From an uncultured Spirochaetia bacterium (GTDB taxonomy: Bacteria; Desulfobacterota_D; UBA1144; Nemesobacterales; Nemesobacteraceae), in the NCBI GenBank assembly GCA_964429945.1, contig CAYSDX010000114.1, positions 2,316 to 66,315 of the forward strand: a stretch of DNA of 64,000 bases, given 5' to 3'. Of this stretch, positions 1 to 64,000 are shown piece after piece (positions within the stretch are counted from its first letter, which is position 1; each line of letters begins with the position of its first letter). The position numbers and the translations under genes are program-made. The notes below the pieces were generated by a model, which had not been told where the DNA came from, searched no databases, and saw only the letters and a program-made list of their open reading frames with translations.

Positions 1-139
1 CGAGGCTGCGCGCGTAGCCCTCGGATGATCGGAATATGTGAAATGCAAGGCGGGTCGCGTTTTTCTCGCCGATTCCCGGAAGTTTAGATAGTTCTTCTAT
101 GAGTCTTGAAATCGGCTCGGGAAGGCCGGATCTTTTCAT
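1..139 (-). CDS. recR: Recombination protein RecR, first 46 codons only (gene continues past the left edge)
   Basis: Minus-strand ATG at 139, 1 nt after the ybaB stop. Translation [36 protein letters not shown] is the RecR helix-hairpin-helix N-terminus. Conserved dnaX-ybaB-recR order. Confidence 0.85.
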
Positions 140-140
140 C

Positions 141-464
141 TCAGATAAGTCCCGGCGGAAGTCCCATGCCGGCGGTAAAGCGCGAGACTTCGTCTTTCAT
201 GAGATCCTGTCCCTTGTAAAGGGCCTCGTTTACGGCGGCGGTCACCAGGTCCTGGAGCATCTCGATGTCGGTTTCGCTTATTATTTCGGGTTCTATGACT
301 ATTGACGATATCTCCCCCTTGGCCTTTGCCGTAACCGTAATCATTCCACCCCCGGAAGAAGCTTCCACGGTCTTTTCTCCGGCCTCGTTCTGAAGCCGCT
401 CCATCTGCTCCTTCATTTTTCCCATCTGCTTCATGATGTTTTTCATGTTTCCGCCGAGTTTCAT
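141..464 (-). CDS. ybaB: YbaB/EbfC family nucleoid-associated protein
   Basis: 107-aa ORF of typical YbaB size and sequence ([15 protein letters not shown]..., ...[15 protein letters not shown]...), sandwiched between dnaX and recR. Confidence 0.9.
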
Positions 465-474
465 TTTTTCACCC

Positions 475-2160
475 CTAGCTTAAATTTTTTCTTTTTATCA
501 CGCTTGCGTCAAACTGCCTGATGGCGTAGTTCACTATCTCATCTTCCGCGGGATCAGACTTTTTCGCAGTGTCGCCGGTCCCGTTAATTCCCTCTTCGTT
601 CACGGTGTCGATTTCGAGCCTTATTTTCTCAACGCCGAGGATTTCTTTCAGTATGTCTCTGAGTTTTTTCGATTTTTTAAGTTCTTTTTCGTAGTTGATG
701 CCGTTTTTAGAAAATTTTACGCTCACGCGGTTCCCGCTTACTTCAAGGAGGAGGGCCTGGGCGAGTCGGTTTGCGAGAAACCTGTCCTTGCTGCGTACGG
801 AGTCCAGGATCTCCTGCTTTCCGGGACTGTTCTCCGCCGGTTTTGCCTCGGCCGGAGATTGTGAAGTTTTCTTCTCCGGTTTTCCGCCTTCGTCTTGTTG
901 TTTGAGCTGTTCGCTTTTTTTCTCTGCGGGTTTTTCTTTCCGTTTTTCCGGGACGCGCTCCGCGGCCTTTATCTCTTTTCCCGGGGAGCCCGGTGTTCTC
1001 TCCGCGCCGGACTTCTGCGGAGAGAGTCTCTCAAGCCTCTTCAGGATATCGTCTATTTTTTCGACTTTTCCGACCGTGCTCATCTTGACCAGCGTGAGCT
1101 CAAGAACGATCTCTGGGTAAAAGGAACTGCGTATTCTCTCTCCCCCGTCAATCATTACGTTAAAAAGAAGCTCAACGGTTTCGGTGGACTCATCTTTCAC
1201 CAAGGAAGCGAGCTCGTCTTTTTCATCCGGGGAGAGATCGGAAACAAAGTCTTTGCCGCAGATCTTCAGGTAGAGAAGATTTCTGAACATGTAGATTATG
1301 TCCTGGGCCATTCTCCTAGGACTTATTCCCTTCGCGGCGGCGTTTCGCACAAGCTCCACGCATTCTGCGGGCTCTTTTGCGAAAACGGCCCTCAGGATGC
1401 TTTTTAGCGACTCGTTATCCGGTATGCCGAGCAGGCTTATCACGTCCTTGTGGGTTATCTTGTCTTCAAAAGACACCGTGAGCTGGTCAAGCAGGCTAAG
1501 CGAATCCCTCATGCTTCCCTCGGATTCCCTTGCGATCAGGTAAAGGGTCTCTACGTCGATTTTTATCCGCTCCGCTTTTGTTATCTTCTCGAGCGACTTT
1601 TTTATTTTCTCGATGGGTATTTTCTTGAAATCGTATCTCTGGCAGCGGGACATTATGGTCAGGGGAACCTTGTGCGCTTCGGTGGTCGCAAGTATGAAAA
1701 CCGCGTGCTCGGGGGGCTCTTCCATTATCTTGAGAAGGGCGTTAAAGGCCGACTGGGAGAGCATGTGCACTTCGTCGATTATGTAGACTTTCTTTCTTGC
1801 GGAAGCCGGTGAGTATTTTACGCTCTCTATGATCTCGCGGACGTCTGCTACGCCGGTGTGCGAGGCGGCGTCGATTTCCTGCACGTCAAGCGACTTTCCT
1901 TCCGATATCCCCTCGCAGCTTGAGCACTGGTCGGCTGAGCAGGGGTATTTCCCCCCGTCCTTTTTCTCGCAGTTTATGGCCTTGGCGACGATTCTTGCCG
2001 TGGAAGTCTTTCCAGTTCCCCTGGGGCCGGCGAAAAGCAGCGCGTGGGCTATTTTCCCGGACTCGATAGAATTTCTGAGCGTTACGGCTGGGAATTCCTG
2101 ACCAACTAGGTCTTCGAAAGTCTGGGGTCGCCACTTGCGGGCAAGTACTCTGTATGCCAT
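475..2160 (-). CDS. dnaX: DNA polymerase III subunit gamma/tau
   Basis: Start set at ATG 2160 (MAYRVLARKWRPQTFEDLVGQE, canonical DnaX N-terminus). Walker A GPRGTGKTS, Cys cluster CSADQCSSCEGI, IIDEVHML box. The ORF-track start at 2286 would read through the SRP RNA. Confidence 0.95.
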   Translation of the reverse strand: MAYRVLARKWRPQTFEDLVGQEFPAVTLRNSIESGKIAHALLFAGPRGTGKTSTARIVAKAINCEKKDGGKYPCSADQCSSCEGISEGKSLDVQEIDAASHTGVADVREIIESVKYSPASARKKVYIIDEVHMLSQSAFNALLKIMEEPPEHAVFILATTEAHKVPLTIMSRCQRYDFKKIPIEKIKKSLEKITKAERIKIDVETLYLIARESEGSMRDSLSLLDQLTVSFEDKITHKDVISLLGIPDNESLKSILRAVFAKEPAECVELVRNAAAKGISPRRMAQDIIYMFRNLLYLKICGKDFVSDLSPDEKDELASLVKDESTETVELLFNVMIDGGERIRSSFYPEIVLELTLVKMSTVGKVEKIDDILKRLERLSPQKSGAERTPGSPGKEIKAAERVPEKRKEKPAEKKSEQLKQQDEGGKPEKKTSQSPAEAKPAENSPGKQEILDSVRSKDRFLANRLAQALLLEVSGNRVSVKFSKNGINYEKELKKSKKLRDILKEILGVEKIRLEIDTVNEEGINGTGDTAKKSDPAEDEIVNYAIRQFDASVIKRKNLS

Positions 2161-2170
2161 GTTATCAAAA

Positions 2171-2273
<103 letters not shown>

Positions 2274-2707
2274 ATTTATTCTCCAAACAGGTGAACCATT
2301 GCGGTCCGGTCTAATCAATCTACACAAAAACCGATTTTTTAGAAATGCAGGGTGACGAAATTCGTTTTATATCAGGGGAAAACGACATGATATGGAGGTT
2401 GGGAGATTTGCGCCACGGCGCTTTTTTCACGATCGGGTTGTTTTATCATAAAACAAAATCAATGCAATGAAATCATCCCCCTCGGGGTTATCTTTGGGAT
2501 CAAGAAGGATTTAGGGACAGAATGCTACCTATCGGGATGAAACTGTCTAGGGCTAAGGCTTTCTTCTTTTTCTTTTGAGAATGTTTTCACTTGAGTTGAA
2601 CGAACGATACATATTACCTTAATAGTTGGCTTATGATCTGTTATATTCATATGGTGCAGAGTGTATAAAATGAGTTTAAAGGTTTTATTGGTCGGAGGTA
2701 TAACCGC

Positions 2708-3061
2708 ATGCATGTAAAAAAGATCGATAGTATAGAAAGCGAGGTCTTGGAGTCGGCCAACGGTGTTTCAAGACAGATGCTCATAGGTCCCGAGGAGGGT
2801 CCTAATTTCTCTATGAGAAAACTTGTCATTGAGCCCGGAGGTGGCATTCCAGCTCATACAAGTGGTGCCGAGCATGAGCAGTACGTTCTTGGCGGCACGG
2901 CCAAGGTTGGAATCGGGGATCAGGTCTATGAGGTAGCAAAGGGTGACGTGGTGTTTATCCCCGCCGGAGAGTCGCACTGGTGCGAGGCTTACGGAGAGGA
3001 GCCTTTTGAGCTTCTGTCGGTTCTGCCGAATAAAGACAACGAGATGATTTTCGTAAAATAG
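2708..3061 (+). CDS. Cupin domain protein (copy 1)
   Basis: 117 aa with a cupin-like core (PGGGIPAHTSGAEHEQYVLGG ... VVFIPAGESHW). A near-identical-length paralogue lies 75 bp downstream. Confidence 0.75.
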   Translation: MHVKKIDSIESEVLESANGVSRQMLIGPEEGPNFSMRKLVIEPGGGIPAHTSGAEHEQYVLGGTAKVGIGDQVYEVAKGDVVFIPAGESHWCEAYGEEPFELLSVLPNKDNEMIFVK

Positions 3062-3135
3062 CCGCGGCGGAAACCAGCATTATCGCTAAGTATTTGTAAA
3101 ATAATCCGTCTTTTCTGTGCTATAATGAAAGCATT

Positions 3136-3489
3136 ATGTACGTAAAGAAAGTTAGAGAAGTAGAGAGTACGATTATCGGAGCAGGGCAGGGTACTTCAAG
3201 GCAGGTTCTCATCAGTCCGGAAGAAGGTCCGAACTTCGCGATGAGAAAATTCGTTATGCAGCCTGGAGGCGATATCCCGGCTCATACAAACGCCGTTGAG
3301 CACGAGCAGTACGTGCTCGGTGGCAGGGCGCGAATCGGAATCGGAGACGAAGTGTATAGCGTCGAGAAGGATGACGTCGTCTTTATTCCTGCCGGGGTGC
3401 CTCACTGGTATGAAGTTGAGGGCGATGAGCCTTTTGAGTTTCTGTGCCTTGTGCCGAATCTTGAGGACAAGATAGAACTTATAAAGTAA
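3136..3489 (+). CDS. Cupin domain protein (copy 2)
   Basis: 117 aa, colinear with copy 1 (PGGDIPAHTNAVEHEQYVLGG ... VVFIPAGVPHW). A TATAAT-like box sits just upstream (ctataat near 3120). Confidence 0.75.
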   Translation: MYVKKVREVESTIIGAGQGTSRQVLISPEEGPNFAMRKFVMQPGGDIPAHTNAVEHEQYVLGGRARIGIGDEVYSVEKDDVVFIPAGVPHWYEVEGDEPFEFLCLVPNLEDKIELIK

Positions 3490-3512
3490 TTGTGCTTGGG
3501 ACCAGCTAAATC

Positions 3513-3604
3513 TGGCGGAGAGAGTGGGATTCGAACCCACGAGGGAGCGTAAACCCCCTACACGCTTTCCAGGCGTGCACCTTCGGCCACTCGGTCATCT
3601 CTCC
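3513..3604 (-). tRNA. tRNA-Ser (anticodon GGA), CCA encoded
   Basis: Minus strand GGAGAGAUGACCGAGUGG...CACGC-CUGGAAA-GCGUG with a long variable arm (AGGGGGUUUACGCUCCCU). T arm GUGGG-UUCGAAU-CCCAC and acceptor UCUCUCC-G-CCA. Confidence 0.95.
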
Positions 3605-3725
3605 ACATATTTGTCTAGTTGCACTCCGCGGATTATTCTTTCAGGAGTTTTATAAACGATTCCTTGGGGTTTATGAAAAACCTCCTCTAGTTTAACAAGA
3701 GAATCGGGTTTGTTAAACTACATGG

Positions 3726-4262
3726 ATGCCGAAGAAATGGAAGCTTCAAAAAAGCATTCCGCTTAACGATTACGAAATTTTTTCAACGAAAAAGAAAAGC
3801 AGCGTTTCTCCCAAAGACGGCGCCGTCCATGACTTCTACGTAGTGGACGCTCCCGACTGGGTTAACATTATTGCCGTTACGCCCGCCGGTGAAATAGTTC
3901 TGATAAAGCAGTTTCGCCACGGCACCGGGGAGGTCACCCTTGAGATTCCGGGCGGAATGGTCGACCCTGGGGAAAGCCCTGTTCAGTGTGCGCGCAGGGA
4001 ACTGCTCGAGGAAACTGGATTTACCTCCTCTAGGTGGAAGCAGATAGGGTGCGTCCGGCCGAATCCGGCGTTCATGTCAAATTCCTGCTATACCTTCCTT
4101 GCATCCGGGTGCGAGCGGACGTCAGAACCCTCCTTTGACACTACCGAGGATATAGAAACCCTGCTTGTCTCTCCCCAGGAAGTGAAACGATACATAAGGG
4201 AAGGGACCATAGATCACTGCATAGTGGTAGCGGCGTTCGGCTTTTACTTTCTCGGGGAGTGA
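3726..4262 (+). CDS. NUDIX hydrolase (ADP-ribose pyrophosphatase-like)
   Basis: Nudix box GGMVDPGESPVQCARRELLEETGF; 178 aa. Confidence 0.85.
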   Translation: MPKKWKLQKSIPLNDYEIFSTKKKSSVSPKDGAVHDFYVVDAPDWVNIIAVTPAGEIVLIKQFRHGTGEVTLEIPGGMVDPGESPVQCARRELLEETGFTSSRWKQIGCVRPNPAFMSNSCYTFLASGCERTSEPSFDTTEDIETLLVSPQEVKRYIREGTIDHCIVVAAFGFYFLGE

Positions 4263-4312
4263 CTCTGTTGATTTATCCCGGTTTAGCGAGAATAATAGTC
4301 CCCTATCTTAAA

Positions 4313-4396
4313 GGGCGGGTGGCGGAATAGGTAGACGCGACGGCCTCAAAAGCCGTTGGGCTTTGGCCCGTGAGGGTTCGATTCCCTCTCCGCCCA
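4313..4396 (+). tRNA. tRNA-Leu (anticodon CAA), no encoded CCA
   Basis: GGGCGGG acceptor and anticodon arm ACGGC-CUCAAAA-GCCGU. Long variable arm and T arm GAGGG-UUCGAUU-CCCUC, ending in 3' UCCGCCC-A. Confidence 0.93.
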
Positions 4397-4442
4397 GAAA
4401 AAAGTATCGACTTTTTCCCGCTTCCGGTAAAACCCGGGATTC

Positions 4443-5591
4443 TCAGTACCTGGCCATTTCCGAGTCGTACTTCTCGGCCCATTCGTCTATGCCGCCTTTT
4501 AGGTTCTTAACCTTGCTGAAGCCCTGCTCGGTAAGGAAAGTCGCCGCCTTCATGCTTCTTCCCCCGTGGTGGCAGTGAACGACTATTTCGTCTTGTGGAT
4601 CAAGCTCGTCCGTTCTGTCCTTGAGCTCGCCGAGGGGAATCAGCGTTGAACCCTCGATGTTGCATATTTCGTACTCGTGGGGCTCTCTTACGTCGATCAG
4701 AACGACATCGGCCTTGTTCTCCTTGATATGGCTGAACTCCTCGACGGTTATCTCTTCGACCTTGGGCTTTTCCTCTTCGGCTTCCTCGCTTCTCCCGATG
4801 CCGCAGAACTCCTGATAGTCTATGAGCTCGGTTACGGTGGCGTTCTCGCTGCAGACGGGGCAGTTGGGATCTTTTCTGAGCTTGAGTATCCTCGGCTCCA
4901 TATTGAGAACATCGATGAAAAGAAGCCTCCCTATAAGCGGCTCTCCCTCGCCGATTATAAGCTTCACGACCTCGGATGCCTGCATGGTTCCCACCACTCC
5001 CGGAAGTATTCCCAGCACTCCTCCTTCGGCGCAGCTCGGCACCAGTCCCGGGGGAGGGGGCTCCGGATAGAGACACCTGTAGCATGGGCCTCTTTTCGCG
5101 TCGAACACGCTTACCTGGCCCTCGAACCTGAATATGCTTCCGTAGACGTTCGGAATTCCGAGGAAGACGCAGGCGTCGTTCGTGAGGTACCTCGTGGCGA
5201 AATTGTCCGTTCCGTCAACGACCACGTCGTAGTCTTTCATGATATCCATGGCGTTATCGGAGTTCAGCATTTCGTTGTAGGTAACGATATCGGTATCGGA
5301 GTTAAGCTCCAGGAGACGGTCCCTCGCGGATTCCACCTTGGGCGTACCCACGGTCTTCTCGCTGTGGATCACCTGTCTTTGCAGGTTGCTGAAGTCCACG
5401 ACGTCGAAATCCAGTATTCCCAAGGTGCCGACCCCCGCGGCCGCGAGGTAGAGAGCAAGCGGAGACCCGAGCCCTCCGGCGCCGATACACAGGACCCTTG
5501 CGTTTTTGAGTTTTTTCTGTCCCTCAATGCCGACTTCGGGCATTATAAGGTGCCTGCTGTACCTTGTTATCTCCTGATTGCTCAAGTCCAT
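4443..5591 (-). CDS. moeB: MoeB/ThiF-family adenylyltransferase with C-terminal rhodanese domain (MoeZ-like)
   Basis: Rossmann motif IGAGGLGSP, CxxC pairs (CYRC, CPVC), C-terminal rhodanese with active-site CHHGGRS. Confidence 0.88.
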   Translation of the reverse strand: MDLSNQEITRYSRHLIMPEVGIEGQKKLKNARVLCIGAGGLGSPLALYLAAAGVGTLGILDFDVVDFSNLQRQVIHSEKTVGTPKVESARDRLLELNSDTDIVTYNEMLNSDNAMDIMKDYDVVVDGTDNFATRYLTNDACVFLGIPNVYGSIFRFEGQVSVFDAKRGPCYRCLYPEPPPPGLVPSCAEGGVLGILPGVVGTMQASEVVKLIIGEGEPLIGRLLFIDVLNMEPRILKLRKDPNCPVCSENATVTELIDYQEFCGIGRSEEAEEEKPKVEEITVEEFSHIKENKADVVLIDVREPHEYEICNIEGSTLIPLGELKDRTDELDPQDEIVVHCHHGGRSMKAATFLTEQGFSKVKNLKGGIDEWAEKYDSEMARY

Positions 5592-5747
5592 CTTGAATAC
5601 CTTCCTTGTGAATCTGGGATTATAAAATGTTCAAACAGTAAAGTTAGTACATGATTTGAGTATTTTCAAACCGCAAACGCAACTGTCCCGTCAGTTTGAG
5701 AAACGGGAAATTTTCCCAGGGAGCGGAATAACCGGATTCCGAGTTCC

Positions 5748-5951
5748 CTAGGAAGTCTTTACTACGTTGGTTGCGGTGGGTCCTTTTTTACCTTGAACGA
5801 TCTCAAAGCTTACTTCGTCACCCTCATTGAGAGTCTTGTAACCCTCGCCCTCAATAGCGGTGTAATGAACAAAAACGTCATCCTGCACTTCGTCGGATGT
5901 TATAAATCCATAGCCCTTGGAGCTATTAAACCATTTTACAGTTCCCTGCAT
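5748..5951 (-). CDS. cspA: Cold-shock protein (CspA family), copy 1
   Basis: 67 aa; RNP-1 KGYGFI and RNP-2 VFVHY motifs. Confidence 0.95.
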
Positions 5952-6149
5952 TATATAATACCTACCTCTAAAAATTTAATATTCGCGGGAGTATTCCACA
6001 CCTACATTGCTTTGTCAAACGGCACTCTCCCCGTCACCAGCATTTTTTCCGTTTCCAGAGAAAATGCTGGGTGTGGGGAAAAAGAATAGTGGTTCTAAAA
6101 CCTTTTCGCAGTATGCTTGCCTGCACTCAAATCCGCGTGAAGCGGATTG

Positions 6150-6350
6150 TTAAACAGGTATAACGTTGGTTGCGGTGGGTCCTTTCTTGCCTTGAGTGAT
6201 CTCAAAGCTTACTTCGTCACCCTCATTGAGAGTTTTGTAACCGTCGCCCTCAATGGCGGTGTAATGAACAAAAACATCATCCTGCACTTCGTCGGATGTT
6301 ATAAATCCATAGCCTTTGGAGCTATTAAACCATTTTACAGTTCCCTGCAT
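6150..6350 (-). CDS. Cold-shock protein (CspA family), copy 2
   Basis: 66 aa from the internal ATG at 6350 ([17 protein letters not shown]...). The 123-aa ORF-track version reads through the conserved leader. Confidence 0.92.
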
Positions 6351-6549
6351 TGCAATACCTACCTCTAAAAATTTAATATCTGCGGGAGTATTCCACAGCG
6401 AAACTGCTTTGTCAAACGGTATTTTCCTGCGTCTCCAGGAAAAATTCTGGGTGAAGAGGAAAACAATAGTGGTTCTCAAAACTTTTCGCAGTATAATTAC
6501 GTGCATCCCAAATCCGCGCAAAGCGGATTTTTAAGCAGGTATAAAATCA

Positions 6550-7104
6550 ATGGAAGACAGAAAAAGAAAAAGAATCTACATTTTCTGCGTAGTGCTGTTT
6601 CTGCTTGGAGGGGGTCTTTTTTTCTATAACGTCGTGAAAAGTTTCAGCGGGCTCGGCTCAACGCTTAGCGAATACACTTTTCCCGGAAGCCACTCCATCC
6701 GGCTTGAAGAAAAGGGGCTTTATTCAATCTACTACCAGTACGAGGGTGTTTCCGATGGGGAAAAGACAAGCAGTGAATCCGTTGAGGAGGACTCCATAGT
6801 CGTTTACCTGAAAAAAGTTCCGGGCACTGAAAACGTGGAGCTCAAGGTGCCTGATTCAAAGAAAAGGTACAGCTACATGGGAAAGAAGGGAGTTAAGATC
6901 CTTGAGTTCGAAAACCCCGAGCCGGCGGGTTACCTGATCGAGTCATCCTCAGGCGCTCCTTCCCGGGACGCCTCCTACACGCTGGTCCTTGAGCATGGAT
7001 TCGAGATGACGAGGCTTAAGGGAATACTCCTCTCCCAGGCGTTTTTGCTTGCCCCGACCCTTTTCGCGATAATACTTTTCATGCGCACCTACATAAGGAG
7101 CTGA
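6550..7104 (+). CDS. Hypothetical membrane protein (N- and C-terminal transmembrane helices)
   Basis: 184-aa ORF with hydrophobic helices IYIFCVVLFLLGGGLFFY and AFLLAPTLFAIILFM. No family recognised. Confidence 0.5.
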   Translation: MEDRKRKRIYIFCVVLFLLGGGLFFYNVVKSFSGLGSTLSEYTFPGSHSIRLEEKGLYSIYYQYEGVSDGEKTSSESVEEDSIVVYLKKVPGTENVELKVPDSKKRYSYMGKKGVKILEFENPEPAGYLIESSSGAPSRDASYTLVLEHGFEMTRLKGILLSQAFLLAPTLFAIILFMRTYIRS

Positions 7105-7113
7105 CCACGGCGG

Positions 7114-7974
7114 ATGTTCAGAGACGTAAAATCACGGGTTCTTGCTTTCGATATAGAGTGGGTTCCAGATCCCGAGTCGGGAAAGGCGGCGTACGAGCTT
7201 CCCGAAGACATGCCCGACCGCGAGGTGATCGAGTTTATGTGGGGGCAGGGCGGGGCGACCGAGGAAGAGCCCATGCCGTTTCTTAAGACGGTTCTCTCCA
7301 AGATAGTCTCGATCTCGATGGTCTTTCGGGAATCTCGGGGAGACGGGGCCACGGCAAGACTCAAGCTTCACTCCATTCCGTCGATTCCGACTTCCGGAGA
7401 AGACTGCTCCGAGAGAAGAATCATAGAAGACTTTTTCAAGATTCTCGACAAGCACCACCCGCAGCTTGTGGGGTACAACACCTCGGGGGCCGACATACCG
7501 ATTCTGGCGCAGAGAATGATCAAGCACGGACTCGGGGGCGGTTTTTTCACGCAAAGGCCCAACAGGCCGTGGGAAGGCGCCGATTTCTTTGCCAGGGGAA
7601 GCGACTGGAACGTCGATTTGATGCGCTGCGTAAGCACATGGGGGAAGGGCACCCCGTCTCTTCACGAGATATCGGTTGTTAGCGGAATCCCGGGGAAAAT
7701 GGGGGGCGTTGACGGAAAGCAGGTCGCTCCGATGTGGCTTGAGGGCCGACTTGACGAAATAGTCGCCTATAACGAGTGCGACGCACTTACGACCTATCTG
7801 CTTTGGCTCAGGATGGCCCATTCGATCGGACATCACCACTCCGAGCAGTACGCAGAGGAGCAGCGGTTGCTTCGCGACATGATAAAAAAAGAGTCAGAAA
7901 GTCCCCACAGGAGCCATCTTCGGGACTACCTCTCAAAGTGGGAGAGTCTGAGCGGGGGTGCGGCCGGTGAGTAA
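7114..7974 (+). CDS. Stand-alone DnaQ-like 3'-5' exonuclease related to the PolB exonuclease domain
   Basis: Exo I FDIEW, Exo II YNTSGADIPIL and Exo III YNECDALTTY motifs in the correct order. Confidence 0.7.
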   Translation: MFRDVKSRVLAFDIEWVPDPESGKAAYELPEDMPDREVIEFMWGQGGATEEEPMPFLKTVLSKIVSISMVFRESRGDGATARLKLHSIPSIPTSGEDCSERRIIEDFFKILDKHHPQLVGYNTSGADIPILAQRMIKHGLGGGFFTQRPNRPWEGADFFARGSDWNVDLMRCVSTWGKGTPSLHEISVVSGIPGKMGGVDGKQVAPMWLEGRLDEIVAYNECDALTTYLLWLRMAHSIGHHHSEQYAEEQRLLRDMIKKESESPHRSHLRDYLSKWESLSGGAAGE

Positions 7975-8929
7975 GCGACAGGACAGCTGCGGAGTCGCCG
8001 TTCTCTCTTTCTACAAGTTCGTGGATCTTGGCGGCCTTGCGGAGATAGGGGACTCTCTGCTTTTGGTTTGCGGGAAAAACGGGATAAACGGCACCTTCAT
8101 CCTGGCATCGGAGGGAATAAACGCCACGGTTGCCGGTCCGCCCGAAGCCGTAGACCGGCTGATCGCCTATCTTGAGAGCGACTCCAGGTTCTCGGGGACG
8201 CGGTACAAGCTCAGCTATAACGGGCGAAGCCCCTTTCACCGCCTCAAGGTTAAATTCAAAAAGGAACTGGTCCCGATGGGTGTCGGCGGAATAAAGCCGC
8301 AGCGCCTCTCGGGGCAGCGCGTTTCGCCCGAGCAGTGGAACGAGCTTATAAGCCGCCCCGAAGTGCTTGTTATAGACACGAGAAACGATTACGAGAACCG
8401 CGTCGGAACCTTCAGGGGGGCCGTAAGCCCGGAGACTGACCATTTCAGGGAGTTTCCCGAGTACGCAGAGAAGAACCTCGACCCCCGCGAGCACGCGGAG
8501 ATAGCGATGTTCTGCACGGGCGGGATAAGGTGCGAGAAAGCGACCTCGTACCTCCTTGAGAGGGGATTTAAGCGGGTGTATCAGCTTGAAGGGGGAGTGC
8601 TTTCATACCTCGAGCAGGTTTCCGGGGAGCAGAGTCTCTGGGAAGGGGAGTGTTTTGTGTTCGACGACCGCACCTCGGTCGGCCACGGTCTTGTGAAGGG
8701 CACCTGGAGCACGTGCAGGAACTGCAGGGAGCCCGTGTCTGCGGAGGAGAGACGGTCCGATGGGTTCCGGGAGGGGGTATCCTGTCCCCGCTGCCACATG
8801 GAGCTTACTCCCGAGAGAATTTCGTCACTCGAAGAAAGGCAGAAGCAGATGAGACTTGCCCGGGAGAGAAACCAGAAGCACCTCGGGGCCGTTATAAAGA
8901 GGGGAAATGCGAGACTGGCGCAGGGATGA
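7958..8929 (+). CDS. trhO: Rhodanese-domain tRNA uridine(34) hydroxylase (YceA/TrhO, UPF0176)
   Basis: SFYKF... N-terminus, central rhodanese CTGGIRCEK, C-terminal Cys cluster CRNC...CPRC. GTG start is uncertain (7958 or 7967). Confidence 0.8.
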   Translation: MRPVSKRQDSCGVAVLSFYKFVDLGGLAEIGDSLLLVCGKNGINGTFILASEGINATVAGPPEAVDRLIAYLESDSRFSGTRYKLSYNGRSPFHRLKVKFKKELVPMGVGGIKPQRLSGQRVSPEQWNELISRPEVLVIDTRNDYENRVGTFRGAVSPETDHFREFPEYAEKNLDPREHAEIAMFCTGGIRCEKATSYLLERGFKRVYQLEGGVLSYLEQVSGEQSLWEGECFVFDDRTSVGHGLVKGTWSTCRNCREPVSAEERRSDGFREGVSCPRCHMELTPERISSLEERQKQMRLARERNQKHLGAVIKRGNARLAQG

Positions 8930-8931
8930 TC

Positions 8932-10518
8932 TCAGCCGCCTAGCTCGTCTTTTAGGATCTTGTAGTCTATGCTGTCGACAAGGGCTTTCCAGCTTGCTTC
9001 CACTATGTTGTCTGAAACCCCCACGGTGCTCCACGTATTCTCCCCGTCTCCAGATTCGACAAGCACCCTCACAACGGAATCCGTTCCGCCCGCCCTCGAC
9101 ACGACCCTTACCCTGTAGTCCAGCAGCCGCAGGGTCTTCAGCCCGGGGAAGAATTTCTCAAGCGATTTCCGAAGCGCCCCGTCTATCGCGTTTACGGGAC
9201 CGGTTCCTCTTGCCACCGTGTATTCCGTAACGCCGTTTACCTGCACCTCTGCGGTCGCTTCTGAGAGCGGTTCTTCGTCTTCCTCTCTCTTCTCGACCAG
9301 CGTCCTGGTGTTCTTGAGATAGAACCGCTTTTTGTAGGTTCCCAGGGTCTTTCTCACGAGCAGCTCAAAAGACGCGTCCGCCCCCTCGAATTCGTAACCC
9401 TGATTCTCAAGAACCTTAAGCTCGTTCAGTACATCCAGGATCCTCTCGTCCTTGGGGTCTATTTCCACTCCCAGTTCCTGGGCCTTGTAGGCTATGTTTG
9501 CCCGGCCGGAGAGGTCCGAGACCAGCACCCGCCTCCTGTTTCCTACGCTCTGGGGCTCCACGTGCTCGTAGGTGTCGGAATTCTTCATTACGGCGCTTAC
9601 GTGAATTCCCCCTTTGTGCGCGAAGGCGCTTTCACCGACGAACGCCTGCTTTTTAAGAGGGGGGAGGTTGGTGAGCTCATGGATGAAATGCGACACGGAA
9701 TAGAGTTTTCTCAGGTTTCGCTTGGAAAGGGACTTCATCCCGAGCTTAAGAGCTATATTGGGGATTATGGCGCAGAGATTGGCGTTCCCGCACCGCTCCC
9801 CGTAGCCGTTCATGGTTCCCTGTACCTGGGAGGCTCCCTCTCTTACCGCGTAAAGCGTGTTCGCGACCCCGACCTCGCTGTCGTTATGGGTATGTATTCC
9901 CAGGCTAGGGTTATCGAACATGCCGTTGACTTCCCTTATGGCGCCTTCGATATCCCACGGCATCGAGCCGCCGTTTGTGTCGCAGAGAACTACAGTGTCG
10001 ACCCCCGCTTCATAGGCGGTCTCAAGAACTTTTGCCGAGTACTCGGAGTTTTTCTTCCAGCCGTCAAAAAAATGCTCGGCGTCGAAAAACACCTTGTCCA
10101 CGTGGCGCTTTAAGTACTCGATCGAGTCGTGTACGAGCTCCAGGTTCTCTTCAAGCTCTATTTTAAGAGCCTCTGTGACCTGGAAATCCCAGCTTTTTCC
10201 GACGATCGTCACGACGGGGGTCTCAGCCTGCAGAAGAGCCTGGATGCTGGAGTCCTCCTCGCAGGTTTTCCTTGCGCGCCTTGTGCTCCCGAAAGCCGCC
10301 ACGCTCGCGTTTTTAAGCCCCAGTTTCTTGGCTTCTTCGAAGTACCCCTTGTCCCTTTCGTTGGAACCCGGCCATCCTCCCTCGATGTAATGCACCCCGA
10401 GGTCGTCAAGCCTCTTGGTTATACGGATCTTGTCGTGTATGGAAAAGGATATGTTTTCCCCCTGGGTTCCATCACGCAGGGTCACGTCGTATATTTCAAC
10501 GGTCCTTGATTTACTCAT
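8932..10518 (-). CDS. cimA: (R)-citramalate synthase / 2-isopropylmalate synthase family
   Basis: DVTLRDGTQ...IEGGWPGSN HMGL-like barrel with a LeuA-dimer-like C-terminus. 528 aa from ATG 10518, which overlaps the lysC stop in ATGAGTAA. Confidence 0.72.
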   Translation of the reverse strand: MSKSRTVEIYDVTLRDGTQGENISFSIHDKIRITKRLDDLGVHYIEGGWPGSNERDKGYFEEAKKLGLKNASVAAFGSTRRARKTCEEDSSIQALLQAETPVVTIVGKSWDFQVTEALKIELEENLELVHDSIEYLKRHVDKVFFDAEHFFDGWKKNSEYSAKVLETAYEAGVDTVVLCDTNGGSMPWDIEGAIREVNGMFDNPSLGIHTHNDSEVGVANTLYAVREGASQVQGTMNGYGERCGNANLCAIIPNIALKLGMKSLSKRNLRKLYSVSHFIHELTNLPPLKKQAFVGESAFAHKGGIHVSAVMKNSDTYEHVEPQSVGNRRRVLVSDLSGRANIAYKAQELGVEIDPKDERILDVLNELKVLENQGYEFEGADASFELLVRKTLGTYKKRFYLKNTRTLVEKREEDEEPLSEATAEVQVNGVTEYTVARGTGPVNAIDGALRKSLEKFFPGLKTLRLLDYRVRVVSRAGGTDSVVRVLVESGDGENTWSTVGVSDNIVEASWKALVDSIDYKILKDELGG

Positions 10519-11749
10519 CGGTTTTTCCAAGATTAAAAGCGTCGTGGAGAGTTCTAACGGCGTTCTCCGTATCTTTTTCCTCAAGCACGCATGAGATTTT
10601 TATTTCCGAAGTGCTTATCATCATAATGTTAATCCCCTCGCTTGCAAGCGCCCGGAACATGCGCGACGCCACTCCCGAATGGGTTTTCATCCCGACTCCC
10701 ACCAGGGAGACCTTGGCGATAAGGTTGTCTGAGAGCACCTGCTTTCCCCCGAGTTCCTGGGTCATTTTCTCCGAGAGCTCTATTGATTTTTTAAAATCCG
10801 ACTTGGGGACCGTGAACGTGAGGTCGGTAAACCCCTCTGTGCTCACGTTCTGAACGATCATGTCGACCACTATGCTCTTGTCGGCAAGCGACGAGAAAAG
10901 CATCGCGGCTATGCCGGGCTGGTCGGGCACCTGCGTCACGGTGATTTTCGCCTGATCCCTGTCGTAGGTGACTCCCGATACGACAACATTTTCCATGGAT
11001 TCCATAACTTTTTCCTCATCCAGAACCCAGGTTCCCTCGTTTCCGGGCCTTGGAGTTGACTTAACATGTATAGGCACTTTAAATTTTTTTGCAAATTCAA
11101 CCGCGCGGGCCTGCAGCACTTTCGATCCCAAAGACGCCATCTCGAGCATTTCGTCATAGGAGATCCGGCTGAGTTTTCTTGCGTCGGGACAGATCCCGGG
11201 GTCCGTGGTGTATACACCGTCAACGTCGTCTTTGTAGAGTTCGCACGCGTCGGCGCCCATTACCGCCGCGAGAGCCACCGCGGTGAGGTCTGAGCCTCCC
11301 CGCCCGAGCGTTGTGAGATTGCCGTCCGCGTCGACTCCCTGGAATCCTGCTATAACGATTGCCTTTTTCTCCCCGAGAGCGAGACGGATGTTCCTGTCGT
11401 CAATCGATTTTATCTTAGCCTTCGAGTAAATGTTGTCCGTAGTGATCCTTATCTGGTGTCCCTGGAACGATATCGCGTCCTCGCCGAGCGATTTTATCGT
11501 CATCGCCAGAAGGCCGGAAGAGACCTGTTCCCCGCTTGAGGTTATCACGTCAAACTCCCTTTCATCTGGGGGGTCCATGATTTCCTTTGCGAGGCCGACC
11601 AGCCTGTCGGTTTCGCCCGCCATGGCGGAAACCACCGCTATAACCTCGTTTTTCTGCTTTTTCGTAGCTACTATATGCTCGGCCACGCGTCTTATCTTTT
11701 CGATGCTAGCAACGCTTGTTCCGCCGTATTTCTGAACGACAAGAGCCAT
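10511..11749 (-). CDS. lysC: Aspartate kinase
   Basis: MALVVQKYGGTSV kinase N-terminus with two ACT-like C-terminal repeats; 412 aa. Confidence 0.93.
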   Translation of the reverse strand: MALVVQKYGGTSVASIEKIRRVAEHIVATKKQKNEVIAVVSAMAGETDRLVGLAKEIMDPPDEREFDVITSSGEQVSSGLLAMTIKSLGEDAISFQGHQIRITTDNIYSKAKIKSIDDRNIRLALGEKKAIVIAGFQGVDADGNLTTLGRGGSDLTAVALAAVMGADACELYKDDVDGVYTTDPGICPDARKLSRISYDEMLEMASLGSKVLQARAVEFAKKFKVPIHVKSTPRPGNEGTWVLDEEKVMESMENVVVSGVTYDRDQAKITVTQVPDQPGIAAMLFSSLADKSIVVDMIVQNVSTEGFTDLTFTVPKSDFKKSIELSEKMTQELGGKQVLSDNLIAKVSLVGVGMKTHSGVASRMFRALASEGINIMMISTSEIKISCVLEEKDTENAVRTLHDAFNLGKTDE

Positions 11750-12186
11750 TGTCCCTCACCTGTCACCTTTATTGTTCTCGATTCCGAAGCCGCCTCGGGC
11801 TTCGATTGGATATCAATTATAACAGCGTTTTCCGGTAATACATCCCGGATCTTGTCCGCCCATTCAACGACGGAGATGCCGTCTCCGTAAAAAAATTCCT
11901 CATAGCCCGTACCCTCGAATTCGGCACCGCCCGAGAGCCTGTAGGCGTCGAAATGAAAAAGGGGCACCTTGCCTTCATAGCAGTTCATTATGACGAAGGT
12001 GGGGCTGTTGGGCTCCTGCGTTATTCCGAGGCCTCGGGCGAGACCCTTGGCGAAAACCGTTTTCCCCGCGCCCAGATCTCCCGTGAGACCTACGATCGAG
12101 CCTCGGGGGATCAGCTTCCCCATTATCTCGCCGCAAAGCATGGTCTCTTCAGGTTTGCCGACTTCTAGGAGGAATCCATGTTCCAT
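11692..12186 (-). CDS. tsaE: tRNA t6A biosynthesis ATPase TsaE (YjeE)
   Basis: Walker A GDLGAGKT, SPTF and FHFDAYRL motifs. Confidence 0.88.
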   Translation of the reverse strand: MEHGFLLEVGKPEETMLCGEIMGKLIPRGSIVGLTGDLGAGKTVFAKGLARGLGITQEPNSPTFVIMNCYEGKVPLFHFDAYRLSGGAEFEGTGYEEFFYGDGISVVEWADKIRDVLPENAVIIDIQSKPEAASESRTIKVTGEGQWLLSFRNTAEQALLASKR

Positions 12187-12191
12187 TGGGC

Positions 12192-13748
12192 TTATCTTAC
12201 CGTAGTGAAGTGCTTTTCTTCCGTGGATGAAATTATGGAATTTATCGAAGCGGGGATTTTACGCGATATTTCAGAGGCGGTAAAGCCCGCGGCGCCCGTT
12301 CCCTCTAGAAGAAGGTCAGCCGCGTGGCCGTGGAGAAAAACGCCGAGAAGGCAGGACTCAAGACAGTCGTATCCCTGAGCCGCGAGCCCCCCGATTATTC
12401 CCGTAAGCACGTCTCCGGTTCCCGCGGTGGCCATGGCGGAGTTCCCCGTAGGGTTTATGAACACCTCTCCCGCGGGAGTGGATACGACGGTTCTTGCGCC
12501 TTTTAAGACGACGTAGCAGCCGTATTTCTCGGAGAACCGGGTCGCGGTCCCGACGCGGTCATCCTGCACCTGTTTTGTTCCCGTGCCGCAGAGCCTGGCC
12601 ATTTCCCCGGGATGCGGAGTTATTACCGCGGGAACTTTTGTTTTCCTCAGAATCTCCGGGTTCTTTGAAATTATGTTAAGCGCGTCGGCGTCGAGAACCA
12701 CGGGCACTTCGCATTGCGTTATCACCTTTTCAAGGAATTTTCCCGCGCTTTTGGAGGTCGATATTCCGGGGCCGAGGGCAAGTGCCGTTTTTTTCCCGTC
12801 AAGCTCCCGGAGCGCTTCCTTGTGGGCGTCTGAGTGGAAAGTTCCGTCTTTTGAGTCCTTAAGTGAAACTGACATTACCTCCGTTGTCTTTTCCTCGACG
12901 GCGGGAGATATGCTGTTTGGAACCCCCAGGGTAACGAGTCCGCTTCCCGTCCGAAGCGCCGCCTCGGCGCAGAGAATCGCGGCTCCGCTTTTTCCGGGAG
13001 AACCCGCGAGCACAAGAAGATGACCGTAGGTTCCCTTGTGGGAATCTGCTGCCCTTCTTTTTATCAACCCCGCGGATTTTCGAAACGTGAGAAGTTCAAA
13101 GGGAATATCTTCCTCAAGCAGCTTGGGGATAGTTATATCTGCCACGCAGAGCTTTCCCGCGTAATCAACGCCGGGATAAATGCACATTCCGAGCTTAGGT
13201 GGGGCGAAAGTGACGGTCATATCTGCTCGCACGGCTGCTCCCATGGGCTGCCCCGTGTCGGCGTCAAGTCCGGAGGGTATGTCAACGGAAACGCACGGGA
13301 CGCTCCGGCGGTTTATGAATTTTATGAGTCTCTCGTAGAATCCTCCCACCTCCCTGTCAAGTCCGGTGCCGAAGATGGCGTCAATTATGACGTCCGTGTC
13401 CTTTATCCTGGGGAGTTTCCCTCCAAGTTCCCTTACGTCCGCATCGATCTCGAGAAGAGAGTCGAGGTTTGTTTTCGCATCCCCCTTGTAGCGCTGTTTC
13501 TTCTGGACGATGTGGATGCTTATGTCATTTCCCGAGGAAATAAGATGGCGGGCGATCACGAAGCCGTCCCCCGCGTTGTTTCCGGCGCCGCAGATAACCG
13601 CTATTTTCTTTGCTGAGGAATACTCGGCCAGGATGGCGGACGCCACGGCTCTTCCGGCGTTTTCCATAAGCACGACGCCCGGAACTCCGAATTCCTCAAT
13701 GGTCCTTCGGTCTATTTCCCTTGAGATCTGCTTGGTTGAGAGCTTCAT
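12192..13748 (-). CDS. nnr: Bifunctional NAD(P)H-hydrate repair enzyme (epimerase/ADP-dependent dehydratase)
   Basis: YjeF_N domain (CGAGNNAGDG) followed by a carbohydrate-kinase-like domain (LGPG..., ATAGTGDVLTG). Confidence 0.9.
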   Translation of the reverse strand: MKLSTKQISREIDRRTIEEFGVPGVVLMENAGRAVASAILAEYSSAKKIAVICGAGNNAGDGFVIARHLISSGNDISIHIVQKKQRYKGDAKTNLDSLLEIDADVRELGGKLPRIKDTDVIIDAIFGTGLDREVGGFYERLIKFINRRSVPCVSVDIPSGLDADTGQPMGAAVRADMTVTFAPPKLGMCIYPGVDYAGKLCVADITIPKLLEEDIPFELLTFRKSAGLIKRRAADSHKGTYGHLLVLAGSPGKSGAAILCAEAALRTGSGLVTLGVPNSISPAVEEKTTEVMSVSLKDSKDGTFHSDAHKEALRELDGKKTALALGPGISTSKSAGKFLEKVITQCEVPVVLDADALNIISKNPEILRKTKVPAVITPHPGEMARLCGTGTKQVQDDRVGTATRFSEKYGCYVVLKGARTVVSTPAGEVFINPTGNSAMATAGTGDVLTGIIGGLAAQGYDCLESCLLGVFLHGHAADLLLEGTGAAGFTASEISRKIPASINSIISSTEEKHFTTVR

Positions 13749-13776
13749 GGTTTTCTGGGGATGGTGAAGGGATTTG

Positions 13777-14058
13777 CTATTTTCCCATACCGCCCGCCCC
13801 GGTGGGCCTTGTGTCTCCTAGTTCTTCTATGTGCGAACTGATGAATTCCTCTGCGTGATCAAAGCAGAAATAGTAGGAAAGAAGGGTACTGCCGCTCCGG
13901 TTGACTGTGATCAGCTGGTAGTGGCGGCTGCAGATATCCATCCCGCACTTTATGCACTGCTTGATATGGTTTCTCTCTCCCGAAAGTTCGCACTGTTCTC
14001 CACCAGGACTTACGTGATCGCACTGGTAGATTTCGACTTCTATTGTTTTTACCGACAA
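13777..14058 (-). CDS. Small Cys/His-rich hypothetical protein (possible zinc ribbon)
   Basis: 93 aa from a TTG start 9 nt after GGAGG. Cys/His pattern CDH..x8..C, CIKC, CSRH, CFDH. Confidence 0.55.
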   Translation of the reverse strand: MSVKTIEVEIYQCDHVSPGGEQCELSGERNHIKQCIKCGMDICSRHYQLITVNRSGSTLLSYYFCFDHAEEFISSHIEELGDTRPTGAGGMGK

Positions 14059-14089
14059 ATGCCTTTACCTCCCCTTGATTTCTACGTTA

Positions 14090-14119
14090 ATTATACAGTT
14101 TCGCCGGGTAGTTTTGTAA
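14090..14119 (-). promoter_or_regulatory. Candidate sigma70-type promoter of the Cys-rich small gene
   Basis: Minus strand reads TTACAA, 18-nt spacer, TATAAT, about 30 nt upstream of the TTG start. Confidence 0.4.
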
Positions 14120-14182
14120 CTGATTTATTTCCCCGGCCGGTTAGATGTTTAATCGTTGTGGTGATGAGATGGTGGCTATCAG

Positions 14183-14731
14183 CTATCCCAATAGACTGAG
14201 TTTCTCCAACATCCATTGCAGGTTACTATCGTACAGTGCTGCGCGTCGAATATCTTCAATTCCGAAACGTTTGTGCAGCTCTTCGGCGGATGCCGGCTTA
14301 CGATAGTTCTCCCAAAGTTTCTGCAGATTCCGCTTTGCCTTATCCGCCTTTAGAAACTGCTTTTCCCGGCCTACGTGGAGCCTCAGCAGCAGACCTTCAA
14401 AATTCGGTTTCAGGTAAACCAGTTTCAGGTTTTCCGAATTCGCTTTCGGTTCCGGGTCACGACCGGATTGTATGTCCTGTTGAAGCCGGTCGGAATCGAG
14501 CAGTATCAGTCCGTTTGAGAATTTACCTCTGGTCTGGATGCGTCTGCGGTACTCATAAACTGCGTGTTCGGTGACTGTAAGGCTGTCTCCGCCATTACTG
14601 ACAGCTATATCGAGGTGAAAGTTAACACCCTGTTCCTCGCAGAGGATTTTCAGCCACTTTGCGAGCGAACGCTCACTTTCGCCCTCGGCACCGACAAATA
14701 TGCGTTTTCGTTTAGGATGTCGCCGGACCAT
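14183..14731 (-). CDS. RloB-like (TOPRIM-like) small protein, partner of the upstream ATPase
   Basis: 182 aa with N-terminal IFVGAEGESE (conserved Glu), LILLDSD (DxD) and PNFEGLLLRLH resembling the RloB signature. The start is 3 nt after the ATPase stop (TGAcagATG). Confidence 0.6.
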   Translation of the reverse strand: MVRRHPKRKRIFVGAEGESERSLAKWLKILCEEQGVNFHLDIAVSNGGDSLTVTEHAVYEYRRRIQTRGKFSNGLILLDSDRLQQDIQSGRDPEPKANSENLKLVYLKPNFEGLLLRLHVGREKQFLKADKAKRNLQKLWENYRKPASAEELHKRFGIEDIRRAALYDSNLQWMLEKLSLLG

Positions 14732-14734
14732 CTG

Positions 14735-15970
14735 TCAGCCGAAAGTGGGCAATCCTCCCAAGGAGCCGCTACGGTACTGTTTCTGAAGGCTTCCGCCGCG
14801 ACGCAGGCCTTGAACATTGCGTAACCCGTATGCACGTGTAATGCCGCCGAGGTCCTTCTCGACTATGTACACTTCTTCCTTTTCCAGATCGTCAAGTATG
14901 GCTGGGTTATGTAACGAGCAGATCAACTGGGCATTATTCGGATTGGTTTCTTTCCTCCGGAACCAGTTGAGAATTTCCAGCACGAGTTCCGTGTGAAAGT
15001 CGGAGTCAAGCGAATCCATAATTGCCAGGCCTCCTGTTTCGAGAACAGAGTTAATCAGAGGGAACATTCGTGCCATGTTGCGCGCGCCCGCTGACTCGGC
15101 CTCAAGTACGACGGGTACGTCTAGTCCCTGGTGTTCGAAAATCATCATCCATTGGGCATCCGAAATTTGTGATATCTTCAGATTTTTAATTCCAAGGTCA
15201 AAACGTTGCAGCTTTTCGGAAACTTTGTTCGCAAGTTCGGGATCTTCTCTATATGCGCGAATTACCGCATCGGTGTCTGGGCGCCACGGGTCGGCGCCTA
15301 CAATATTGGTTGATATGTTACGAAGGTCCTGAGCCAACTTGGGAAAGGGTTCCACTCTCATTCTGTCAAAAGCTGAGATTGCCGAAGCTTCAGGCGTAAC
15401 GGCAGACAGACGGTTGTCACTTGGGCTCACCCTCAAATCCCTTGCCAAATAGATTGGCTTACCTAGCTCTCTCTCAAGCAGGCGCCGGGAGCGACCCTTG
15501 GGAAAGGAATAGATAGATTCGTATTTGACGCTGGGATTTGCGATGCTTGGATCGTTCCTGTCAACCTCAAGAACGTATCGGTAAAGAAAATCTGTATTAC
15601 TGAGCGCGGTGAAGTCAAAATCGCTTATGTTGGGACCAAACCACTTCGTGTCAATTTCCAATTCGATTCTTGTAGGGCGGTTTATCATTTCCTGCTCTAA
15701 AAACGGGATGAATGACTTGATCATGTTAGAGCCCGAATCATAATAGGAATTTGCGGCGAAAGACATGGTTGTGACCAAGGAACGCAACAGGGTTGTCTTT
15801 CCCGAGCCGTTGGGTCCGAACAGAGCGATTACGCTTGGAAGGCGGATTTCCGGGTGATGGAGATTCCTCCGGAAACAGTCTAGTTCAGGAGTTGTTCCGG
15901 GGATGCGGAAATCAAGCGATATTTCTTCCCTGATGGATTGGAAATTGGATACCTGAAATTTATGTATCAT
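14735..15970 (-). CDS. ABC-type (AAA_21/AAA_15-like) ATPase of a two-gene RloA/RloB- or AbiL-like module
   Basis: Walker A GPNGSGKTT, signature-like ESAGARN, Walker B LAIMDSLDSDFH, H-loop CSLHNP, C-terminal YRSGSLGGLP. Confidence 0.75.
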   Translation of the reverse strand: MIHKFQVSNFQSIREEISLDFRIPGTTPELDCFRRNLHHPEIRLPSVIALFGPNGSGKTTLLRSLVTTMSFAANSYYDSGSNMIKSFIPFLEQEMINRPTRIELEIDTKWFGPNISDFDFTALSNTDFLYRYVLEVDRNDPSIANPSVKYESIYSFPKGRSRRLLERELGKPIYLARDLRVSPSDNRLSAVTPEASAISAFDRMRVEPFPKLAQDLRNISTNIVGADPWRPDTDAVIRAYREDPELANKVSEKLQRFDLGIKNLKISQISDAQWMMIFEHQGLDVPVVLEAESAGARNMARMFPLINSVLETGGLAIMDSLDSDFHTELVLEILNWFRRKETNPNNAQLICSLHNPAILDDLEKEEVYIVEKDLGGITRAYGLRNVQGLRRGGSLQKQYRSGSLGGLPTFG

Positions 15971-16000
15971 AAGGCTATCCCTGCAAATATTTGTTATATA

Positions 16001-17772
16001 GTGTCTGCCAGAAAAGGTCTAACTCACTGAAATAAAACAAATAATCCTTGATTTTCTATGGTGAAGATTCTCCATATGTGGTAGAATTATACTTGAATTA
16101 TCAACATATTGAGACATTTCAAAGAATCTTCGGAGAATTCACCATGAGAAAGATAAAGAACCTTCAGCTCGAACTCGCGGGAACGCCGATTGAGAAGATA
16201 CGCTTCAATCCGAAATCCCGGGATGACATTCCGGCAATACTGACAGGACTGCAGTACATATACACGAATCCTGAGACAAGGGAGAAGCTGTTTTCCCTGC
16301 TTGAAGAGAAGTTTCTTCCCGAAGTTGATCTTCACACGGGCCGTCCCGGAATGGACATATGGAGGGTTGTAGTGCTCGGGGTGGTGAAGCGGGGGCTTGA
16401 CTGTGACTATGACCGACTGCACTCTCTTGCCAACAGTTACCTGGAATTGCGCCAGATGCTGGGTCACAGCGGTTACTCAGACAACTATGAGTACGGACTT
16501 CAGACAATAATAGACAACGTGTCGCTGCTGAGTCCGGAGTTATTGAAGGAGATAAACTCCATAGTGGTCGAAAGTGGGCACGCCGTCTCAAAAAAAAAGC
16601 CTGGAGAAGGATTGCGGGGGCGGTGTGATTCGTTTCCCGTCAAGACCGACGTGGAATATCCGACTGATGTGGGTCTGAGCTGGGATGCGACAAGATGCCT
16701 TGTCAGGGAGTGCGCGGAGGCGGCAAAGGCTAACGAGGTTGATGGCTGGCGTCAGCACAGGCATCTGATCGGCAGGACAGGGAAGCTTTACAATCTGGTA
16801 AGAACTAAGAAGAGAAGAGACAGGAATCCGGGCAGTCTGCAAGAGTATCTCTGTGTATGCGAGGATATGGTAAGCAGAGCGGACAGTCTTTTATGCGAGC
16901 TTGTGGCTGCGGGGGCGCCCGCGTGGCGGATTGAGAGGATAAATTACTATAAGCAGCACGCAATCCGTCAGGTTGACCAGGTACGCAGGCGTATTCTGTA
17001 CGGGGAAGTGATACCGCAGGAGGAAAAGGTGTTCTCGGTGTTTGAACCCCATACCAGGTGGATAGCGAAGGGGAAGGCGGGAGTGCCGGTGGAATTTGGA
17101 GTTCCCGTGTGCGTAGTGGAAGATCAGTACCAGTTCATTCTTAATCACAGGGTGATGTGGGAAGAGAGCGATGTGGATGTGTGCGTACCGATTATAGAGG
17201 AAACCACACGGATGTATCCGGAGTTTAAGGCGTGCAGTTTCGATCAGGGGTTTCACAGTCCGAACAACAGGAAGAGACTTGATGAGGCGCTTGAGGGGAA
17301 TTACCTGCCGAAGAAGGGGAAGCTTGGGAAAAAGGACAAGGAGAGACAGGGGTCTGAGGAGTTTACGGAAGCCAGAAGGCGGCATCCCGCAGTGGAGTCT
17401 GCGATAAACGGGTTGAATCACAAGGGATGTGACAAGGTAAGGGTTCACGGGAAGGAGGGGTTTGCGAGGAGCGTGGCTTTATCTGTGTTGGCGGCCAACA
17501 TATATCGCCTCGGGGTGCTTGTGAGAAACAGGGAGAGGGAGAAGGAGCGAAAAAGGCTCAAGCCTGGTTTCCTGGCAGCTGCTTAAGCAGCTTGGGAGCA
17601 GAAAGGGCAAGGGGTTTGGCAGACGGTAAAGGGGGAGTTTGTCCTGATATCGGAGAAAGTGGATAATTTAGTGGTGTTGTAAGGCATTCGGGTTTTGGAA
17701 GGAGTCGGAACTCCGATGCCGTCTGGGATTCTGCCAGAAAATCGACGGAGAAAGGGGTTTTCTGACAGGCAC
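16001..17772 (+). mobile_element. Insertion sequence (single DDE transposase, IS4/IS5-superfamily-like)
   Basis: Terminal inverted repeats GTGTCTGCCAGAAAA (16001-16015) and GTGCCTGTCAGAAAC (revcomp of 17758-17772) match at 12/15. TA lies on both flanks. Extra copies of the TCTGCCA(G/A)AA motif lie inside the right end. Confidence 0.75.
16144..17586 (+). CDS. DDE transposase (IS4/IS5 superfamily; possibly ISNCY/IS1182-like)
   Basis: 480 aa from ATG 16144. Contains FDQGFHS and a C-terminal RRHPAVESAINGLNHKG...VRVHG block typical of IS5-like transposases. Family assignment not verified. Confidence 0.75.
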   Translation: MRKIKNLQLELAGTPIEKIRFNPKSRDDIPAILTGLQYIYTNPETREKLFSLLEEKFLPEVDLHTGRPGMDIWRVVVLGVVKRGLDCDYDRLHSLANSYLELRQMLGHSGYSDNYEYGLQTIIDNVSLLSPELLKEINSIVVESGHAVSKKKPGEGLRGRCDSFPVKTDVEYPTDVGLSWDATRCLVRECAEAAKANEVDGWRQHRHLIGRTGKLYNLVRTKKRRDRNPGSLQEYLCVCEDMVSRADSLLCELVAAGAPAWRIERINYYKQHAIRQVDQVRRRILYGEVIPQEEKVFSVFEPHTRWIAKGKAGVPVEFGVPVCVVEDQYQFILNHRVMWEESDVDVCVPIIEETTRMYPEFKACSFDQGFHSPNNRKRLDEALEGNYLPKKGKLGKKDKERQGSEEFTEARRRHPAVESAINGLNHKGCDKVRVHGKEGFARSVALSVLAANIYRLGVLVRNREREKERKRLKPGFLAAA

Positions 17773-18072
17773 TAATTAGGACACTGGTGATGGTTCATTT
17801 CGTCTACCAGAGGTCAGGGAGTCTGAAGTTCGCAGAATTACAGAAGATCATGACGTTAAAGGATTCTACGAAGGGGAATACAAGAACTGTGACCTTGCCT
17901 TCTTGGAATATGATAAAGAAAAAGAGACGGATTTGCTAATTCTGTCAGGGATCATTCCTTCGCCCCTGTCTTGGAATTCTCAAGCAAAAGAGTAGAAACT
18001 CTAGCTAGTTAGTGTTACATTTTATAAGAAATGCGGCAATAAGAACGTTAAGACTAATAAGGAAGGAGAATC

Positions 18073-18363
18073 TTGCGCAAGATGAAAAAGCTGCTGTTGC
18101 TGTTAATGTTCTTGCCGCTGGTCGGTGCGACATTTAGCGTGGCGGTTGCGGATACGTACGTAAGAGGTTACTACCGCAAAGATGGAACTTATGTGAGACC
18201 ACACTACAGATCATCTCCAGACAGCAGCTACAACAACAATTGGTCTGTTAAACCGAACGTAAATCCATATACTGGCAAATCCGGCACAAGGAATCCGACA
18301 TGGAACGATAGAAGTCCATATACCGATACGGATTCATATTATATTGACCTATACGGGGAATAA
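18073..18363 (+). CDS. Small secreted protein (signal peptide; Tyr/Asn/Pro-rich mature part)
   Basis: Signal peptide MRKMKKLLLLLMFLPLVGATFSVAVA, then YVRGYYRKDGTYVRPHYRS...NPYTGKSGTRNP. Confidence 0.6.
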   Translation: MRKMKKLLLLLMFLPLVGATFSVAVADTYVRGYYRKDGTYVRPHYRSSPDSSYNNNWSVKPNVNPYTGKSGTRNPTWNDRSPYTDTDSYYIDLYGE

Positions 18364-18612
18364 AAAAGTGTCCTATTCAGCAATTGTGCGATGAATTGAA
18401 TGTTTCGCCGATCGGGCTATTTGGTTTTTAAATTGTCTTATCCGTTAATGAGAAAGCTGGAAAAAAGAAAGTTTACGCTGCAGGAAGAAAGGGGCATGGC
18501 AAACGAATATCTTCTTATTTGGCAATAATTGTGTCCCCTTTGATGTGGTTGCGCACCAAATGGATTTCTTACAAGTCTGTTTTTCCCGTCTGGGGCTGAC
18601 CAAGAAAACGCC

Positions 18613-21600
18613 TTGCGGGAAATTTTATCTGAAGAGTTTGGCAGTGATAAGCAAAAAACAATTGGAGTTGAGTTCGTGAGTCCCGATTCAACTATTTCAT
18701 TGGAAACGGCCCACGAGAATTTGGGCTGGCCAAATCCAGAAAATGTAACGCATCCCAAAGGTGCGGGGGCATCAGTCTTTGCCGCACTGGTCCGGGAAAA
18801 GATCGGGAGTGCTTTGCGACATCTTCTCCAAGCTCAGAAGGTGCGGATTGGCGTTCTGATGGAAGACCCAGATGCTTCAACATCTGAACCGCCTCTGGCA
18901 ATTGTCGCGGAATTCAATTCAGAAATAGATGCAGAAGTCCTTCGCGAGTTGCACCGGCTATCTTGGAATTTCTCGCATGTGCCCGTGGTAATAACGATTG
19001 AACCGACCCTACTGCGCGCTTGGAGTTGTTGCGAAGCCCCCGACCCTGAGCGTGAAATTGATGAGTACTTGGTGCGAGATTTTCCGGCGGAGCATTTAGA
19101 GATTGGACGGTCTGAGGAAATCGAGGTGCGTGCGGCGCATGTCTTGCATTGGGTAAATTTGGCTTCGGGGCAATTTTTTGCCGAGCATTCGTCGCGTTTC
19201 AATCGCAATGGCCGTGCGGACCAGATGCTTCTGCAAAATTTGCGTTACCTTCGCGAGGAACTTAAAAACAGAGGGTTGACCGATGATGACATATGTCATG
19301 ATCTGCTGGCGCGCGTGATTTTTGTTCAGTTTCTCTTCGACAGAAAGGACCGGGATGGAAATCCCGCACTTACGGACGGGAGGCTCCTTCGTCTTCAGGA
19401 AGATGGAGTTCTCAAAAACTCCCACTCGTCCTTTGAAGGTGTTCTTCTCGACTATGAGGATACCTACCACCTATTTGATTGGCTCAACGCTAAATTCAAC
19501 GGCGACCTGTTCCCCGGCAAGGGCAACTCCTCCCAAGAACGAGCGGAAGGATGGGCCAAGGAGAAAGAAATTGTTGAGGCGAAGCACTTGTCACTGCTTG
19601 CTGATTTTGTCCGCGGCGATTTGGACATGCCCTCGGGACAGATGTGCCTCTGGCCTCAGTATGCTTTTGATGTCATTCCGCTGGAATTCATAAGCAGTAT
19701 TTATGAGACGTTCGTGAACGAGCGTGCGTCTCAGGATGGTATCTATTATACTCCTCCTCACTTAGTCGATTTTGTTCTGGACCGTGTTCTGCCTTGGGGC
19801 GGAACGGACTGGGATTTGAAAATCATGGACCCCGCCTGCGGTTCGGGTATTTTCCTAGTGAAGTCGTTTCAGCGGCTCGTTCATCGCTGGAAGCTGTCAA
19901 ATCAGGATGAACAGGTGCGGGCGGAAACGTTGCGGCGTCTGCTTGAGCGCAATATTTTTGGCGTCGACAAGGACCCGCACGCAGTACGCGTAGCCTGTTT
20001 CAGCCTCTATCTGGCCATGTGTGATGAGATCGAACCACGATATTATTGGACACAGGTTAAATTTCCGACTATGCGCCAGCGTCGATTGGTTCACTCTGAC
20101 TTCTTCTGTGAGGATAAGGAAGGGTTCAACACCGAAAGAGATGCCGGATCCTACGACTTGGTCATAGGCAACGCCCCGTTCGGTGCCGGTGTAATCACTG
20201 ACCATGCCCGAACTTGGGCAACCAGCAATGAACGCCGATGGAGCATACCTAACAAGGATATTGGCGGACTGTTTCTGGCCAAGGGTGCGCAGTTAGTTTC
20301 CGAGGCCGGGCGAGTAGCGTTTATTCAGTCTGCAAATGCTCTTTTGTTTAATGTTGGCAAAGCGGCAGACTTCCGCAAGGAGTTGTTCACCACGTATAAA
20401 GTGGAAGAAATCTACAACCTCTCCGCATTGCGTTTCCGGATATTTAAGGGAAAAAAACACACGGCGAAAACTTCTATGGCGCCTGTCTGCGTAATTGTTT
20501 TGCGCAGGGAAATCCCCTCGCTACATGACACGATAACTTATATCAGTCCGAAACATCTGCGGCCGCTTGTGGACGAACTTACTATAGTGATTGAACCGGG
20601 TGACCGGTGCTCGCTTTCGGTTCAAGACGCAATTACCGACCGTACGATTTGGTCAAAACTTATGTGGGGAAACCCCCGTGATTTGCAGTTGATCAAGAAA
20701 CTGCAGAATTTTCCAAGCCTGAAAAAACTGGATGGCGATTATAAAATAAAATCTCGAGTAGGCGTTGGTTTTGGTGACAAAAAGAAGTCCGCACCATACC
20801 TTGTTGGAAAAAGGATTTTCCGCGAAAAAATGTTCTCGACGGAGAATATTTTTTCATTCAATGCAGATGATTTGCACTTAGTTAAAGAAGACATTCGGGT
20901 GCATTCGCGGGACTCAACGAATCTCGAAGCGTTTTCATTTCCGCAAATCATTGTAAAGCGCAGCTGGAATAGACCTACTGGCCGTTTTCATGTCCGCTTT
21001 CCCATATCAAAAGACAAAGCGGGAATTCTTTGTAACGAAAGTTATATTTCAATACACTCCGAGAAGACGGTTCTGGAAGCTGCCTGCTTTTCACATAACA
21101 GCAAGATTGCGGTGTATTTTCATTTTCTGACTAGCGGGCGCTTTGCCGCTTACAGGCCAAGGCTCTTGAAAGATGAGATTTTAAACCTGCCTATGCCGGA
21201 TCCTGAGTCAGACTTGCTTCAAGGAATCGAAAGCTATCAAGCCCTTGACGAGCATGCATTCAAGCTTTTTGGTTTAAAGGACGCGGAAAGGGTTCTCATA
21301 GAAGACACGATTGAATATACTCTTGAAGATTTTCTTGGGAGGGAACGCACAGACTCAAAAGGTAAGCAGCGGACATCCTTTGGTGATTCAACTGAAAATG
21401 AAACGCATATGCGTTCCTATTGCTCTTATTTCCTCCGCGTTCTTAAAGCCGGGTTCGGTAAAGAAAAGTTGGTTTCAGCAACAATCTTCAGATGTTTGCC
21501 CGAAAGCGTGCCTTACCGATTGGTTGCTTTTGCTCTGGGGGCTGAAGCAGAGAATGAAGTTGAAATTAAAAATATCCAGTCAAGTGCTCTTTTAGAGGAA

Positions 21601-21837
21601 TTTAAGCATATAAATCAAAAGTTAATAGCCACAACTGGAAGTGGAGGGATATACAACCAGCGTGTCGCGCGCATCTACGAAGTCAACAACGGCATACCGA
21701 CGGTTTTTGTTATCAAACCCGATCAGAAACGTTTCTGGACACGCAGCATGGGCCTTAAGGATGGCGACGAAGTAGCGCTCGATTTGTTTAGGTGGCAACA
21801 ACAGGCGGTTGCGGAAAACGAAGAGGCACTGCACTGA
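18613..21837 (+). CDS. Large N6-adenine DNA methyltransferase (gamma-class order, type IIG/BREX-PglX-like architecture)
   Basis: Motif I IMDPACGSGIFL precedes motif IV VIGNAPFG, with YYTPPHLVDF upstream. About 370 aa N-terminal and about 500 aa C-terminal regions are unassigned. No in-frame ATG lies near the 5' end (TTG 18613, or GTG 18676 preceded by GGAG). Confidence 0.8.
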   Translation: MREILSEEFGSDKQKTIGVEFVSPDSTISLETAHENLGWPNPENVTHPKGAGASVFAALVREKIGSALRHLLQAQKVRIGVLMEDPDASTSEPPLAIVAEFNSEIDAEVLRELHRLSWNFSHVPVVITIEPTLLRAWSCCEAPDPEREIDEYLVRDFPAEHLEIGRSEEIEVRAAHVLHWVNLASGQFFAEHSSRFNRNGRADQMLLQNLRYLREELKNRGLTDDDICHDLLARVIFVQFLFDRKDRDGNPALTDGRLLRLQEDGVLKNSHSSFEGVLLDYEDTYHLFDWLNAKFNGDLFPGKGNSSQERAEGWAKEKEIVEAKHLSLLADFVRGDLDMPSGQMCLWPQYAFDVIPLEFISSIYETFVNERASQDGIYYTPPHLVDFVLDRVLPWGGTDWDLKIMDPACGSGIFLVKSFQRLVHRWKLSNQDEQVRAETLRRLLERNIFGVDKDPHAVRVACFSLYLAMCDEIEPRYYWTQVKFPTMRQRRLVHSDFFCEDKEGFNTERDAGSYDLVIGNAPFGAGVITDHARTWATSNERRWSIPNKDIGGLFLAKGAQLVSEAGRVAFIQSANALLFNVGKAADFRKELFTTYKVEEIYNLSALRFRIFKGKKHTAKTSMAPVCVIVLRREIPSLHDTITYISPKHLRPLVDELTIVIEPGDRCSLSVQDAITDRTIWSKLMWGNPRDLQLIKKLQNFPSLKKLDGDYKIKSRVGVGFGDKKKSAPYLVGKRIFREKMFSTENIFSFNADDLHLVKEDIRVHSRDSTNLEAFSFPQIIVKRSWNRPTGRFHVRFPISKDKAGILCNESYISIHSEKTVLEAACFSHNSKIAVYFHFLTSGRFAAYRPRLLKDEILNLPMPDPESDLLQGIESYQALDEHAFKLFGLKDAERVLIEDTIEYTLEDFLGRERTDSKGKQRTSFGDSTENETHMRSYCSYFLRVLKAGFGKEKLVSATIFRCLPESVPYRLVAFALGAEAENEVEIKNIQSSALLEEFKHINQKLIATTGSGGIYNQRVARIYEVNNGIPTVFVIKPDQKRFWTRSMGLKDGDEVALDLFRWQQQAVAENEEALH

Positions 21838-22502
21838 TGTCCCAATTTACTGGTGCAAACAGTGCACCGTTTGTCGACTCCGACTTTATTGTGTCGGTTC
21901 GTTTGTGGACGCAGGATCCAGCCGGGCAATTTCTGAATTTTGTCTGGCTGGCTTACGAAGACATGATAGCGTCGCCGCCTGATGTGGACACGAGGGACTT
22001 GGAGAGAAGCATAACCCAGCTCTTGGAGCCTCGCATTCGTGATAGAATGACTGGTGATGAACCGTTCTATATTCAACATGGGTCTTTTGAACGGGAAACG
22101 ATGAAGCCTCCGCCTGCACAGCCGCCGCAATATGATCTGGCGTTTGTTTCCCAGGCGGATGAGAGAATCATGTGGCCTATAGAAGCAAAAGTCCTCAAAA
22201 CTCCTAGGAGGGTAGCTGCCTATGTTCGCGACGTTCGGGAGGAGTTCCTGACATGCAGATATGCCCCGTTTTCAAGTTCTGGGGCGATGCTGGGTTACCT
22301 GTTGACTGGTATTCCTGACGATGCTTTCGTGACGATAGCTCAAAGGTTGGGTTGCAATTTGGAAACAGTGGCGGGACATACTGAAAAACCAATTCGATTC
22401 TCGAAACACAGAAGGAAGGTACCAGACGGAAAATCTTATCCTGCTGAGTTTGACTGCTACCACATGATTTTAGAGTATCCTGATTTGAGTCGAGAAACCT
22501 AA
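21837..22502 (+). CDS. PD-(D/E)xK-like nuclease-fold protein
   Basis: 221 aa with YDLAF...(x15)...WPIEAKVLK fitting D...ExK. Its ATG overlaps the methyltransferase TGA (TGATG). Confidence 0.55.
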   Translation: MSQFTGANSAPFVDSDFIVSVRLWTQDPAGQFLNFVWLAYEDMIASPPDVDTRDLERSITQLLEPRIRDRMTGDEPFYIQHGSFERETMKPPPAQPPQYDLAFVSQADERIMWPIEAKVLKTPRRVAAYVRDVREEFLTCRYAPFSSSGAMLGYLLTGIPDDAFVTIAQRLGCNLETVAGHTEKPIRFSKHRRKVPDGKSYPAEFDCYHMILEYPDLSRET

Positions 22503-22589
22503 TTTGGTGACAATGTACCTGAGTATGATTTGGTGCTTTATTCCTTACTTCTTTTAACTGGCTGTCAACTTAAGTATATAATTCCCAAA

Positions 22590-22605
22590 TGTTTCACGTG
22601 AAACA
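22590..22605. promoter_or_regulatory. parS: parS centromere-like site (ParB/Spo0J binding)
   Basis: TGTTTCACGTGAAACA, a perfect match to the TGTTNCACGTGAAACA consensus. The palindrome extends to 20 bp (22588-22607). Confidence 0.85.
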
Positions 22606-22619
22606 TTCTGTTCCTGATA

Positions 22620-24014
22620 TTACTTTCCAATGCAGAATCTTGAGAAAATTCTGCCCAGAAGATCCTCCGTGGTCACTTCCCCCGTGATCTCGCCGAGTGA
22701 ATTCATGGAGTTTCGCAACTCTATCGAGAGGATCTCGGGATATTCGCCGCGTTCAAGCAGTTCAAGGAACGTGCCTAGCTGCTCATGGGCCTTCTCCATA
22801 GATTCTTTGTGGCGCAGGTTGGTCAGCACCAGTTCCGAGGCGTCCGTACCGCGAGACGAGCCCGCAAGGACCTCAAAGATTGTCTGCCGGAGGTGATCTA
22901 TCCCCTCTCCGGCAAGTGCCGAGGTTTTTACCGTCTTTTTTTGGCCGAGAACCCGCTTAAGCTTGGATTTTTCAATCTTTTCCTCTAGGTCAGCCTTGTT
23001 AATCACCACAAGATGCTTCTTTTTGGCGGCGGTTTCGAGGATTTTTCTATCCAGAGAATCGAGTTCGGTACTCTGGTCCAAGACGACGAGCACGAACTCG
23101 GATTCCTCGGCTTTTTTGAGAGAAAGTTCCATCCCGAGTCTTTCTATCCGGTCTTTCGTGTCTCTTATGCCAGCCGTATCCGTTATAACGAGGGGAATCC
23201 CTCCAACATTTATCCTTTCTTCAATAAAATCTCTCGTGGTTCCGGCTACTGGGCTCACTATAGCCCTTTGGGTCTCGAGCAGGCAGTTAAGTATGCTTGA
23301 TTTCCCGACGTTAGGCTTGCCCAGTATCACCATCGTCACTCCGTCTCTGAACATTCTGCCAGTATCGTAGCTCTCGATGAGGGTCGAAAGTTCTTTTTCC
23401 ACGGATTCAGATGTTTCCTTGAGACGGTTTTTCGCAACAGGATCTATATCTTCTTCGGGAAAATCTAGGTTCGCCTCTATTTCCGCCAGAATGTCGAGGA
23501 TTTGATCTTTAAGTGCGTTCACCTTGCCCGAAAGGACTCCTTCGAGCTGCGCCTCGGCGTACCGAAGGCTCTGCTCAGTCTGGGCGTTTATGATGTCAGA
23601 GACCGCCTCGGCCTGGGCCAAGTCCATTTTCCCGTTAAGAAACGCCCTCTGGGTAAATTCCCCTGGGGCGGCAAGGGTCGCCCCGAGACCGATTAGGATT
23701 TCAAGTATTTTCCGGGGAACCATATGCCCCCCGTGAGAGTGTATTTCGGCTACGTCCTCGCCCGTATAGGTATCAGGAGAGTTCATAACGACGCAGAGAA
23801 CCTCGTCCACGGTTTCATCGGTTTCGGGGTTGACTATCTTCCCGAAACAAAGTTTTCTCTGGGAAAACCCCGAATTTCCGGCAGGAACGAAGATTTTCCT
23901 TGCGATCGCGTGAGATTCCACGCCACTTATGCGGATTACGGCCACTCCTCCCTCTCCAAGGGGGGTGGAAATGGCGGCTATGGTGCTTTCGCGTTCGGGC
24001 ACAAGTGACGACAT
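22620..24014 (-). CDS. mnmE: tRNA modification GTPase MnmE (TrmE)
   Basis: G1 GKPNVGKSS, DTAGIR, NKAD and C-terminal FCIGK. Confidence 0.95.
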   Translation of the reverse strand: MSSLVPERESTIAAISTPLGEGGVAVIRISGVESHAIARKIFVPAGNSGFSQRKLCFGKIVNPETDETVDEVLCVVMNSPDTYTGEDVAEIHSHGGHMVPRKILEILIGLGATLAAPGEFTQRAFLNGKMDLAQAEAVSDIINAQTEQSLRYAEAQLEGVLSGKVNALKDQILDILAEIEANLDFPEEDIDPVAKNRLKETSESVEKELSTLIESYDTGRMFRDGVTMVILGKPNVGKSSILNCLLETQRAIVSPVAGTTRDFIEERINVGGIPLVITDTAGIRDTKDRIERLGMELSLKKAEESEFVLVVLDQSTELDSLDRKILETAAKKKHLVVINKADLEEKIEKSKLKRVLGQKKTVKTSALAGEGIDHLRQTIFEVLAGSSRGTDASELVLTNLRHKESMEKAHEQLGTFLELLERGEYPEILSIELRNSMNSLGEITGEVTTEDLLGRIFSRFCIGK

Positions 24015-24061
24015 GAAAGAGAATCTACCATATAAAGCCGCATTCGGTCAGAGGAAAAAGT

Positions 24062-24098
24062 TAAAAAACCCTGAATGTTTCACGTGAAACATTCAGGG
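24062..24098 (-). terminator. Intrinsic terminator-like hairpin (contains parS) after the CMD-family gene
   Basis: On the minus strand, the 30-bp perfect palindrome CCCTGAATGTTTCACGTGAAACATTCAGGG is followed directly by TTTTTT. It lies 35 nt downstream of the stop at 24133. Confidence 0.55.
24076..24091. promoter_or_regulatory. parS: parS centromere-like site (second copy)
   Basis: TGTTTCACGTGAAACA again, embedded in a 30-bp perfect palindrome (24069-24098). Confidence 0.85.
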
Positions 24099-24132
24099 CA
24101 AATGAGGAGGATTCTCAAAGAAACCGTTAAAG

Positions 24133-24816
24133 CTATTTCTCGAGACTCTTAAGCGTGTCCATGGCAATGCTGGTGTGCGCATAACAGGAACCGGCAGTCA
24201 TGACCATGGCAACGTTTATGGCCTCAGCCATCTGCTCCGCAGTCACGCCGTCGGTATGCGCGTCCTTCACGGTTCCCCTGATACAATAAGGACATTTAGT
24301 CGCATGAGCGCAGGCAAGACCTATTATGCCCCTTTTCATTTTTTTACTGAGGGCTCCGTCGGCGAAGATCTTCTTGTGAAGTTCCATGAAGTGGGGGGAG
24401 ATATCGCCGCTGCATTCCCTGAAACTGGCAATTTCCTTCGCTATGTCTTTCTTGAAAAAGTGCCCCTCGGTAAGCGGGATGCCGCTTTCAAGGGTGTCCC
24501 AGGCTTCAAAAGCTAGGCTTGAAAACGCGAAAGGCCCCCCCATGTTGAGCCTAAGTCCCACGTATATCGATTCGACTATTTCCTGGTCGCTCGCTCCCTC
24601 TTTTTTGCTGGCCCGTACCCTTGACCTTATGCAGTAGGGACAAGCCGTAATATGCGCTACGGCTACGGCAATGAGCTGCTTTTCCTTTGCGGTAAGGGCT
24701 CCGTCGGTAAACACCGAATCATGATAAGCCATCCAAGAATCGTAAAGATCCGGGTTCAGTTTTCTCAGATGAGCTATATCCGCGCCGATCTGGGCCTTCA
24801 TTATGGTATCAGACAT
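24133..24816 (-). CDS. Carboxymuconolactone decarboxylase (AhpD-like) family protein with two CMD repeats
   Basis: Two repeats, each with the CxxC-type motif (AHITACPYCIRS and AHATKCPYCIRG). Confidence 0.8.
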   Translation of the reverse strand: MSDTIMKAQIGADIAHLRKLNPDLYDSWMAYHDSVFTDGALTAKEKQLIAVAVAHITACPYCIRSRVRASKKEGASDQEIVESIYVGLRLNMGGPFAFSSLAFEAWDTLESGIPLTEGHFFKKDIAKEIASFRECSGDISPHFMELHKKIFADGALSKKMKRGIIGLACAHATKCPYCIRGTVKDAHTDGVTAEQMAEAINVAMVMTAGSCYAHTSIAMDTLKSLEK

Positions 24817-24984
24817 TTCAGTTATACCTCTCGTTGGTTATTGGTTTCCCTGTCTCTTGAAGAACTCCGTTTGATCAAAGCAGAAAAACCAACTTAGTAC
24901 GAAGAATTTAACTGCTTCAAACCGGGAAATCAACAGGCTGAGCACCAATGGAGGCAGATTTTGGTTAGACGGCAAGAGTGCGGG

Positions 24985-25623
24985 TTACGGCTCGTCGATT
25001 AAGCGGAGCCACTTGTCGGATAAATGCATCCACTCATCTTTAAGAAGGAGGCCTGCCCCCTGCGCGAGTACATCTTTTATAGGAGAAAGAGACTTCTTGG
25101 TTTTAGCCATAAGTATGGCTCCTTCGAACTGAGAAATCATGAATCCGGCCGCCATCTTCGTATCAAGATCCTCTTTTAAAAAACCCTGTTCTATTCCTCT
25201 TCTAAAACAGTTCTCAAGCAGAGCTTCGCATTCCCGAAAATATTTATCCAGAACAAAACGGAATTTCTCGTTTAAGGAACTCTGTTCCAAGGCCAGGTTT
25301 CCGAAAATAGAGCCCGGGTATATGGGCTGCTTGAAAAGATCACGTTGAGAAAAAAATCTCATTTTATACCATTCCCAAAGCTGTTCAACAACATTGAGAT
25401 CAGTTTCCATGATTTTCGAGAAGTCACGGATTTCGGTATCGGCAAGTTTTGTGAGAACACTCAATCCCAGCTCTTCTTTGCCTTCGAAGTAGTAGTAGAA
25501 ATTGCTCTTGGAAACGCCCGCTTTCTTTATAAGCATGTCTATGGAAGTTCCGTCATAACCATAGATATGGAAAAGCTCGGTAGCGGCATCCATAATTTTA
25601 TCTTTGTTGCTCATAACGTTCAA
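24985..25623 (-). CDS. TetR/AcrR family transcriptional regulator
   Basis: N-terminal HTH AATELFHIYGYDGTSIDMLIKKAGVSKSNFYYYF. Confidence 0.88.
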   Translation of the reverse strand: MNVMSNKDKIMDAATELFHIYGYDGTSIDMLIKKAGVSKSNFYYYFEGKEELGLSVLTKLADTEIRDFSKIMETDLNVVEQLWEWYKMRFFSQRDLFKQPIYPGSIFGNLALEQSSLNEKFRFVLDKYFRECEALLENCFRRGIEQGFLKEDLDTKMAAGFMISQFEGAILMAKTKKSLSPIKDVLAQGAGLLLKDEWMHLSDKWLRLIDEP

Positions 25624-25699
25624 TTAACTCTAGTGCTAAAATTACTAAACCTTTAGAAAAATCCATTGTCAAGGGTAACAGGGATGAATTTAGAAGTGA

Positions 25700-26827
25700 T
25701 TACAATATAATACGGAACGGTTGGTCCTTATCGAGGCCCGCAAGTTCTTCGGATGAAAAACCTTTTGACTGGAGCAGAACCTTGAACCTTTTTCCCATGA
25801 ATTCAGGCATAAAAAGAGTTTTGGCCGCGAGGCGATCCTTCTCGTTCTGCGGCTTATCGTATGTCTTGAAAATCTCGAGAATTCCCCAGTCAACAAGGAA
25901 CTGCCCCTGCGTGGTATACTCGACGGCAGCAAGACCCAGAGTATCTCCGACCCTCATAAGTTCGGAAAAATTAACGTCGGCGGTTATATCCTGCTCTCCG
26001 ACCCTTATGTAAGGATTTGAACTGAGTTCGTGGCGGTAAAAACACCTCCAGGTACCCCCGCGTTTTTCGGGCGAGTAGAGTTCGGAGGCCAGAGATCCGT
26101 AGTCAATACTGAGAACAAACCCTTTTTGAAGCGTTTTTCCCACCCCGGCAAGCCATTTTCCCGCCAGTAGACAAGCTTCCGCCTCTTCGCCCTGAGCGTA
26201 TTTGTCCAGATACCGTTTCGAAAACTCATGGACATCCTCGGTTTCAGGATCTCGAAGAACTTCCTCGATTTCCCCGTCGCGAAGGGAAAGAAAAACCTCG
26301 CGCATCTTCCCCCCATCCGATTTCAGCCTGTGGAAAGGCAGAGAATCAAGAAATTCGTTCGCGATTATCACTCCGCAGAAGCCATCTCTTTCGATTTTTC
26401 GCAGGTCGTCCGTCCACCGCACTTTCTCGCGGTGTCCCTCCAGAGTTTTTTTCGCCGCCCGTCTCGCCACGGGGCTTATCTCGCTTATAACGTAATCGGT
26501 TCTTGAGTAGAGGTCCGGGTGGGTTTCACGAAGAGCTCCGAGTATGTCGAATGCAAGCTGACCGTTTGAGGCCCCGAACTCCACGACCGTGAACTTTCCG
26601 CCTCCAAGAAGAAGCGACGCCTTGGCAAGCAAGCGCGAGAGGGTCTCCCCGAAAGAGCGGTGAACCGACGGGGCGGTGTAAAAATCGCCCTTCTTTCCGA
26701 TTCTCGCGTTTCCCGACGAATAGTAGCCCTGCTCCGGGTGAAAAAGAGAGAATTCGACAAACTTCCGGAAAGAAATCGAGCCGGATTCCCGTATTTCCTC
26801 CTTTATGATTTCCAAAAGCGTACGCAT
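25700..26827 (-). CDS. Class I SAM-dependent methyltransferase, MidA/NDUFAF7 (DUF185) family
   Basis: FRKFVEFSLFHPEQGYY...GDFYTAPSVH...VVEFGASNG pattern typical of DUF185. Confidence 0.75.
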   Translation of the reverse strand: MRTLLEIIKEEIRESGSISFRKFVEFSLFHPEQGYYSSGNARIGKKGDFYTAPSVHRSFGETLSRLLAKASLLLGGGKFTVVEFGASNGQLAFDILGALRETHPDLYSRTDYVISEISPVARRAAKKTLEGHREKVRWTDDLRKIERDGFCGVIIANEFLDSLPFHRLKSDGGKMREVFLSLRDGEIEEVLRDPETEDVHEFSKRYLDKYAQGEEAEACLLAGKWLAGVGKTLQKGFVLSIDYGSLASELYSPEKRGGTWRCFYRHELSSNPYIRVGEQDITADVNFSELMRVGDTLGLAAVEYTTQGQFLVDWGILEIFKTYDKPQNEKDRLAAKTLFMPEFMGKRFKVLLQSKGFSSEELAGLDKDQPFRIIL

Positions 26828-27272
26828 TTTTTCTCCGCCGCAGAAAACAACAGCCTGGAGATTAAATTACACAGCTTTTTGAGGTTTTAAAAACGGGGAG
26901 AAATTCGCCTGAAAAATAAGAGAAACCAAGAGCTTGGGTGCGGCTCCAAACGGCGTTTGCACTAACCGGTAACATTTCACAGAACGCTAAAAGAACCCTT
27001 TTTGAGGTTAAAAAAATTATCGAGTAATTTCAAGGAGTTACCTCTTTCGAACTGGGTCTAATCAAAACATTCCACAATCTATCAACAGAAAAAAATTGTT
27101 TGATATCAAGTAATTACGAAAACACGAGACCCTCTCGCGGCTTCCGCCTCGAGAGGGAACGCAAAAGTCGCCGAAGGAGGCAGTTTACGTTCATTATCAA
27201 CTGGGAAATCCAAGGCGGATTATGCCCGAAAAACACCCGAAAAGCGGCGCAAATCTTATGTTATCCGCCGGT

Positions 27273-28109
27273 TTAATCGCCCGAGGATCTTTTGCCGATG
27301 CTGGCAAAGGCGTTATGGCTGTGAATACTCTCGTAGTTAAGAACCCTGAGCTCGTAAGAGTCGAAATTGGGGTTGCCATGGAGTTCAGAAGCTATGTTTC
27401 TCACGACATCCTCGACGAAGCAGGGCTTGTTGTAAGCGCTCATCGTGACATGGCGCTCGTCTTCCCTTTTTAAAAGCGGGTAAAGCGGAGAAGACGCCCC
27501 TCTCTCCGCAATTTCTATGATTTCCTCAAGGCATATGTCTATCGGATCGTTTTCCCTCTTTTTCTCGTGCGTGATGGTTATGAAAACCTTGGAGCGCTGG
27601 TTATGGGCTCCGTAATCGCTTATTTCCTTGCTGCAGGGACAGAGGGTCTTTACCGGAACCACAACGCTCTGGGTGAGGCGTATGCCTTCTGAGTGCATTT
27701 CGCCGCGGTACGTGCATTTATAGGGCTGGGGGGATATCTTGCCGCTTACCGGGGCGTGTCGATTGAAAAAGTAGTCAAACTCTATTTTGACGTCGGAATC
27801 TTCCGAACCCTGCCTGTCGCAGAGAGCAATCAGGAAAGAGGCCATGTTCCCTATGGAAAAGGATCCGTTGAAATCAAGGGCCGTTTCAAGCAGCCGACTC
27901 ATGTGAATCCCCTTCTGGTCGGGGCTCAGGTTAACGCTCAGGCTTAGGGAAGCCTGAATGCTCTGGTCCTTCTCGGAATCGGTCTCGCAACCCTTTATTT
28001 TAAGCGGAATCTTGAGGTCGCAGACGCCGACTCTGTCTATGGAGATATTTCTGTAGTCCTTTCTCGCCTGTATATCTTCTATAGGTTTTTCTTCCAATTT
28101 CATTTTCAA
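27273..28109 (-). CDS. folE2: GTP cyclohydrolase IB (FolE2/MptA family)
   Basis: GIHMSRLLE, CPCSKEIS and GAHNQRS motifs; 278 aa. Confidence 0.85.
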   Translation of the reverse strand: MKMKLEEKPIEDIQARKDYRNISIDRVGVCDLKIPLKIKGCETDSEKDQSIQASLSLSVNLSPDQKGIHMSRLLETALDFNGSFSIGNMASFLIALCDRQGSEDSDVKIEFDYFFNRHAPVSGKISPQPYKCTYRGEMHSEGIRLTQSVVVPVKTLCPCSKEISDYGAHNQRSKVFITITHEKKRENDPIDICLEEIIEIAERGASSPLYPLLKREDERHVTMSAYNKPCFVEDVVRNIASELHGNPNFDSYELRVLNYESIHSHNAFASIGKRSSGD

Positions 28110-28230
28110 AGTACTTTTCCTCTTTCTTCGATAGAGTAACCGCCGCTAATCAAAGGCGGATTCTTCTCAGGACGGGGAAGGATACCACAAGAAGAGACCT
28201 TTGCAACAACCGGAACAATTGCAAGGGGCT

Positions 28231-28569
28231 TCAGCGAAGTTTGGGATTATCCGCGTGCCGTTTCCCGTCCCTATGTGTTTTCTTCTCAAAGTTCTTTCTC
28301 AAAACCTCCGTAAGATCAACTCCTGTCTGGTTCGCTATGCATGTCAAGACGAAGAAAACATCGGCAAGCTCGTCCCCAAGCTCCCGGCGATCCTCATCTC
28401 CCTTGAAGCTCTGCTCCCCGTAGGTCCTGGACATGATCCTCGCGACTTCGCCCACCTCTTCGACAAGCTGCGCGAGATTGGTAAGCTCAGAGAAGTACCG
28501 CACCCCCACTTTGCTTATCCACTCGTCAACTTCCCTCTGATACTCCCTGACCGTTATCTCACTGGACAT
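28231..28569 (-). CDS. MazG-like nucleotide pyrophosphohydrolase
   Basis: 112 aa from ATG 28569. Contains EEVGEVAR and ELADVFFVL (the EExxE/ExxD helices of all-alpha NTP pyrophosphatases). Confidence 0.75.
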   Translation of the reverse strand: MSSEITVREYQREVDEWISKVGVRYFSELTNLAQLVEEVGEVARIMSRTYGEQSFKGDEDRRELGDELADVFFVLTCIANQTGVDLTEVLRKNFEKKTHRDGKRHADNPKLR

Positions 28570-28630
28570 AAAACCACCCTCGGCTTCGTACCGACCGCAA
28601 CAAACTCGAAAAAATCTCCCTTCCTTAATT

Positions 28631-29440
28631 CTACCACCCAAGCCTCAAAAGAAGCGATTCCCTCATAATCCGGTAACTCCGGGGAACCGAAGGCATCGCT
28701 TCGCCGTCCACCCCGCTTACGTAAACAATACCCGCAACGGCGTTTGTAAGAAAAGCGTAATCGCTTGAGAGAATATCCTCAAGGGAAAAACTCCCGCAGA
28801 CGGCCTCATAGCCCAGTCGCTCGGCCGAGCGCAAAACGATCCCCCTTGTCACTCCCGGCAGAACGGGACACTCAGAAGACGGGGTAAAAAGCTTCTTTCC
28901 TTTGACCCAGAAAACATTATGGCACGAGGTCTCGGCCACCCTGCCGTCCGTATCGAGGAAAAGCGCCTCGTCAAACCCTTTTTCAAGAGCCTCTCTTCTC
29001 GCCAGGACGTTTCCGAGGTAATTAAGGGTCTTGTGCGAAAAAAGACGGTTCCGCTGAGACCTCCTCTCCCCGCAGACCCAAAGAGAAACGGTCTCGGGGC
29101 TCTCTGAGCGGGGCTTTACGGACACAAGAAGCGAAGCCTGCCGGGGCCGGGAATGAAAAACTGCGTCTCCTTCCCCCAGAAGGCATGCCTTTACGTGCAG
29201 ATCTTTCCCTTCAGCTTTTTCCGCGGCGTCTTCGATCCGAAGCCTCACCCGGGCTTCTCCGGGAAACGGTATGGCGAGAAACTCGGCTCCTCTTTGCATC
29301 CTCTCAAGGTGCATGGAGAGGAAAACAGGAGGCGCGCCCTTCCACCTGAAGCTCTCAAAGACCCCTTCTCCGTAAAAAAGAGCGCGGAGCGCGGGCGGGT
29401 CTTCAAGCCTTTTTCCGTTAAGAAAGAAAAGTTCCTCCAT
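28631..29440 (-). CDS. pabC: Aminodeoxychorismate lyase (class IV aminotransferase fold)
   Basis: 269 aa, class IV fold-type pattern, directly downstream of pabB. Confidence 0.7.
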   Translation of the reverse strand: MEELFFLNGKRLEDPPALRALFYGEGVFESFRWKGAPPVFLSMHLERMQRGAEFLAIPFPGEARVRLRIEDAAEKAEGKDLHVKACLLGEGDAVFHSRPRQASLLVSVKPRSESPETVSLWVCGERRSQRNRLFSHKTLNYLGNVLARREALEKGFDEALFLDTDGRVAETSCHNVFWVKGKKLFTPSSECPVLPGVTRGIVLRSAERLGYEAVCGSFSLEDILSSDYAFLTNAVAGIVYVSGVDGEAMPSVPRSYRIMRESLLLRLGW

Positions 29441-29449
29441 GGCCGATGA

Positions 29450-30676
29450 TTATATCACCTGTCGGGACGCGACCGATGCAAGTGCCTTTGCCTTGAGCTC
29501 CGTTTCCCCGTATTCCTCTTCCGCTCTCGAATCCCACACGATTCCGCCTCCGAACCAGAAATCCGCACCTTCGGGGTGGTTAACCCCCGTGCGGATCGCG
29601 ACGCTCATGGTGAAATTCCCGTCCGGGGGGAAAAGACAGATCGCCCCGCAGTAAGGACCCCTGAGATGGGGCTCGAGGCTGTCTATTATGCGAAGAGCCT
29701 CTCTTTTCGGGGCCCCGGTAACGGATCCCGGGGGAAAGGTACTGGCGATTATCTGGGAGAATCCGACTCCGGGGCGGAGGCGTCCTTCGATTTCTGACTC
29801 CATCTGGAAAAGGGTGCTGTAGGGCCTGACGGCGAAAAGCTCCCTTACCCCTACGGAACCGTAACCGCATATTCTCCCGAGGTCGTTTCTCATGAGATCG
29901 ACTATCATGAGATTCTCGGCCCGCTCCTTGGGGTTTTTTCCGAGCGTCTCGGCAAGTTCCCTGTCGCGACGGGGGTCCGGGTCCCTGCGGATCGTCCCCT
30001 TTATGGGCCTCGTGGTAATCCTGTCGCCCCTTTTCCTGAGAAAAAGCTCCATAGAGCCGCTTACGAGATCAAAACCCGGAAAACTGATAAGGGCGGCGAA
30101 AGGAACGGGCTGGGCGCGGTAAAAATCCGCAAACCACGAAAGCGATTCGCCCAAGGGCTCGAAGCGGAACTTGCGCGAAAGGTTAACCTGGTAAACATCT
30201 CCGGCAGCTATGTGCTCCTTTATCGCGGAAATCTTCTGGGCGTACTCCTCCTCCCTGATGTTCGGGCGCGGAGCGCCCCCGGGGCAATTCTCCGCGGAGG
30301 AAGCAGAAACAGAGAGCACTTCCTCGCAGGGACTGACATAAAAACCGTTTTGCTCGTAGAAGTGGAAAAACACGAGGGGAAGCCTTTTTTCTTCCTTTCT
30401 CTCCAAGGTCCTAACCCCGGGAGTCGTGTACCGAAAGTATTCGTAGCTTATGTAGCCAAGCGCGGTGTATCCCTCGGCGGCCAGACGCTCAACGAAACGG
30501 AGGGGGTCTTCGGAGGAGGTTTCCTCCGTGGAATCGGAGAACATTCTGGTCTTTCCATCTGAGAAGCAGAGAGTTAAAACGGGGTCGCCGAAAACTCCGG
30601 CCATGGGAGAGGAATCCGAATCGAACCATCCTCCGCCCGAGTCTATCAAAAGGGACCTTGGCTTATAAGACTTCAT
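29450..30676 (-). CDS. pabB: Aminodeoxychorismate synthase component I (chorismate-binding enzyme)
   Basis: MIVDLMRNDLGR, FPPGSVTGAPK and GGGIVWDS motifs of the TrpE/PabB family, with a short N-terminal domain. Confidence 0.8.
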   Translation of the reverse strand: MKSYKPRSLLIDSGGGWFDSDSSPMAGVFGDPVLTLCFSDGKTRMFSDSTEETSSEDPLRFVERLAAEGYTALGYISYEYFRYTTPGVRTLERKEEKRLPLVFFHFYEQNGFYVSPCEEVLSVSASSAENCPGGAPRPNIREEEYAQKISAIKEHIAAGDVYQVNLSRKFRFEPLGESLSWFADFYRAQPVPFAALISFPGFDLVSGSMELFLRKRGDRITTRPIKGTIRRDPDPRRDRELAETLGKNPKERAENLMIVDLMRNDLGRICGYGSVGVRELFAVRPYSTLFQMESEIEGRLRPGVGFSQIIASTFPPGSVTGAPKREALRIIDSLEPHLRGPYCGAICLFPPDGNFTMSVAIRTGVNHPEGADFWFGGGIVWDSRAEEEYGETELKAKALASVASRQVI

Positions 30677-30730
30677 CGGCTCCTCCTTCTGAGACTCAAC
30701 ACCCGGTCAGGCGGGCGCGCGGGAACCTGT

Positions 30731-32734
30731 TTACGACGGGGGCTGAGCGTCCGCACCGTCGACCGAGCGGCGAAGGATCTCGGCTATGTCCTGGATGCCG
30801 ATATCCTCCTCCTTGCCCTTGAACCTGGCGGCGTCGTCAAACATCGTGTTGCAGAAGTAGCACGCGGTCGCCAGGGTGTCCGGGTTAATCTCCGCCGCCT
30901 CATCGAAGCGGTTCCAGTTAACCCTGGGAGCCTCTTCCTCCATCCATATCTTTCCGCCTCCGGCGCCGCAGCAGAAACTCTTGGTCCTGTTCCTCTTCAT
31001 CTCCACGAGATCAATCCCCGGAATGCTTTTCAGTATTTCCCTCGGGGAGTCGTAAACGTTGTTGTAGCGGCCGATGTAGCAGGAATCGTGGTAGGTTATC
31101 TTCTCGTCGATAGGGGCGTCGGGATTAAGCTTTCCATCCTGGATGAGCTGCAGGAGAAAATCGGTGTGGTGAACGACCTCGTAGTGCCCGCCGAACTGCG
31201 GATACTCGTTCTTTATGGTGTTGAAGCAGTGCGGGCAGTTCGCGAGAATCTTCTTTACCTTAAGCTCGTTCATAGTCTCGATGTTCTGCACGGCGAGCAT
31301 CTGGTAGAGGGCCTCCTCTCCAAGCCTTCTCGCAGGGTCTCCCGTGCAGGTCTCCCCTGGGCCCATAACGGCGAAGTTGACTCCGGCGATCTTAAGCAGG
31401 GTCACTATAGCCTTCGATACTTCCTGTCCCCTGGGATCATAGCCCCCGAAACATCCCGTCCAGTAAATCACGTCGAATTCGCTTGCGTTCTCAGCCGAAA
31501 CACCTAAAATGGGAACTTCCATCTCGGAGAGCCACAAGCCGCGGTCCGCCTCCGGGAATCCCCAGGGGTTTCCGTTGTTCTGAAGCTTCTGAAGAGTCCT
31601 GGTCGCAGTTCCGCTCAGTCGGCCCTCAAGCGTGAGGAACCTTCTCATGTCCATTATCTTCCCCATCTGGTCAATGAAAAGCGGGCACTGCTCCACACAG
31701 GCATTACAAGTGGTGCACGCCCAGAGCTCATCGGGAGTCACCCACTCGGTGTCGGGAAGGTCGGGCTGCTCTTCCTGGGGCTTTCCGGCCAGTATGTCCT
31801 TCCCCTCGCTTGAGACGTAATGGCGAAGCTTGACGACGATGTCCCTGGGAGAGAGAACCTTCTCGGTGTTCCACGCAGGGCAGTTGTCCGTGCACCTTCC
31901 GCACTCGGTGCAGGTGTAGGCGTCAAGTATGTCCTTCCAGCTGAAATCGGCTACCTTCGAGGAGCCGAAGTGGTCAAGATCCTCGGGGATCTCCTCGAAA
32001 TCAAGCTTCGAGAGCTGCCCGCGGGGCTTTAAGCTCTGGAAAAAAACGTTAAAAACCGCCGTCAGCACGTGGCTGTGCTTGGAGTAGGGAAGATAATTGA
32101 GGAACGAAAGCACTATCAGGACGTGGAACCACCAGAAAAACTCCTTCCAGAAAAAGGTGCTCCCGGCGCTCATGCCGTCGTAGAGCCCGGAGAACGCGCC
32201 GGACACCGGCAGCATGGCGGGGCTTGCCTCGGCAAGCGCAATCTTTGCTCCCGTGGTGAGAAAGGCGGTGATCATGAGGCCGAATATAAGACCCAGTATC
32301 ACGACCGCGTCGGGTCCGTTAACCTCCCTTCTTCTGCCTATAGTGAGCCTGTTTATTATGCCCATGGCTATGGCAACCAGAACCAGGGCCTGCACTACGT
32401 CGAGGATCAGCTCGTAGATTCCCCCCAGAGTTCCCGGGAAAACGTGAAACCCGGGAATGACGCCGCTTATCAACATCTCAACCGTCCCCACCGTTATTAT
32501 GACGAAACCCCAGAAGATCATGGCGTGCTCTATGCCGGCAAAGCGGTACTTGAAAAGCCTTCTCTGCCCGAACACGTAGATGATGACCTTCCTTATCCTC
32601 TCGGGAATGTTGTCAAACCTGTTGTCTTCCTTTTTGCCGAGAGTGACGAGCCTTATGAGCAGGCGGATGTTGTAAGCGAAAAAACCGAAGGCTGCCACAA
32701 GCACCAGAAGCATTATCGCGGATTTGGGGTTCAT
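30731..32734 (-). CDS. Membrane-anchored Fe-S oxidoreductase (NarI/DsrM-like membrane domain fused to HdrD/DsrK-like Fe-S/CCG domains)
   Basis: ATG 32734 preceded by GGAG. About 6 N-terminal hydrophobic helices, two ferredoxin motifs (CTECGRCTDNCP, CTTCNACVEQCP) and Cys-rich CCG-type regions (CCGAGGG). Confidence 0.75.
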   Translation of the reverse strand: MNPKSAIMLLVLVAAFGFFAYNIRLLIRLVTLGKKEDNRFDNIPERIRKVIIYVFGQRRLFKYRFAGIEHAMIFWGFVIITVGTVEMLISGVIPGFHVFPGTLGGIYELILDVVQALVLVAIAMGIINRLTIGRRREVNGPDAVVILGLIFGLMITAFLTTGAKIALAEASPAMLPVSGAFSGLYDGMSAGSTFFWKEFFWWFHVLIVLSFLNYLPYSKHSHVLTAVFNVFFQSLKPRGQLSKLDFEEIPEDLDHFGSSKVADFSWKDILDAYTCTECGRCTDNCPAWNTEKVLSPRDIVVKLRHYVSSEGKDILAGKPQEEQPDLPDTEWVTPDELWACTTCNACVEQCPLFIDQMGKIMDMRRFLTLEGRLSGTATRTLQKLQNNGNPWGFPEADRGLWLSEMEVPILGVSAENASEFDVIYWTGCFGGYDPRGQEVSKAIVTLLKIAGVNFAVMGPGETCTGDPARRLGEEALYQMLAVQNIETMNELKVKKILANCPHCFNTIKNEYPQFGGHYEVVHHTDFLLQLIQDGKLNPDAPIDEKITYHDSCYIGRYNNVYDSPREILKSIPGIDLVEMKRNRTKSFCCGAGGGKIWMEEEAPRVNWNRFDEAAEINPDTLATACYFCNTMFDDAARFKGKEEDIGIQDIAEILRRSVDGADAQPPS

Positions 32735-33016
32735 ACAGTTTCTCCGAAGCAAGACTATGGAAAAAAGCAGGATGAATTATATTGAATCCGCGGGGTTTAA
32801 TCAAGCCGGGAGGGAAGCGCCGGCCTCATCCGCCACTCAAGCGCCGAGGCACACCCACCGGGAATAGAAACCGTCTTTTTCACCGCACAGAAGAAACAAC
32901 ACTCAACTCTGTTCGGCGAAAAGCAGATTCACTGCTTCGCTGCCCGCGACGTGCTCTCCCGGGCTAAGTTTAACCTCTCCGCCGCCTCTCCCTCCGCCGC
33001 GCGCGCAGATCCCAAG

Positions 33017-34357
33017 TCAGGAGTCTTGCGTTACGCCAAGGCGCCTTCCCACCGAAGCCGCAAGAAACAGAACCGCTGCGATCAGAAACAGATTGAAAGT
33101 CCCGGCCTCAAGTTCGTTTCCGCTCCCGGAAGCAATCGCGCATCCTCCGTCGCCGTTGCCACCGCTACCACCCTGTTCCGACCCCGGGTAAATACCGGAA
33201 CCGAGAACATACTTCGTACCCCCTTCTATGCCGAAATCTGTACGTATGAAATACCCGATCTTGACCGATGTGCCGGGGGAGCGGCCTGGGATGGGGTTCC
33301 CCGCCTCACAAAACACATCTTCATCTTCCGGGGACGGCCCGGAAACAGATCTTGTCTCTTCACAGAGCACCTCGTCACCAATAACAGTCGGATCTTCCCA
33401 AAGGTAGGTGAGGAAACCCTCTCCCGGGGTATCGTCTTGTCTGTCTACCTCTTCTAAAATGCGTTTGGCAACTTCAACTCCATTATCATCCACAAGACGC
33501 AACGACCTGTCTTGAAGCTGCGGGGAGTTTCCGTTAAAAATCCCGTACATCTTATCCGTACCGGTAACTATATAGAAATATGTGGAACCCGACTGCCAGG
33601 GAGGTTCCCTCCAGCACGGCATAAGCTGAATCATTCTCACCAGCGGAAGCCTTCCCCGGGAGTTACTAACCTTGGCAAACTCCTCGGTAATGTGCGCCTC
33701 AACTCCCTCCAGGTAACGCGCTAGGCTTGGCTCGTCATTCACCATGTCGGCGCTAAGCCAGCCCTTTCCGGAGAGATCGGGACACGCGTCAAGCGACTTG
33801 GAATGATCCGCTTCCCTCAGCTCATGATCAAATCCGCCAACGTGTATAAAGGAATCCCCTGCTTCGCCCGTATCGGAATCCCCAACGGCGCAGATATGCC
33901 TGCCGCCTCTCCCGGTCCTGTCGTCCTGAACACAGACCACCTTGTCACCCGCTCCTTCCGCCATGTCCATCAGTCTCCGGAAAACCGGGATGCCTCTCAA
34001 GGATCCGCTCAGGGCCCCGGGATGTCTCCCGTGAAAAAGTATTATGTCGCCTGACCGAAAAGAAGCGTCGGTCGCTTCCCCGCCAGCGGACTTGTTAACG
34101 GTAATTACGTACGTGTCGCCGTGGCGCCATACTCCGTTATTGTTTCTCAAGGCGTTTCGGAATTCTACTCGACCCTCATCACTTGTGACCCGCGGCTCCC
34201 GGTGCTCTTTCATGTGCAGTAAGAAACTTCTCATATCGTCCATGTTTCCCGCGCTCGCCTCCTTGGCAGTTACGCCATGGTGCGCAAAAGCGGGCGAGGT
34301 GGTGGAAAAAACGACTGTACAAAAGAAAAGCAGAGTGAGCGCCGCGACTTTTTTCAT
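33017..34357 (-). CDS. Secreted Cache-like domain protein with Gly-rich/Cys/TM/basic C-terminal tail
   Basis: Signal peptide MKKVAALTLLFFCTVVFSTTSPAFA. Cache-like block STYFYIVTGTDKMYGIF...LVDDNGVEVA...GFLTYLWEDP. Tail GGSGGNGDGGCAIA...FNLFLIAAVLFLAASVGRR. Confidence 0.5.
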   Translation of the reverse strand: MKKVAALTLLFFCTVVFSTTSPAFAHHGVTAKEASAGNMDDMRSFLLHMKEHREPRVTSDEGRVEFRNALRNNNGVWRHGDTYVITVNKSAGGEATDASFRSGDIILFHGRHPGALSGSLRGIPVFRRLMDMAEGAGDKVVCVQDDRTGRGGRHICAVGDSDTGEAGDSFIHVGGFDHELREADHSKSLDACPDLSGKGWLSADMVNDEPSLARYLEGVEAHITEEFAKVSNSRGRLPLVRMIQLMPCWREPPWQSGSTYFYIVTGTDKMYGIFNGNSPQLQDRSLRLVDDNGVEVAKRILEEVDRQDDTPGEGFLTYLWEDPTVIGDEVLCEETRSVSGPSPEDEDVFCEAGNPIPGRSPGTSVKIGYFIRTDFGIEGGTKYVLGSGIYPGSEQGGSGGNGDGGCAIASGSGNELEAGTFNLFLIAAVLFLAASVGRRLGVTQDS

Positions 34358-34638
34358 GATTTAAAACCCCTCTCTTTGCTAATTAAGATACAAATTCCTG
34401 TGAGCTTCAGGCCTCTATTCTTTACAAGGTTGATAATAACCGGTTAGTTTTGAAATGGAATTAAAATAGTACCGATAAGTCGGTCTACTGCTTGACTAAA
34501 TCATCGAATATCGGGATTTTGTGAAGCTCGTCAGTTCTGGGGTTATTTTCCGGATCGGTTGTCTGTAAGAAGGTTCGAGGATCTAGAGCTTTACAGACGA
34601 GTGCCGGAAACTCAAGAGATAAAAAGGAATAACAAAAA

Positions 34639-37182
34639 ATGATTCGTAAATTTTACGAGGCAATTAACCAAACTGCACCCCGGAATATTATTCTCGTACT
34701 GCTTGTCCTGGCGACGGGCCGCTCCACGGCCTGGGATGCAGCCGCGAGAGAAGGGAACCTTGTCGGTAATCAACCGTATTCCGAAGCGATATCCGGCAGC
34801 CTGCACCCCGTGAAAGTCATCACCCGACGGGACATTGAGCTCTCAGGCGTAAAAAGGATAACTGACCTGTTGGGCCGGTCGGCGTTTAACAATTTCGGTC
34901 TCGCAAGGCCGCTCGTTCTTGGAGGAGGCCGCACCCTGACCCTGGTTAACGGGCGGCGAGTCTCAGACTCCGGAGTTGACCTAGACGCCATCCCGATCGC
35001 GGCTGTCCAGCGCATTGAAATCCTCAGTGACAGCACAAGCGCCCTGCATGGCGGGGAAGCGATCGGCGGCACCATAAATATCGTTTTCAAGAAAGACTAC
35101 GAAGGTCTTGATATCCAGCTGAACGCCGGGCGTCCCCGCGGTGAGGGCGCCGATTCCGAACACCTAAGCGCTCTGTGGGGAACAAGCGTCGGAGAAGGAA
35201 ATCTGACTGTCGGGGCGGATATCTTCCGGCGGGACGAGGTACGCGACATCGACCGAGATTACAGCCGTGCCAGATATCAAGCCGGAGGTTCCTTCGCCGA
35301 CACCGAAGGAGTGTCGTCTCTCGGCAACACGGTTTTCCTGGAAAAAGACGACGGAGGACGGGTTTCGGGGCCGTTGGGCGACTGTGATGAAAGCGTGTAT
35401 GCGGGGGAACTCACGGATCCTCCGGGCGGATTTTTCGGCACCGTCTGCGGGTTTGCCTATGCGGATATCGCGTGGCACTTGTGGCGCAGGCAAAATGACA
35501 GCGCGTTTGTGAATTTCAGTTATCCGCTCGCCGATGCGGCCGAAATATACGTTGAGGGACGCGTGACCAAGGAAGAACGAAGACTGCTGTATGCGCCAGA
35601 CCCTAACCTTTTTCGCCTCGTTCCGGACGAGACGCTGAGAAACAGCCTGATTGAAAGCGGGAGCTTTGAAGGTCTTGACGAAAGCAATTTCCCCGAACGT
35701 ATCACGGTTGGCCACCGTTTCCTGGGACACGGAAACCGCCAGTGGGATTCGGACCTTGAAGAATATGATATTGCGCTGGGGCTGCGGGGGGATATTAAAG
35801 ACAACATAAGATACGACGGCTATGTTCACTACAATCGCTGGGACTATGCAGAAGCTGGCCGCACGTTCATTAATGAACCCATAATAAACACCGCCATTGA
35901 AAGCGGAGATTACAACCTCCTGAATCCTCTTTCCGACGACGAAAGGCATAGGGCCGCAATCAGAGAAAGCAGCGTGCGGAGCGAAGAGAGAGGCAAAACC
36001 GACTATGTTGACGCCGGGGTGGAACTTGACGGCCCGCTGTTTGAGCTTATGGGCAACAAGATTCGCTGGAGCGCCGGTCTGCAGGTCGCCAAAGAAGACA
36101 TAAGCTTTTCCGAGGAAAATTTCAATCTTAACGGTGAGCCGGTTGACGCGGATGACGTCTTGGGGGGATCTTCGCTGTCGCTGACGGCCGATCGCCGGCG
36201 CCTGTCGGCTTTCGGCGATATTCTGGTGCCCCTGGGGGATGCGCTGGACATGTCGTTTGCCCTTCGCCACGACGATTTTGACGATGTCGGGGGAGCGTTT
36301 TCGCACAGGATAGCGACGCTTTACCGCGTAATCCCCAATATTGCGCTGCGGGCATCATGGAGCGGGGGGGCGCGAGCGCCCGGTCTTGCATTGCTGCATG
36401 CAGAGGAATTTGTTTATTACCCGTATGTATGCGACGCGGACACACCGACTCCCGACTGTCCCAGTGAACAGGTGCGGGTGGTCACGAGCAGCAACCCGGA
36501 ACTTAAACCGGACGAGGCTGAGAGCTTCGGCGCCGGCGTCTCCGCGGGCTGGGGTCCGTTTTCGGCCGACTTCGACTGGTTCCGCCTCCGTCTTCAGGGA
36601 ACGCCTACCACGCTGAGCACGCAGTTCGTTGTCAGCCTGGAAAGAAGCGGGAGGCTTAGCGAGTATCCGGGACTGAGCGTTACACGTTCCGACGGTCGAT
36701 TGGCAGAAATCCGCAATCCGCTGACCAATAGCGGAGAGACTGACATGGACGGGTTCACAGCCCGGCTCGGCGGCGACCTGAAAACCGACCTGGCGAATTT
36801 CACGCTCAATGCCAACTGGATCAGGATAACGAATTACGAAAGACGCGTGGGAGTAGAGACTCAGCCAGGAGATATTCCGCGCAACCGCATTCACGTTCTG
36901 CTCCGCGCAGACCGCAACGACCTGTCCGTGCAGTGGAACACGCACGCGGTTACGTCTTTTTGGAACAACACCAGAACCAAACGCTTCAGAAAATGGGTGG
37001 GGCACGATATCGCGCTTAACTGGAGAAACGCTTTTGGCTTTAACTGGTTTGAACTCACGGGAGGCGTTTTGAATATCGGCAACGAGGGGCAGTCCCGCCC
37101 CGACCCCGATGAGGATCACATATTATATATGGATTCGATTCTGGGGCGCACGCTGTTTCTGACTGCAAAGCTTGAGATCTAG
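34639..37182 (+). CDS. TonB-dependent outer-membrane receptor
   Basis: Plug-domain motifs (VKVITRRDIELSG, RIEILSDSTSALHGGEAIGGTINIV) followed by a long beta-barrel region; 847 aa. Confidence 0.85.
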   Translation: MIRKFYEAINQTAPRNIILVLLVLATGRSTAWDAAAREGNLVGNQPYSEAISGSLHPVKVITRRDIELSGVKRITDLLGRSAFNNFGLARPLVLGGGRTLTLVNGRRVSDSGVDLDAIPIAAVQRIEILSDSTSALHGGEAIGGTINIVFKKDYEGLDIQLNAGRPRGEGADSEHLSALWGTSVGEGNLTVGADIFRRDEVRDIDRDYSRARYQAGGSFADTEGVSSLGNTVFLEKDDGGRVSGPLGDCDESVYAGELTDPPGGFFGTVCGFAYADIAWHLWRRQNDSAFVNFSYPLADAAEIYVEGRVTKEERRLLYAPDPNLFRLVPDETLRNSLIESGSFEGLDESNFPERITVGHRFLGHGNRQWDSDLEEYDIALGLRGDIKDNIRYDGYVHYNRWDYAEAGRTFINEPIINTAIESGDYNLLNPLSDDERHRAAIRESSVRSEERGKTDYVDAGVELDGPLFELMGNKIRWSAGLQVAKEDISFSEENFNLNGEPVDADDVLGGSSLSLTADRRRLSAFGDILVPLGDALDMSFALRHDDFDDVGGAFSHRIATLYRVIPNIALRASWSGGARAPGLALLHAEEFVYYPYVCDADTPTPDCPSEQVRVVTSSNPELKPDEAESFGAGVSAGWGPFSADFDWFRLRLQGTPTTLSTQFVVSLERSGRLSEYPGLSVTRSDGRLAEIRNPLTNSGETDMDGFTARLGGDLKTDLANFTLNANWIRITNYERRVGVETQPGDIPRNRIHVLLRADRNDLSVQWNTHAVTSFWNNTRTKRFRKWVGHDIALNWRNAFGFNWFELTGGVLNIGNEGQSRPDPDEDHILYMDSILGRTLFLTAKLEI

Positions 37183-37224
37183 CATATACGGTCATACCTG
37201 ATGAATAGAAAGACCTGACCCTAT

Positions 37225-37878
37225 ATGAAAACCTTTTTCTTTCGGAAAAAACCGCGTTCCGGTATCCTAAAGGGGAACGTGAAGATCCTCCTCTACTACG
37301 ACTACATCTGCCCTTTCTGCTTCCTGGCAACCGAGAGGGTGCTTGACCTCGCAAGGGAGTTCGGCCTCGAAGCGAAGTGGCTCGGCGTGGAAATTCACCC
37401 CGAGTATCCGGCCGAGGGAAAAAGGCGGAGAAAAACGGAGAGGACCGTCCGCATCTCGAAGACGCTTGAGAACGTGGCCACCGAGGCCGGGGTGGAAATA
37501 AAGCTTCCGGGATTCATAACCAACTCGAGGCTCTGCCTTGAGGGGGCAGAGTTCGCGAAGCAGAAAAACAGGTTCATGGAATTTCACAAGGCCTGCTACG
37601 CAGCCTACTTTCGTGAGGGCAAGAACATAGGCCTTCTGGAAACCGTCCTCGAGGCGGGCGAGAGGGCGGGGCTTCGTCCCGAGGAGCTCTCCGAGTCCCT
37701 TCGGGAAAGGAGCTTTTCGGAAAAAATAGAGGAGAACATGAAGAGCGCCAGGGAAAACATGGTCTTCGGCGTCCCTACCCTCTACCTCGGGGAATTGAGG
37801 ATACACGGAATCCAGCCGCTTGAATCATACAGACAGCTGATAGCAAAGGAACTCGGCAGGGGAGAGTCCCTGCACTGA
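37225..37878 (+). CDS. DsbA-family thioredoxin-fold oxidoreductase
   Basis: LLYYDYICPFCFLA (CPFC active site) and C-terminal VFGVPTLYL. Confidence 0.8.
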   Translation: MKTFFFRKKPRSGILKGNVKILLYYDYICPFCFLATERVLDLAREFGLEAKWLGVEIHPEYPAEGKRRRKTERTVRISKTLENVATEAGVEIKLPGFITNSRLCLEGAEFAKQKNRFMEFHKACYAAYFREGKNIGLLETVLEAGERAGLRPEELSESLRERSFSEKIEENMKSARENMVFGVPTLYLGELRIHGIQPLESYRQLIAKELGRGESLH

Positions 37879-37888
37879 GGCTTTCTAG

Positions 37889-39706
37889 TCATTTCCGCTT
37901 CGGGGCGAGCTCCCTGGCGCGACGCAGATACCTCTCAGCCTCTTCGTGGCGGCCCAGCCTCTCAAGCGCCTTCCCCGTAAGAAAATGAAGTCTCGGGGCC
38001 ATGGGCAGATCAGGCTTGAGCAAAAGAGCCCGCTTCATGCTCGATGCGGCCTCTTCATATCGTTTAAGCCCGAAAAGCACGTAGCCCATTCCGACATAGG
38101 GAAGGGGGTAGTCGGGATCTATCCTGACCGCGGCCAGATATGCTTCGAGCGCTTCTTTATACTGGCTCCGCCTCCTTAAGCTCTCCCCGAGATTCAAAAA
38201 AGCCGGTGCGTAGCGTGGATTGAGTTCAATAGCCCTTCGCAGGTGCCCCTCTGCCTCTTCATACCGACCCAGCCCTGACAATGCCGCCCCCAGAACGTTA
38301 TGGGAGCTGTGGTAAAGGGGGCGCTTTTTCACGGCAACGCGGGCGGCGGCAAGAGCTTCTTCCGATGCGCCCTCGCTGTGAAGAAGCCCGTATGCAAGGT
38401 TGAGATGAGCCGTACGAGCGTCCGGATTAAGAGAAATAACGTGCCTGAACAAGGTGACTTCGTCCTTGTAAACGCTTGTCTGATTCCATGTCGCTACGCC
38501 CAGCAGGACAAACAGCGCCAAGGCGGCTCCCCTTGCGGCCTTTCCCGGCAGATCCGGCAGTATCTTCGCCCCCCCCCAGGCCGCGGCGGCGGCAAAAAAC
38601 ACGATTACACCGATGCCTGCGAGATACTGGTAGCGGTCGGCGACAAACGAATAACGCATGTAGCCGTAGTCAACGAAACCAAGAGTGGGTGACAGCATGA
38701 CCGCGAAAAACAGGGCGCAGGCAAGGGGTCCCCGCCCGATCCTGCGGCGAAGGAACCACAGCGCCGCGGCTACGGCAGCCGCCGCGACGACATATGTCCA
38801 ACCCGCGGGATCAGCAATGTTTACATCCCAGTGCGGATAGATAACCGCCAGTTCCGCTGGCCAAAGCAGCTTGCCCACATAGAACCAGAGCGCGTGCGCC
38901 GCTATAAGCACCCTCTCAGCCATCGAGTAACCAAGAGAAATAGGCTGTACATCCTGGTAAAACAACAGGTCCCCAACCGCTATAGCAAGTCCCACGAGGA
39001 AAAACGGTGCCGTCCGCAGCAACCCACCCCGGGTGATGCGACCCTCTCTCCACCACTGGAGGATCAGCAGAGTGGCCGGGAAGACAACCACGACCGACTT
39101 TGAGAGCATGGCGGCCGCAAACAGCAGAAGTGCTCCCGCGTAGCGCCCCCGGCTCGGCGACTCGATGAAGCGAAGCCACAGCAAAAGCGAAGCAAGGCAG
39201 AACAGGGTTGCAAGCATGTCCTTCCTTCCCATTATCCAAGCGACGGATTCCGCGTGCAGCGGATGCACGGCGAACACCGCAGCCGCAAACCAAGCGCCGG
39301 GAACCGCAAGGCGCGAAAATACGCGCCAGAGCAACACGGTGTTTGCGAAGTGAATCAGAATATTAACTACGTGATAGCCTGCGGGGGAAAACCCCCAGAG
39401 CTTGTGCTCAAGCCAGAAGGTCGTATAGAGAAGCGGCCAGTAGTGTCCTTCCTTCCGCGTTCCCCCCTCAAGGTAGGCGCCTGCGGGATCAAACCAGAGA
39501 TCCCAGATTCCTCCCCATGTCGAAACGGCCACAAGGTTCCTCATTATGGAATCGTCCCAGACAAACCCCGCCTGGGTGGCCGGAAAGTAAATGACGGCTA
39601 CAAGCACGCCTAGGACCAAGACGGCGAAAGCGTCCCGCCGCAATATCCCATGCCCCAAAACCAGCTCCCCGCGTCCCCGCTCTCTTTCTTCCTTTGCGAT
39701 TGTCAT
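37889..39706 (-). CDS. Polytopic membrane protein with C-terminal TPR repeats (TMTC/PMT-like glycosyltransferase architecture)
   Basis: About 10 N-terminal hydrophobic helices, then several 34-aa TPR units (NLAYGLL..., HNVLGAAL..., FLNLGESL..., YVGMGYVL...). Confidence 0.65.
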   Translation of the reverse strand: MTIAKEERERGRGELVLGHGILRRDAFAVLVLGVLVAVIYFPATQAGFVWDDSIMRNLVAVSTWGGIWDLWFDPAGAYLEGGTRKEGHYWPLLYTTFWLEHKLWGFSPAGYHVVNILIHFANTVLLWRVFSRLAVPGAWFAAAVFAVHPLHAESVAWIMGRKDMLATLFCLASLLLWLRFIESPSRGRYAGALLLFAAAMLSKSVVVVFPATLLILQWWREGRITRGGLLRTAPFFLVGLAIAVGDLLFYQDVQPISLGYSMAERVLIAAHALWFYVGKLLWPAELAVIYPHWDVNIADPAGWTYVVAAAAVAAALWFLRRRIGRGPLACALFFAVMLSPTLGFVDYGYMRYSFVADRYQYLAGIGVIVFFAAAAAWGGAKILPDLPGKAARGAALALFVLLGVATWNQTSVYKDEVTLFRHVISLNPDARTAHLNLAYGLLHSEGASEEALAAARVAVKKRPLYHSSHNVLGAALSGLGRYEEAEGHLRRAIELNPRYAPAFLNLGESLRRRSQYKEALEAYLAAVRIDPDYPLPYVGMGYVLFGLKRYEEAASSMKRALLLKPDLPMAPRLHFLTGKALERLGRHEEAERYLRRARELAPKRK

Positions 39707-39747
39707 TTGTCCAAGGAAACCTGCGGTGCGTCAGCAGAGTTTCGCTT

Positions 39748-40878
39748 TTACCCCCTGCGCTCTGCCCCCCGAAACGTCCAGCGGGAATTCAGATAATAAT
39801 TAAGCAGTGCCCCGGGAGCAATCCCGCACGCCTGAAGCAGCACCGGGAACACCCGGGGAAACAGCAGAGAGAGAGCGACAAAGATCGCGTAGCTGAGCAG
39901 AAGGGTCAGAAAAGAGACCATGGCGAACTTAACGCCCCTCACGGACTCGCGGCCGGTCATGACCCGGGCGCCGAAAGTCCAGTAGTTGTTCATTATGAAG
40001 TTAGAAAAAATGGAAATCATTATCGCTGCGGGCGACGCCATAAACTTGTGGATGCCAAGCGTGAGCATCAGGTAAAAAGAGCCCAAGTTGACGACCACCC
40101 CGCAAAGACCCGTCACGCAGAACTTAAGAAAGGTAAAGTGGCTTCTGAAACGAATCCAGAGGATGTTGAGGAAAAACTCGAGCATGTTAGCTACGCCGAG
40201 CTTTGTTTCCCCGCGCTCGCGGTCGCGGAAATGAATCGGCTCCTCCACCACCTGTGCCCCGCAACGTAAAAGCCTGTACAGAAGTTCGACCTGAAACACG
40301 TAGCCCCGCGCCCGCATATCCTGCAGTTTTGCCTCCCGAAGCTTCTCCGTCCTTATGGCCTTAAACCCCGCCGTGCAGTCAGAAACCCCCCTCAGCCCGC
40401 CAATCCACCTTGCCAGGCGGTTTCCCCACCGCGACAGCAGCCGTCGCCTGAGGTGCCACCGTTCATCAAGCGAGCCTCCCGCAACATAGCGACTCCCGAT
40501 GGCCACGTCAGCCCCGGCGGCGATGCGCCCGAGAAGTCTCTCCGCATCTGCGGGGTCGTGCGAGAAGTCGGCGTCCATCTGCACCACCACGGAAGCACCT
40601 AGCGTATCCATTGCGTGGGTGATTCCCCGCACGTAAGCATCCCCAAGCCCGCGCCGCTCTCCCGAAAGCAGGTGCACCCGTCCGTCCTCTCCGGAAGCAA
40701 ACTCCCGGACCAACTGTGCCGTGCCGTCAGGGCTCTCGTCGTCAACGACGAGAAACGCCGTATCCTCGTCTCCGTAGAGCTGCGTTAGGCGCGAAAGAAG
40801 CGAAGTGATGTTAAGAGCCTCGTTATACGTGGGAATAACGAAACACACCTTTGGATTTTTCCCGTTCAATGCCGTCAC
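39748..40878 (-). CDS. GT2 polyprenol-phosphate mannosyl/glycosyltransferase (Dpm1-like) fused to a GtrA-like membrane domain
   Basis: VIPTYNE...VVDDESPDGT...QMDADFSHDP GT2 core, with a C-terminal 4-helix GtrA-like region ending NYYLNSRWTF. Confidence 0.8.
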   Translation of the reverse strand: MTALNGKNPKVCFVIPTYNEALNITSLLSRLTQLYGDEDTAFLVVDDESPDGTAQLVREFASGEDGRVHLLSGERRGLGDAYVRGITHAMDTLGASVVVQMDADFSHDPADAERLLGRIAAGADVAIGSRYVAGGSLDERWHLRRRLLSRWGNRLARWIGGLRGVSDCTAGFKAIRTEKLREAKLQDMRARGYVFQVELLYRLLRCGAQVVEEPIHFRDRERGETKLGVANMLEFFLNILWIRFRSHFTFLKFCVTGLCGVVVNLGSFYLMLTLGIHKFMASPAAIMISIFSNFIMNNYWTFGARVMTGRESVRGVKFAMVSFLTLLLSYAIFVALSLLFPRVFPVLLQACGIAPGALLNYYLNSRWTFRGAERRG

Positions 40879-40913
40879 TCTCCGCGATTATTTTACCGAA
40901 CCGGAACAGGGAA

Positions 40914-42122
40914 TTATTTCTCCACCCGCAGGCGGACTTCGCCAATCATCCTCGCGGTCGAGGAGACCACGGTGAAAGTCTTTCTCCCGAAAACTATCAC
41001 GGTCCCGGGAGCGGGAATCGACCCGTACCTGTAAAGAAGGAACCCTCCGAGGGTCTCGTAATCCTCTCCCTCCGGAATGGCGAGCCCTAGGCCATCGTTC
41101 AGACGCTCTATCTCGACTGTGGGGTCTATCAGGTACTCCCTGCCGCCCAGCCTTCTCCACGGGGTCTGGCCGGTGTCGTACTCGTCCTCTATTTCCCCCA
41201 CCACTTCTTCGATTATATCCTCGAGGGTTATGATTCCGACCGATCCCCCGTACTCGTCAACCACGACGGCCATCCCGGCACGCCCCCCTTTCATCTCGTC
41301 CATAAGCTCGTTTACAAGCTTCGATTCCGGAACGTAGAAGGGCGGGCGGGCGTACTGCTCCACGCTCTTGTCGAGATCCTGTTCGCCCAAAACGTAAAAC
41401 GAGTTGAGTATGCCGGTTATGTTGTCGACCCGGTCGCTGAAAATCGGGATCCTCGAGTGGCTTTTCTCCGCTATGAGTCTCTTCACGTCCCGAAGCGTGG
41501 ATTTTCTCTCAAGCGCGTCCACCTTCACGAGGGGGATCATTATCTCTCCAACTGTGGTCTCCGAGTAACCGAAGATCCTGCGTAGAACCCTTCTTTTGTA
41601 GTCCGCGCTCGGCTTGTTCTTGTCCTCCTCCACCACGTCCTCGAGCTCCTCGCGGGTTATGGAACTCATCTTCATTCCCCGGGTTAAGAGGCCGACGAAG
41701 AAAAGCACCGGATAGAAAAGCTTGGAGAAAACCCAGAGGGGATAGATCACCCAGAGCACTATTGAATTCTTCTTGCTCTCGAAAACCGCCTTGGGGACCA
41801 CCTGGCCGAAAACTACTATGAGCGGAGAGAGCACGGCCACGGTGTAGATGCCGCTTCGCTGCCCGAGCGTCTCCTCGAAATAAAAGGTGAGCACGAGGGT
41901 GTTTATTATGAGCGAGAGGTTAACCCCTATTAGGGTGGTGCCGATGAAGCTTTCGATCTTCGAGTAAGCGTCGAGAACGAGCCCGGCGGCGGCCGAACCA
42001 TCCTCGGCAAGGGATCTCATCTTTATCTTGTCGCAGGAGATAAGCGCTATCTCGGAACCGGCGAAAAAGGCCTGAAGAGCCAGAAACAGCAGAATCAGCA
42101 GGACCACAATCTCAATGGACAT
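40914..42122 (-). CDS. CNNM/CorC-family protein (DUF21 membrane domain, CBS pair, CorC_HlyC)
   Basis: 402 aa from ATG 42122 (ATGTCCATTGA overlaps the upstream stop). CBS pair and C-terminal transporter-associated domain. Confidence 0.82.
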   Translation of the reverse strand: MSIEIVVLLILLFLALQAFFAGSEIALISCDKIKMRSLAEDGSAAAGLVLDAYSKIESFIGTTLIGVNLSLIINTLVLTFYFEETLGQRSGIYTVAVLSPLIVVFGQVVPKAVFESKKNSIVLWVIYPLWVFSKLFYPVLFFVGLLTRGMKMSSITREELEDVVEEDKNKPSADYKRRVLRRIFGYSETTVGEIMIPLVKVDALERKSTLRDVKRLIAEKSHSRIPIFSDRVDNITGILNSFYVLGEQDLDKSVEQYARPPFYVPESKLVNELMDEMKGGRAGMAVVVDEYGGSVGIITLEDIIEEVVGEIEDEYDTGQTPWRRLGGREYLIDPTVEIERLNDGLGLAIPEGEDYETLGGFLLYRYGSIPAPGTVIVFGRKTFTVVSSTARMIGEVRLRVEK

Positions 42123-43452
42123 CGCCCCGGACCTCCTTGCTGACGTCAACCCTTATCTCCGAAATCCTTTTCCCATCCTTGCCCTCAACCGTGAAAACCA
42201 GCCCGCCGAAACCTATTTTCTCCCCCTCCGCGGGCAGCCTTCCGAAAAGGTCAAACACGAAGCCGCCCATTGTCTCATTCTCCATACGAAGCGGGATCAC
42301 GCTCTCCTCAAGTATCTTCCCCAGGTTCTCGAGTCCCGCCGAGCGGGCGACCGAGAAAAGATAGTCGTCGTTAAATTCCTCTATTCTCATCCCCCCGGGA
42401 ATCGTAATGGCTCCCCCGCGAACCGCGGGAGCGGCCTTCTTGAGCACCGAGCGCTCGTCCTCTATTTCTCCGAAAAGTTCCTCCAGTATGTCCTCCATGG
42501 TTACTAGCCCGTCAAACCTTCCGTACTCGTCAACCACTATCGCTATGTGGATCCTGTGCATCTGGAATTCGCGCAGCAGCGCCCCCGCGGGTTTGGAGCG
42601 CGGGATGAAATAAGGGCTCCGGAGGCACTCGCTCACCGCGGCCGCCGAGTTCTGTTCGGTGAAATCCCACTTGAGAAGATCCTTGCTGTAGAGAACGCCG
42701 GCTATGTTGTCCCGCTCCTCCTCGTAAACCGGGATCCGGGAGTGGCCCATCTGGCGGACCTGCCCCACGGCCGCATCCACCCTGATGTCGCGGGGAAGAG
42801 TGAAGCAGTCTATGGCGGGGGTCATTATCCTGTGGGCGGGCAGGTCCTCGAGATTGAAAAAGCCGTCGGCAAGATACTTCTCGACCTCGTTCAGCACCCC
42901 TTCGTCCCTTCCCATGCCCACCAGAATCTCAAGCTCGTCGGAGGAGATGTCGCTTCCCTGGGAGCGGTGGCCGAGGTCCGCGCCGAAGGCCCTTATGAAA
43001 AAACCCGAGACAAACATGATCGCCCACCTAAGCGGGGTGATGGCGACGTGGAAAAAGTAAAGGGGAAGCGCCACGGCCTTGGATATGGTTCTCGGGAACT
43101 TCACCCCGGCGGTCTTGGGAACGATCTCCCCGAAAACAAGAAGCGTGGGAGACGCTATGGCCAAGGAGATGAAGGCGACTGTCTGCTCCGGGGTGTCCTG
43201 GAGGTATTTTCTCACCGTGAGACCTATGACGCTTGAGTAAGCTATGTTGAAGACTTCGTCGGCCAGCAGGACCGTGGTTATCAGCTTGTGGGAATTTGAG
43301 AGAAGTTTCTCTATGGCCGCCGAAACCCTGCCCCCCTGCTTCGATATGCTCTCTCTCTGGGGACGGCTCAGAGAAAAAAGAGCCCCCTCGCTGAAGCAGA
43401 AAAACGCCGAGCAGCAAAGCAGAAAGAGAATCAGAATAAAATTTTCGCCCAA
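42112..43452 (-). CDS. CNNM/CorC-family protein (paralogue)
   Basis: Same DUF21/CBS/CorC_HlyC layout; TTG start. Confidence 0.8.
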   Translation of the reverse strand: MGENFILILFLLCCSAFFCFSEGALFSLSRPQRESISKQGGRVSAAIEKLLSNSHKLITTVLLADEVFNIAYSSVIGLTVRKYLQDTPEQTVAFISLAIASPTLLVFGEIVPKTAGVKFPRTISKAVALPLYFFHVAITPLRWAIMFVSGFFIRAFGADLGHRSQGSDISSDELEILVGMGRDEGVLNEVEKYLADGFFNLEDLPAHRIMTPAIDCFTLPRDIRVDAAVGQVRQMGHSRIPVYEEERDNIAGVLYSKDLLKWDFTEQNSAAAVSECLRSPYFIPRSKPAGALLREFQMHRIHIAIVVDEYGRFDGLVTMEDILEELFGEIEDERSVLKKAAPAVRGGAITIPGGMRIEEFNDDYLFSVARSAGLENLGKILEESVIPLRMENETMGGFVFDLFGRLPAEGEKIGFGGLVFTVEGKDGKRISEIRVDVSKEVRGDVH

Positions 43453-43476
43453 AAGAATCTATCTCCCGCAGAGGAG

Positions 43477-44454
43477 TCAGCAGAAATGCTCAAAACCCCC
43501 GGTATCGTAAAAAACCTCCTCCCCACCTTCGTCAAAAAACCTTACTCCCCGCCCTCCGGTAACGGACCCGATCCTCGAGATCGCGACCCCGCAGAGGCGG
43601 GAAACCTCATCCACCGCAATGCGCTTGTCCTCAGGCGAGGTGAAAAGAAGCTCATAGTCCTCCCCGCCCGAAACCGCGAGGCGGTAGACATCCTCGCAAA
43701 ACCTCGCGGAGAGGGAGAGAAAACCCCGAGAGAGCGGAAGGCTCCCGAGGTTCACTTCGGCACCCAGTCCGCGCTCGGAGGTAAGTTTCTCAAGATCGCA
43801 GAAAAGCCCATCGCTTATGTCTATCATAGAGGTGGCTATCCCGCGCTCCGCCACCATCCGGCCCACGGCAAGGCGCGGCGTGGGCGCAATATGTCTTGAG
43901 ATGACAATCTCGCCCCCGTCAATCCCGGGGTCGCTTGAGAGAATCCTGAGGCCCAGGGCGGAATCTCCGAGGGTCCCGGTCACGTATATGCCGTCTCCCT
44001 CCGCCGCTCCCGAGCGGAGAACCATGTCGTCCCTCAGCACCTCTCCAAGCGCCGTCATGCTTACAAAAACGGTCTTCGATTCGGAGAGGTTCCCCCCGAC
44101 TAAAGAGACATCGAACTCCCGGCAGCCATCCTCAACCCCCCGGGAGAACTCCTCAATGAATTCCCCCGCACCCGCGCCCCGACAGCCCAGGGAGCAGAGC
44201 AGGTACCTCGGCACGGCCCCCATCGCCCCTATGTCGCTTACGGCTACGCAGACCGCCTTTTTACCTAGCTGCCTCGGGGTCTGAGTTTCAACACGGAAGT
44301 GAACGCCTTCGACCAGAGTGTCAGTCGAGGCAACAAGACAGGTTTTGTCTCTGAGTTTTAAAACAGCGGAATCGTCCCCTATCCCCATCAAAACTTCTTT
44401 CTGCGTAGCCTTGAACCTGTCAGCTAAAAATCTCAAGGCGTCTTCTTCGCCCAT
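43477..44454 (-). CDS. thiL: Thiamine-monophosphate kinase
   Basis: GIGDDSAVL N-terminus, AIR-synthase-like fold pattern, DISDGL motif. Confidence 0.88.
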   Translation of the reverse strand: MGEEDALRFLADRFKATQKEVLMGIGDDSAVLKLRDKTCLVASTDTLVEGVHFRVETQTPRQLGKKAVCVAVSDIGAMGAVPRYLLCSLGCRGAGAGEFIEEFSRGVEDGCREFDVSLVGGNLSESKTVFVSMTALGEVLRDDMVLRSGAAEGDGIYVTGTLGDSALGLRILSSDPGIDGGEIVISRHIAPTPRLAVGRMVAERGIATSMIDISDGLFCDLEKLTSERGLGAEVNLGSLPLSRGFLSLSARFCEDVYRLAVSGGEDYELLFTSPEDKRIAVDEVSRLCGVAISRIGSVTGGRGVRFFDEGGEEVFYDTGGFEHFC

Positions 44455-44578
44455 TTGTGCCTTAAAGTGTATTGTAAACGTGGTTGGGTGTCAATTTGGG
44501 CGGGGAGGGAGAAAAAATTTTTCTCCCCTTCCCACAGGCACAAAAACCGGGTTTCACCCCGGGAAAAACCGTTTTTTC

Positions 44579-44607
44579 TTGACACGAAAAACCGATGTAA
44601 TTACAAT
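44579..44607 (+). promoter_or_regulatory. Near-consensus sigma70 promoter upstream of dnaA
   Basis: TTGACA (44579-44584), 17-nt spacer, TACAAT (44602-44607). Confidence 0.6.
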
Positions 44608-44663
44608 TAAATTCCACTTTCCGAAGGGTGGATTGGACTTTTTTCTGAAGTACCTGTTTTTGG

Positions 44664-46109
44664 GTGGTTTTTTGCTTTTCTGGAGAAGCACTGTTGAAAA
44701 AGGCAGAGGAAGTTGCGCACGGCAACCTGGCTACTGAAACTGACCAACTGAATCAAAAAATAGAGTTTAACTGGGACGCGGTTCTCGACTGCGTTAAAAA
44801 GGATCTTTACTTTCCCCCTTCCTGGTTGTTTTCCATAAAAGTTGCGAAGATCGAAGGCAGGCTGGTGACACTTGAGGCGAAAAGTCATTTCCAAGCCCTG
44901 TGGGTGAAAAACCACTATCTGCAGCTGATAAACGAAACCGCCCAGCACCTCTACGGAGTGGGCCGCTTCCAAGTAATAATAGATGAGCGCGAGAGGAACT
45001 CCGTGGCAGGCGGAGCGAAAAAAAACAGCGCCACGGAAGCAGAGAACCAGTCGCACGATCCCCAGTCCGTAAGCTTTTTCAGTTCGACCAACACGTTTGA
45101 GAATTTCGTCGTCGGACCGAGCAACCAGTTCGCCCACGCGGCCTCTTACGCAATCGCCGAGAACCCCGGTATGGCGTACAACCCGCTTTTTATACACAGC
45201 GGCGTAGGGCTCGGGAAAACCCACCTCCTCCACTCAATAGGAAACCACATACTCCAAAAACACGGAAACCGCCTGAACACCCTCTGCATCTCGGCCGAGC
45301 ACTTCACAAACGGGGTGGTGCAGAGCATAAAAACGGGATCTATGGACAAGTTCAGAAACCTCTACAGGTTCAACTGCGACGTTCTGCTCATAGACGACAT
45401 CCAGTTTATCGCCGGAAAGGACAGCACCCAAGAGGAGTTCTTCCACACTTTCAACTCCCTCTACACGGCAAAAAAGCAGATAGTGATAACCAGCGACAAG
45501 CCTCCAAGCGTTATGAAGAACTTCGAGGAACGCCTCAAGTCAAGATTCGAGTGGGGGCTCACGGCTGACATACAGACGCCGGAGGTGGAGACCAAGATAG
45601 CCATCATAGAAAAAAAGGCCGAGGAGGAACAAATAGAGATCCCCGGCGACGTGGCCTCGTTCATAGCACAGAACGTTCTCTCTAACATAAGAGAGCTTGA
45701 AGGGTCGGTGAACAAGCTGTTCGCCTACTCGAGAATGTTCAGGGAAAGAATAACTCTCGAGCTGGCAAAACAGCTCCTCAAGCACTTGGTGAGAAAAGAG
45801 ACCCCGAAGATAATAACCATAGAGATCATTCAGAAAGAGGTGGGGTCGTTCTTTGACCTTTCGGTAAAGGACCTGAAATCCAACCAGAAGCAGAAAAAGA
45901 TCTCTGAACCCAGACAGATAGCGATGTTCCTTTCAAGAAAGTACACCTCCTCCTCGTTCCCCGAGATCGGGAACAGGTTCGGCGGAAAGAACCACTCCAC
46001 CGTGGTTCACGCGGTGAAGAACATCGAAAAGAAAACCGACAGGGATCCGAACGTATCAAACGCCGTCGCGGCAATCTCCGCAACCCTGGAGAAGTTCATC
46101 ACGTCCTGA
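44664..46109 (+). CDS. dnaA: Chromosomal replication initiator DnaA
   Basis: Walker A GVGLGKTHLL, LLIDDIQF, and C-terminal DNA-binding block RQIAMFLSRKYTSSSFPEIGNRFGGKNHSTVVHA. No in-frame ATG at the 5' end (GTG 44664 or TTG 44694), so the start is uncertain. Confidence 0.93.
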   Translation: MVFCFSGEALLKKAEEVAHGNLATETDQLNQKIEFNWDAVLDCVKKDLYFPPSWLFSIKVAKIEGRLVTLEAKSHFQALWVKNHYLQLINETAQHLYGVGRFQVIIDERERNSVAGGAKKNSATEAENQSHDPQSVSFFSSTNTFENFVVGPSNQFAHAASYAIAENPGMAYNPLFIHSGVGLGKTHLLHSIGNHILQKHGNRLNTLCISAEHFTNGVVQSIKTGSMDKFRNLYRFNCDVLLIDDIQFIAGKDSTQEEFFHTFNSLYTAKKQIVITSDKPPSVMKNFEERLKSRFEWGLTADIQTPEVETKIAIIEKKAEEEQIEIPGDVASFIAQNVLSNIRELEGSVNKLFAYSRMFRERITLELAKQLLKHLVRKETPKIITIEIIQKEVGSFFDLSVKDLKSNQKQKKISEPRQIAMFLSRKYTSSSFPEIGNRFGGKNHSTVVHAVKNIEKKTDRDPNVSNAVAAISATLEKFITS

Positions 46110-46456
46110 AGCCACACCAAGAGGTGGTCTGTTAAAAAAGAACCGGAAAAACTGTGCAGCGATTTTTGTTTCCCGGCAATATGGCCACACCGGGGAAGTA
46201 GGTATGGTTTTCTGTTAGTAAAAAGAAAAGCTATGAACATCCCGCTGCCGGAAAAAGCCAAGGGTTTCGGATGATTTCACACATTTCACCCTTTTCACAG
46301 CAACTACTATTACTACTACTGAAGAAAGTTTTAAAATATAGATAGAAGCAACAGCAGAAAAAACGGCAGTGTTTGCAGATTATGGTTTTGTAGCCAAAAA
46401 ATGGTTATTATCCCTACGATAAACGTGTTTGCACGCGACAGGAGGTTTTTCCTCAG
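46110..46456. other. oriC: Candidate oriC region (dnaA-dnaN intergenic)
   Basis: 347-bp non-coding gap with degenerate DnaA-box-like 9-mers (TTATCCCTA, revcomp TGTGGCTTC and TGTGGCCAT, CTTTTCACA). An AT-rich stretch includes ACT ACT ATT ACT ACT ACT and gttttaaaatatagatag. Confidence 0.35.
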
Positions 46457-47617
46457 ATGATGTTTAAAATCAAGGGCGGAGATTTTTCAAGGAAGCTCGG
46501 AATGATCCAGGGAGTCGTTGAGAAAAGAACGACCATGCCCATTCTCTCTCATGTCCTTATGATCTCTACGGACAAAGGCCTGCTGTTGGAAGCCACTGAT
46601 CTTGAAAATACCGCTACTGTTTTTTGCGACGCTCAGACGGAGGGAGAATTCAAGATAGCGGTTCCCGCGGGAATACTTTCCGACCTCGTGAGGGAAATAC
46701 GCGAGGATGAGGAAATTTCAGTTACCGCTGCCGAGAACAACTGGATTGAGGTGGTGACAAGCTCCGGTTCCTTTAAGATTGCCGGGCTCGCGGCCGATGA
46801 TTTCCCGAGGATTCCTGAGGTTTCCTCCGAGGATCTTTTCCAGGTTTCTTCCGAGGTGCTTGAGGAAATGATATCCAGAACGGTTTTCTCCGTGTCGGAT
46901 GATGAAATGAGAAGAAGCCTCTCCGGTGTGTTTTTTGAAAAAAGGGGAGAGCAAACCCTGAGGCTGGTCGCTACCGACGGTCACAGATTAAGCTTCGTTG
47001 ACCAAAAAATAGAGGGTCTTAACCTCTCAAAGGACATACTGGTTCCCAAAAAAGCGGTTACGGAGATAAGAAGGCTTCTTCGTCTTTCAAAAGATGTCAG
47101 AGTCGGCAGCAGCGGCAATTTCTTCGTTTTTGAACTCGGGGACGAGAAGCTGGTTTTTATCTCGAGGGTGATCGACGCCGAGTTTCCGGACTACATGCAG
47201 GTGGTTCCGGTCTCGACGAAAAACACGGTCAAGGTCGATGCCGCCAGCCTGCTGCTTGCGCTTCGGAGAGTTTCCCTCTTTTCCGCCGACAACGTAAAGG
47301 GCGGAGGCAGGTTTGTCGAGATGGCTTTTGGGGGAGGGAACATGCTTCTAGGCGCCTATCTTAACACCGGCGAAGGGAAGGAAAGCATTCCGGTCGAGTA
47401 TTCCGGGGACGAGGTCAGGCTGGGTTTTAACTTCACCTACTTTCAGGATGTTCTTGATGCGGTCGGGTCACCCGAGGTCATAATCGGCTTTTCCGGACAC
47501 AAAAACCCGGTGTACGTGGTTCCCTGCGAGGAGGGGGAGAAGCAGGACGGCTACGTGAACGTCATAATGCCAATGGAGCTTGACGCCAGAGCGGCGGAAG
47601 GGCGGGCAGGGGGATAA
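46457..47617 (+). CDS. dnaN: DNA polymerase III beta sliding clamp
   Basis: AGGAGG 11 nt upstream. Three-domain clamp pattern (…TTMPILSHVLM…, …RLVATDGHRLS…, …MPMEL). Confidence 0.93.
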   Translation: MMFKIKGGDFSRKLGMIQGVVEKRTTMPILSHVLMISTDKGLLLEATDLENTATVFCDAQTEGEFKIAVPAGILSDLVREIREDEEISVTAAENNWIEVVTSSGSFKIAGLAADDFPRIPEVSSEDLFQVSSEVLEEMISRTVFSVSDDEMRRSLSGVFFEKRGEQTLRLVATDGHRLSFVDQKIEGLNLSKDILVPKKAVTEIRRLLRLSKDVRVGSSGNFFVFELGDEKLVFISRVIDAEFPDYMQVVPVSTKNTVKVDAASLLLALRRVSLFSADNVKGGGRFVEMAFGGGNMLLGAYLNTGEGKESIPVEYSGDEVRLGFNFTYFQDVLDAVGSPEVIIGFSGHKNPVYVVPCEEGEKQDGYVNVIMPMELDARAAEGRAGG

Positions 47618-47632
47618 TTCTCGTACCTTAAG

Positions 47633-49099
47633 ATGCTAGGTGGATTCATCGGAGTCGATTTTTCCGGCGGAGTCGTCAGGACCGTAACCGTAAGGAGGGG
47701 GCTCAAGGGAACTGAAATTCGCAAGGCCTCCTTTGATGAGAGGTCTGGGAGCGGCGACACAGCCACCTTTCTCCAAGGCGAGATTTCTCTCGGAACCCGG
47801 TCGGTCACCGGGATCAGTTTTTCGCCACTTCTTCTGAGGGTGCTCAAATTCCCGTTTTCAGACTCGAAAAAACTCCAGAGGGTCTACCGCTTCGAGCTTG
47901 AGAACTCCACCGGGTTTTCCCTGGGAGATGACGTTCTGTCCGACTACCACGAAGTAAGGAGGCCGGAAGGGGCAGAGCTTATAGTCCCGGCCTTTGAGAA
48001 GGACGCGTTTGAAGCCTATCTTGGTTCCACGCGGGAATCCGGCGTGGATCCCGACCAGGTGACTTTTTCCCCCGTCGCGTTTTCCTCTTTGGGGAATTTC
48101 CTTGGAGAGCGCAGACCTCTTCTTCTGGCGGATGTGGACCATGGTCACCTCAACTTCTCGTTTTTTGACGAGGGTGGACTGAGCAGGGTCAGAAACTGCG
48201 ATGACGCTGTGGAGAGAGTGAAGAAGGCCCTTTCTGTGGACACCCTTGATTTTAGGGAGATAAACGCAAGCGAGGAAAGGAGAAAAGCTTTTTTCGAAAG
48301 CTCTCGCTTCATCGCCGAGGAGATAAGAAGCACCTCCCGCTACTTTGAGGCCGAGGCCGGGGAGGGGATAAGAGCCGTTGTTCTTACGGGCGGGATATGC
48401 GAGGTCGAGGGAATCACGGAAAAACTGGGAGAGCAGCTCGGCCGGGAAGTGGAAACGATTTTCATACCGCAGCTCGGCCGGGAGGATTCCCCCTTTTTCG
48501 CCAGGGCGTACGCACTGGCTCTCTATGGAGGTTCTTCGGGTAGGGGGGCAAGACTTAACCTTAGAAGGGACGGGTACAGGCCACGCGGAATTGCGAGGGA
48601 TCTTCTGAAGGAATTCAGGGTTCCGGCAGCTCTGTGCGCGGCCCTGCTGCTGATAGTGGTTCTCGGGCGCGTAACGGAAACAGTCTCCGCCAAGAGCAAG
48701 ATGGATTCCCTGCGCTCCGAGATGGAAAGAGACCTCAGGAAGGAGTTTCCCGAGGCCGCCGGGACTCAGGACCCGGTCGCTTTTTACAGGGGAAAGCTTG
48801 AGATCATCAATCGCAAACTGGACATACTGAAGCAGGTAAGGGGTGCCCACAGCCCGCTTGAGGTGCTGACGGCGGTTTCGGCAGCCGTTCCCAAGGACGC
48901 GAGCTTCTCGATTGACGAGATAAGGATCGAGGACGGAGGCAAGGCCAAGATATGGGGCAAGGGCGATTCCTACGAGGAAATAGCGTCCATAGAGAAGGCC
49001 TTCTCCGAGTCGGGGAGCTTTACCCAAGTGAAAATGGGACAGGTAAGAAAAGGGGTTAACAACAGCTTGAAATTCGAGATTTCAATGGTTGTCAGGTGA
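47633..49099 (+). CDS. PilM/GspL-like secretion or pilus assembly protein (actin-like N-domain, TM helix, periplasmic C-domain)
   Basis: N-terminal FIGVDFSGGVVRTV actin-fold start, central TM helix AALCAALLLIVVLG, C-terminal GspL/PilN-like region. Confidence 0.5.
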   Translation: MLGGFIGVDFSGGVVRTVTVRRGLKGTEIRKASFDERSGSGDTATFLQGEISLGTRSVTGISFSPLLLRVLKFPFSDSKKLQRVYRFELENSTGFSLGDDVLSDYHEVRRPEGAELIVPAFEKDAFEAYLGSTRESGVDPDQVTFSPVAFSSLGNFLGERRPLLLADVDHGHLNFSFFDEGGLSRVRNCDDAVERVKKALSVDTLDFREINASEERRKAFFESSRFIAEEIRSTSRYFEAEAGEGIRAVVLTGGICEVEGITEKLGEQLGREVETIFIPQLGREDSPFFARAYALALYGGSSGRGARLNLRRDGYRPRGIARDLLKEFRVPAALCAALLLIVVLGRVTETVSAKSKMDSLRSEMERDLRKEFPEAAGTQDPVAFYRGKLEIINRKLDILKQVRGAHSPLEVLTAVSAAVPKDASFSIDEIRIEDGGKAKIWGKGDSYEEIASIEKAFSESGSFTQVKMGQVRKGVNNSLKFEISMVVR

Positions 49100-49734
49100 A
49101 AATGCGGGAACTGATACAAAAACTTTTGCAGGGACTTAAATCGCTTCTCGGGGCCGTTCGGGAAAAAACCGAACCCTTGGCGCAGAGGGTAAGGGACCTT
49201 GTGGGAAGAAGGGATTTTTCCCAGAGAGACATCCGCGCCCTCAAGATAGGCGCCGCGGTCGTCGCGGTTCTTGTCGTCTTTTCGGTCTACAGGGCGGTCT
49301 TTCCCGGTGGTTCCGCCGTAAGAACCGAGGTAAGCCAGATGAAGCTTCAGTTAAACGAGATAAGGGCCATTAAGGAAGAGTACCGCTACTCAAGGGATCT
49401 TCTCGCCAAGGTGAGCGGCTCCATAAAGGAGGAAAAGGAGGCTCTGATTTCGGTAGCGGAGAAGGTTCTTATCAGAAACGGCATAGACCGCCGCTCCTTT
49501 TCGATAAGAGGAACCAACCCGTCGGTGAGGGGAAAGGGGATAAAGAAGGAAAGGGCCGTTTTGGTCAAAGTAAACAAGGTAGCGGTCCCCAAGGTGCTGA
49601 ACATCCTCTATTCCTTTCAGAAGAGCAAGACCATACTCAGGGTCTCGGACCTCAGGATAAAAACCAGATTCGACAATCCGAACCTGACGGATGTTTCCTT
49701 CCGCCTGTCGACTTTTTCTTTCAGCGAATCATAA
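49096..49734 (+). CDS. GspM/PilO-like bitopic membrane protein
   Basis: 212 aa with a single TM helix (IGAAVVAVLVVFSV). The start overlaps the upstream stop (GTGA). Confidence 0.45.
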   Translation: MKMRELIQKLLQGLKSLLGAVREKTEPLAQRVRDLVGRRDFSQRDIRALKIGAAVVAVLVVFSVYRAVFPGGSAVRTEVSQMKLQLNEIRAIKEEYRYSRDLLAKVSGSIKEEKEALISVAEKVLIRNGIDRRSFSIRGTNPSVRGKGIKKERAVLVKVNKVAVPKVLNILYSFQKSKTILRVSDLRIKTRFDNPNLTDVSFRLSTFSFSES

Positions 49735-49743
49735 GCGGGAAAA

Positions 49744-50649
49744 ATGAAGATAAGAAACAGAATAAAAGTACCGGAAAAAATATCTGTCCCCGCATACGTC
49801 GGGATATTCCTCGCGTCTCTTCTGATTTTTTTCCTCCTTGGATTTCCCTGGGACTCGGTTGAAAGAAGAGTCGCCTTCGAGATACAGAGCAACTCCCCGG
49901 TTCCGGTTCTCATAGGCGGCACGGACCTCAAGGGTCTTTCCTCGGTCGAGCTTAATGATGTCCGGGTTCTGCTTGGGGACAGGGGGACGCTTGTGATTGA
50001 CAGGGCAAGGGTGAGCGCCGGTCTTTTCTCCGTCATTTTTTCAGACGATACGCGGGTTTCCTTTTCGGTTGACGCCTACGGTGGGAAGATAGACGGCAAG
50101 GTTTCGCAGAACAAGAAGAAAAACAAGGTCACAAGCGCCGAGGTGGACGTGAATTCCGTTGAGTCCTCGACCGTTTCCCGCCTTTTTCTCGAGGGCGAGG
50201 GGTTTTCGTTGAGCGGCAAGGTTGACGGAAGCGTGAAGTTCCTCGGAGAAGGGGAAAGCGGGGGGATTTCCAAGATGGAGTATCTCGTATCCTCGCCCTC
50301 TCTTTCGGTCGGGGTTGGGGATGTGGGGGGTTTTAAGGTGAAGGAGGAGTACAAAAACTTAAGCATGGTGCTCCGCGGCACCGCTAACCGCTTCGAGTCG
50401 AGAGTCGAGAGGTTTTCCCTAACTAACCCCAGGCTGTCACTTGAGGCGGAGGGCAAGGCTCCGTCTCCGCTCAGGTTCAGAAAGGGAGCCGCTCTCGATC
50501 TCTCCGTTACATTCAGGCCTTCTCCGGATGATGCGAAGCTTGCCCTTGTCGGCGCCTTTCTAAGCCCCCGCGGGGACGGCAGCTTCTCCGGGAGGATTCA
50601 GGGCACGCTCTCAAAACCCAAGATCGTGAACCCCGACGGGGACGGTTGA
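49744..50649 (+). CDS. GspN-like bitopic membrane protein
   Basis: 301 aa with an N-terminal TM helix (YVGIFLASLLIFFLLGF) and a beta-rich periplasmic part, positioned after L/M-like genes. Confidence 0.4.
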   Translation: MKIRNRIKVPEKISVPAYVGIFLASLLIFFLLGFPWDSVERRVAFEIQSNSPVPVLIGGTDLKGLSSVELNDVRVLLGDRGTLVIDRARVSAGLFSVIFSDDTRVSFSVDAYGGKIDGKVSQNKKKNKVTSAEVDVNSVESSTVSRLFLEGEGFSLSGKVDGSVKFLGEGESGGISKMEYLVSSPSLSVGVGDVGGFKVKEEYKNLSMVLRGTANRFESRVERFSLTNPRLSLEAEGKAPSPLRFRKGAALDLSVTFRPSPDDAKLALVGAFLSPRGDGSFSGRIQGTLSKPKIVNPDGDG

Positions 50650-50735
50650 TAGGCCCGTTTTTGGCGGCTCGGACTATTTGACTTTGACCTACCCCCTCGC
50701 TATTCTTCTCGCAATATTCCCCTTAAGACTGGATA

Positions 50736-51821
50736 ATGGCTCCCAACAAAGAACTCTCCGCTGTAAGAAAGGAAATAGACACGCTTGACTCCAAGCTGCT
50801 TGAACTTATAAACAAGCGAGCGGAACTTGCGACAGAGGTAAGCAGGTTCAAGAAAAAAGCTTCCTTGGGAGTCTACGACCTGGGCAGGGAGAGGGAGGTT
50901 GAAGCCAAGATAACAGGGAACAACCCCGGCCCCCTCTCAGACGAGGACATCCTTTTAGTTTTCAGGGATATAATATCGCGCTGCAGGTCTCTTCAGCACG
51001 ATGAGAAAGTCGCCTACCTGGGACCCGAAGGCAGTTTTTCAAACCAGGCCGCGTTTCGAAGATTCGGCGCCTCCTCCGAGCTTTTGCCCGTGTCGAGCGT
51101 CGTGGATGTGTTCGAGGAGGTGCACGGAAAAAGGGCCGATTTCGGCATAGTGCCCGTCGAGAACTCAGTGGAAGGCTCGGTGGGAGACGTGCTGGACATG
51201 TTCCTTGAGTGGGACCTCAGCATTTCCGCAGAGTGTTTCGAGCGCGTCGAGCACTTCCTGCTTTCCGCAAGCGGCGATATGAAGGACGTGAAGACCGTCG
51301 CCTCGCATCCCCAGGCGCTGGGGCAGTGCAAGAGATGGATCGCCGCGAACCTCTACGGAGTCAAGCTTCTTGAGACCTCAAGCACCGCAGCGGCGGCGAA
51401 GCTTGCCGCGAGGGACAATGAGGTGGCTGCGGTCGCAAGCGAGTTCTCGGGGACGATATATAACCTGAAGACGATCCAGAGCTACATAGAGGACAGCCCG
51501 CGCAACATGACCCGGTTCGTGATCGTGGGCAGGGAGAAGCCTCCCCCGTGCGGAGAAGACAAGACTTCGATTGCCTTTTCCGTCAAGGATGAGCCGGGAG
51601 TGCTTTACAGGGCGTTTTTTCTTCCTTTTTCAGAATCCAACATAAACCTCACCAAGATCGAGTCGAGGCCCCTGCGGGACGGGCAGTGGGAGTACGTGTT
51701 CTTCGTCGATTTCTCGGGACATCGCGAGGAAGATGCCGTAAGGAACGCCCTCGAGAAAGTGGAAGCCAACTGCGTTTTTCTAAAGGTGCTCGGATCCTAC
51801 CCGGCCGGACCGCTGGGCTGA
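50736..51821 (+). CDS. pheA: Bifunctional chorismate mutase / prephenate dehydratase
   Basis: CM_2 helix (VRKEIDTLDSKLLELINKRAELA), PDT domain (VAYLGPEGSFS) and C-terminal ACT (TSIAFSVKDEPGVL). Confidence 0.92.
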   Translation: MAPNKELSAVRKEIDTLDSKLLELINKRAELATEVSRFKKKASLGVYDLGREREVEAKITGNNPGPLSDEDILLVFRDIISRCRSLQHDEKVAYLGPEGSFSNQAAFRRFGASSELLPVSSVVDVFEEVHGKRADFGIVPVENSVEGSVGDVLDMFLEWDLSISAECFERVEHFLLSASGDMKDVKTVASHPQALGQCKRWIAANLYGVKLLETSSTAAAAKLAARDNEVAAVASEFSGTIYNLKTIQSYIEDSPRNMTRFVIVGREKPPPCGEDKTSIAFSVKDEPGVLYRAFFLPFSESNINLTKIESRPLRDGQWEYVFFVDFSGHREEDAVRNALEKVEANCVFLKVLGSYPAGPLG

Positions 51822-51845
51822 CACCGCCTGCCGGGCAGAACCCCG

Positions 51846-52931
51846 ATGGAACCAAGAGCAAGCGTAAAAAACCTTATCCCCTACATTCCGGGAAAACCTA
51901 TCGAGGAGCTTGAGCGGGAACTCGGGATCCAAGGCGCGGCAAAGATGGCTTCGAACGAAAACCCCCTTGGTCCCTCCCCGCTCGCGCAAAAGGCGCTTGC
52001 AGAACATATCTCCAAGGTGAACCTCTACCCGGACGGGGGCTGTTTCGAGCTCAGGCGGAAACTTTCCGAGAAGCTCGGGGTGGCGGAGGACACTATAGTA
52101 ATCGGCAACGGTTCAAACGAGGTGATAGAAATAGTTGCCAGGACGTTTCTCGAGCCGGGGGATGAGGCCATATACGGCCGTCACGCGTTTATCGTCTACC
52201 CGATCGTTACCCAGTCCCTCGGATGCTCTCACGTCATCTCCAAAATGCCGGATCTTGCGCATGATCTCGAGGACATGCTCTCTCTGGTGACTCCGAAAAC
52301 GAAAATAATCTATATCGCGAACCCAAACAACCCCACGGGGACGATAGTGAGGAGGGACGAGTTCGAGTGGTTCCTCGAGCGGGTGCCTGAGGACGTGATG
52401 GTGCTTGTGGACGAAGCCTATTTCGAGTACGTCGACGACCCCGAGTATCCGGACACGCTGCGCTACCACTCCGCTCGCGAGTCGCTCGTGACGGTGAGAA
52501 CCTTCTCCAAGATTTACGGGCTCGCGGGTCTTCGGGTCGGCTACGGGGTGGCGTCCGCCGAGGCGGTTTCCTACATGGACAGGGTGCGGGAGCCGTTTAA
52601 CGTGAACTCGGCCGCTCAGGCGGCGGCCTGCGCCGCGCTTGACGACGAAGGCCACGTCGCGCGCTCAAGGGAGCTTAACCGCGAGGGAAAGGAGTTTTTC
52701 CGCGAGAAGCTCGGCGAGCTCGGGGTCGGGTACACCGAGTCTCACACGAATTTTTTTCTGGTGGACCTTGAGAGGGGACCGATGCCGGTTTACGAGGCGC
52801 TTCTTCGCGACGGGGTTATAACGAGGCCCGTGGGCGGCTACGGACTTAAAACTCATCTCAGGGTAAGCTTCGGTCTCGCGCAGGAAAACGAAAGATTCAT
52901 CGAATCGCTAAGGAGAATTCTCGGAAGATGA
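51846..52931 (+). CDS. hisC: Histidinol-phosphate/aromatic aminotransferase
   Basis: ASNENPLGPSP, NPNNPTG, and FSKIYGLAGLRVGY (PLP lysine). Confidence 0.9.
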   Translation: MEPRASVKNLIPYIPGKPIEELERELGIQGAAKMASNENPLGPSPLAQKALAEHISKVNLYPDGGCFELRRKLSEKLGVAEDTIVIGNGSNEVIEIVARTFLEPGDEAIYGRHAFIVYPIVTQSLGCSHVISKMPDLAHDLEDMLSLVTPKTKIIYIANPNNPTGTIVRRDEFEWFLERVPEDVMVLVDEAYFEYVDDPEYPDTLRYHSARESLVTVRTFSKIYGLAGLRVGYGVASAEAVSYMDRVREPFNVNSAAQAAACAALDDEGHVARSRELNREGKEFFREKLGELGVGYTESHTNFFLVDLERGPMPVYEALLRDGVITRPVGGYGLKTHLRVSFGLAQENERFIESLRRILGR

Positions 52932-53782
52932 CTTTTAAAAAGGTGGCGGTGGTAGGTTTGGGGCTCATAGGAGGCTCCCTCGCGGCGGCTCTCCGCAACT
53001 CAGGAGAGGTGGGGGAGGTCTTCGGGATCGAAAGGGACGCGGAGTCACTCCGCTTCGCCCTTGAGGGCGGAATCGCGGACGCGGGCTCTTCCGAGGTGGG
53101 CCCCGGGATATCCGGATCCGAAATCGTCGTCGTCGCAACCTATGTGGACAGCATAGCCGGGGTCGCAAAGGAGGTCTCCGGGTTCATTTCCCCGGACACG
53201 GTCGTCTGCGACACTGGAAGCGTTAAGACTCCGATAGTGAGGGAGATGGAAAAGGGTCCCCGGAACATCCGCTTCGTGGGAGCCCATCCCATCGCGGGAA
53301 GGGAAACGTCCGGGGTAAGCGAGTCTGATCCCGCTCTTTTCTCCGGGAAAAGATGCGTGGTCACGCCCGTGGAGAGCACGTGCCCCGAGGCTCTCTCCAT
53401 GGTCAAGACGCTTTTTTCGCTCGTTGGAAGCGAGGTGGTGGAGATGGATCCCGCCTCCCACGACGAGGTCTTCTCGCTGGTAAGCCACCTCCCCCATGCG
53501 GTCGCCTATTCGCTTGTAAGCGCCGTGGCTTCTTCGGGAGGTGGGAGAAACCTCTTTGATTTTTCGGGAGGGGGCCTTGCCGACTTCACCAGGGTCGCGG
53601 GAAGTTCCCCCGAGATGTGGGCCGGGATTTTCATCGAGAACCGCGACGCGCTGCTCCGCGCCATCCGCGGTTTCTCGGGGAAGCTAGGGGAGATTGAAAA
53701 AGCCCTGGTCTCCGGTAATGTAGAAGAACTGATGACCCTTTTGAGGGAAGCCCGGGATTCCAAAAGGGATCTCGGGAAGTGA
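52928..53782 (+). CDS. tyrA: Prephenate (arogenate) dehydrogenase
   Basis: Rossmann [12 protein letters not shown] and GAHPIAG motifs. The start overlaps the hisC stop (ATGA). Confidence 0.88.
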
Positions 53783-53789
53783 GCGGAGA

Positions 53790-54194
53790 ATGTCCGATAA
53801 GGTAAAGAAAACGGACGAGCAGTGGCAGGAGCAGCTCTCCAGCGAGCAGTTTCTGGTAACGAGAAAAGCGGGCACCGAGAGGGCCTTTACCGGAAAGTAC
53901 CACGACCATCACGAAAAAGGCATGTACAGATGCGTGTGCTGCGGGCAGGAACTTTTCCGTTTCTCAGAGAAGTTCGATTCCGGCACGGGATGGCCCAGCT
54001 TCTGGGAACCCGCCTCGCAGGAGAACGTGACGGAGAAGGCCGACCGTTCCCACGGGATGACGAGAACCGAGGTTCTCTGCTCAAAGTGCGACGCCCACCT
54101 GGGCCACGTTTTTCCCGACGGTCCCCAGCCCACCGGGATGAGGTACTGCATAAATTCCGCCTCTTTGGATTTTGAGGAAGAAAAAGAGGAGTAG
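53790..54194 (+). CDS. msrB: Peptide-methionine (R)-S-oxide reductase
   Basis: CVCCGQELF...GWPSF...[12 protein letters not shown]...RYCINS. Confidence 0.95.
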
Positions 54195-54199
54195 GAAAA

Positions 54200-54271
54200 G
54201 TGGCGACGGGTGGGTTCGAACCACCGACACAGGCCTTATGAGAGCCCCGCTCTACCCCTGAGCTACGCCGC
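54200..54271 (-). tRNA. tRNA with CAT anticodon (elongator Met, or Ile2 if lysidine-modified)
   Basis: Minus strand GGCGGCG-UA-GCUC-AGGGGUA-GAGC-G-GGGCU-CUCAUAA-GGCCU-GUGUC-GGUGG-UUCGAAC-CCACC-CGUCGCC-A. The G1-C72 pair argues against an initiator. Confidence 0.85.
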
Positions 54272-54365
54272 CTCAGGAAAAAACAAGGTAAACCGAAAGG
54301 CAGCAAATTATACCGGAACTCCGTCAGGATTCAACGCACAGACCCGCTATCCGGGCTTTTCGTAA

Positions 54366-55040
54366 TCAGCCGGCGGCCGCGCCGTTTTTCTTGGTTTCTT
54401 CCCTGATGAGTCCGAGTTCCAGGAGTTTTCTGTAGGTTCTGGTGTGGGAACCGTAGTGGGAGAAAATCTCTATGTCCCCGGGTTCGTCGATATCGATGCT
54501 GATGTTCAGGTTCTTGTAGATGTCGCAGGGCACGTATCTGCGCTCGGCTTCCTCCCTGTGTTTTCTGAAGCTGTCGTTGCCGAACATGGAGGGGATGGTG
54601 TCGGGGGGCTTTCTCAGTATGGCGTTTGTGCCGAGCTCGTCATCCGAGGGCACCAGGATAACGGACTTTCCCTTTTTTTCCTTCTCAAGGATGAAATCAA
54701 GGTCCTCGCCGGTTACAAGCGGGGTGTCGCCTGGAATCACGAGCACCGACTTGGCGCCCATTTTCCTGCAGACCTGAAGCGCCAGGTCAACCGACCCGCT
54801 TTCCCCAAGCGGCGTTTCCTCCCTTATGACGTCGAATCCCTCCTCAAGCGCCATTTTCTCCGCCCTCCTGTCAACCGTCACAATGACCTTGTTGTCGGCA
54901 AGCTTGGAGCTTCCGACCGCGGAGAACACGTCCTCAAGCATCACGTAGGCAAGCTCGGTCCTCTGCTTTTTGCTGAGCACAGATGCGAGCCTCTCGTTTG
55001 CCTTGGAAAGGTCCTTTACTGGAATCAGTATGAATTTCAA
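54366..55040 (-). CDS. cofC: CofC/FbiD-like 2-phospho-L-lactate guanylyltransferase (MobA-like NTP transferase fold)
   Basis: MKFILIPVKDLSKANERL...VLVIPGDTPLV pattern of the DUF121/CofC family. Confidence 0.55.
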   Translation of the reverse strand: MKFILIPVKDLSKANERLASVLSKKQRTELAYVMLEDVFSAVGSSKLADNKVIVTVDRRAEKMALEEGFDVIREETPLGESGSVDLALQVCRKMGAKSVLVIPGDTPLVTGEDLDFILEKEKKGKSVILVPSDDELGTNAILRKPPDTIPSMFGNDSFRKHREEAERRYVPCDIYKNLNISIDIDEPGDIEIFSHYGSHTRTYRKLLELGLIREETKKNGAAAG

Positions 55041-55319
55041 AACAGTTACCTCACGACGAGAACCCCAACCCGGACACTATTTTATCACAAGTTAGTTTTG
55101 GTTCCCATATCTCTACAAATAAACCATTTATAGGGTTGTGCGCTTTGGCCGCTTTTGCAAGAAGGAATCGGTCGAAGGGCTGAATGACCTCTGAATTTCA
55201 AAGTTGAATCCCCTAATGATATGTAGGAAACTTAGATTGCGTAAGGTTTCGCAGCAGAGTTACACTACTGTGACATGTTGCAGCCTTTGGGAAACAAGTA
55301 GTAGCAACTAGGTGTGGAT

Positions 55320-56441
55320 ATGACGGAAGAGTCAAAAAATCTTAAGCGCATTCGGATTGAAGGGTTCAAGTCTATAAAACAACTCGATTTGATCATGAAA
55401 GACATCAACGTATTGATTGGTGCAAATGGAGCTGGAAAAACCAATCTGATTTCGCTGTTCACTTTTCTAGGTTGTTTATCCCAAGGTAAGTTGCAACAAT
55501 ATATTAAAACAGAAGGGGGAGCGGAAGCCTTTTTCCATTTTGGCACTAAAAACACAAAAAGGATAAAGTTAGGTCTGGAAATTGGAAACAACGAATACAA
55601 TGTGGAATTTTTGCCCGACTTGGATAATGATTCCTTGTTTTTTGACATTGAGAGTTGTCGCAGGGTTTATCCACCAGGTGGAACGAATTGGTACCTTCGC
55701 TCAAGAAAGGGTGAAAGCGGTTTTGTAACAGAAGATCTCATGGGTCAAGCGGTAAAATACTATACGAAAAAATATCTTGACCAATGCAGAGTTTACCATT
55801 TTCATGACACAAGCAGCCAAGCCGCATTCAAGAAAAGATCTAGTCTGTACGATGACTATTACCTTGAAGAGGATGCGGCTAATATCGCTCCTTTTCTTTA
55901 CGACCTGAAAACTGATCAGGATGAAGATAGCCAGCAATCATATAATCAAATTGTTTGTGCAATTCAGAGTGTGGCCCCGTTTTTTCACGGTTTCTACTTG
56001 GAACCGACGGGAAAGCGGGGAGATGAAAATATTTTATTGCGCTGGATGCACAAGAATCGCCGGTCACCATTTAGCGCTAATGCTCTATCGGACGGAACGG
56101 CTAGGTTTGTCTGTCTCGCAACTCTTTTACTGCAGCCTGAGTCGAGAAGACCCGACACAATAATACTAGATGAACCGGAACTCGGATTACACCCCGCGGC
56201 ACTTTGCGTTCTCGCCGATATTATCCGCTCAATATCTGTGGAAACGCAGGTCATTTGTTCTACGCAATCCGTAGTTTTTGCGAACTTTTTCAGTCCCGAG
56301 GATTTTATCGTAACGGAGTTAAAAGATGGAGTTTCGGTGTTTAAGCGGCTTGAGAGAGAGCAGGTTGAGCAGTGGCTGGATGAGTATGGGATGGGCGAAA
56401 TCTGGTCCAAGAATCTTATTGGCGGTCGCCCGGAATGGTAA
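55320..56441 (+). CDS. ABC-type (AAA_21/AAA_15-like) ATPase, partner of a DUF4276-like protein
   Basis: ATG 55320 preceded by AGGTG. Walker A GANGAGKTN, signature-like LSDGTARF, Walker B TIILDEPELGLHP, C-terminal NLIGGRPEW. Confidence 0.78.
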   Translation: MTEESKNLKRIRIEGFKSIKQLDLIMKDINVLIGANGAGKTNLISLFTFLGCLSQGKLQQYIKTEGGAEAFFHFGTKNTKRIKLGLEIGNNEYNVEFLPDLDNDSLFFDIESCRRVYPPGGTNWYLRSRKGESGFVTEDLMGQAVKYYTKKYLDQCRVYHFHDTSSQAAFKKRSSLYDDYYLEEDAANIAPFLYDLKTDQDEDSQQSYNQIVCAIQSVAPFFHGFYLEPTGKRGDENILLRWMHKNRRSPFSANALSDGTARFVCLATLLLQPESRRPDTIILDEPELGLHPAALCVLADIIRSISVETQVICSTQSVVFANFFSPEDFIVTELKDGVSVFKRLEREQVEQWLDEYGMGEIWSKNLIGGRPEW

Positions 56442-57046
56442 GACTTGCCGTATCCGTGGAGGGCCAGACGGAGGAGCGTTTTATAAAAGAAGTAATTGCT
56501 CCCCACTTAGAAAGTCGGGAGATTTATGCCCAACCGATTCCGCTCGGAAGCGGAGGGGGCGATGTTTCGATGCCGCGCGTCAGAAAAGACTTGATAAACT
56601 TGCTGGGAAGTTTTGATAAAGTAACGACGTTCTATGATTTTTACGGGTTTCGGGGGAAGGATGAGGCGGAGAGCAAGGAGTCGTTAGAAGCGAAAATCCT
56701 TGATTGCGTTAAATCCCAGTCTCGCGTCCGGCTCATTCCATATATCCAGATGTACGAATTTGAAGGGTTGCTGTTTTCATCTCCGCAGGCTATAGAAAAC
56801 AATATTCCTCCCTATAGCGGGTTGTCGGATTGGGCACAGCGAGTGGTTAGTAAATTTGGCGGAGACCCCGAAGCGATAAATGACTCAACGCATTCTGCTC
56901 CTTCAAAAAGACTGAGCGGTAAAACAAAATACATAAAAACTATTCATGGGCCCGACATAGCGGGTGAAATTGGCCTTGAAGTATTAAGAGAGAAATGCAA
57001 GGATTTTGGAAAGTGGCTTTCTAAATTGGAAAAATTGAGGGCATAG
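56435..57046 (+). CDS. DUF4276-like (TOPRIM-like) small protein
   Basis: 203 aa with N-terminal LAVSVEGQTEERFIKEVIAPHL and later YEFEGLLFSSP. The ATG overlaps the ATPase stop (ATGGTAA). Confidence 0.6.
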   Translation: MVRLAVSVEGQTEERFIKEVIAPHLESREIYAQPIPLGSGGGDVSMPRVRKDLINLLGSFDKVTTFYDFYGFRGKDEAESKESLEAKILDCVKSQSRVRLIPYIQMYEFEGLLFSSPQAIENNIPPYSGLSDWAQRVVSKFGGDPEAINDSTHSAPSKRLSGKTKYIKTIHGPDIAGEIGLEVLREKCKDFGKWLSKLEKLRA

Positions 57047-57161
57047 TTCTATATTCAGATAGATTGTTCATATGATATGAATGACTCGCACTCCTTTAAG
57101 GCATTTGCACTGTTGAATGTCATGTTTTCAAGTTTGACTTGACTGCAGTAAACTAGAACAA

Positions 57162-59930
57162 ATGAAAGAATGGAAATGGGAAGGCTCACGTTGGTGGAAA
57201 TTTGATTTCCATACCCATACTCCAGCCTCTGATGATTACGGCAAGGGACAGAACCAAACAGCCTTGAAAGAACACAAACCTAGGGACTGGCTGCTTGACT
57301 ACATGCGCGCCGGTATCGATTGCGTTGCAATAACTGATCACAATAGTGGTCAGTGGATTGACCTTGTCAAGGAGGAACTTGCCCGATTGGAAAGTGATCC
57401 TCCTGAAGGATTCAGGCCTATTCACGTATTTCCGGGCGTGGAAATCTCGATTAACGGTGGCATACATCTTCTGGCGATTTTCGGACCTGATAAAAAGACA
57501 TCGGATGTAGACTCTCTTCTAACAAGGGTCGAATTTGACGGCGAAAAAGGTTCAGGCGATGGAGTTACATGCCTTTCGCTCATCAAGGTTGTTGAAGAAG
57601 TTGTTTCAGCAGGAGCAATAGCAATTCCCGCCCATGCGGACAAGACGAAAGGGCTTTTCAATGTTTTTAAAAAAGGAAAAACGCTAGAGCAGGTACTGGA
57701 CTGCAAAAGTGTTTTTGCGATAGAGTTGGTTGATCCAGATTGCGAGAAGCCGGGAACCTATGCCGACAAAAATCCTCGGTGGACCGAGGTGCTCGGGTCT
57801 GACAGTCATTATCCTCCCGGCAGTTTGGAAGAAAAATACCCCGGCAGCCACTTCACTTGGGTCAAAATGGGAACGCCGGGAATAGAGGGACTACGGTTAG
57901 CTCTGCTTGATGGTCCACTGTCCGTGATTCGGTCCGACAGGCAGGAAGGCAACCCTAACGAGCGTGCGAAAATGGTGCTGGAATCCATAGAAGTTTCGCA
58001 AGCGCGTTATCTAGGCCGTTTCAACCCCTTCACAATAGAGTTTAACCCTTGGCTTAACTCTATCATCGGTGGCAGGGGGACCGGCAAATCGACCATCATT
58101 GAATTTCTGCGTATTGCCCTGCGAAGAGAGGATGAATTGCCGGAAGACTTGCAAAACGACTTTGAAAAATACAGGAAAGTTTACCCCGACAGAAAAGAAG
58201 GCGGTCTTCTCACGGATGAAGTTACTATCAAGACAGTTTATCGCAAGGACGATTCACGGTTTTGCGTACAGTGGGACAATGCTGGGAATCTTGAACCCAT
58301 TGAAGAGGAAATTGAAGGAGAATGGAAGCGTGCCGAAGGTGATATTCGACAACGATTTCCGGTGAGAATTTACAGCCAGAAACAGATATTTCATCTTGCG
58401 AAAAGACCACTTGCCTTACTCAGCGTGGTTGACGAAGCTCTGGAAGTGGATCGTCACTCTTGGGATGAGAAGTGGAGACAGGCGGAAAGCAGATTCCTTT
58501 TTCTGCGTGCAAAAGTCAGAGAGACAGAAGCCGGATTGTTTGAAAAAACGCGTCTTCAGGGCGAGCTTGAAGACATAAAAAGAAAGCAGGATATCTTCGA
58601 ACAGGCTGGATACGCGGATGTATTACGGAATTTTCAGAAATTGAGCCGCCAGAAACGTAGCATGGGAGATTGGGAGGAAACTTGGATTGAAGTTGGAGAA
58701 AGGTTGCGGCGTGTAGCGCGTGAACTTGTTCCCGAACCTCTTGAAGATAAAACCTTTGATACGGATATTGAGGCAGATGTCGAATTGCAAGGACATGCAG
58801 CCGCGGCACGCGAAAGCTTGGGTGAATTACGTAAAGAAGTTGAATCTCTTGCATCTCGAGCAGATAAAATTCTCGCCGAGTGGCAGAAGAACAAGGATGA
58901 ATCATTTTGGAAGAGGGGTGTTACCGTTGCTGAACAGGCCTATCAGAAATTGAAGGAAGACTTGGCAAAAGAGGGAGAAGACGACCCAGCGGGTTACGGT
59001 GAGTTGGTACAGCGCCGCCAATTCATCGAGAAGAAACTTGAGCGGCTTGAGGAATCCAAAAAGCATGTAGGGGAACTTGAAAAACAGTCAGAGCTGCAGT
59101 TAGAAGAAATGCTGGAAATCCGCCGGGAACTGACCAAATTCCGAGAGAATTTTTTGAACGGGGTACTAGGTGAAAATCAATATGTCCGCATAAAGGTTGT
59201 TCCTTATAGAGCAACTGATACTGTTGAAGCAGAATTCCGCCAGTTGCTTCAAAGGGAAGGCTCGAGCTTCGAGAAGGACATAGGTTCGCCAAACGGCGGA
59301 GGATTGCTCGGGAACCTTTATAAGGGTAATAAGTGCAGTGAGAATATCGAAAAGAATCTTGCGGAAATCAAAAACAACGTTAGGGATATTGCCTCTGGCA
59401 AGGATGATCCACAGGTTGTGGATCAACGATTCTCTAAGCATGTCTCTAATCTCAACCCTGAAGCTATTGATCGTATAGACATGTGGTTTCCAGAGGATTC
59501 ACTTGATGTCCAATACAATGCAACGGGCGAAGGTGAGAATTTTCTCTCGATAGAGGAAGGCTCGCCTGGACAGAGGACAGCTGCGCTTCTGGCCTTCCTT
59601 CTTTCTTATGGGGATGAACCCTTGATTCTGGACCAACCCGAAGATGATCTGGACAACCTGTTGATCTATGATTTGATTGTGACCCAGTTACGGAACATGA
59701 AGCGCAATCGACAGATCATTGTAGTGACGCATAATGCCAATATAGTTGTCAACGGCGATTCGGAACTAATTGTGGCTCTTGCCCCGCATTACGGTGAAAC
59801 GAAAAAAGACTGCAACGGAAGTCTTCAGGAGAAAGAAGTCAGGGAAACTATTTGCGCAATTATGGAGGGAGGAAGTAAGGCATTCGAAGATCGCTATCGT
59901 CGTATCGCGCCTGGAAAAGACCATGTTTAA
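57162..59930 (+). CDS. PHP-family phosphoesterase fused to an SMC/RecN-like ABC ATPase with central coiled coil
   Basis: PHP motifs FDFHTHTPASDDYG, AITDHNS, GVEIS..GIHLL and IPAHAD. Walker A GGRGTGKST, about 250 aa of charged heptad-like sequence, signature-like SPGQRTAALLAF, Walker B LILDQPEDDLD, then VVTHNANIVVNGDSE. Confidence 0.8.
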   Translation: MKEWKWEGSRWWKFDFHTHTPASDDYGKGQNQTALKEHKPRDWLLDYMRAGIDCVAITDHNSGQWIDLVKEELARLESDPPEGFRPIHVFPGVEISINGGIHLLAIFGPDKKTSDVDSLLTRVEFDGEKGSGDGVTCLSLIKVVEEVVSAGAIAIPAHADKTKGLFNVFKKGKTLEQVLDCKSVFAIELVDPDCEKPGTYADKNPRWTEVLGSDSHYPPGSLEEKYPGSHFTWVKMGTPGIEGLRLALLDGPLSVIRSDRQEGNPNERAKMVLESIEVSQARYLGRFNPFTIEFNPWLNSIIGGRGTGKSTIIEFLRIALRREDELPEDLQNDFEKYRKVYPDRKEGGLLTDEVTIKTVYRKDDSRFCVQWDNAGNLEPIEEEIEGEWKRAEGDIRQRFPVRIYSQKQIFHLAKRPLALLSVVDEALEVDRHSWDEKWRQAESRFLFLRAKVRETEAGLFEKTRLQGELEDIKRKQDIFEQAGYADVLRNFQKLSRQKRSMGDWEETWIEVGERLRRVARELVPEPLEDKTFDTDIEADVELQGHAAAARESLGELRKEVESLASRADKILAEWQKNKDESFWKRGVTVAEQAYQKLKEDLAKEGEDDPAGYGELVQRRQFIEKKLERLEESKKHVGELEKQSELQLEEMLEIRRELTKFRENFLNGVLGENQYVRIKVVPYRATDTVEAEFRQLLQREGSSFEKDIGSPNGGGLLGNLYKGNKCSENIEKNLAEIKNNVRDIASGKDDPQVVDQRFSKHVSNLNPEAIDRIDMWFPEDSLDVQYNATGEGENFLSIEEGSPGQRTAALLAFLLSYGDEPLILDQPEDDLDNLLIYDLIVTQLRNMKRNRQIIVVTHNANIVVNGDSELIVALAPHYGETKKDCNGSLQEKEVRETICAIMEGGSKAFEDRYRRIAPGKDHV

Positions 59931-61164
59931 CAGCCCGGAAGAACTGCTGCGCAAAATACATCTTGGAGAAGACAACTCGCTTGAGCTTAAAGCTATTGTG
60001 TTCAGAGGGGAACGGATTATCGGGCCATCGCGCGACGAACTGGCCGACGAATTTTCCTCTATAGCCAATACTAACGACTGCGTAGTTGTTCTGGGCGTGG
60101 ACGATAAGACTCACGAGATAATTGGTATCCCGGCAGAACGCATAGAAACCGTTGAGCGTTACTTATACGAAATTTGCAATGACAGCATCACACCGCCTGT
60201 TTTTTTTCGATCATTCCGCATGGAACTTCCCGACAGCACAGGTGCTTTGCAGATCGTCCTCAAGGTGGAAGTTCCGCGCAGTCTCTTTGTCCACGAAAGC
60301 CCGGGCGGCTACTTCCATCGCCAAGGGAGTTCAACACGGAAAATGTCGCCGGAATATCTCGCCCGCATGTTTCAGCAACGCAGTCAGGCCCGATTGATCA
60401 GATTTGAAGAACAGCCTGTCCCCCAGTCAAGCATAAATGATTTATGTAAGGAACTGTGGGAAAAATACACCACGCGTTCCAATGAACCCGTAGAAGTCAT
60501 TTTGCTGAAGCGTTCTTTATTGTCCAAAGAGGAAAGTGGGACTGTGGTTGCTTCGGTGGCAGGCATATTGTTTTGTAGCGAATATCCAGAGCACTTTTTA
60601 CCCAACGCATTTATTGAGGCCGTGCGCTACAGGGGAACAAGGCAGGATTCCAATTATCAGATTGATGCTCAGAGAATCCGCGGACCACTTGACCAGCAGA
60701 TAAAAGAATCCATGGCTTTTCTAAGAAGGAATCAGGTTGTCGGAGCTGTCAAGAAACCTCATCGCGTCGAAAAGCCGCAGTTCAGCGAGCAGGCCGTATT
60801 TGAAGCTGTGGTAAATGCCGTGGCTCATCGGGACTATTCGATCTCCGGATCAAAGATCCGGCTCTTCATGTTTGATGACCGGCTGGAAATTTACTCGCCA
60901 GGCGCTCTTCCCAATACCGTAACCATTGACAGCATGCACCTTCGCCAAGCGACCCGGAATGAACTGATTACAAGTCTGCTTGCGGAAACACCGGTGGCAA
61001 CGGCGATTGGAGATGTGGGACGTGGTTTCTACATGGAAAAACGAGGTGATGGAGTTCCAATTATTTTGGATGAAAGCGAAAGACTTTCCGGAAAAAAGCC
61101 GGTTTATAAACTCATCGATGATTCCGAACTTTTGCTAACCATTTATTCTGCGAAAACGCGATAA
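59923..61164 (+). CDS. AlbA_2 (Schlafen-like) domain protein with HATPase_c_4-like C-terminal domain (COG2865-like)
   Basis: 413 aa from ATG 59923, overlapping the upstream stop (ATGTTTAA). N-terminal GEDNSLELKA...VVVLGVDD and C-terminal FEAVVNAVAHRDYS...LEIYSPGALPN. No C-terminal HTH seen. Confidence 0.7.
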   Translation: MFNSPEELLRKIHLGEDNSLELKAIVFRGERIIGPSRDELADEFSSIANTNDCVVVLGVDDKTHEIIGIPAERIETVERYLYEICNDSITPPVFFRSFRMELPDSTGALQIVLKVEVPRSLFVHESPGGYFHRQGSSTRKMSPEYLARMFQQRSQARLIRFEEQPVPQSSINDLCKELWEKYTTRSNEPVEVILLKRSLLSKEESGTVVASVAGILFCSEYPEHFLPNAFIEAVRYRGTRQDSNYQIDAQRIRGPLDQQIKESMAFLRRNQVVGAVKKPHRVEKPQFSEQAVFEAVVNAVAHRDYSISGSKIRLFMFDDRLEIYSPGALPNTVTIDSMHLRQATRNELITSLLAETPVATAIGDVGRGFYMEKRGDGVPIILDESERLSGKKPVYKLIDDSELLLTIYSAKTR

Positions 61165-61286
61165 ACTCATCAATGATTCCGAACTTGGATCATGCGGGAA
61201 TATAATCGGGTAAATTCCAGAGAGTATCCGCGCAAGAATATAGCTTGGAAAAACAAGAACCGCTGCTCCCCGCCGTATTCATTTTA

Positions 61287-61316
61287 TTGACAATAAAAGA
61301 TGCCTGTATATAGAAT
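61287..61316 (+). promoter_or_regulatory. Candidate sigma70 promoter of hisBH
   Basis: TTGACA (61287-61292), 18-nt spacer, TAGAAT (61311-61316), 47 nt upstream of the hisB ATG. Confidence 0.4.
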
Positions 61317-61362
61317 GATTAGCGGAAACTAGCCGCCACGCCGCGAAGAAAGGAGCCCGACA

Positions 61363-61950
61363 ATGACCCGCAAAGCCGTTTTAAAAAGAGAAACATCCGA
61401 AGTCAGTGTCAGCGTCGAGCTTGATCTTGACGGAACCGGGAAATTCGATATCTCGACGGGGGTGCCGTTTTTCGACCACATGCTGAGCCAGTTCGCAAAG
61501 CACGGCTACTTCGACCTCACGGTCAAGGCCGAAGGAGACATCGACGTTGATTTCCACCACACCGTTGAGGACGTGGGGATAGTGCTCGGTGAAGCCTTCT
61601 CGGAAGCCCTGGGAGACAAGAGGGGAATCACTAGGTACGGGCACGCCGTAATTCCCTTTGACGACGTGCTTGTCGTGGTGGCGGTTGATCTAAGCGACAG
61701 GCCCTGCTTCGTTTTCAAGGGTGATATCCCGGGGGGCAAGGTCGGGGACTTTGACGCGGAGCTCGCCGAGGAGTTTTTCAAGTCTCTTACGAACTCGCTT
61801 CGCTGCAACCTGCACATCGAGTTTCGCCACGGAACGAATCTGCACCACATAATAGAGGCCATGTTCAAGGCCTTGGGAAGATCCATGGATTCTGCCTCGG
61901 CGCTTGACGGGCGCCGCGACGATATTCCCTCGACCAAGGGGACTCTCTAG
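61363..61950 (+). CDS. hisB: Imidazoleglycerol-phosphate dehydratase
   Basis: RETSEVSVSVELDLDGTG...PFFDHML...HHTVEDVGI...HHIIEAMFKA. Confidence 0.95.
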   Translation: MTRKAVLKRETSEVSVSVELDLDGTGKFDISTGVPFFDHMLSQFAKHGYFDLTVKAEGDIDVDFHHTVEDVGIVLGEAFSEALGDKRGITRYGHAVIPFDDVLVVVAVDLSDRPCFVFKGDIPGGKVGDFDAELAEEFFKSLTNSLRCNLHIEFRHGTNLHHIIEAMFKALGRSMDSASALDGRRDDIPSTKGTL

Positions 61951-62570
61951 TGATTTCCATAGTGGATTACGGAATGGGGAACCTGAGAAGCGTCGAGAAG
62001 GGCTTTACCTCCCAGGGCATTAGTGTGCGCGTGACCTCGGATCCGGGCTACATAGAGAGCTCGAGCGGCATCGTGCTTCCCGGAGTCGGGGCTTTCGGCG
62101 ACTGCGTGAGGAACCTTCGGGACCGCTTCATGATCGGACCCATAAAGGATTTTGTCGGGAGCGGGCGGCCTTTTTTGGGAATATGCCTCGGTTTTCAGGT
62201 GCTGTTTGAGTCAAGCGAGGAGGCGCCGGGGGAACAGGGGCTCGGGGTCTTCAGGGGAAAGGTCGTTCGGTTCCGCCCCGAGAATAAGAGCATGAAGGTG
62301 CCCCACATGGGCTGGAACAGGGTGAGTGTCCCCGAGCGGAGTTCCATACTCGAGGGGATACCGCAGCGAAGCTGGTTTTATTTCGTCCACTCCTACCACG
62401 TGGTATCGGAGCAGCCCGGGGTCGAGGTTCTTCACTCCGATTACGGGGGCTCCTTCGAGGCGGGGGTCATATCGGGCAACCTCTCGGCTTTTCAGTTCCA
62501 CCCTGAAAAAAGCTCCGACTACGGGCTCATGATCTTGAGGAACTTCTCGAAGCTCTGTCTTGAGAACTGA
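61950..62570 (+). CDS. hisH: Imidazole glycerol phosphate synthase, glutaminase subunit
   Basis: GTG start overlapping the hisB TAG. IVDYGMGNLRSV, catalytic GICLG, and FQFHPEKS. Confidence 0.93.
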   Translation: MISIVDYGMGNLRSVEKGFTSQGISVRVTSDPGYIESSSGIVLPGVGAFGDCVRNLRDRFMIGPIKDFVGSGRPFLGICLGFQVLFESSEEAPGEQGLGVFRGKVVRFRPENKSMKVPHMGWNRVSVPERSSILEGIPQRSWFYFVHSYHVVSEQPGVEVLHSDYGGSFEAGVISGNLSAFQFHPEKSSDYGLMILRNFSKLCLEN

Positions 62571-64000
62571 TCCTTCTCCCGTCCGTAAACCGCTTCGTAC
62601 GCGGCGTAGCTTCTGAGGATTTTCTTCACGTAGTTCCTTGACTGCTCAAACGGGATTTCCTCTACGAATTCGTCGATGTCGAGCGAGCCGTTTTTCTCGT
62701 ACCATGTCTTTGCGCTCGTTGGACCGCCGTTATACCCGGCGAGGCTTACGGCGAAGTTCCCCTCGAATATGCTGAGCAGCCAGCTCAGGTAGTAGCATCC
62801 GAGATCGAGGTTTATGTCGGGAGAGAAAAGCTGGGAGGCCTGAAAATTGCTGAGGCCCGCCTTGGGCGCCGTCTCAAGCGCCGTCGAGGGCAGAAGCTGC
62901 ATGAGCCCCCTCGCGTCGGAAACGGAAACCGCCTCCTTGTCGAAATGGCTCTCCTCCCTTATGACGGAATAGACAAGGAACTCATCAAGGGCGTATTTGC
63001 GCGAAAAAAGCCTTACCCGCTCCTCAAACCCCTTCGGAAAGGAGAGGCGGAGCGCCTCGGGGGACCCGAGACCGTCTGCCAGGCTTATGGAACTTTTGTA
63101 GTCGTGCGCCTGCAAGTGAAGCGAGGCGAGGTATATCCGCTGCACTACCGTTTTCGCCTGGGGGCGCAGCAGCTCAGCTTCCCGGAGCGCTAAATCGTGT
63201 ATCCCGGCCTTTATGAAGAAAAGGAATTTCTCGATCGCGGGATTTTTCCCGAAGGGGTTCCCCGAGTAGTCGGTGGCCGTGCTCCGGAGCGGGGGCAGGG
63301 TCTGCTTTAGCCTGAGTTTGGCGAGAAACGAATAGTAGGTGATTTTCCGCGAGTCGGCTAGCTTTCCAAGCGCGAAAAGAGCCCCGGGCTTATCCCCCGC
63401 CCGCTCGGCCGCTCTTGCGTACCAGTAAAGGAATCGCTCCCGCTCGGCGCCGTACACCCAGGCGCGGTCAGAGAAGATCTCAACCGCCTTTTCGTACTCC
63501 TTTTTCCTGTAGTGGATCCACCCGAGGTTCCAGGCGCTTTTCTCGGCCTCTTCCCTCCCGGGGTATTTCTCGATGATGATGCGGTAGAGGCGCTCGGCCT
63601 CTTTGAATTCCTCGCGCAGGTGGCGGAGCCTCGCGGCCTTAAAAAGCGATTTCACTGCCCAGGGGCTTTTCGGGTTAAGCTTATGGAGAAGCTCGAAAAC
63701 TCCTATGGCTTCTTTTTCTTTTTCCATGCTCATCAGGGTCACTCCCTTCCAGTAAAAAGCCTTCGGGGAGTCTATGGCCGAGAAGACTTCCAGGGCTTCG
63801 GGAAACCTTGAGAGCCTGTAGAGGCAGATGCCGGTTTTAATTCTCACGGCGCTTGTCTGGGGAGCCCCGGAGAAAGCCGAAAGCGCCTCCTCCCAGTTCC
63901 CGGCCTTGAACAGCACCTCACCTCTTTTTACGAACTGCTTTGGCGAGGGAGTGAAAGCCTTTTCGTTTTTCCGGTGAAGTTCAAACACGTAGTCGGAGAA
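62519..64000 (-). CDS. Lytic transglycosylase (Slt family) with helical/TPR-like N-terminal region; 5' end probably beyond the right edge
   Basis: SLT catalytic block ESHFDKEAVSVSDARGLMQLLPSTA and AGYNGG. The frame remains open from 63988 to position 64000. Confidence 0.85.
   Translation of the reverse strand, partial: FSDYVFELHRKNEKAFTPSPKQFVKRGEVLFKAGNWEEALSAFSGAPQTSAVRIKTGICLYRLSRFPEALEVFSAIDSPKAFYWKGVTLMSMEKEKEAIGVFELLHKLNPKSPWAVKSLFKAARLRHLREEFKEAERLYRIIIEKYPGREEAEKSAWNLGWIHYRKKEYEKAVEIFSDRAWVYGAERERFLYWYARAAERAGDKPGALFALGKLADSRKITYYSFLAKLRLKQTLPPLRSTATDYSGNPFGKNPAIEKFLFFIKAGIHDLALREAELLRPQAKTVVQRIYLASLHLQAHDYKSSISLADGLGSPEALRLSFPKGFEERVRLFSRKYALDEFLVYSVIREESHFDKEAVSVSDARGLMQLLPSTALETAPKAGLSNFQASQLFSPDINLDLGCYYLSWLLSIFEGNFAVSLAGYNGGPTSAKTWYEKNGSLDIDEFVEEIPFEQSRNYVKKILRSYAAYEAVYGREKDQFSRQSFEKFLKIMSP

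Follow-up and report, generated by a model that had tools for sequence, protein, structure and literature searches.

The 64,000-nucleotide stretch of DNA analysed here (the window), from an uncultured bacterium, raises the question of what four plus-strand genes (g1-g4) in a low-GC block of 6.3 kb (positions 55041-61362) are doing between cofC and hisB, and whether they make up an undescribed defence system. The block had been singled out in a sequence-only reading as AT-richer than its surroundings, and this is borne out by a GC content per kb of 0.40-0.50 over 55-61 kb compared with 0.56-0.60 on either side, and by a GC3 of 0.43-0.50 in g1-g4 compared with 0.71-0.76 in hisC, tyrA, hisB and hisH; the composition is not core-like. 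The flanking genes were also correctly named, with cofC (54366-55040, minus strand) on the left and hisB (from 61363) on the right. As that reading had described, the genes form two translationally coupled pairs, g1 with g2 (7-nt overlap) and g3 with g4 (8-nt overlap), that are separated by 115 bp, and all four products match defence-associated families in Pfam, PADLOC and NCBIfam. That this is a compositionally foreign accessory block of NTPase and nuclease genes from defence-enriched families is supported, and our verdict is that it represents a real anti-phage defence hotspot, located on the chromosome between cofC and hisB.

The nearness of a tRNA gene had raised the prospect of a tRNA-targeted insertion. 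The distance from tRNA-Met(CAT) (54200-54272, minus strand) to position 55041 is 841 bp from the far end of the gene, in agreement with the earlier figure of about 840 bp, and 769 bp from the near end, with cofC intervening. A search for direct repeats of 14 nt or longer shared by the tRNA and the far border, where a copy of the tRNA 3' end had already been sought in vain, was negative, and there is no integrase among the ORFs of the block. An Rfam scan of the block returned the tRNA as its sole match, and promoter and terminator scans within the block gave nothing above chance. A tRNA-integrated island was rejected on these grounds (no integrase, no tRNA-derived repeat, cofC in between) and because the same site is occupied in the three nearest relatives. 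All three carry g3 and g4 there at approximately 84% nucleotide identity with other cargo that varies, and the cofC-hisB site is an old, variable hotspot rather than the product of a recent integration. Homology with the relatives ends at a left border (55041-55313) that includes the region upstream of g1 and contains no tRNA-derived repeat or Rfam match; the alignment with relative L051 stops at 55108, and that with relative L001 stops at 55052 and resumes at 55175. A 26-nt direct repeat (family D1, 96% identity) has its first copy in the 3' coding sequence of g4 (61106-61131), and the right border (61165-61282) takes in the second (61161-61186). Part of this repeat, GATTCCGAACTT, is retained in L001 and L051. 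Similarity to the relatives restarts at about 61283, at a hisB promoter-like site, TTGACA-18-TAGAAT (61287-61316).

The first pair of genes is already catalogued. g1 (plus strand, from a GTG at 55314 or an ATG at 55320 to 56441) encodes a predicted ABC-type ATPase for which the ATG at 55320 is the likely start, agreeing with the start in relative L068. It matches AAA_21 (1.5e-25) and AAA_15 (4.5e-15) in Pfam, its translation has a Walker A (GANGAGKT) and a Walker B (ILDEPE) motif, and residues 8-373 align with positions 4-362 of the 363 in the PADLOC HEC-01A profile (PDLC04175, 1.8e-130), with weaker PADLOC matches to mad3 and AriA (AriA models, 1.1e-26). g2 (56435-57046, plus strand), which overlaps the g1 stop by 7 nt, matches DUF4276 over 192 of 192 profile positions (3.4e-43) and the PADLOC HEC-01B model (PDLC04188, 2.9e-57); DUF4276 is a Toprim member with a catalytic Glu and DxD (PMC12065111). 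Judged from their sequences, g1 and g2 match the PADLOC candidate HEC-01, catalogued but unvalidated, with which they share an ABC ATPase and a Toprim-type protein encoded by overlapping genes on one strand and matching both models over their full length. They differ in that PADLOC defines HEC-01 as 'Hma-embedded candidate 01', whereas no Hma system surrounds them here. The pair is also distinct from PARIS, as g2 contains DUF4276 rather than the DUF4435 of AriB and has no AriB match, and from Mad3/Mad4 of MADS, as the remaining MADS genes, including the methylase, are absent beside it. A single test of HEC-01 has been published, in E. coli, and it showed no protection (bioRxiv 10.1101/2024.01.29.577857). 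By analogy with OLD, PARIS and Mad3/Mad4 of MADS, the ABC ATPase may act as a sensor that holds or activates the DUF4276/Toprim nuclease.

The earlier reading had left it between two adjacent modules and one four-gene unit. A single system of g1-g4 would account for the shared strand, the 115-bp gap and the identical layout in L001 and L068, but these two are nearest relatives and the only 2 of 80 species genomes encoding a g3 relative in which HEC-01 adjoins g3 and g4, whereas a g4 homologue follows the g3 relative directly in 70 of the 80, which is why two adjacent modules were preferred. Furthermore, the corresponding site in L051 has only g3 and g4, HEC-01 being absent, and the difference is a clean indel (55108-57135) that terminates within the intermodule spacer (57047-57161, 115 bp), 27 nt 5' of the g3 start. 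HEC-01 is variable among the relatives, and it has been defined independently elsewhere. A four-gene system is accordingly extremely improbable. The only promoter-like site in the spacer region is weak (57026-57055, 9 of 12 matches) and not above chance.

The first gene of the second module, g3 (57162-59930, plus strand), encodes a protein of 922 aa of the TrlF/Ppl family, in which a putative PHP-like metal phosphoesterase domain at the N-terminus is followed by an ABC ATPase of the SMC/Rad50 kind, into which a coiled coil is inserted. It passes the curated cutoff of 350 for the NCBIfam family TrlF_fam_ATP (NF045780) with 622.7 bits, residues 8-915 aligning with positions 2-943 of 944, and scores 595.8 bits against the Ppl_antiphage equivalog, under the cutoff of 1000 for that model. 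The PADLOC Ppl model is matched over its full length by residues 8-915 (4.7e-148), and identity to annotated Ppl proteins is 29-35%. Four homologues in the g3 family have the Ppl model as their only match at E <= 1e-20. Invariant residues include H17, H19, D59, H60, E94, H102, H158, D214 and H216 in the putative PHP part, the ABC motifs GRGTGKST (Walker A), SPGQ and LILDQPED, and H857. The AF2 model resembles JetC, SMC, MukB, Rad50 and LmuB, with long helices at residues 431-669. Pfam gave no match to residues 1-270 and a PDB sequence search with g3 gave none; an N-terminal profile matched PHP proteins weakly (2anu, E=0.0019; 3qy6, 0.078; 3e0f, 1.4), and the CehA_McbA match (2.9e-7) lies below the cutoff of that model. 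Together with the motifs, these weak profile matches tentatively suggest a PHP domain. Identification of g3 as an Hma ATPase was dropped, there being no such model among its listed matches.

Validated Ppl, with an identity of about 30% to g3, is an anti-phage defence protein of E. coli that works as a single gene, and Ppl proteins are PHP exonuclease-ABC ATPases encoded on plasmids and prophages in E. coli and Klebsiella. g3 has the same architecture from end to end, with the ABC motifs and the His/Asp set of the putative PHP domain intact, and a defensive context. However, Ppl stands alone (locus L164, with no g4-like neighbour; PMC12904381), and in the g3 clade a Schlafen-GHKL partner is conserved. 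Plasmid homologues of g3 are named TrlF by RefSeq, although this family name comes with no two-gene system definition; one enterobacterial plasmid TrlF (48.7% identity to g3) is solo and another plasmid TrlF (38.6%) lies downstream of a helicase and an N6-methylase. Our literature search on TrlF found no relevant paper. Among phage records, relatives of g3 were distant, partial matches only.

That partner, g4 (59923-61164, plus strand), overlaps the g3 stop by 8 nt and encodes 413 aa, its true start being the ATG at 59923 and not 59770 or 59920. It combines SLFN_AlbA_2 (1.9e-12) with a C-terminal GHKL domain, HATPase_c_4 (PF13749, 1.1e-19). Across 64 orthologues, conservation is 97% or higher for the E16-x4-E21-x-K23 motif and for the GHKL N-box residues E294, N298, H302, R303, D304 and Y305; the SPG and GxG boxes are conserved as well. 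In Foldseek the N-terminal part of the model, which is confident for residues 1-150 only and poor over the GHKL part, resembles human SLFN14/5/13/11/12 (E of 1e-6 to 1e-4 for SLFN14/5/13/11) and the SAMD9 tRNase domain. One PADLOC pAgo model, which presumably describes a Schlafen-pAgo fusion, is matched by g4 in its N-terminal part, and g4 has no system assignment of its own. Viral contigs contain essentially no members of its clade (2 weak matches), and Pfam gave nothing useful for the linker. g4 has the SLFN-GHKL 'Schlatpase' supradomain, the Ex4ExK motif and the GHKL N-box in common with prokaryotic Schlafens (pSlfn) and the SLFN-pAgo protein RzAgo, but not a fused Argonaute, Ig-like or DUF262 sensor; instead, a separate, coupled TrlF protein precedes it. 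The names of close homologues in their source records include 'predicted HTH transcriptional regulator' and 'putative DNA binding domain-containing protein'.

Bacterial Schlafens are phage-activated tRNases (PMC13056530), such cleavage being known just for RorSlfn5, Cash and RzAgo. The Schlafen-GHKL form is the commonest bacterial Schlafen architecture, and there is no report of one that defends by itself. This architecture (HisKinase-type) was among those chosen for testing in E. coli, and since only DUF262-Slfn and Ig-like-Slfn fusions protected among the seven Schlafen constructs, there is a weak hint that proteins like g4 need a partner. An alternative is that g4 mainly regulates g3 or the operon, as a nucleic-acid-binding, ATP-sensing switch and not a killing effector. 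The names of its homologues fit such a role, as does its occurrence beside many unrelated defence systems in the manner of widespread defence regulators, but the Ex4ExK triad is conserved, Pfam found no HTH in the 413-aa form and g4 lies downstream, not upstream, of g3 and is translationally coupled to it. We consider a mainly regulatory g4 improbable.

The pairing with g3 is widespread. g4 lies directly after g3 in 70 of the 80 species genomes, from at least 12 phyla, and the arrangement reaches g3 relatives of 34-42% identity. Among cultured bacteria, it occurs on a plasmid of Burkholderia thailandensis (NZ_CP068711.1) and on one of Pseudomonas avellanae (NZ_CP026566.1). Of 64 complete pairs (the window and 63 of the loci with g4 downstream), 61 have a g4 that starts before g3 ends; the overlap is most often 8 nt (51 pairs), with 11 nt in six, 17 nt in two and 1 nt in two. 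The pairwise-identity matrices of g3 and g4 are correlated over these 64 pairs (Pearson r = 0.83; 0 of 999 permutations as high), as is expected from co-inheritance alone, and this is no proof of an interaction. No partner-specific region was found when paired and solo g3 proteins were compared; only five columns discriminate and these are uninformative. Two of them (R913 and V922) fall at the C-terminal end or close to it, in the stretch whose codons are shared with the start of g4. The surroundings of the pair change from locus to locus, with 84 flanking ORFs falling into 68 clusters at the 42 loci with enough flanking DNA. g3 and g4 often sit between pglX and pglZ of BREX loci: nine upstream neighbours match PglX/PglXI models, the PglZ model sets match four and three flanking ORFs (the sets may share ORFs), and there are matches to BrxH, DrmA/D and HmaA.

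Could these genes serve DNA repair or housekeeping, as a nuclease-ATPase of the SbcCD/Rad50-Mre11 kind? The resemblance of g3 to SMC, Rad50 and MukB heads, and the retention of g3 and g4 at one site in the three nearest relatives, would fit. However, their GC3 is strongly atypical, they are patchy across phyla with changing flanks, they are embedded in BREX and DISARM loci, disrupted copies exist (an IS insertion in one locus, frameshifts in three others) and Ppl, a homologue of g3, has been validated in defence, all of which makes such a role very unlikely. As a defence locus, the g3-g4 operon was not found as a system in the catalogues checked, and the literature searched contained no paper that combines 'Ppl' and 'Schlafen' in a phage context. 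The earlier suggestion of an undescribed system thus holds in part: g1 and g2 are HEC-01 and g3 and g4 are each of a described kind (TrlF/Ppl and Schlafen-GHKL respectively), and it is as an operon that g3 and g4 appear to be a fixed, uncatalogued variant of these kinds, with a predicted function. Neither of the two outcomes that would have refuted the earlier reading was seen, given the atypical composition, the variability of HEC-01 among the relatives and the lack of a system assignment for g4. Schlafen-linked ABC systems have reportedly been dealt with by Krishnan and colleagues.

On balance we lean, by a little, to the view that two independent modules share the cofC-hisB hotspot and that g3 and g4 are a conserved operon whose products act together. 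Translational coupling would supply the two proteins in a fixed ratio. By analogy with E. coli Ppl, the SMC-like ABC ATPase of g3 may sense phage DNA ends and nucleotide status while its PHP domain degrades DNA 3'->5', making g3 a DNA-directed first layer. If g4 resembles SLFN-pAgo and RorSlfn5, ATP binding by its GHKL domain could drive oligomerization and its Ex4ExK nuclease could cleave tRNA, and g4 would then be a translation-shutoff (abortive-infection) effector, licensed by or backing up g3. The sequences themselves show the domain content, the intact catalytic motifs, the conservation and co-inheritance of the operon and its setting among defence genes; what we infer are all the biochemical activities of the products and the functional dependence of g3 and g4. 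A further possibility, which we offer tentatively, is that the TrlF(Ppl-like)-Schlatpase operon encodes an anti-phage system of two components with a wide distribution, in which a DNA-end/nucleotide-sensing PHP exonuclease/SMC-like ATPase is coupled physically or functionally to a Schlafen tRNase.

Another explanation for the data is that g3 and g4 are autonomous defence genes that share an operon, g4 being a general-purpose Schlafen cassette, a 'backup effector', that inserts behind many defence operons and was simply inherited early by the TrlF clade. In metagenome contigs that extend far enough upstream, roughly half of the g4-clade genes have no g3 before them, so g4 may work autonomously. 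Such genes (44-75% identity to g4, one of them 75%) follow SIR2-HerA, DruE, ABC-3C and DrmD/MTase_III (DISARM-like), and according to a survey of BREX (PMC12839542), Schlafen-HisK RNases are auxiliary effectors that are linked to these systems in 1017 taxa or more. The single-gene activity of Ppl and the existence of solo TrlF/Ppl lineages point the same way. Against this, approximately 90% of g3-clade genes retain g4 across many phyla with the 8-nt overlap conserved, the pair persists while its flanks turn over, and the Schlafen constructs in E. coli hint weakly at a needed partner. Autonomy of the two genes is, in our judgement, rather unlikely.

For the operon as a cooperating pair, its presence in many phyla offers a testable case in which a nuclease directed at DNA would be combined with an effector directed at tRNA, and the plasmid copies in cultured Burkholderia and Pseudomonas open it to direct testing. 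Should g3 and g4 prove interdependent, naming in PADLOC and NCBIfam would need a two-gene definition where Ppl is now treated as one gene, and the Schlafen-GHKL module would gain a known activating partner. The two-component reading, if true, would link DNA sensing to translation shutoff and explain why no stand-alone defence has been reported for Slfn-GHKL proteins. The cofC-hisB site itself is an example, from an uncultured lineage of Thermodesulfobacteriota, of a small chromosomal hotspot whose cargo turns over in modules. Elsewhere, Schlatpase genes are also seen downstream of BREX, DISARM, Druantia and SIR2-HerA genes.

The low-GC block between cofC and hisB comprises four plus-strand open reading frames, and an ORF call on the region gave no other sizeable one. 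The first gene, g1, runs from 55314 (GTG) or 55320 (ATG) to 56441 and its stop overlaps g2 (56435-57046) by 7 nt; after a spacer of 115 bp come g3 (57162-59930) and g4, the ATG of which, at 59923, lies 8 nt inside g3 and which ends at 61164. A longer g4 frame that begins with TTG at 59770 was rejected as a product of automatic ORF calling. GC content per kb is 0.40-0.50 in the block against 0.56-0.60 on either side, and GC3 is 0.43-0.50 in the four genes against 0.71-0.76 in hisC, tyrA, hisB and hisH. The block is thus compositionally foreign, and the four-gene, AT-rich island proposed in the sequence-only reading is borne out by the ORF call, GC and GC3, with the start of g4 corrected to 59923. 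No Rfam element was found in the block. Other 1-kb windows with a GC of 0.43-0.46 against a background of 0.5-0.58 lie at 6001-7000, 18001-19000 and 25001-26000; they, too, could be accessory, for example the 'island 1' of that reading.

The same reading had allowed for either one four-gene unit or two adjacent modules. A g3 alignment was run against a GTDB set with one genome per species; it found 439 relatives, and g1, g2 and g4 were mapped onto the best 80 loci. In 70 of these 80, a full-length g4 homologue (45-91% identity) lies on the same strand within 60 nt of where the g3 match ends, a tally that includes L038, where g4 is split by an IS, and L063, where it is partial. The paired hosts span Thermodesulfobacteriota, Rhodothermales, Latescibacterota, Acidobacteriota, Planctomycetota, Nitrospirota, Chloroflexota, Spirochaetes, Myxococcota, Gamma- and Zetaproteobacteria, Magnetococcales and further groups, and the ten unpaired loci include a contig edge (L058), a frameshifted g3 (L066) and a locus with a divergent AlbA_2 gene 240 bp downstream (L061). 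Among 64 complete pairs (the window and 63 loci), the g3 stop and g4 start overlap by 8 nt in 51, 11 nt in 6, 17 nt in 2 and 1 nt in 2, and only three have a short gap instead. Pairwise identities of g3 and g4 are correlated (Pearson 0.83; none of 999 permutations as high). In the 42 loci with sufficient flanking DNA, 84 flanking ORFs fell into 68 clusters, so that only g3 and g4 are constant, and g1 and g2 adjoin g3 only in L001 and L068 among the best 80 loci. From the pairing, the overlap, the varying flanks and this restricted distribution, it follows that the block is two modules, a conserved g3-g4 cassette and a local neighbour, g1-g2, which corresponds to the PADLOC candidate HEC-01; the option of adjacent modules stands and that of a four-gene unit falls. 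Some pairs are decayed: in L038 a 1.8-kb insertion (L038:13490-15324) splits g4 at codon 247 and encodes a 504-aa ORF, taken on visual inspection for a DDE-type transposase, and in L082 only the last 140 codons of g3 are left (L082:5585-6008). The g3 match is also split or frameshifted in L066, L071 and L074.

The three nearest genomes, all uncultured Thermodesulfobacteriota chromosomes (OZ242322, OZ242379 and OZ252213; approximately 84% nucleotide identity), share the order hisC-tyrA-msrB-cofC, cargo, hisB-hisH-slt. The cargo is g3 and g4 only in L051 and the same four genes as in the window in L001. L068 (OZ242379) carries in addition a ParA-like ATPase gene (344 aa) and a second, divergent Schlafen-GHKL gene (402 aa) on the minus strand (L068:5455-7673), and an insertion of approximately 350 nt after g4 (about 14020-14450) with what by eye resembles an HTH/antitoxin-like gene. 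Relative to L051, the HEC-01 indel corresponds to window positions 55108-57135. Conservation with the relatives restarts at about 61283, at a strong, near-consensus promoter-like site for hisB (61287-61316; TTGACA, 18 nt, TAGAAT; 11 of 12 matches) that is kept in all three relatives and marks the return of core sequence. The cofC-hisB interval is therefore an old, variable hotspot with g3 and g4 as its constant core, and low GC3 persists in the block. The sequence-only reading had pointed to a tRNA gene some 840 bp away, tRNA-Met(CAT) on the minus strand (54200-54272), which is separated from the block by cofC. A recent tRNA-targeted insertion was rejected, as no integrase ORF was found in the block by the ORF call, a direct-repeat search found no tRNA repeat of 14 nt or more at the far border, and the cargo site is common to the three relatives. 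A 26-nt direct repeat (61106-61131 and 61161-61186; 25 of 26 identical) does straddle the g4 stop, its second copy beginning at the stop codon, and L001 and L051 retain part of it (GATTCCGAACTT) 3' of g4; an old duplication or recombination event at the 3' edge of the cassette may have left it as a scar.

g3 scores 622.7 bits against the NCBIfam TrlF-family model (cutoff 350) and aligns end to end with Ppl models, yet at 595.8 bits it falls below the Ppl equivalog cutoff of 1000; it would be named 'ppl' by PADLOC and 'TrlF' by PGAP. Residues 1-270 have no Pfam match, and a profile search with the N-terminal part matched the PHP proteins TM0559 (E=0.0019), YwqE and 3e0f, which gives modest support to a PHP domain. 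An HxH motif (H17 and H19) and other His/Asp/Glu residues of this putative domain are invariant in a 21-sequence alignment, which also shows invariant Walker A, signature, Walker B and H-loop motifs; K309 belongs to Walker A and E827 to Walker B. The AF2 model (pLDDT 66.5) is an ABC head with inserted long antiparallel helices and matches JetC, SMC, MukB, Rad50 and LmuB.

Proteins annotated 'anti-phage protein Ppl' from E. coli and Klebsiella plasmids are 29-35% identical to g3 and, unlike g3, the sole example inspected (L164) has no Schlafen neighbour. An enterobacterial plasmid TrlF (48.7% identity) is likewise a solo gene, as is that of E. coli plasmid NZ_CP097432.1 (38.6% identity; L165:1-6850), which follows a DEAD/DEAH helicase and an N6 DNA methylase, although the closest metagenome-contig relatives of the latter are paired. 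Among PADLOC models, these Ppl and TrlF proteins match Ppl only. Pairing extends to g3 relatives of 34-42% identity and to plasmids of cultured bacteria, namely Burkholderia thailandensis (NZ_CP068711.1) and Pseudomonas avellanae/syringae, where RefSeq labels the g4 homologues merely 'ATP-binding protein' or 'RNA-binding domain-containing protein'. The paired proteins are WP_202821680.1 and WP_202821679.1 on p1 of B. thailandensis AW34-19p, and WP_005740914.1 and WP_005740916.1 on the P. avellanae plasmid. Pairing is therefore deep and widespread in the TrlF/Ppl family, some lineages of which are solo, among them the Ppl that has been studied by experiment. The same-strand genes upstream in L165 recall a helicase-methylase-ATPase layout, and the TrlF homologues without g4 in L061 and L072 also lie directly 3' of large same-strand genes; in PADLOC all three homologues match only the Ppl model at E <= 1e-20 and none the Hma ATPase model. 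Every domain of the four genes is already known. We could not find the conserved TrlF-Schlatpase operon, a putative defence system, described as such, though an earlier computational mention is possible; none of the papers searched connects Schlafen proteins in the setting of phage with either Ppl or TrlF. The pairs on plasmids of cultured bacteria make experiments on this operon readily possible.

g4 combines SLFN_AlbA_2 (1.9e-12) and HATPase_c_4 (1.1e-19) Pfam domains, an architecture that equals the 'Schlatpase' supradomain of SLFN-pAgos (bioRxiv 10.64898/2026.05.29.728809); Schlafen-GHKL is the commonest bacterial Schlafen architecture (PMC13056530). It has no NCBIfam model and no system model of its own in PADLOC 2.0.0, where it best matches a pAgo model, in an N-terminal part of it, and this model presumably stands for a Schlafen-pAgo fusion. 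The confident N-terminal structure model matches human SLFN14/5/13/11/12 and the tRNase domain of SAMD9, and the Schlafen triad (E16-x4-E21-x-K23) and the GHKL N-box, which includes N298, are at least 97% conserved across the 64 complete pairs.

E. coli Ppl is described as an ssDNA 3'-5' exonuclease inhibited by NTPs on its PHP and NTPase domains and activated by nucleotide depletion and 3'-OH ends (PMC12904381). Bacterial Schlafens cleave tRNA upon sensor triggering (PMC13056530). Based on this literature, we propose that g3 may act as a DNA-directed sensor-nuclease and g4 as a tRNA-directed abortive effector that would be licensed by g3 or back it up, with translational coupling setting their stoichiometry. 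The main rival, which we consider rather unlikely, is that g4 is an autonomous add-on. It draws on the promiscuity of the Schlatpase across defence genes. In a reciprocal search of metagenome contigs with a g4 alignment, a set that was selected by g4 and cannot estimate the g3 pairing rate, g3 lies upstream of no more than roughly half the g4-clade genes for which sufficient upstream DNA was available. Homologues of g4 (44-75% identity) directly follow SIR2-HerA and two unknown genes (L085:629-7245; 75% identity), Druantia DruE (L091:262-7248), an ABC-3C/DUF2326 gene (L116:950-5421) and a DrmD-like helicase that precedes a type III methylase (L147:3158-8980). Schlatpases are thus promiscuous, while a g3-clade gene almost always has one as its partner, and it is this near-obligate retention and the conserved overlap that favour coupling of g4 to g3. 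Coupling is also weakly favoured by the outcome for seven Schlafen constructs that were tested singly in E. coli, among which protection came from the DUF262 and Ig-like fusions only (PMC13056530).

Among the neighbours of g3-g4 pairs, nine upstream ones match PglX/PglXI models, two PglZ model sets, which may overlap, match four and three flanking ORFs, and BrxH, DrmA/D and HmaA matches also occur. A PglX-like gene precedes the pair in L007, L010, L018, L034 and L050, and a PglZ-like gene follows it in all of these except L034 and also in L077, L078 and L080; several pairs thus sit inside BREX loci, with a PglX/PglXI-like methylase on one side and PglZ on the other. A recent BREX survey reports Schlafen-HisK-wHTH RNases from at least 1017 taxa, regards them as auxiliary 'backup' effectors and nowhere mentions PHP or Ppl (PMC12839542).

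In the neighbouring module, g1 is an ABC-type ATPase (Pfam AAA_21 and AAA_15) that matches HEC-01A over its full length (1.8e-130), and g2 is a complete DUF4276 domain (Pfam, 3.4e-43; HEC-01B, 2.9e-57), a family assigned to the Toprim superfamily with catalytic residues (PMC12065111). For this module we infer a logic like that of OLD and PARIS, in which the g1 ATPase would sense and the g2 Toprim nuclease execute. HEC-01 is already catalogued as a candidate, and its sole published test was negative. A g3 homologue that lacks g4 also occurs in an unrelated gammaproteobacterial MAG (L006:15226-17218), where it is followed by a different, 764-aa gene, one more AAA_21-like gene and a possibly DUF4276-like ORF of 237 aa; this suggests that a TrlF gene has a further HEC-01-like module nearby.

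Follow-up and report, generated by a model that had tools for sequence, protein, structure and literature searches.

A Ppl-like PHP-ATPase gene overlapping a stand-alone Schlatpase gene: a recurrent gene pair and candidate two-gene anti-phage operon

Locus and gene boundaries

The locus consists of two genes on the forward strand of the window, by which we mean the whole 64,000-nucleotide stretch of DNA that was analysed: a Ppl-like gene of the TrlF family (gene 1) and a gene for a stand-alone "Schlatpase" (gene 2). Their positions, together with those of their domains and of neighbouring features, are listed in Table 1. Both genes begin with ATG, and they share 8 nt (ATGTTTAA, read from the sequence in the context ...gaccATGTTTAAcagc...); the two reading frames and their overlap are present as the initial annotation had described them. 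The list of open reading frames offers a longer version of gene 2 (464 aa, from a TTG at 59770), which was rejected, since all orthologues begin at the methionine of an MF(N/D)S motif. Because of this common start, and because this methionine (M1) is invariant in the orthologue alignment (A2), we take the ATG at 59923 to be the real start of gene 2.

Table 1. Features of the locus and its surroundings in the window
Feature	Position	Strand	Evidence
Candidate defence pair HEC-01: AAA_21 ATPase (55314-56441) and DUF4276 protein (56435-57046)	55314..57046	+	PADLOC, Pfam
Ppl-like / TrlF-family gene, 922 aa (gene 1)	57162..59930	+	ORF, PADLOC, NCBIfam
Predicted PHP phosphoesterase domain, ~residues 8-250	57183..57911	+	motifs, sub-threshold CehA/McbA match
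ATPase head, N-terminal half, Walker A and Q-loop	57969..58451	+	AAA_23 and AAA_15 matches
Coiled-coil insertion, ~residues 431-669	58452..59168	+	AF2 model helices
ATPase head, C-terminal half, signature, Walker B and H-loop	59169..59906	+	AAA_21, SMC_N
8-nt overlap ATGTTTAA, gene 1 stop / gene 2 start	59923..59930	+	sequence
Stand-alone Schlatpase gene, 413 aa (gene 2)	59923..61164	+	Pfam, PADLOC
Schlafen nuclease lobe, residues 1-142	59923..60348	+	motifs, profile and fold matches
GHKL-type ATPase core, residues ~285-401	60775..61125	+	HATPase_c_4, conserved residues
Direct repeats D1	61106-61131 (inside gene 2 3' end), 61161-61186 (across/after stop)	+	repeat search

The Ppl-like protein

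Gene 1 encodes a full-length protein of the TrlF family, related to Ppl, in which a PHP phosphoesterase is joined to an ABC ATPase of the SMC/Rad50 type. The PADLOC Ppl model (PDLC02208) aligns with the whole protein (residues 8-915, E=4.7e-148), and the NCBIfam model TrlF_fam_ATP ("TrlF family AAA-like ATPase") is passed with 622.7 bits at a cut-off of 350. The kinship to Ppl proposed in the initial annotation is thus borne out along the full length, but it does not extend to membership of the NCBIfam equivalog Ppl_antiphage, for which the protein scores 595.8 bits at a cut-off of 1000, and identity to canonical E. coli Ppl is only 29%. There are 5634 homologues at E<=1e-10, and a dN/dS of 0.16, measured against the related locus L168, indicates purifying selection.

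Among the Pfam families, AAA_21, AAA_23, SMC_N and AAA_15 match gene 1, and PHP does not at E<=0.01; accordingly, of the Pfam matches that had been anticipated, the ATPase families were recovered and the PHP family was not. We assign the PHP domain because of its motifs, the full-length Ppl and TrlF matches, and a match to the CehA/McbA metallohydrolases (2.9e-7) that lies below its own cut-off. The complete PHP motif set recognised earlier is represented by nine residues (H17, H19, D25, H60, E94, H102, H158, D214 and H216), which are invariant in the family alignment (A1). All 21 solo sequences and all 3 canonical Ppl sequences keep them, as do at least 62 of the 66 paired ones. We read them as a PHP-like set of putative metal ligands.

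The N-terminal half of the ATPase carries Walker A (GGRGTGKST, residues 303-311) and a Q-loop (Q406), with G303, K309, S310 and Q406 invariant, and matches the Rad50 N-terminus (5dac) in a phmmer search. The C-terminal half, covered by AAA_21 (residues 742-862) and SMC_N (799-868), contains the signature SPGQ (801-804), Walker B DQPEDD (824-829) and the H-loop H857, all of which are invariant in the family. Between the halves, the AF2 model places helices at residues 431-481, 484-522, 537-578, 582-603 and 610-669 (pLDDT 60-92 across most of the span), in agreement with the earlier description of an ATPase split by a long coiled coil. The best Foldseek matches to the model are LmuB, JetC, SMC heads and Rad50.

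The Schlatpase

Gene 2 encodes a stand-alone Schlatpase, that is, a Schlafen/AlbA_2 nuclease lobe joined to a GHKL-type ATPase. Both Pfam families named in the initial annotation match above their gathering scores, SLFN_AlbA_2 at residues 16-142 (1.9e-12) and HATPase_c_4 at residues 309-401 (1.1e-19), and the PADLOC pAgo model PDLC02394, which covers the SLFN-pAgo N-terminus, aligns with residues 38-408 (7.7e-19). Homologues number 7931, and gene 2 is likewise under purifying selection (dN/dS 0.10 against L168).

The nuclease lobe contains an E16-x4-E21-x-K23 motif, a SAFAN-like box (SSIAN, with A48 and N49) and D61; E16, K23, N49 and D61 are identical in all 63 orthologues, and E21 in 62. The profile of gene 2 matches the nuclease lobes of SLFN14, SLFN8, SLFN11, SLFN5, SLFN12 and CbCash at E-values from 1.4e-10 to 0.018, CbCash standing at the weak end (0.018). 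The top Foldseek matches of the modelled lobe (pLDDT 73-93) are SLFN13, SLFN14, SLFN5 and the SAMD9 tRNase domain, and Alba is also among the fold matches. In the ATPase half, the GHKL motifs are the ATP-binding N-box (E294...N298), HRDY (302-305), SPG (325-327), RN (345-346) and RGxG (374-377), whose residues are conserved in 60-63 of the 63 orthologues (E294/N298 in 62). This half matches 3lmm (1.2e-13) and, weakly, RsbW; its AF2 model is unreliable (pLDDT below 50).

Conservation of the pair

The pairing was followed in 80 independent, related loci with a Ppl-like gene, one of them archaeal (Methanospirillum) and the others spread over many bacterial phyla. The partner lies directly downstream on the same strand in 63 of them (79%), and in every one of these the junction is between -17 and +7 nt, the commonest class being -8 (ATGTTTGA/ATGTTTAA type), as in the window. 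Cultured carriers of the pair include Halorhodospira abdelmalekii DSM 2110 (L023), Prosthecochloris vibrioformis DSM 260 (L053) and Acidithiobacillus sp. M4-SHS-6 (L070). The two proteins diverge in parallel (Mantel r=0.77, reached by 0 of 2000 permutations), and the partner is more conserved than the Ppl-like protein. Chance is far from explaining the arrangement, given that gene order, strand and close junction are repeated in so many independent loci. These data support the earlier view of the genes as a translationally coupled unit and show the unit to be conserved, and adjacency elsewhere, whose rarity had been named beforehand as an argument against that view, is clearly not rare. In two loci (L022 and L027), a second, very divergent pair of TrlF-like and Schlatpase genes lies just upstream in unchanged order.

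The stronger suggestion of an obligate pairing does not hold: 17 of the 80 loci (about 21%), scattered over the tree, have a solo Ppl-like gene. The gene is likewise solo in every inspected locus of canonical ppl and in every copy examined from Enterobacterales, plasmids and prophages. Paired and solo members of the Ppl-like family are not told apart by any column of their alignment; therefore, there is no visible interface signature and no sign of a physical complex. Seen from gene 2, the partner is not Ppl-specific and the pairing is not exclusive, because among 67 close relatives of the Schlatpase only 20 have a Ppl-like gene upstream, and the other 47 have a different upstream neighbour. 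Other genes that precede this clade are those for a type III methylase, DISARM DrmD, Druantia DruE, a GajB-like helicase and PDC-M68B. Elsewhere, the Schlatpase is not free-standing but embedded within the operon of another system, for example Mod-X-Res.

Genomic context

The neighbouring pair matches PADLOC HEC-01A (1.8e-130) and HEC-01B (2.9e-57), as well as Pfam AAA_21 and DUF4276, and shares a low-GC island with the Ppl-like/Schlatpase pair (GC 0.461 versus 0.546 and 0.566 in the flanks). Amino-acid biosynthesis genes surround the pair in the window. The same four-gene island is found in L168 between a cofC-like gene and hisB, and in two other loci the pair lies between a PglX-like methylase gene and PglZ (L026) or after a PglX-like methylase gene (L030). 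Two 26-nt direct repeats (family D1, 25 of 26 positions identical) occur at the 3' end of gene 2, and in L168 the orthologous gene is likewise followed by the core of the downstream copy; these repeats are possibly a recombination scar.

Comparison with known systems

Ppl was reportedly introduced as a single-gene system by Gao et al. in 2020. According to PMC12904381, Ppl in its canonical form acts autonomously from a single gene; the mechanism reported by Xu et al. (Mol Cell 2026) is outlined in PMC12904381 and PMC13434339. Gene 1 resembles canonical Ppl in the end-to-end match of the PADLOC model, with an N-terminal PHP nuclease and an ABC/SMC-type NTPase, in all PHP and ATPase catalytic residues, and in that both occur in defence islands and on mobile elements. 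It differs in that, below the equivalog cut-off, it would be named a TrlF family protein, and whereas canonical ppl is solo, the window locus and most sampled relatives carry a coupled Schlatpase gene. In the literature collection searched, no paper treats Ppl, Schlafen and phage together.

The family of gene 2 had been regarded as lacking a defined role, which no longer applies, since the same pair of domains is the ATP-driven tRNase effector of SLFN-pAgo, acting by tetramerisation and tRNA cleavage; stand-alone and RM-fused Schlatpases are reported in the same work, with no link to Ppl (bioRxiv 10.64898/2026.05.29.728809). In SLFN-pAgo (RzAgo), PF04326 precedes PF13749 as in gene 2, and the E-x4-(D/E)-x-K motif and SAFAN-type box are shared, besides the PADLOC alignment over residues 38-408. 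Gene 2, in contrast, stands alone next to its Ppl-like gene and has no Argonaute core, so that the silencing of RzAgo by guide-RNA filaments does not apply to it. Cash likewise cleaves tRNA, through a Schlafen nuclease lobe whose catalytic centre is of the E-D/E-K type (PMC13462974). That paper notes a tight association of Schlafen-ATPase proteins with defence systems built on nucleases (BREX, RM and type I CRISPR), Ppl not being among the associations described. The clade of gene 2 shares this type of association, but Cash has a Csx15 sensor for cA4 rather than a GHKL ATPase, and its match to gene 2 is weak.

PrrC-EcoprrI and RloC are anticodon nucleases encoded inside R-M loci, where a tRNA nuclease, latent and linked to an NTPase module, serves as a second line within a DNA-targeting defence operon. 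Gene 2 may follow the same logic, a guard mechanism being hypothetical; its nuclease and NTPase folds are unlike theirs, no sequence relationship was detected, and no PrrC model is among the PADLOC matches of gene 2. Gene 1 also recalls Lamassu, in that PADLOC LmuB matches residues 270-861 (8.4e-14), LmuB in 9uxh is the best Foldseek match, and the concept of an SMC-like DNA sensor joined to a nuclease is common to both. However, the match covers only the ATPase, the model of gene 1 is of low confidence, and in place of LmuB with a variable LmuA effector there is a PHP nuclease fused in cis, with no separate LmuA or LmuC gene.

Interpretation

We consider it probable that the two genes form an anti-phage operon, a version of Ppl with a partner, in which a DNA-end exonuclease is combined with a Schlafen RNase as accessory effector. 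Judging from its homology to E. coli Ppl, the product of gene 1 would recognise phage DNA ends with 3'-OH overhangs, degrade ssDNA 3'->5', and be kept inactive by bound NTPs until their pool drops; at only 29% identity to canonical Ppl, carrying this mechanism over is an inference, a point that counts against the explanation. Gene 2 would be translated from the mRNA of gene 1 through the 8-nt overlap, and its product, by homology to the SLFN-pAgo Schlatpase and Cash, would oligomerise upon ATP binding and cleave tRNAs, leading to translation stop and abortive infection. Most likely, the Ppl-like enzyme would be the first-line attack on DNA and the RNase the second line. The signal that licenses the RNase might come from DNA intermediates or the state of the Ppl-like enzyme, or alternatively from inhibition of that enzyme, as in a PrrC-type guard. 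Note that Ppl is reportedly activated by NTP depletion in the account given in PMC12904381, yet Schlatpase activation requires ATP (bioRxiv 10.64898/2026.05.29.728809), which counts against this explanation.

The occurrence of each gene without the other also counts against a paired unit, and it agrees with an unlikely but serious alternative, in which two single-gene systems, each acting alone, simply lie side by side in defence islands. Such independence would fit the single-gene nature of canonical Ppl (PMC12904381), the lack of any Ppl column that tracks the partner, and the many unrelated systems that the Schlatpase clade adjoins. However, random island neighbours would not keep one order, strand and narrow junction range through 63 loci of many phyla; moreover, the two proteins co-diverge, the divergent paralogous pair retains the arrangement, and the Schlatpase elsewhere again sits within other operons.

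It is rather improbable that the Schlatpase is instead a regulator or immunity factor, a nucleic-acid-binding ATP sensor that restrains the Ppl-like nuclease like an antitoxin or transcription factor. Nucleic-acid binding is a property of AlbA-type folds, the partner is the more conserved of the two proteins, and homologues carry the names "predicted HTH transcriptional regulator" or "putative DNA binding domain-containing protein"; but the near-perfect identity of E16, E21, K23 and D61 would be needless for mere binding, Pfam detects no HTH domain in a protein that ends 12 residues after HATPase_c_4, and the gene follows that of its supposed target instead of preceding it. The Ppl-like nuclease seems to need no antidote, since solo genes are common and show no visible compensating change. 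A housekeeping DNA-repair module, with SbcCD/Mre11-Rad50-like end processing and an accessory protein, is very improbable. The Rad50/SMC-like ATPase with its attached nuclease and the biosynthetic surroundings in the window would suit it, but the putative module lies in a low-GC island, matches Ppl defence models strongly, occurs often on conjugative plasmids, adjoins or sits within HEC-01, BREX, RM, Druantia and DISARM loci, and has a patchy, horizontally transferred distribution (80% identity between distant lineages, phyla interspersed).

For the partnered Ppl operon that we prefer, the data show the domain architectures, the intact catalytic motifs of both proteins, the conserved and coupled operon, co-divergence, purifying selection and a defence-island setting, whereas we infer every biochemical activity and which of the two proteins signals to the other. 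As to the family, this branch of Ppl is usually a two-gene unit, in about four-fifths of the sampled related loci, and the two-gene form was missed because the Ppl versions in model bacteria have no partner.

The gene pair and its genomic setting

The locus contains two genes: one for a Ppl-like protein of the TrlF family (gene 1), and one for its partner (gene 2), a Schlatpase, that is, a protein that joins a Schlafen/AlbA_2 nuclease lobe to a predicted GHKL-type ATPase. Both open reading frames are present exactly as the initial annotation described them, with an overlap of 8 nt between the stop of gene 1 and the start of gene 2 (junction gaccATGTTTAAcagc). A start of gene 2 at an upstream TTG (59770) was dropped, because all orthologues begin at the methionine of MF(N/D)S (M1).

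Features of the locus and its immediate surroundings (window coordinates)
Feature	Position	Strand	Basis
Gene 1, Ppl-like / TrlF family, 922 aa	57162..59930	+	ORF
Gene 2, Schlatpase, 413 aa, ATG start at 59923	59923..61164	+	ORF and orthologue starts
HEC-01 ATPase, AAA_21/AAA_15	55314-56441	+	PADLOC HEC-01A 1.8e-130; Pfam
HEC-01 DUF4276 protein, 7-nt overlap with the ATPase gene	56435-57046	+	PADLOC HEC-01B 2.9e-57; Pfam
tRNA-Met	54200-54272		Rfam
26-nt direct repeat, first copy	61106-61131		25/26 identical
26-nt direct repeat, second copy	61161-61186		25/26 identical

The pair lies in an island of approximately 6 kb, whose GC content is 0.461 as against 0.546 and 0.566 in the flanks, and which is bounded by a cofC-like gene, close to the tRNA-Met gene, and by hisB. 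Directly upstream of the pair, within the same low-GC island, are the two genes of HEC-01, a candidate defence system of PADLOC (55314-57046, plus strand). The resulting four-gene island occupies the same site in L168, one of the related loci retrieved for comparison (denoted by L and a number).

The island splits an ordinary run of amino-acid biosynthesis genes (49744-54306 and 61363-62570), with pheA-like, hisC, tyrA, msrB, tRNA-Met and cofC-like genes on its left and hisB and hisH on its right, and this order is kept in L168. The tRNA-Met gene is the sole match in an Rfam scan of 54000-61500, and a promoter and terminator scan yielded no more sites than shuffled sequence. The first copy of a direct repeat lies within the 3' end of the Schlatpase gene, where it encodes YKLIDDSEL, and the second extends across the stop codon and beyond; its core is also found after the orthologue in L168. 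The repeat may be what is left of a further Schlatpase 3' end, or it may be a scar of recombination.

Family assignment of the Ppl-like gene

Gene 1 had been described as a PHP nuclease combined with an SMC-like ATPase whose two halves are separated by a coiled coil, and this description holds. The PHP ligand set (H17, H19, D25, H60, E94, H102, H158, D214 and H216) and the ATPase motifs (Walker A 303-311, Q406, SPGQ 801-804, Walker B 824-829 and H857) do not vary in an alignment of 19 homologues, and all are common to canonical Ppl, the E. coli-type single-gene anti-phage protein (PHP ligands in three of three sequences). Pfam matches are confined to the ATPase (AAA_21, AAA_23, SMC_N and AAA_15), with no match to Pfam PHP at E<=0.01; the predicted PHP domain is assigned from its motifs and the family HMMs. 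In an AlphaFold2 model based on an alignment of the closest homologues (pLDDT 60), from which we use only the coiled-coil/ATPase topology, five long helices (residues 431-669) lie between the ATPase halves.

The best PDB matches of this low-confidence model are LmuB, JetC, SMC heads and Rad50, and a PDB sequence search for a solved Ppl structure returned only weak matches to Rad50. The LmuB-like match recalls Lamassu, but it is confined to the ATPase of gene 1. Lamassu has separate genes for the LmuA effector and LmuB (and LmuC), whereas the window locus does not contain that gene set, and the neighbours of gene 1 are HEC-01 and the Schlatpase.

The PADLOC model for Ppl (PDLC02208) matches gene 1 end to end (E=4.7e-148, residues 8-915 on model positions 4-892 of 894); against the NCBIfam model Ppl_antiphage (NF042955) it scores 595.8 bits, where the equivalog cut-off is 1000, and its identity to canonical E. 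coli Ppl is 29%. Against the NCBIfam model for TrlF family AAA-like ATPases (NF045780), gene 1 scores 622.7 bits, above the equivalog cut-off of 350, over residues 8-915 (model positions 2-943 of 944). The scores fall on these two sides because, in tblastn searches of plasmids, genes annotated as ppl are only 29-35% identical to gene 1, while an Enterobacterales/Pseudomonas set annotated as TrlF family is 39-50% identical; RefSeq gives the name TrlF family AAA-like ATPase to those E. coli and Klebsiella proteins that are 50% identical. Gene 1 is probably a distant member of the Ppl superfamily and not Ppl proper. Our literature search found no paper that explains the name TrlF. A chromosomal 917-aa protein of E. 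coli (L081) was considered as the Ppl of Gao et al. and dropped, since its 630 bits are also below the Ppl equivalog cut-off; true ppl genes were found on plasmids.

The Schlatpase partner

The assignment of gene 2 as an AlbA_2/HATPase_c_4-type protein is confirmed, both Pfam domains being above their gathering scores: SLFN_AlbA_2 (PF04326) at residues 16-142 (48.2 bits, gathering score 25.3) and HATPase_c_4 (PF13749) at residues 309-401 (70.7 bits, gathering score 26). This order of PF04326 and then PF13749 in one polypeptide defines the 'Schlatpase' supradomain, which was named in a 2026 preprint (bioRxiv 10.64898/2026.05.29.728809). The Schlatpase motifs given in that preprint, E(x)4(D/E)xK and the SAFAN box, have their counterparts in E16-DNSL-E21-L-K23, which aligns to the catalytic segment of SLFN14, and in SSIAN (45-49). 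Among the 63 Ppl-linked orthologues, E16, K23, N49 and D61 are identical in all, E21 is identical in 62, and E294 and N298 (N-box) and HRDY 302-305 are kept in 62. In the putative ATP-binding part, glycine-rich motifs are conserved in addition to the N-box-like E294/N298, and the matches to RsbW, PhoQ and CpxA are weak.

Searching with a profile built from 21 orthologues gave matches to the nuclease lobes of SLFN14 (1.4e-10), SLFN8, SLFN11, SLFN5 and SLFN12, and a weak one to that of CbCash. The AlphaFold2 model of gene 2, built from the closest homologues, has a pLDDT of 57 overall, with 73-93 in the N-terminal lobe and below 50 in the C-terminal half, and only the Schlafen lobe is used here; Foldseek matches this lobe to SLFN13, SLFN14, SLFN5 and the tRNase domain of SAMD9. 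PADLOC matches of gene 2 are limited to Argonaute-associated models, the best being a pAgo model over residues 38-408. No HTH domain was detected in gene 2, which ends 12 residues past HATPase_c_4.

Pairing seen from the Ppl side

With an alignment of Ppl-like proteins we searched one genome for each GTDB species, confirmed at least 590 related loci, and kept the best 80 (33-80% identity). Among these best 80 of at least 590 loci, 63 have a Schlatpase orthologue directly downstream on the same strand (62 complete, one cut by the contig end), and 17 are solo. In all 63, the partner starts between -17 and +7 nt from the stop codon of the Ppl-like gene, the commonest class being the 8-nt ATGTTTGA/ATGTTTAA overlap also found in the window. 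By our assignment of phyla, which follows the record titles, carriers are found among Latescibacterota, sulfate-reducing Deltaproteobacteria, Planctomycetes, Acidobacteria, Myxococcales, Verrucomicrobia, Chloroflexi, Bacteroidota, Gemmatimonadetes, Poribacteria, Acidimicrobiia, alpha-, beta- and gamma-Proteobacteria, Chlorobi, Kiritimatiellia, Spirochaetia, one cyanobacterium and the archaeon Methanospirillum. Cultured strains with the pair include Halorhodospira abdelmalekii DSM 2110 (L023), Prosthecochloris vibrioformis DSM 260 (L053) and Acidithiobacillus sp. M4-SHS-6 (L070).

Pairwise distances in one protein correlate with those in the other (Mantel r=0.77, a value reached in 0 of 2000 permutations), and the partner is the better conserved, with a mean distance of 0.48 against 0.63 for the Ppl-like protein. 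Compared with a syntenic relative, both genes are under purifying selection, with dN/dS of 0.16 for gene 1 and 0.10 for gene 2. Just upstream of the main pair, L022 and L027 have another TrlF-like PHP-ATPase, very divergent, with its own Schlatpase in the same order. Such tandem divergent pairs (L022 786-5895, L027 1761-5742 and also L020 2-1586, with TrlF-like proteins of 923-1287 aa) are duplicated or stacked paralogous pairs.

Thus, adjacency of the two families is not rare elsewhere, and from the Ppl side the pairing is real. The initial annotation, which proposed a two-gene module, was essentially right in its interpretation; the pairing is tight, but it is not obligate, as the solo loci in the sample and the canonical ppl loci demonstrate.

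Solo loci

Canonical Ppl is described as an autonomous single gene and differs in this respect from the window locus with its coupled downstream gene. The canonical ppl loci examined, which lie on plasmids of E. coli, Klebsiella and Vibrio, are all solo, as are the enterobacterial TrlF genes of 50% identity, both chromosomal and plasmid-borne, a 76%-identical copy in Dadabacteria, and the only four matches on viral contigs (about 46-50% identical). Ppl has probably come to be regarded as a single-gene system because its model-organism versions have no partner; in the sample of 80 loci, the solo form that has been studied is the exception. Genes of the Ppl/TrlF family occur on 472 plasmid records, 398 of them conjugative; the majority come from Escherichia and Klebsiella. 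The carriers include NDM-named plasmids, among them p_dm09_NDM5 and pNDM-TJ03, and the copies examined are all solo.

Solo members lie dispersed across the paired clades of a neighbour-joining tree, and with canonical Ppl as the root the tree implies at least 16 gains or losses. Solo genes adjoin other defence genes (BrxL, AIPR and helicases), and in one case the gene lies between type III Mod and Res. In this locus (L071 2531-11549, Polaromonas sp. OV174), the solo gene overlaps a type III-like methylase gene and a Res helicase gene by 4 nt on either side, downstream of an AIPR gene, and takes the same Mod-X-Res slot as the Schlatpase does in L126 and L132. A search for Ppl columns conserved in paired and relaxed in solo members found none (random control mean 0.13). 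Since no residue conservation in Ppl tracks the presence of the partner, a physical complex has no support from sequence.

Pairing seen from the partner side

The converse search, of metagenome contigs with the partner alignment, gave 80 close relatives, 67 of them assessable, and only 20 of the 67 have a Ppl-like gene upstream. Relatives with other upstream genes are up to 75% identical to the gene 2 protein. These genes encode type III methyltransferases (including a Mod-Schlatpase-Res arrangement), DISARM DrmD-type SNF2 helicases, Druantia DruE, a GajB-like UvrD helicase, PDC-M68B and, in some cases, proteins without a family match. Ppl-linked and other contexts are interspersed in the partner tree. 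In L026 (2207-12825) a BREX-like locus encloses the whole pair, with a PglX-like methylase on one side and a PglZ-domain protein on the other; in L030 (2345-12414) a PglX-like methylase precedes the pair and a protein without Pfam match follows it. The clade is seen with Ppl-like, type III R-M, DISARM, Druantia, GajB-like helicase and BREX loci. The partner is not Ppl-specific.

Two further loci are worth recording. In L082 (3555-5239), a Schlatpase 87% identical to the gene 2 product follows C-terminal Ppl-like fragments only (HMM positions 781-917); here the Ppl-like gene seems to be in decay, with the partner still intact. In L084 (1455-5706), a Schlatpase 75% identical to the gene 2 product is coupled to two upstream proteins of 629 and 216 aa that have no Pfam, NCBIfam or PADLOC match, with a small PDC-S05-like protein downstream; this may represent a partner system not described before.

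The variety of non-Ppl contexts agrees with a remark in PMC13462974 that links Schlafen-ATPase proteins tightly to defence systems based on nucleases, such as BREX, R-M and type I CRISPR; Ppl is not mentioned in that paper. Our literature search found no paper that combines Ppl, Schlafen and phage.

Proposed mechanism

For the mechanism of Ppl we draw on PMC12904381 and PMC13434339, both of which cite Xu et al. 2026. There, E. coli Ppl is a ssDNA 3'-5' exonuclease that is inhibited by NTPs bound to its PHP and NTPase domains and activated by nucleotide depletion together with 3'-OH ends from phage homing endonucleases. In the RzAgo Schlatpase, the only one for which this has been shown, ATP drives oligomerisation, the Schlafen nuclease cleaves tRNA, and abortive infection follows (bioRxiv 10.64898/2026.05.29.728809); the Schlafen domains of Schlatpase and Cash cleave tRNA when oligomerised (the same preprint and PMC13462974).

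In the window locus, the Ppl-like enzyme would attack phage DNA ends, and the co-translated Schlatpase would act as a second line at the RNA level. The RNase might be switched on in either of two ways. SLFN11 is reported to cleave tRNA after DNA damage, and the RNase might similarly be licensed by DNA intermediates; in PrrC-EcoprrI an RNase is released when the first enzyme is inhibited, and the Schlatpase might be released in the same way. The effector would require ATP, yet the trigger of Ppl is NTP depletion, and a single scheme would have to hold both. The stronger conservation of the partner, and the service of one partner clade to many DNA-targeting systems, fit a scheme in which a sensor or first-line enzyme works with an effector whose host target does not vary.

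Significance

Within the Ppl/TrlF defence family, the window locus is best placed as a partnered variant whose accessory is a stand-alone Schlatpase. Both kinds of component were known, as was the general habit of Schlafen-ATPases of accompanying nuclease systems; what is new is the specific, dominant and tightly coupled association of a Schlatpase with the TrlF branch of Ppl. Catalogues and annotations treat Ppl as a one-gene system, and the PADLOC and NCBI models would label the locus as Ppl or TrlF and ignore gene 2. About four-fifths of the sampled loci of this branch, in many phyla, carry a coupled Schlafen-ATPase gene; none of the enterobacterial, plasmid and prophage copies examined has one.

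If the partner is a tRNase effector, a role so far shown only for Argonaute-fused and CRISPR-associated Schlafen forms, the pair links DNA-end sensing to translation shutdown and offers a compact two-gene system for studying the activation of stand-alone prokaryotic Schlafen nucleases; it would also bear on the wider pattern of Schlatpase insertion into other defence loci. A broader and rather doubtful reading is that the stand-alone Schlatpase is a general plug-in, a second-line tRNase licensed by DNA signals that turns DNA-targeting defences into abortive-infection systems. If so, it would be a prokaryotic counterpart of SLFN11 tRNA cleavage after DNA damage, the partnered form rather than the solo E. 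coli form would be the usual state of the TrlF branch, and the pair would be the simplest two-gene model for a Schlafen RNase switched on by a DNA nuclease.
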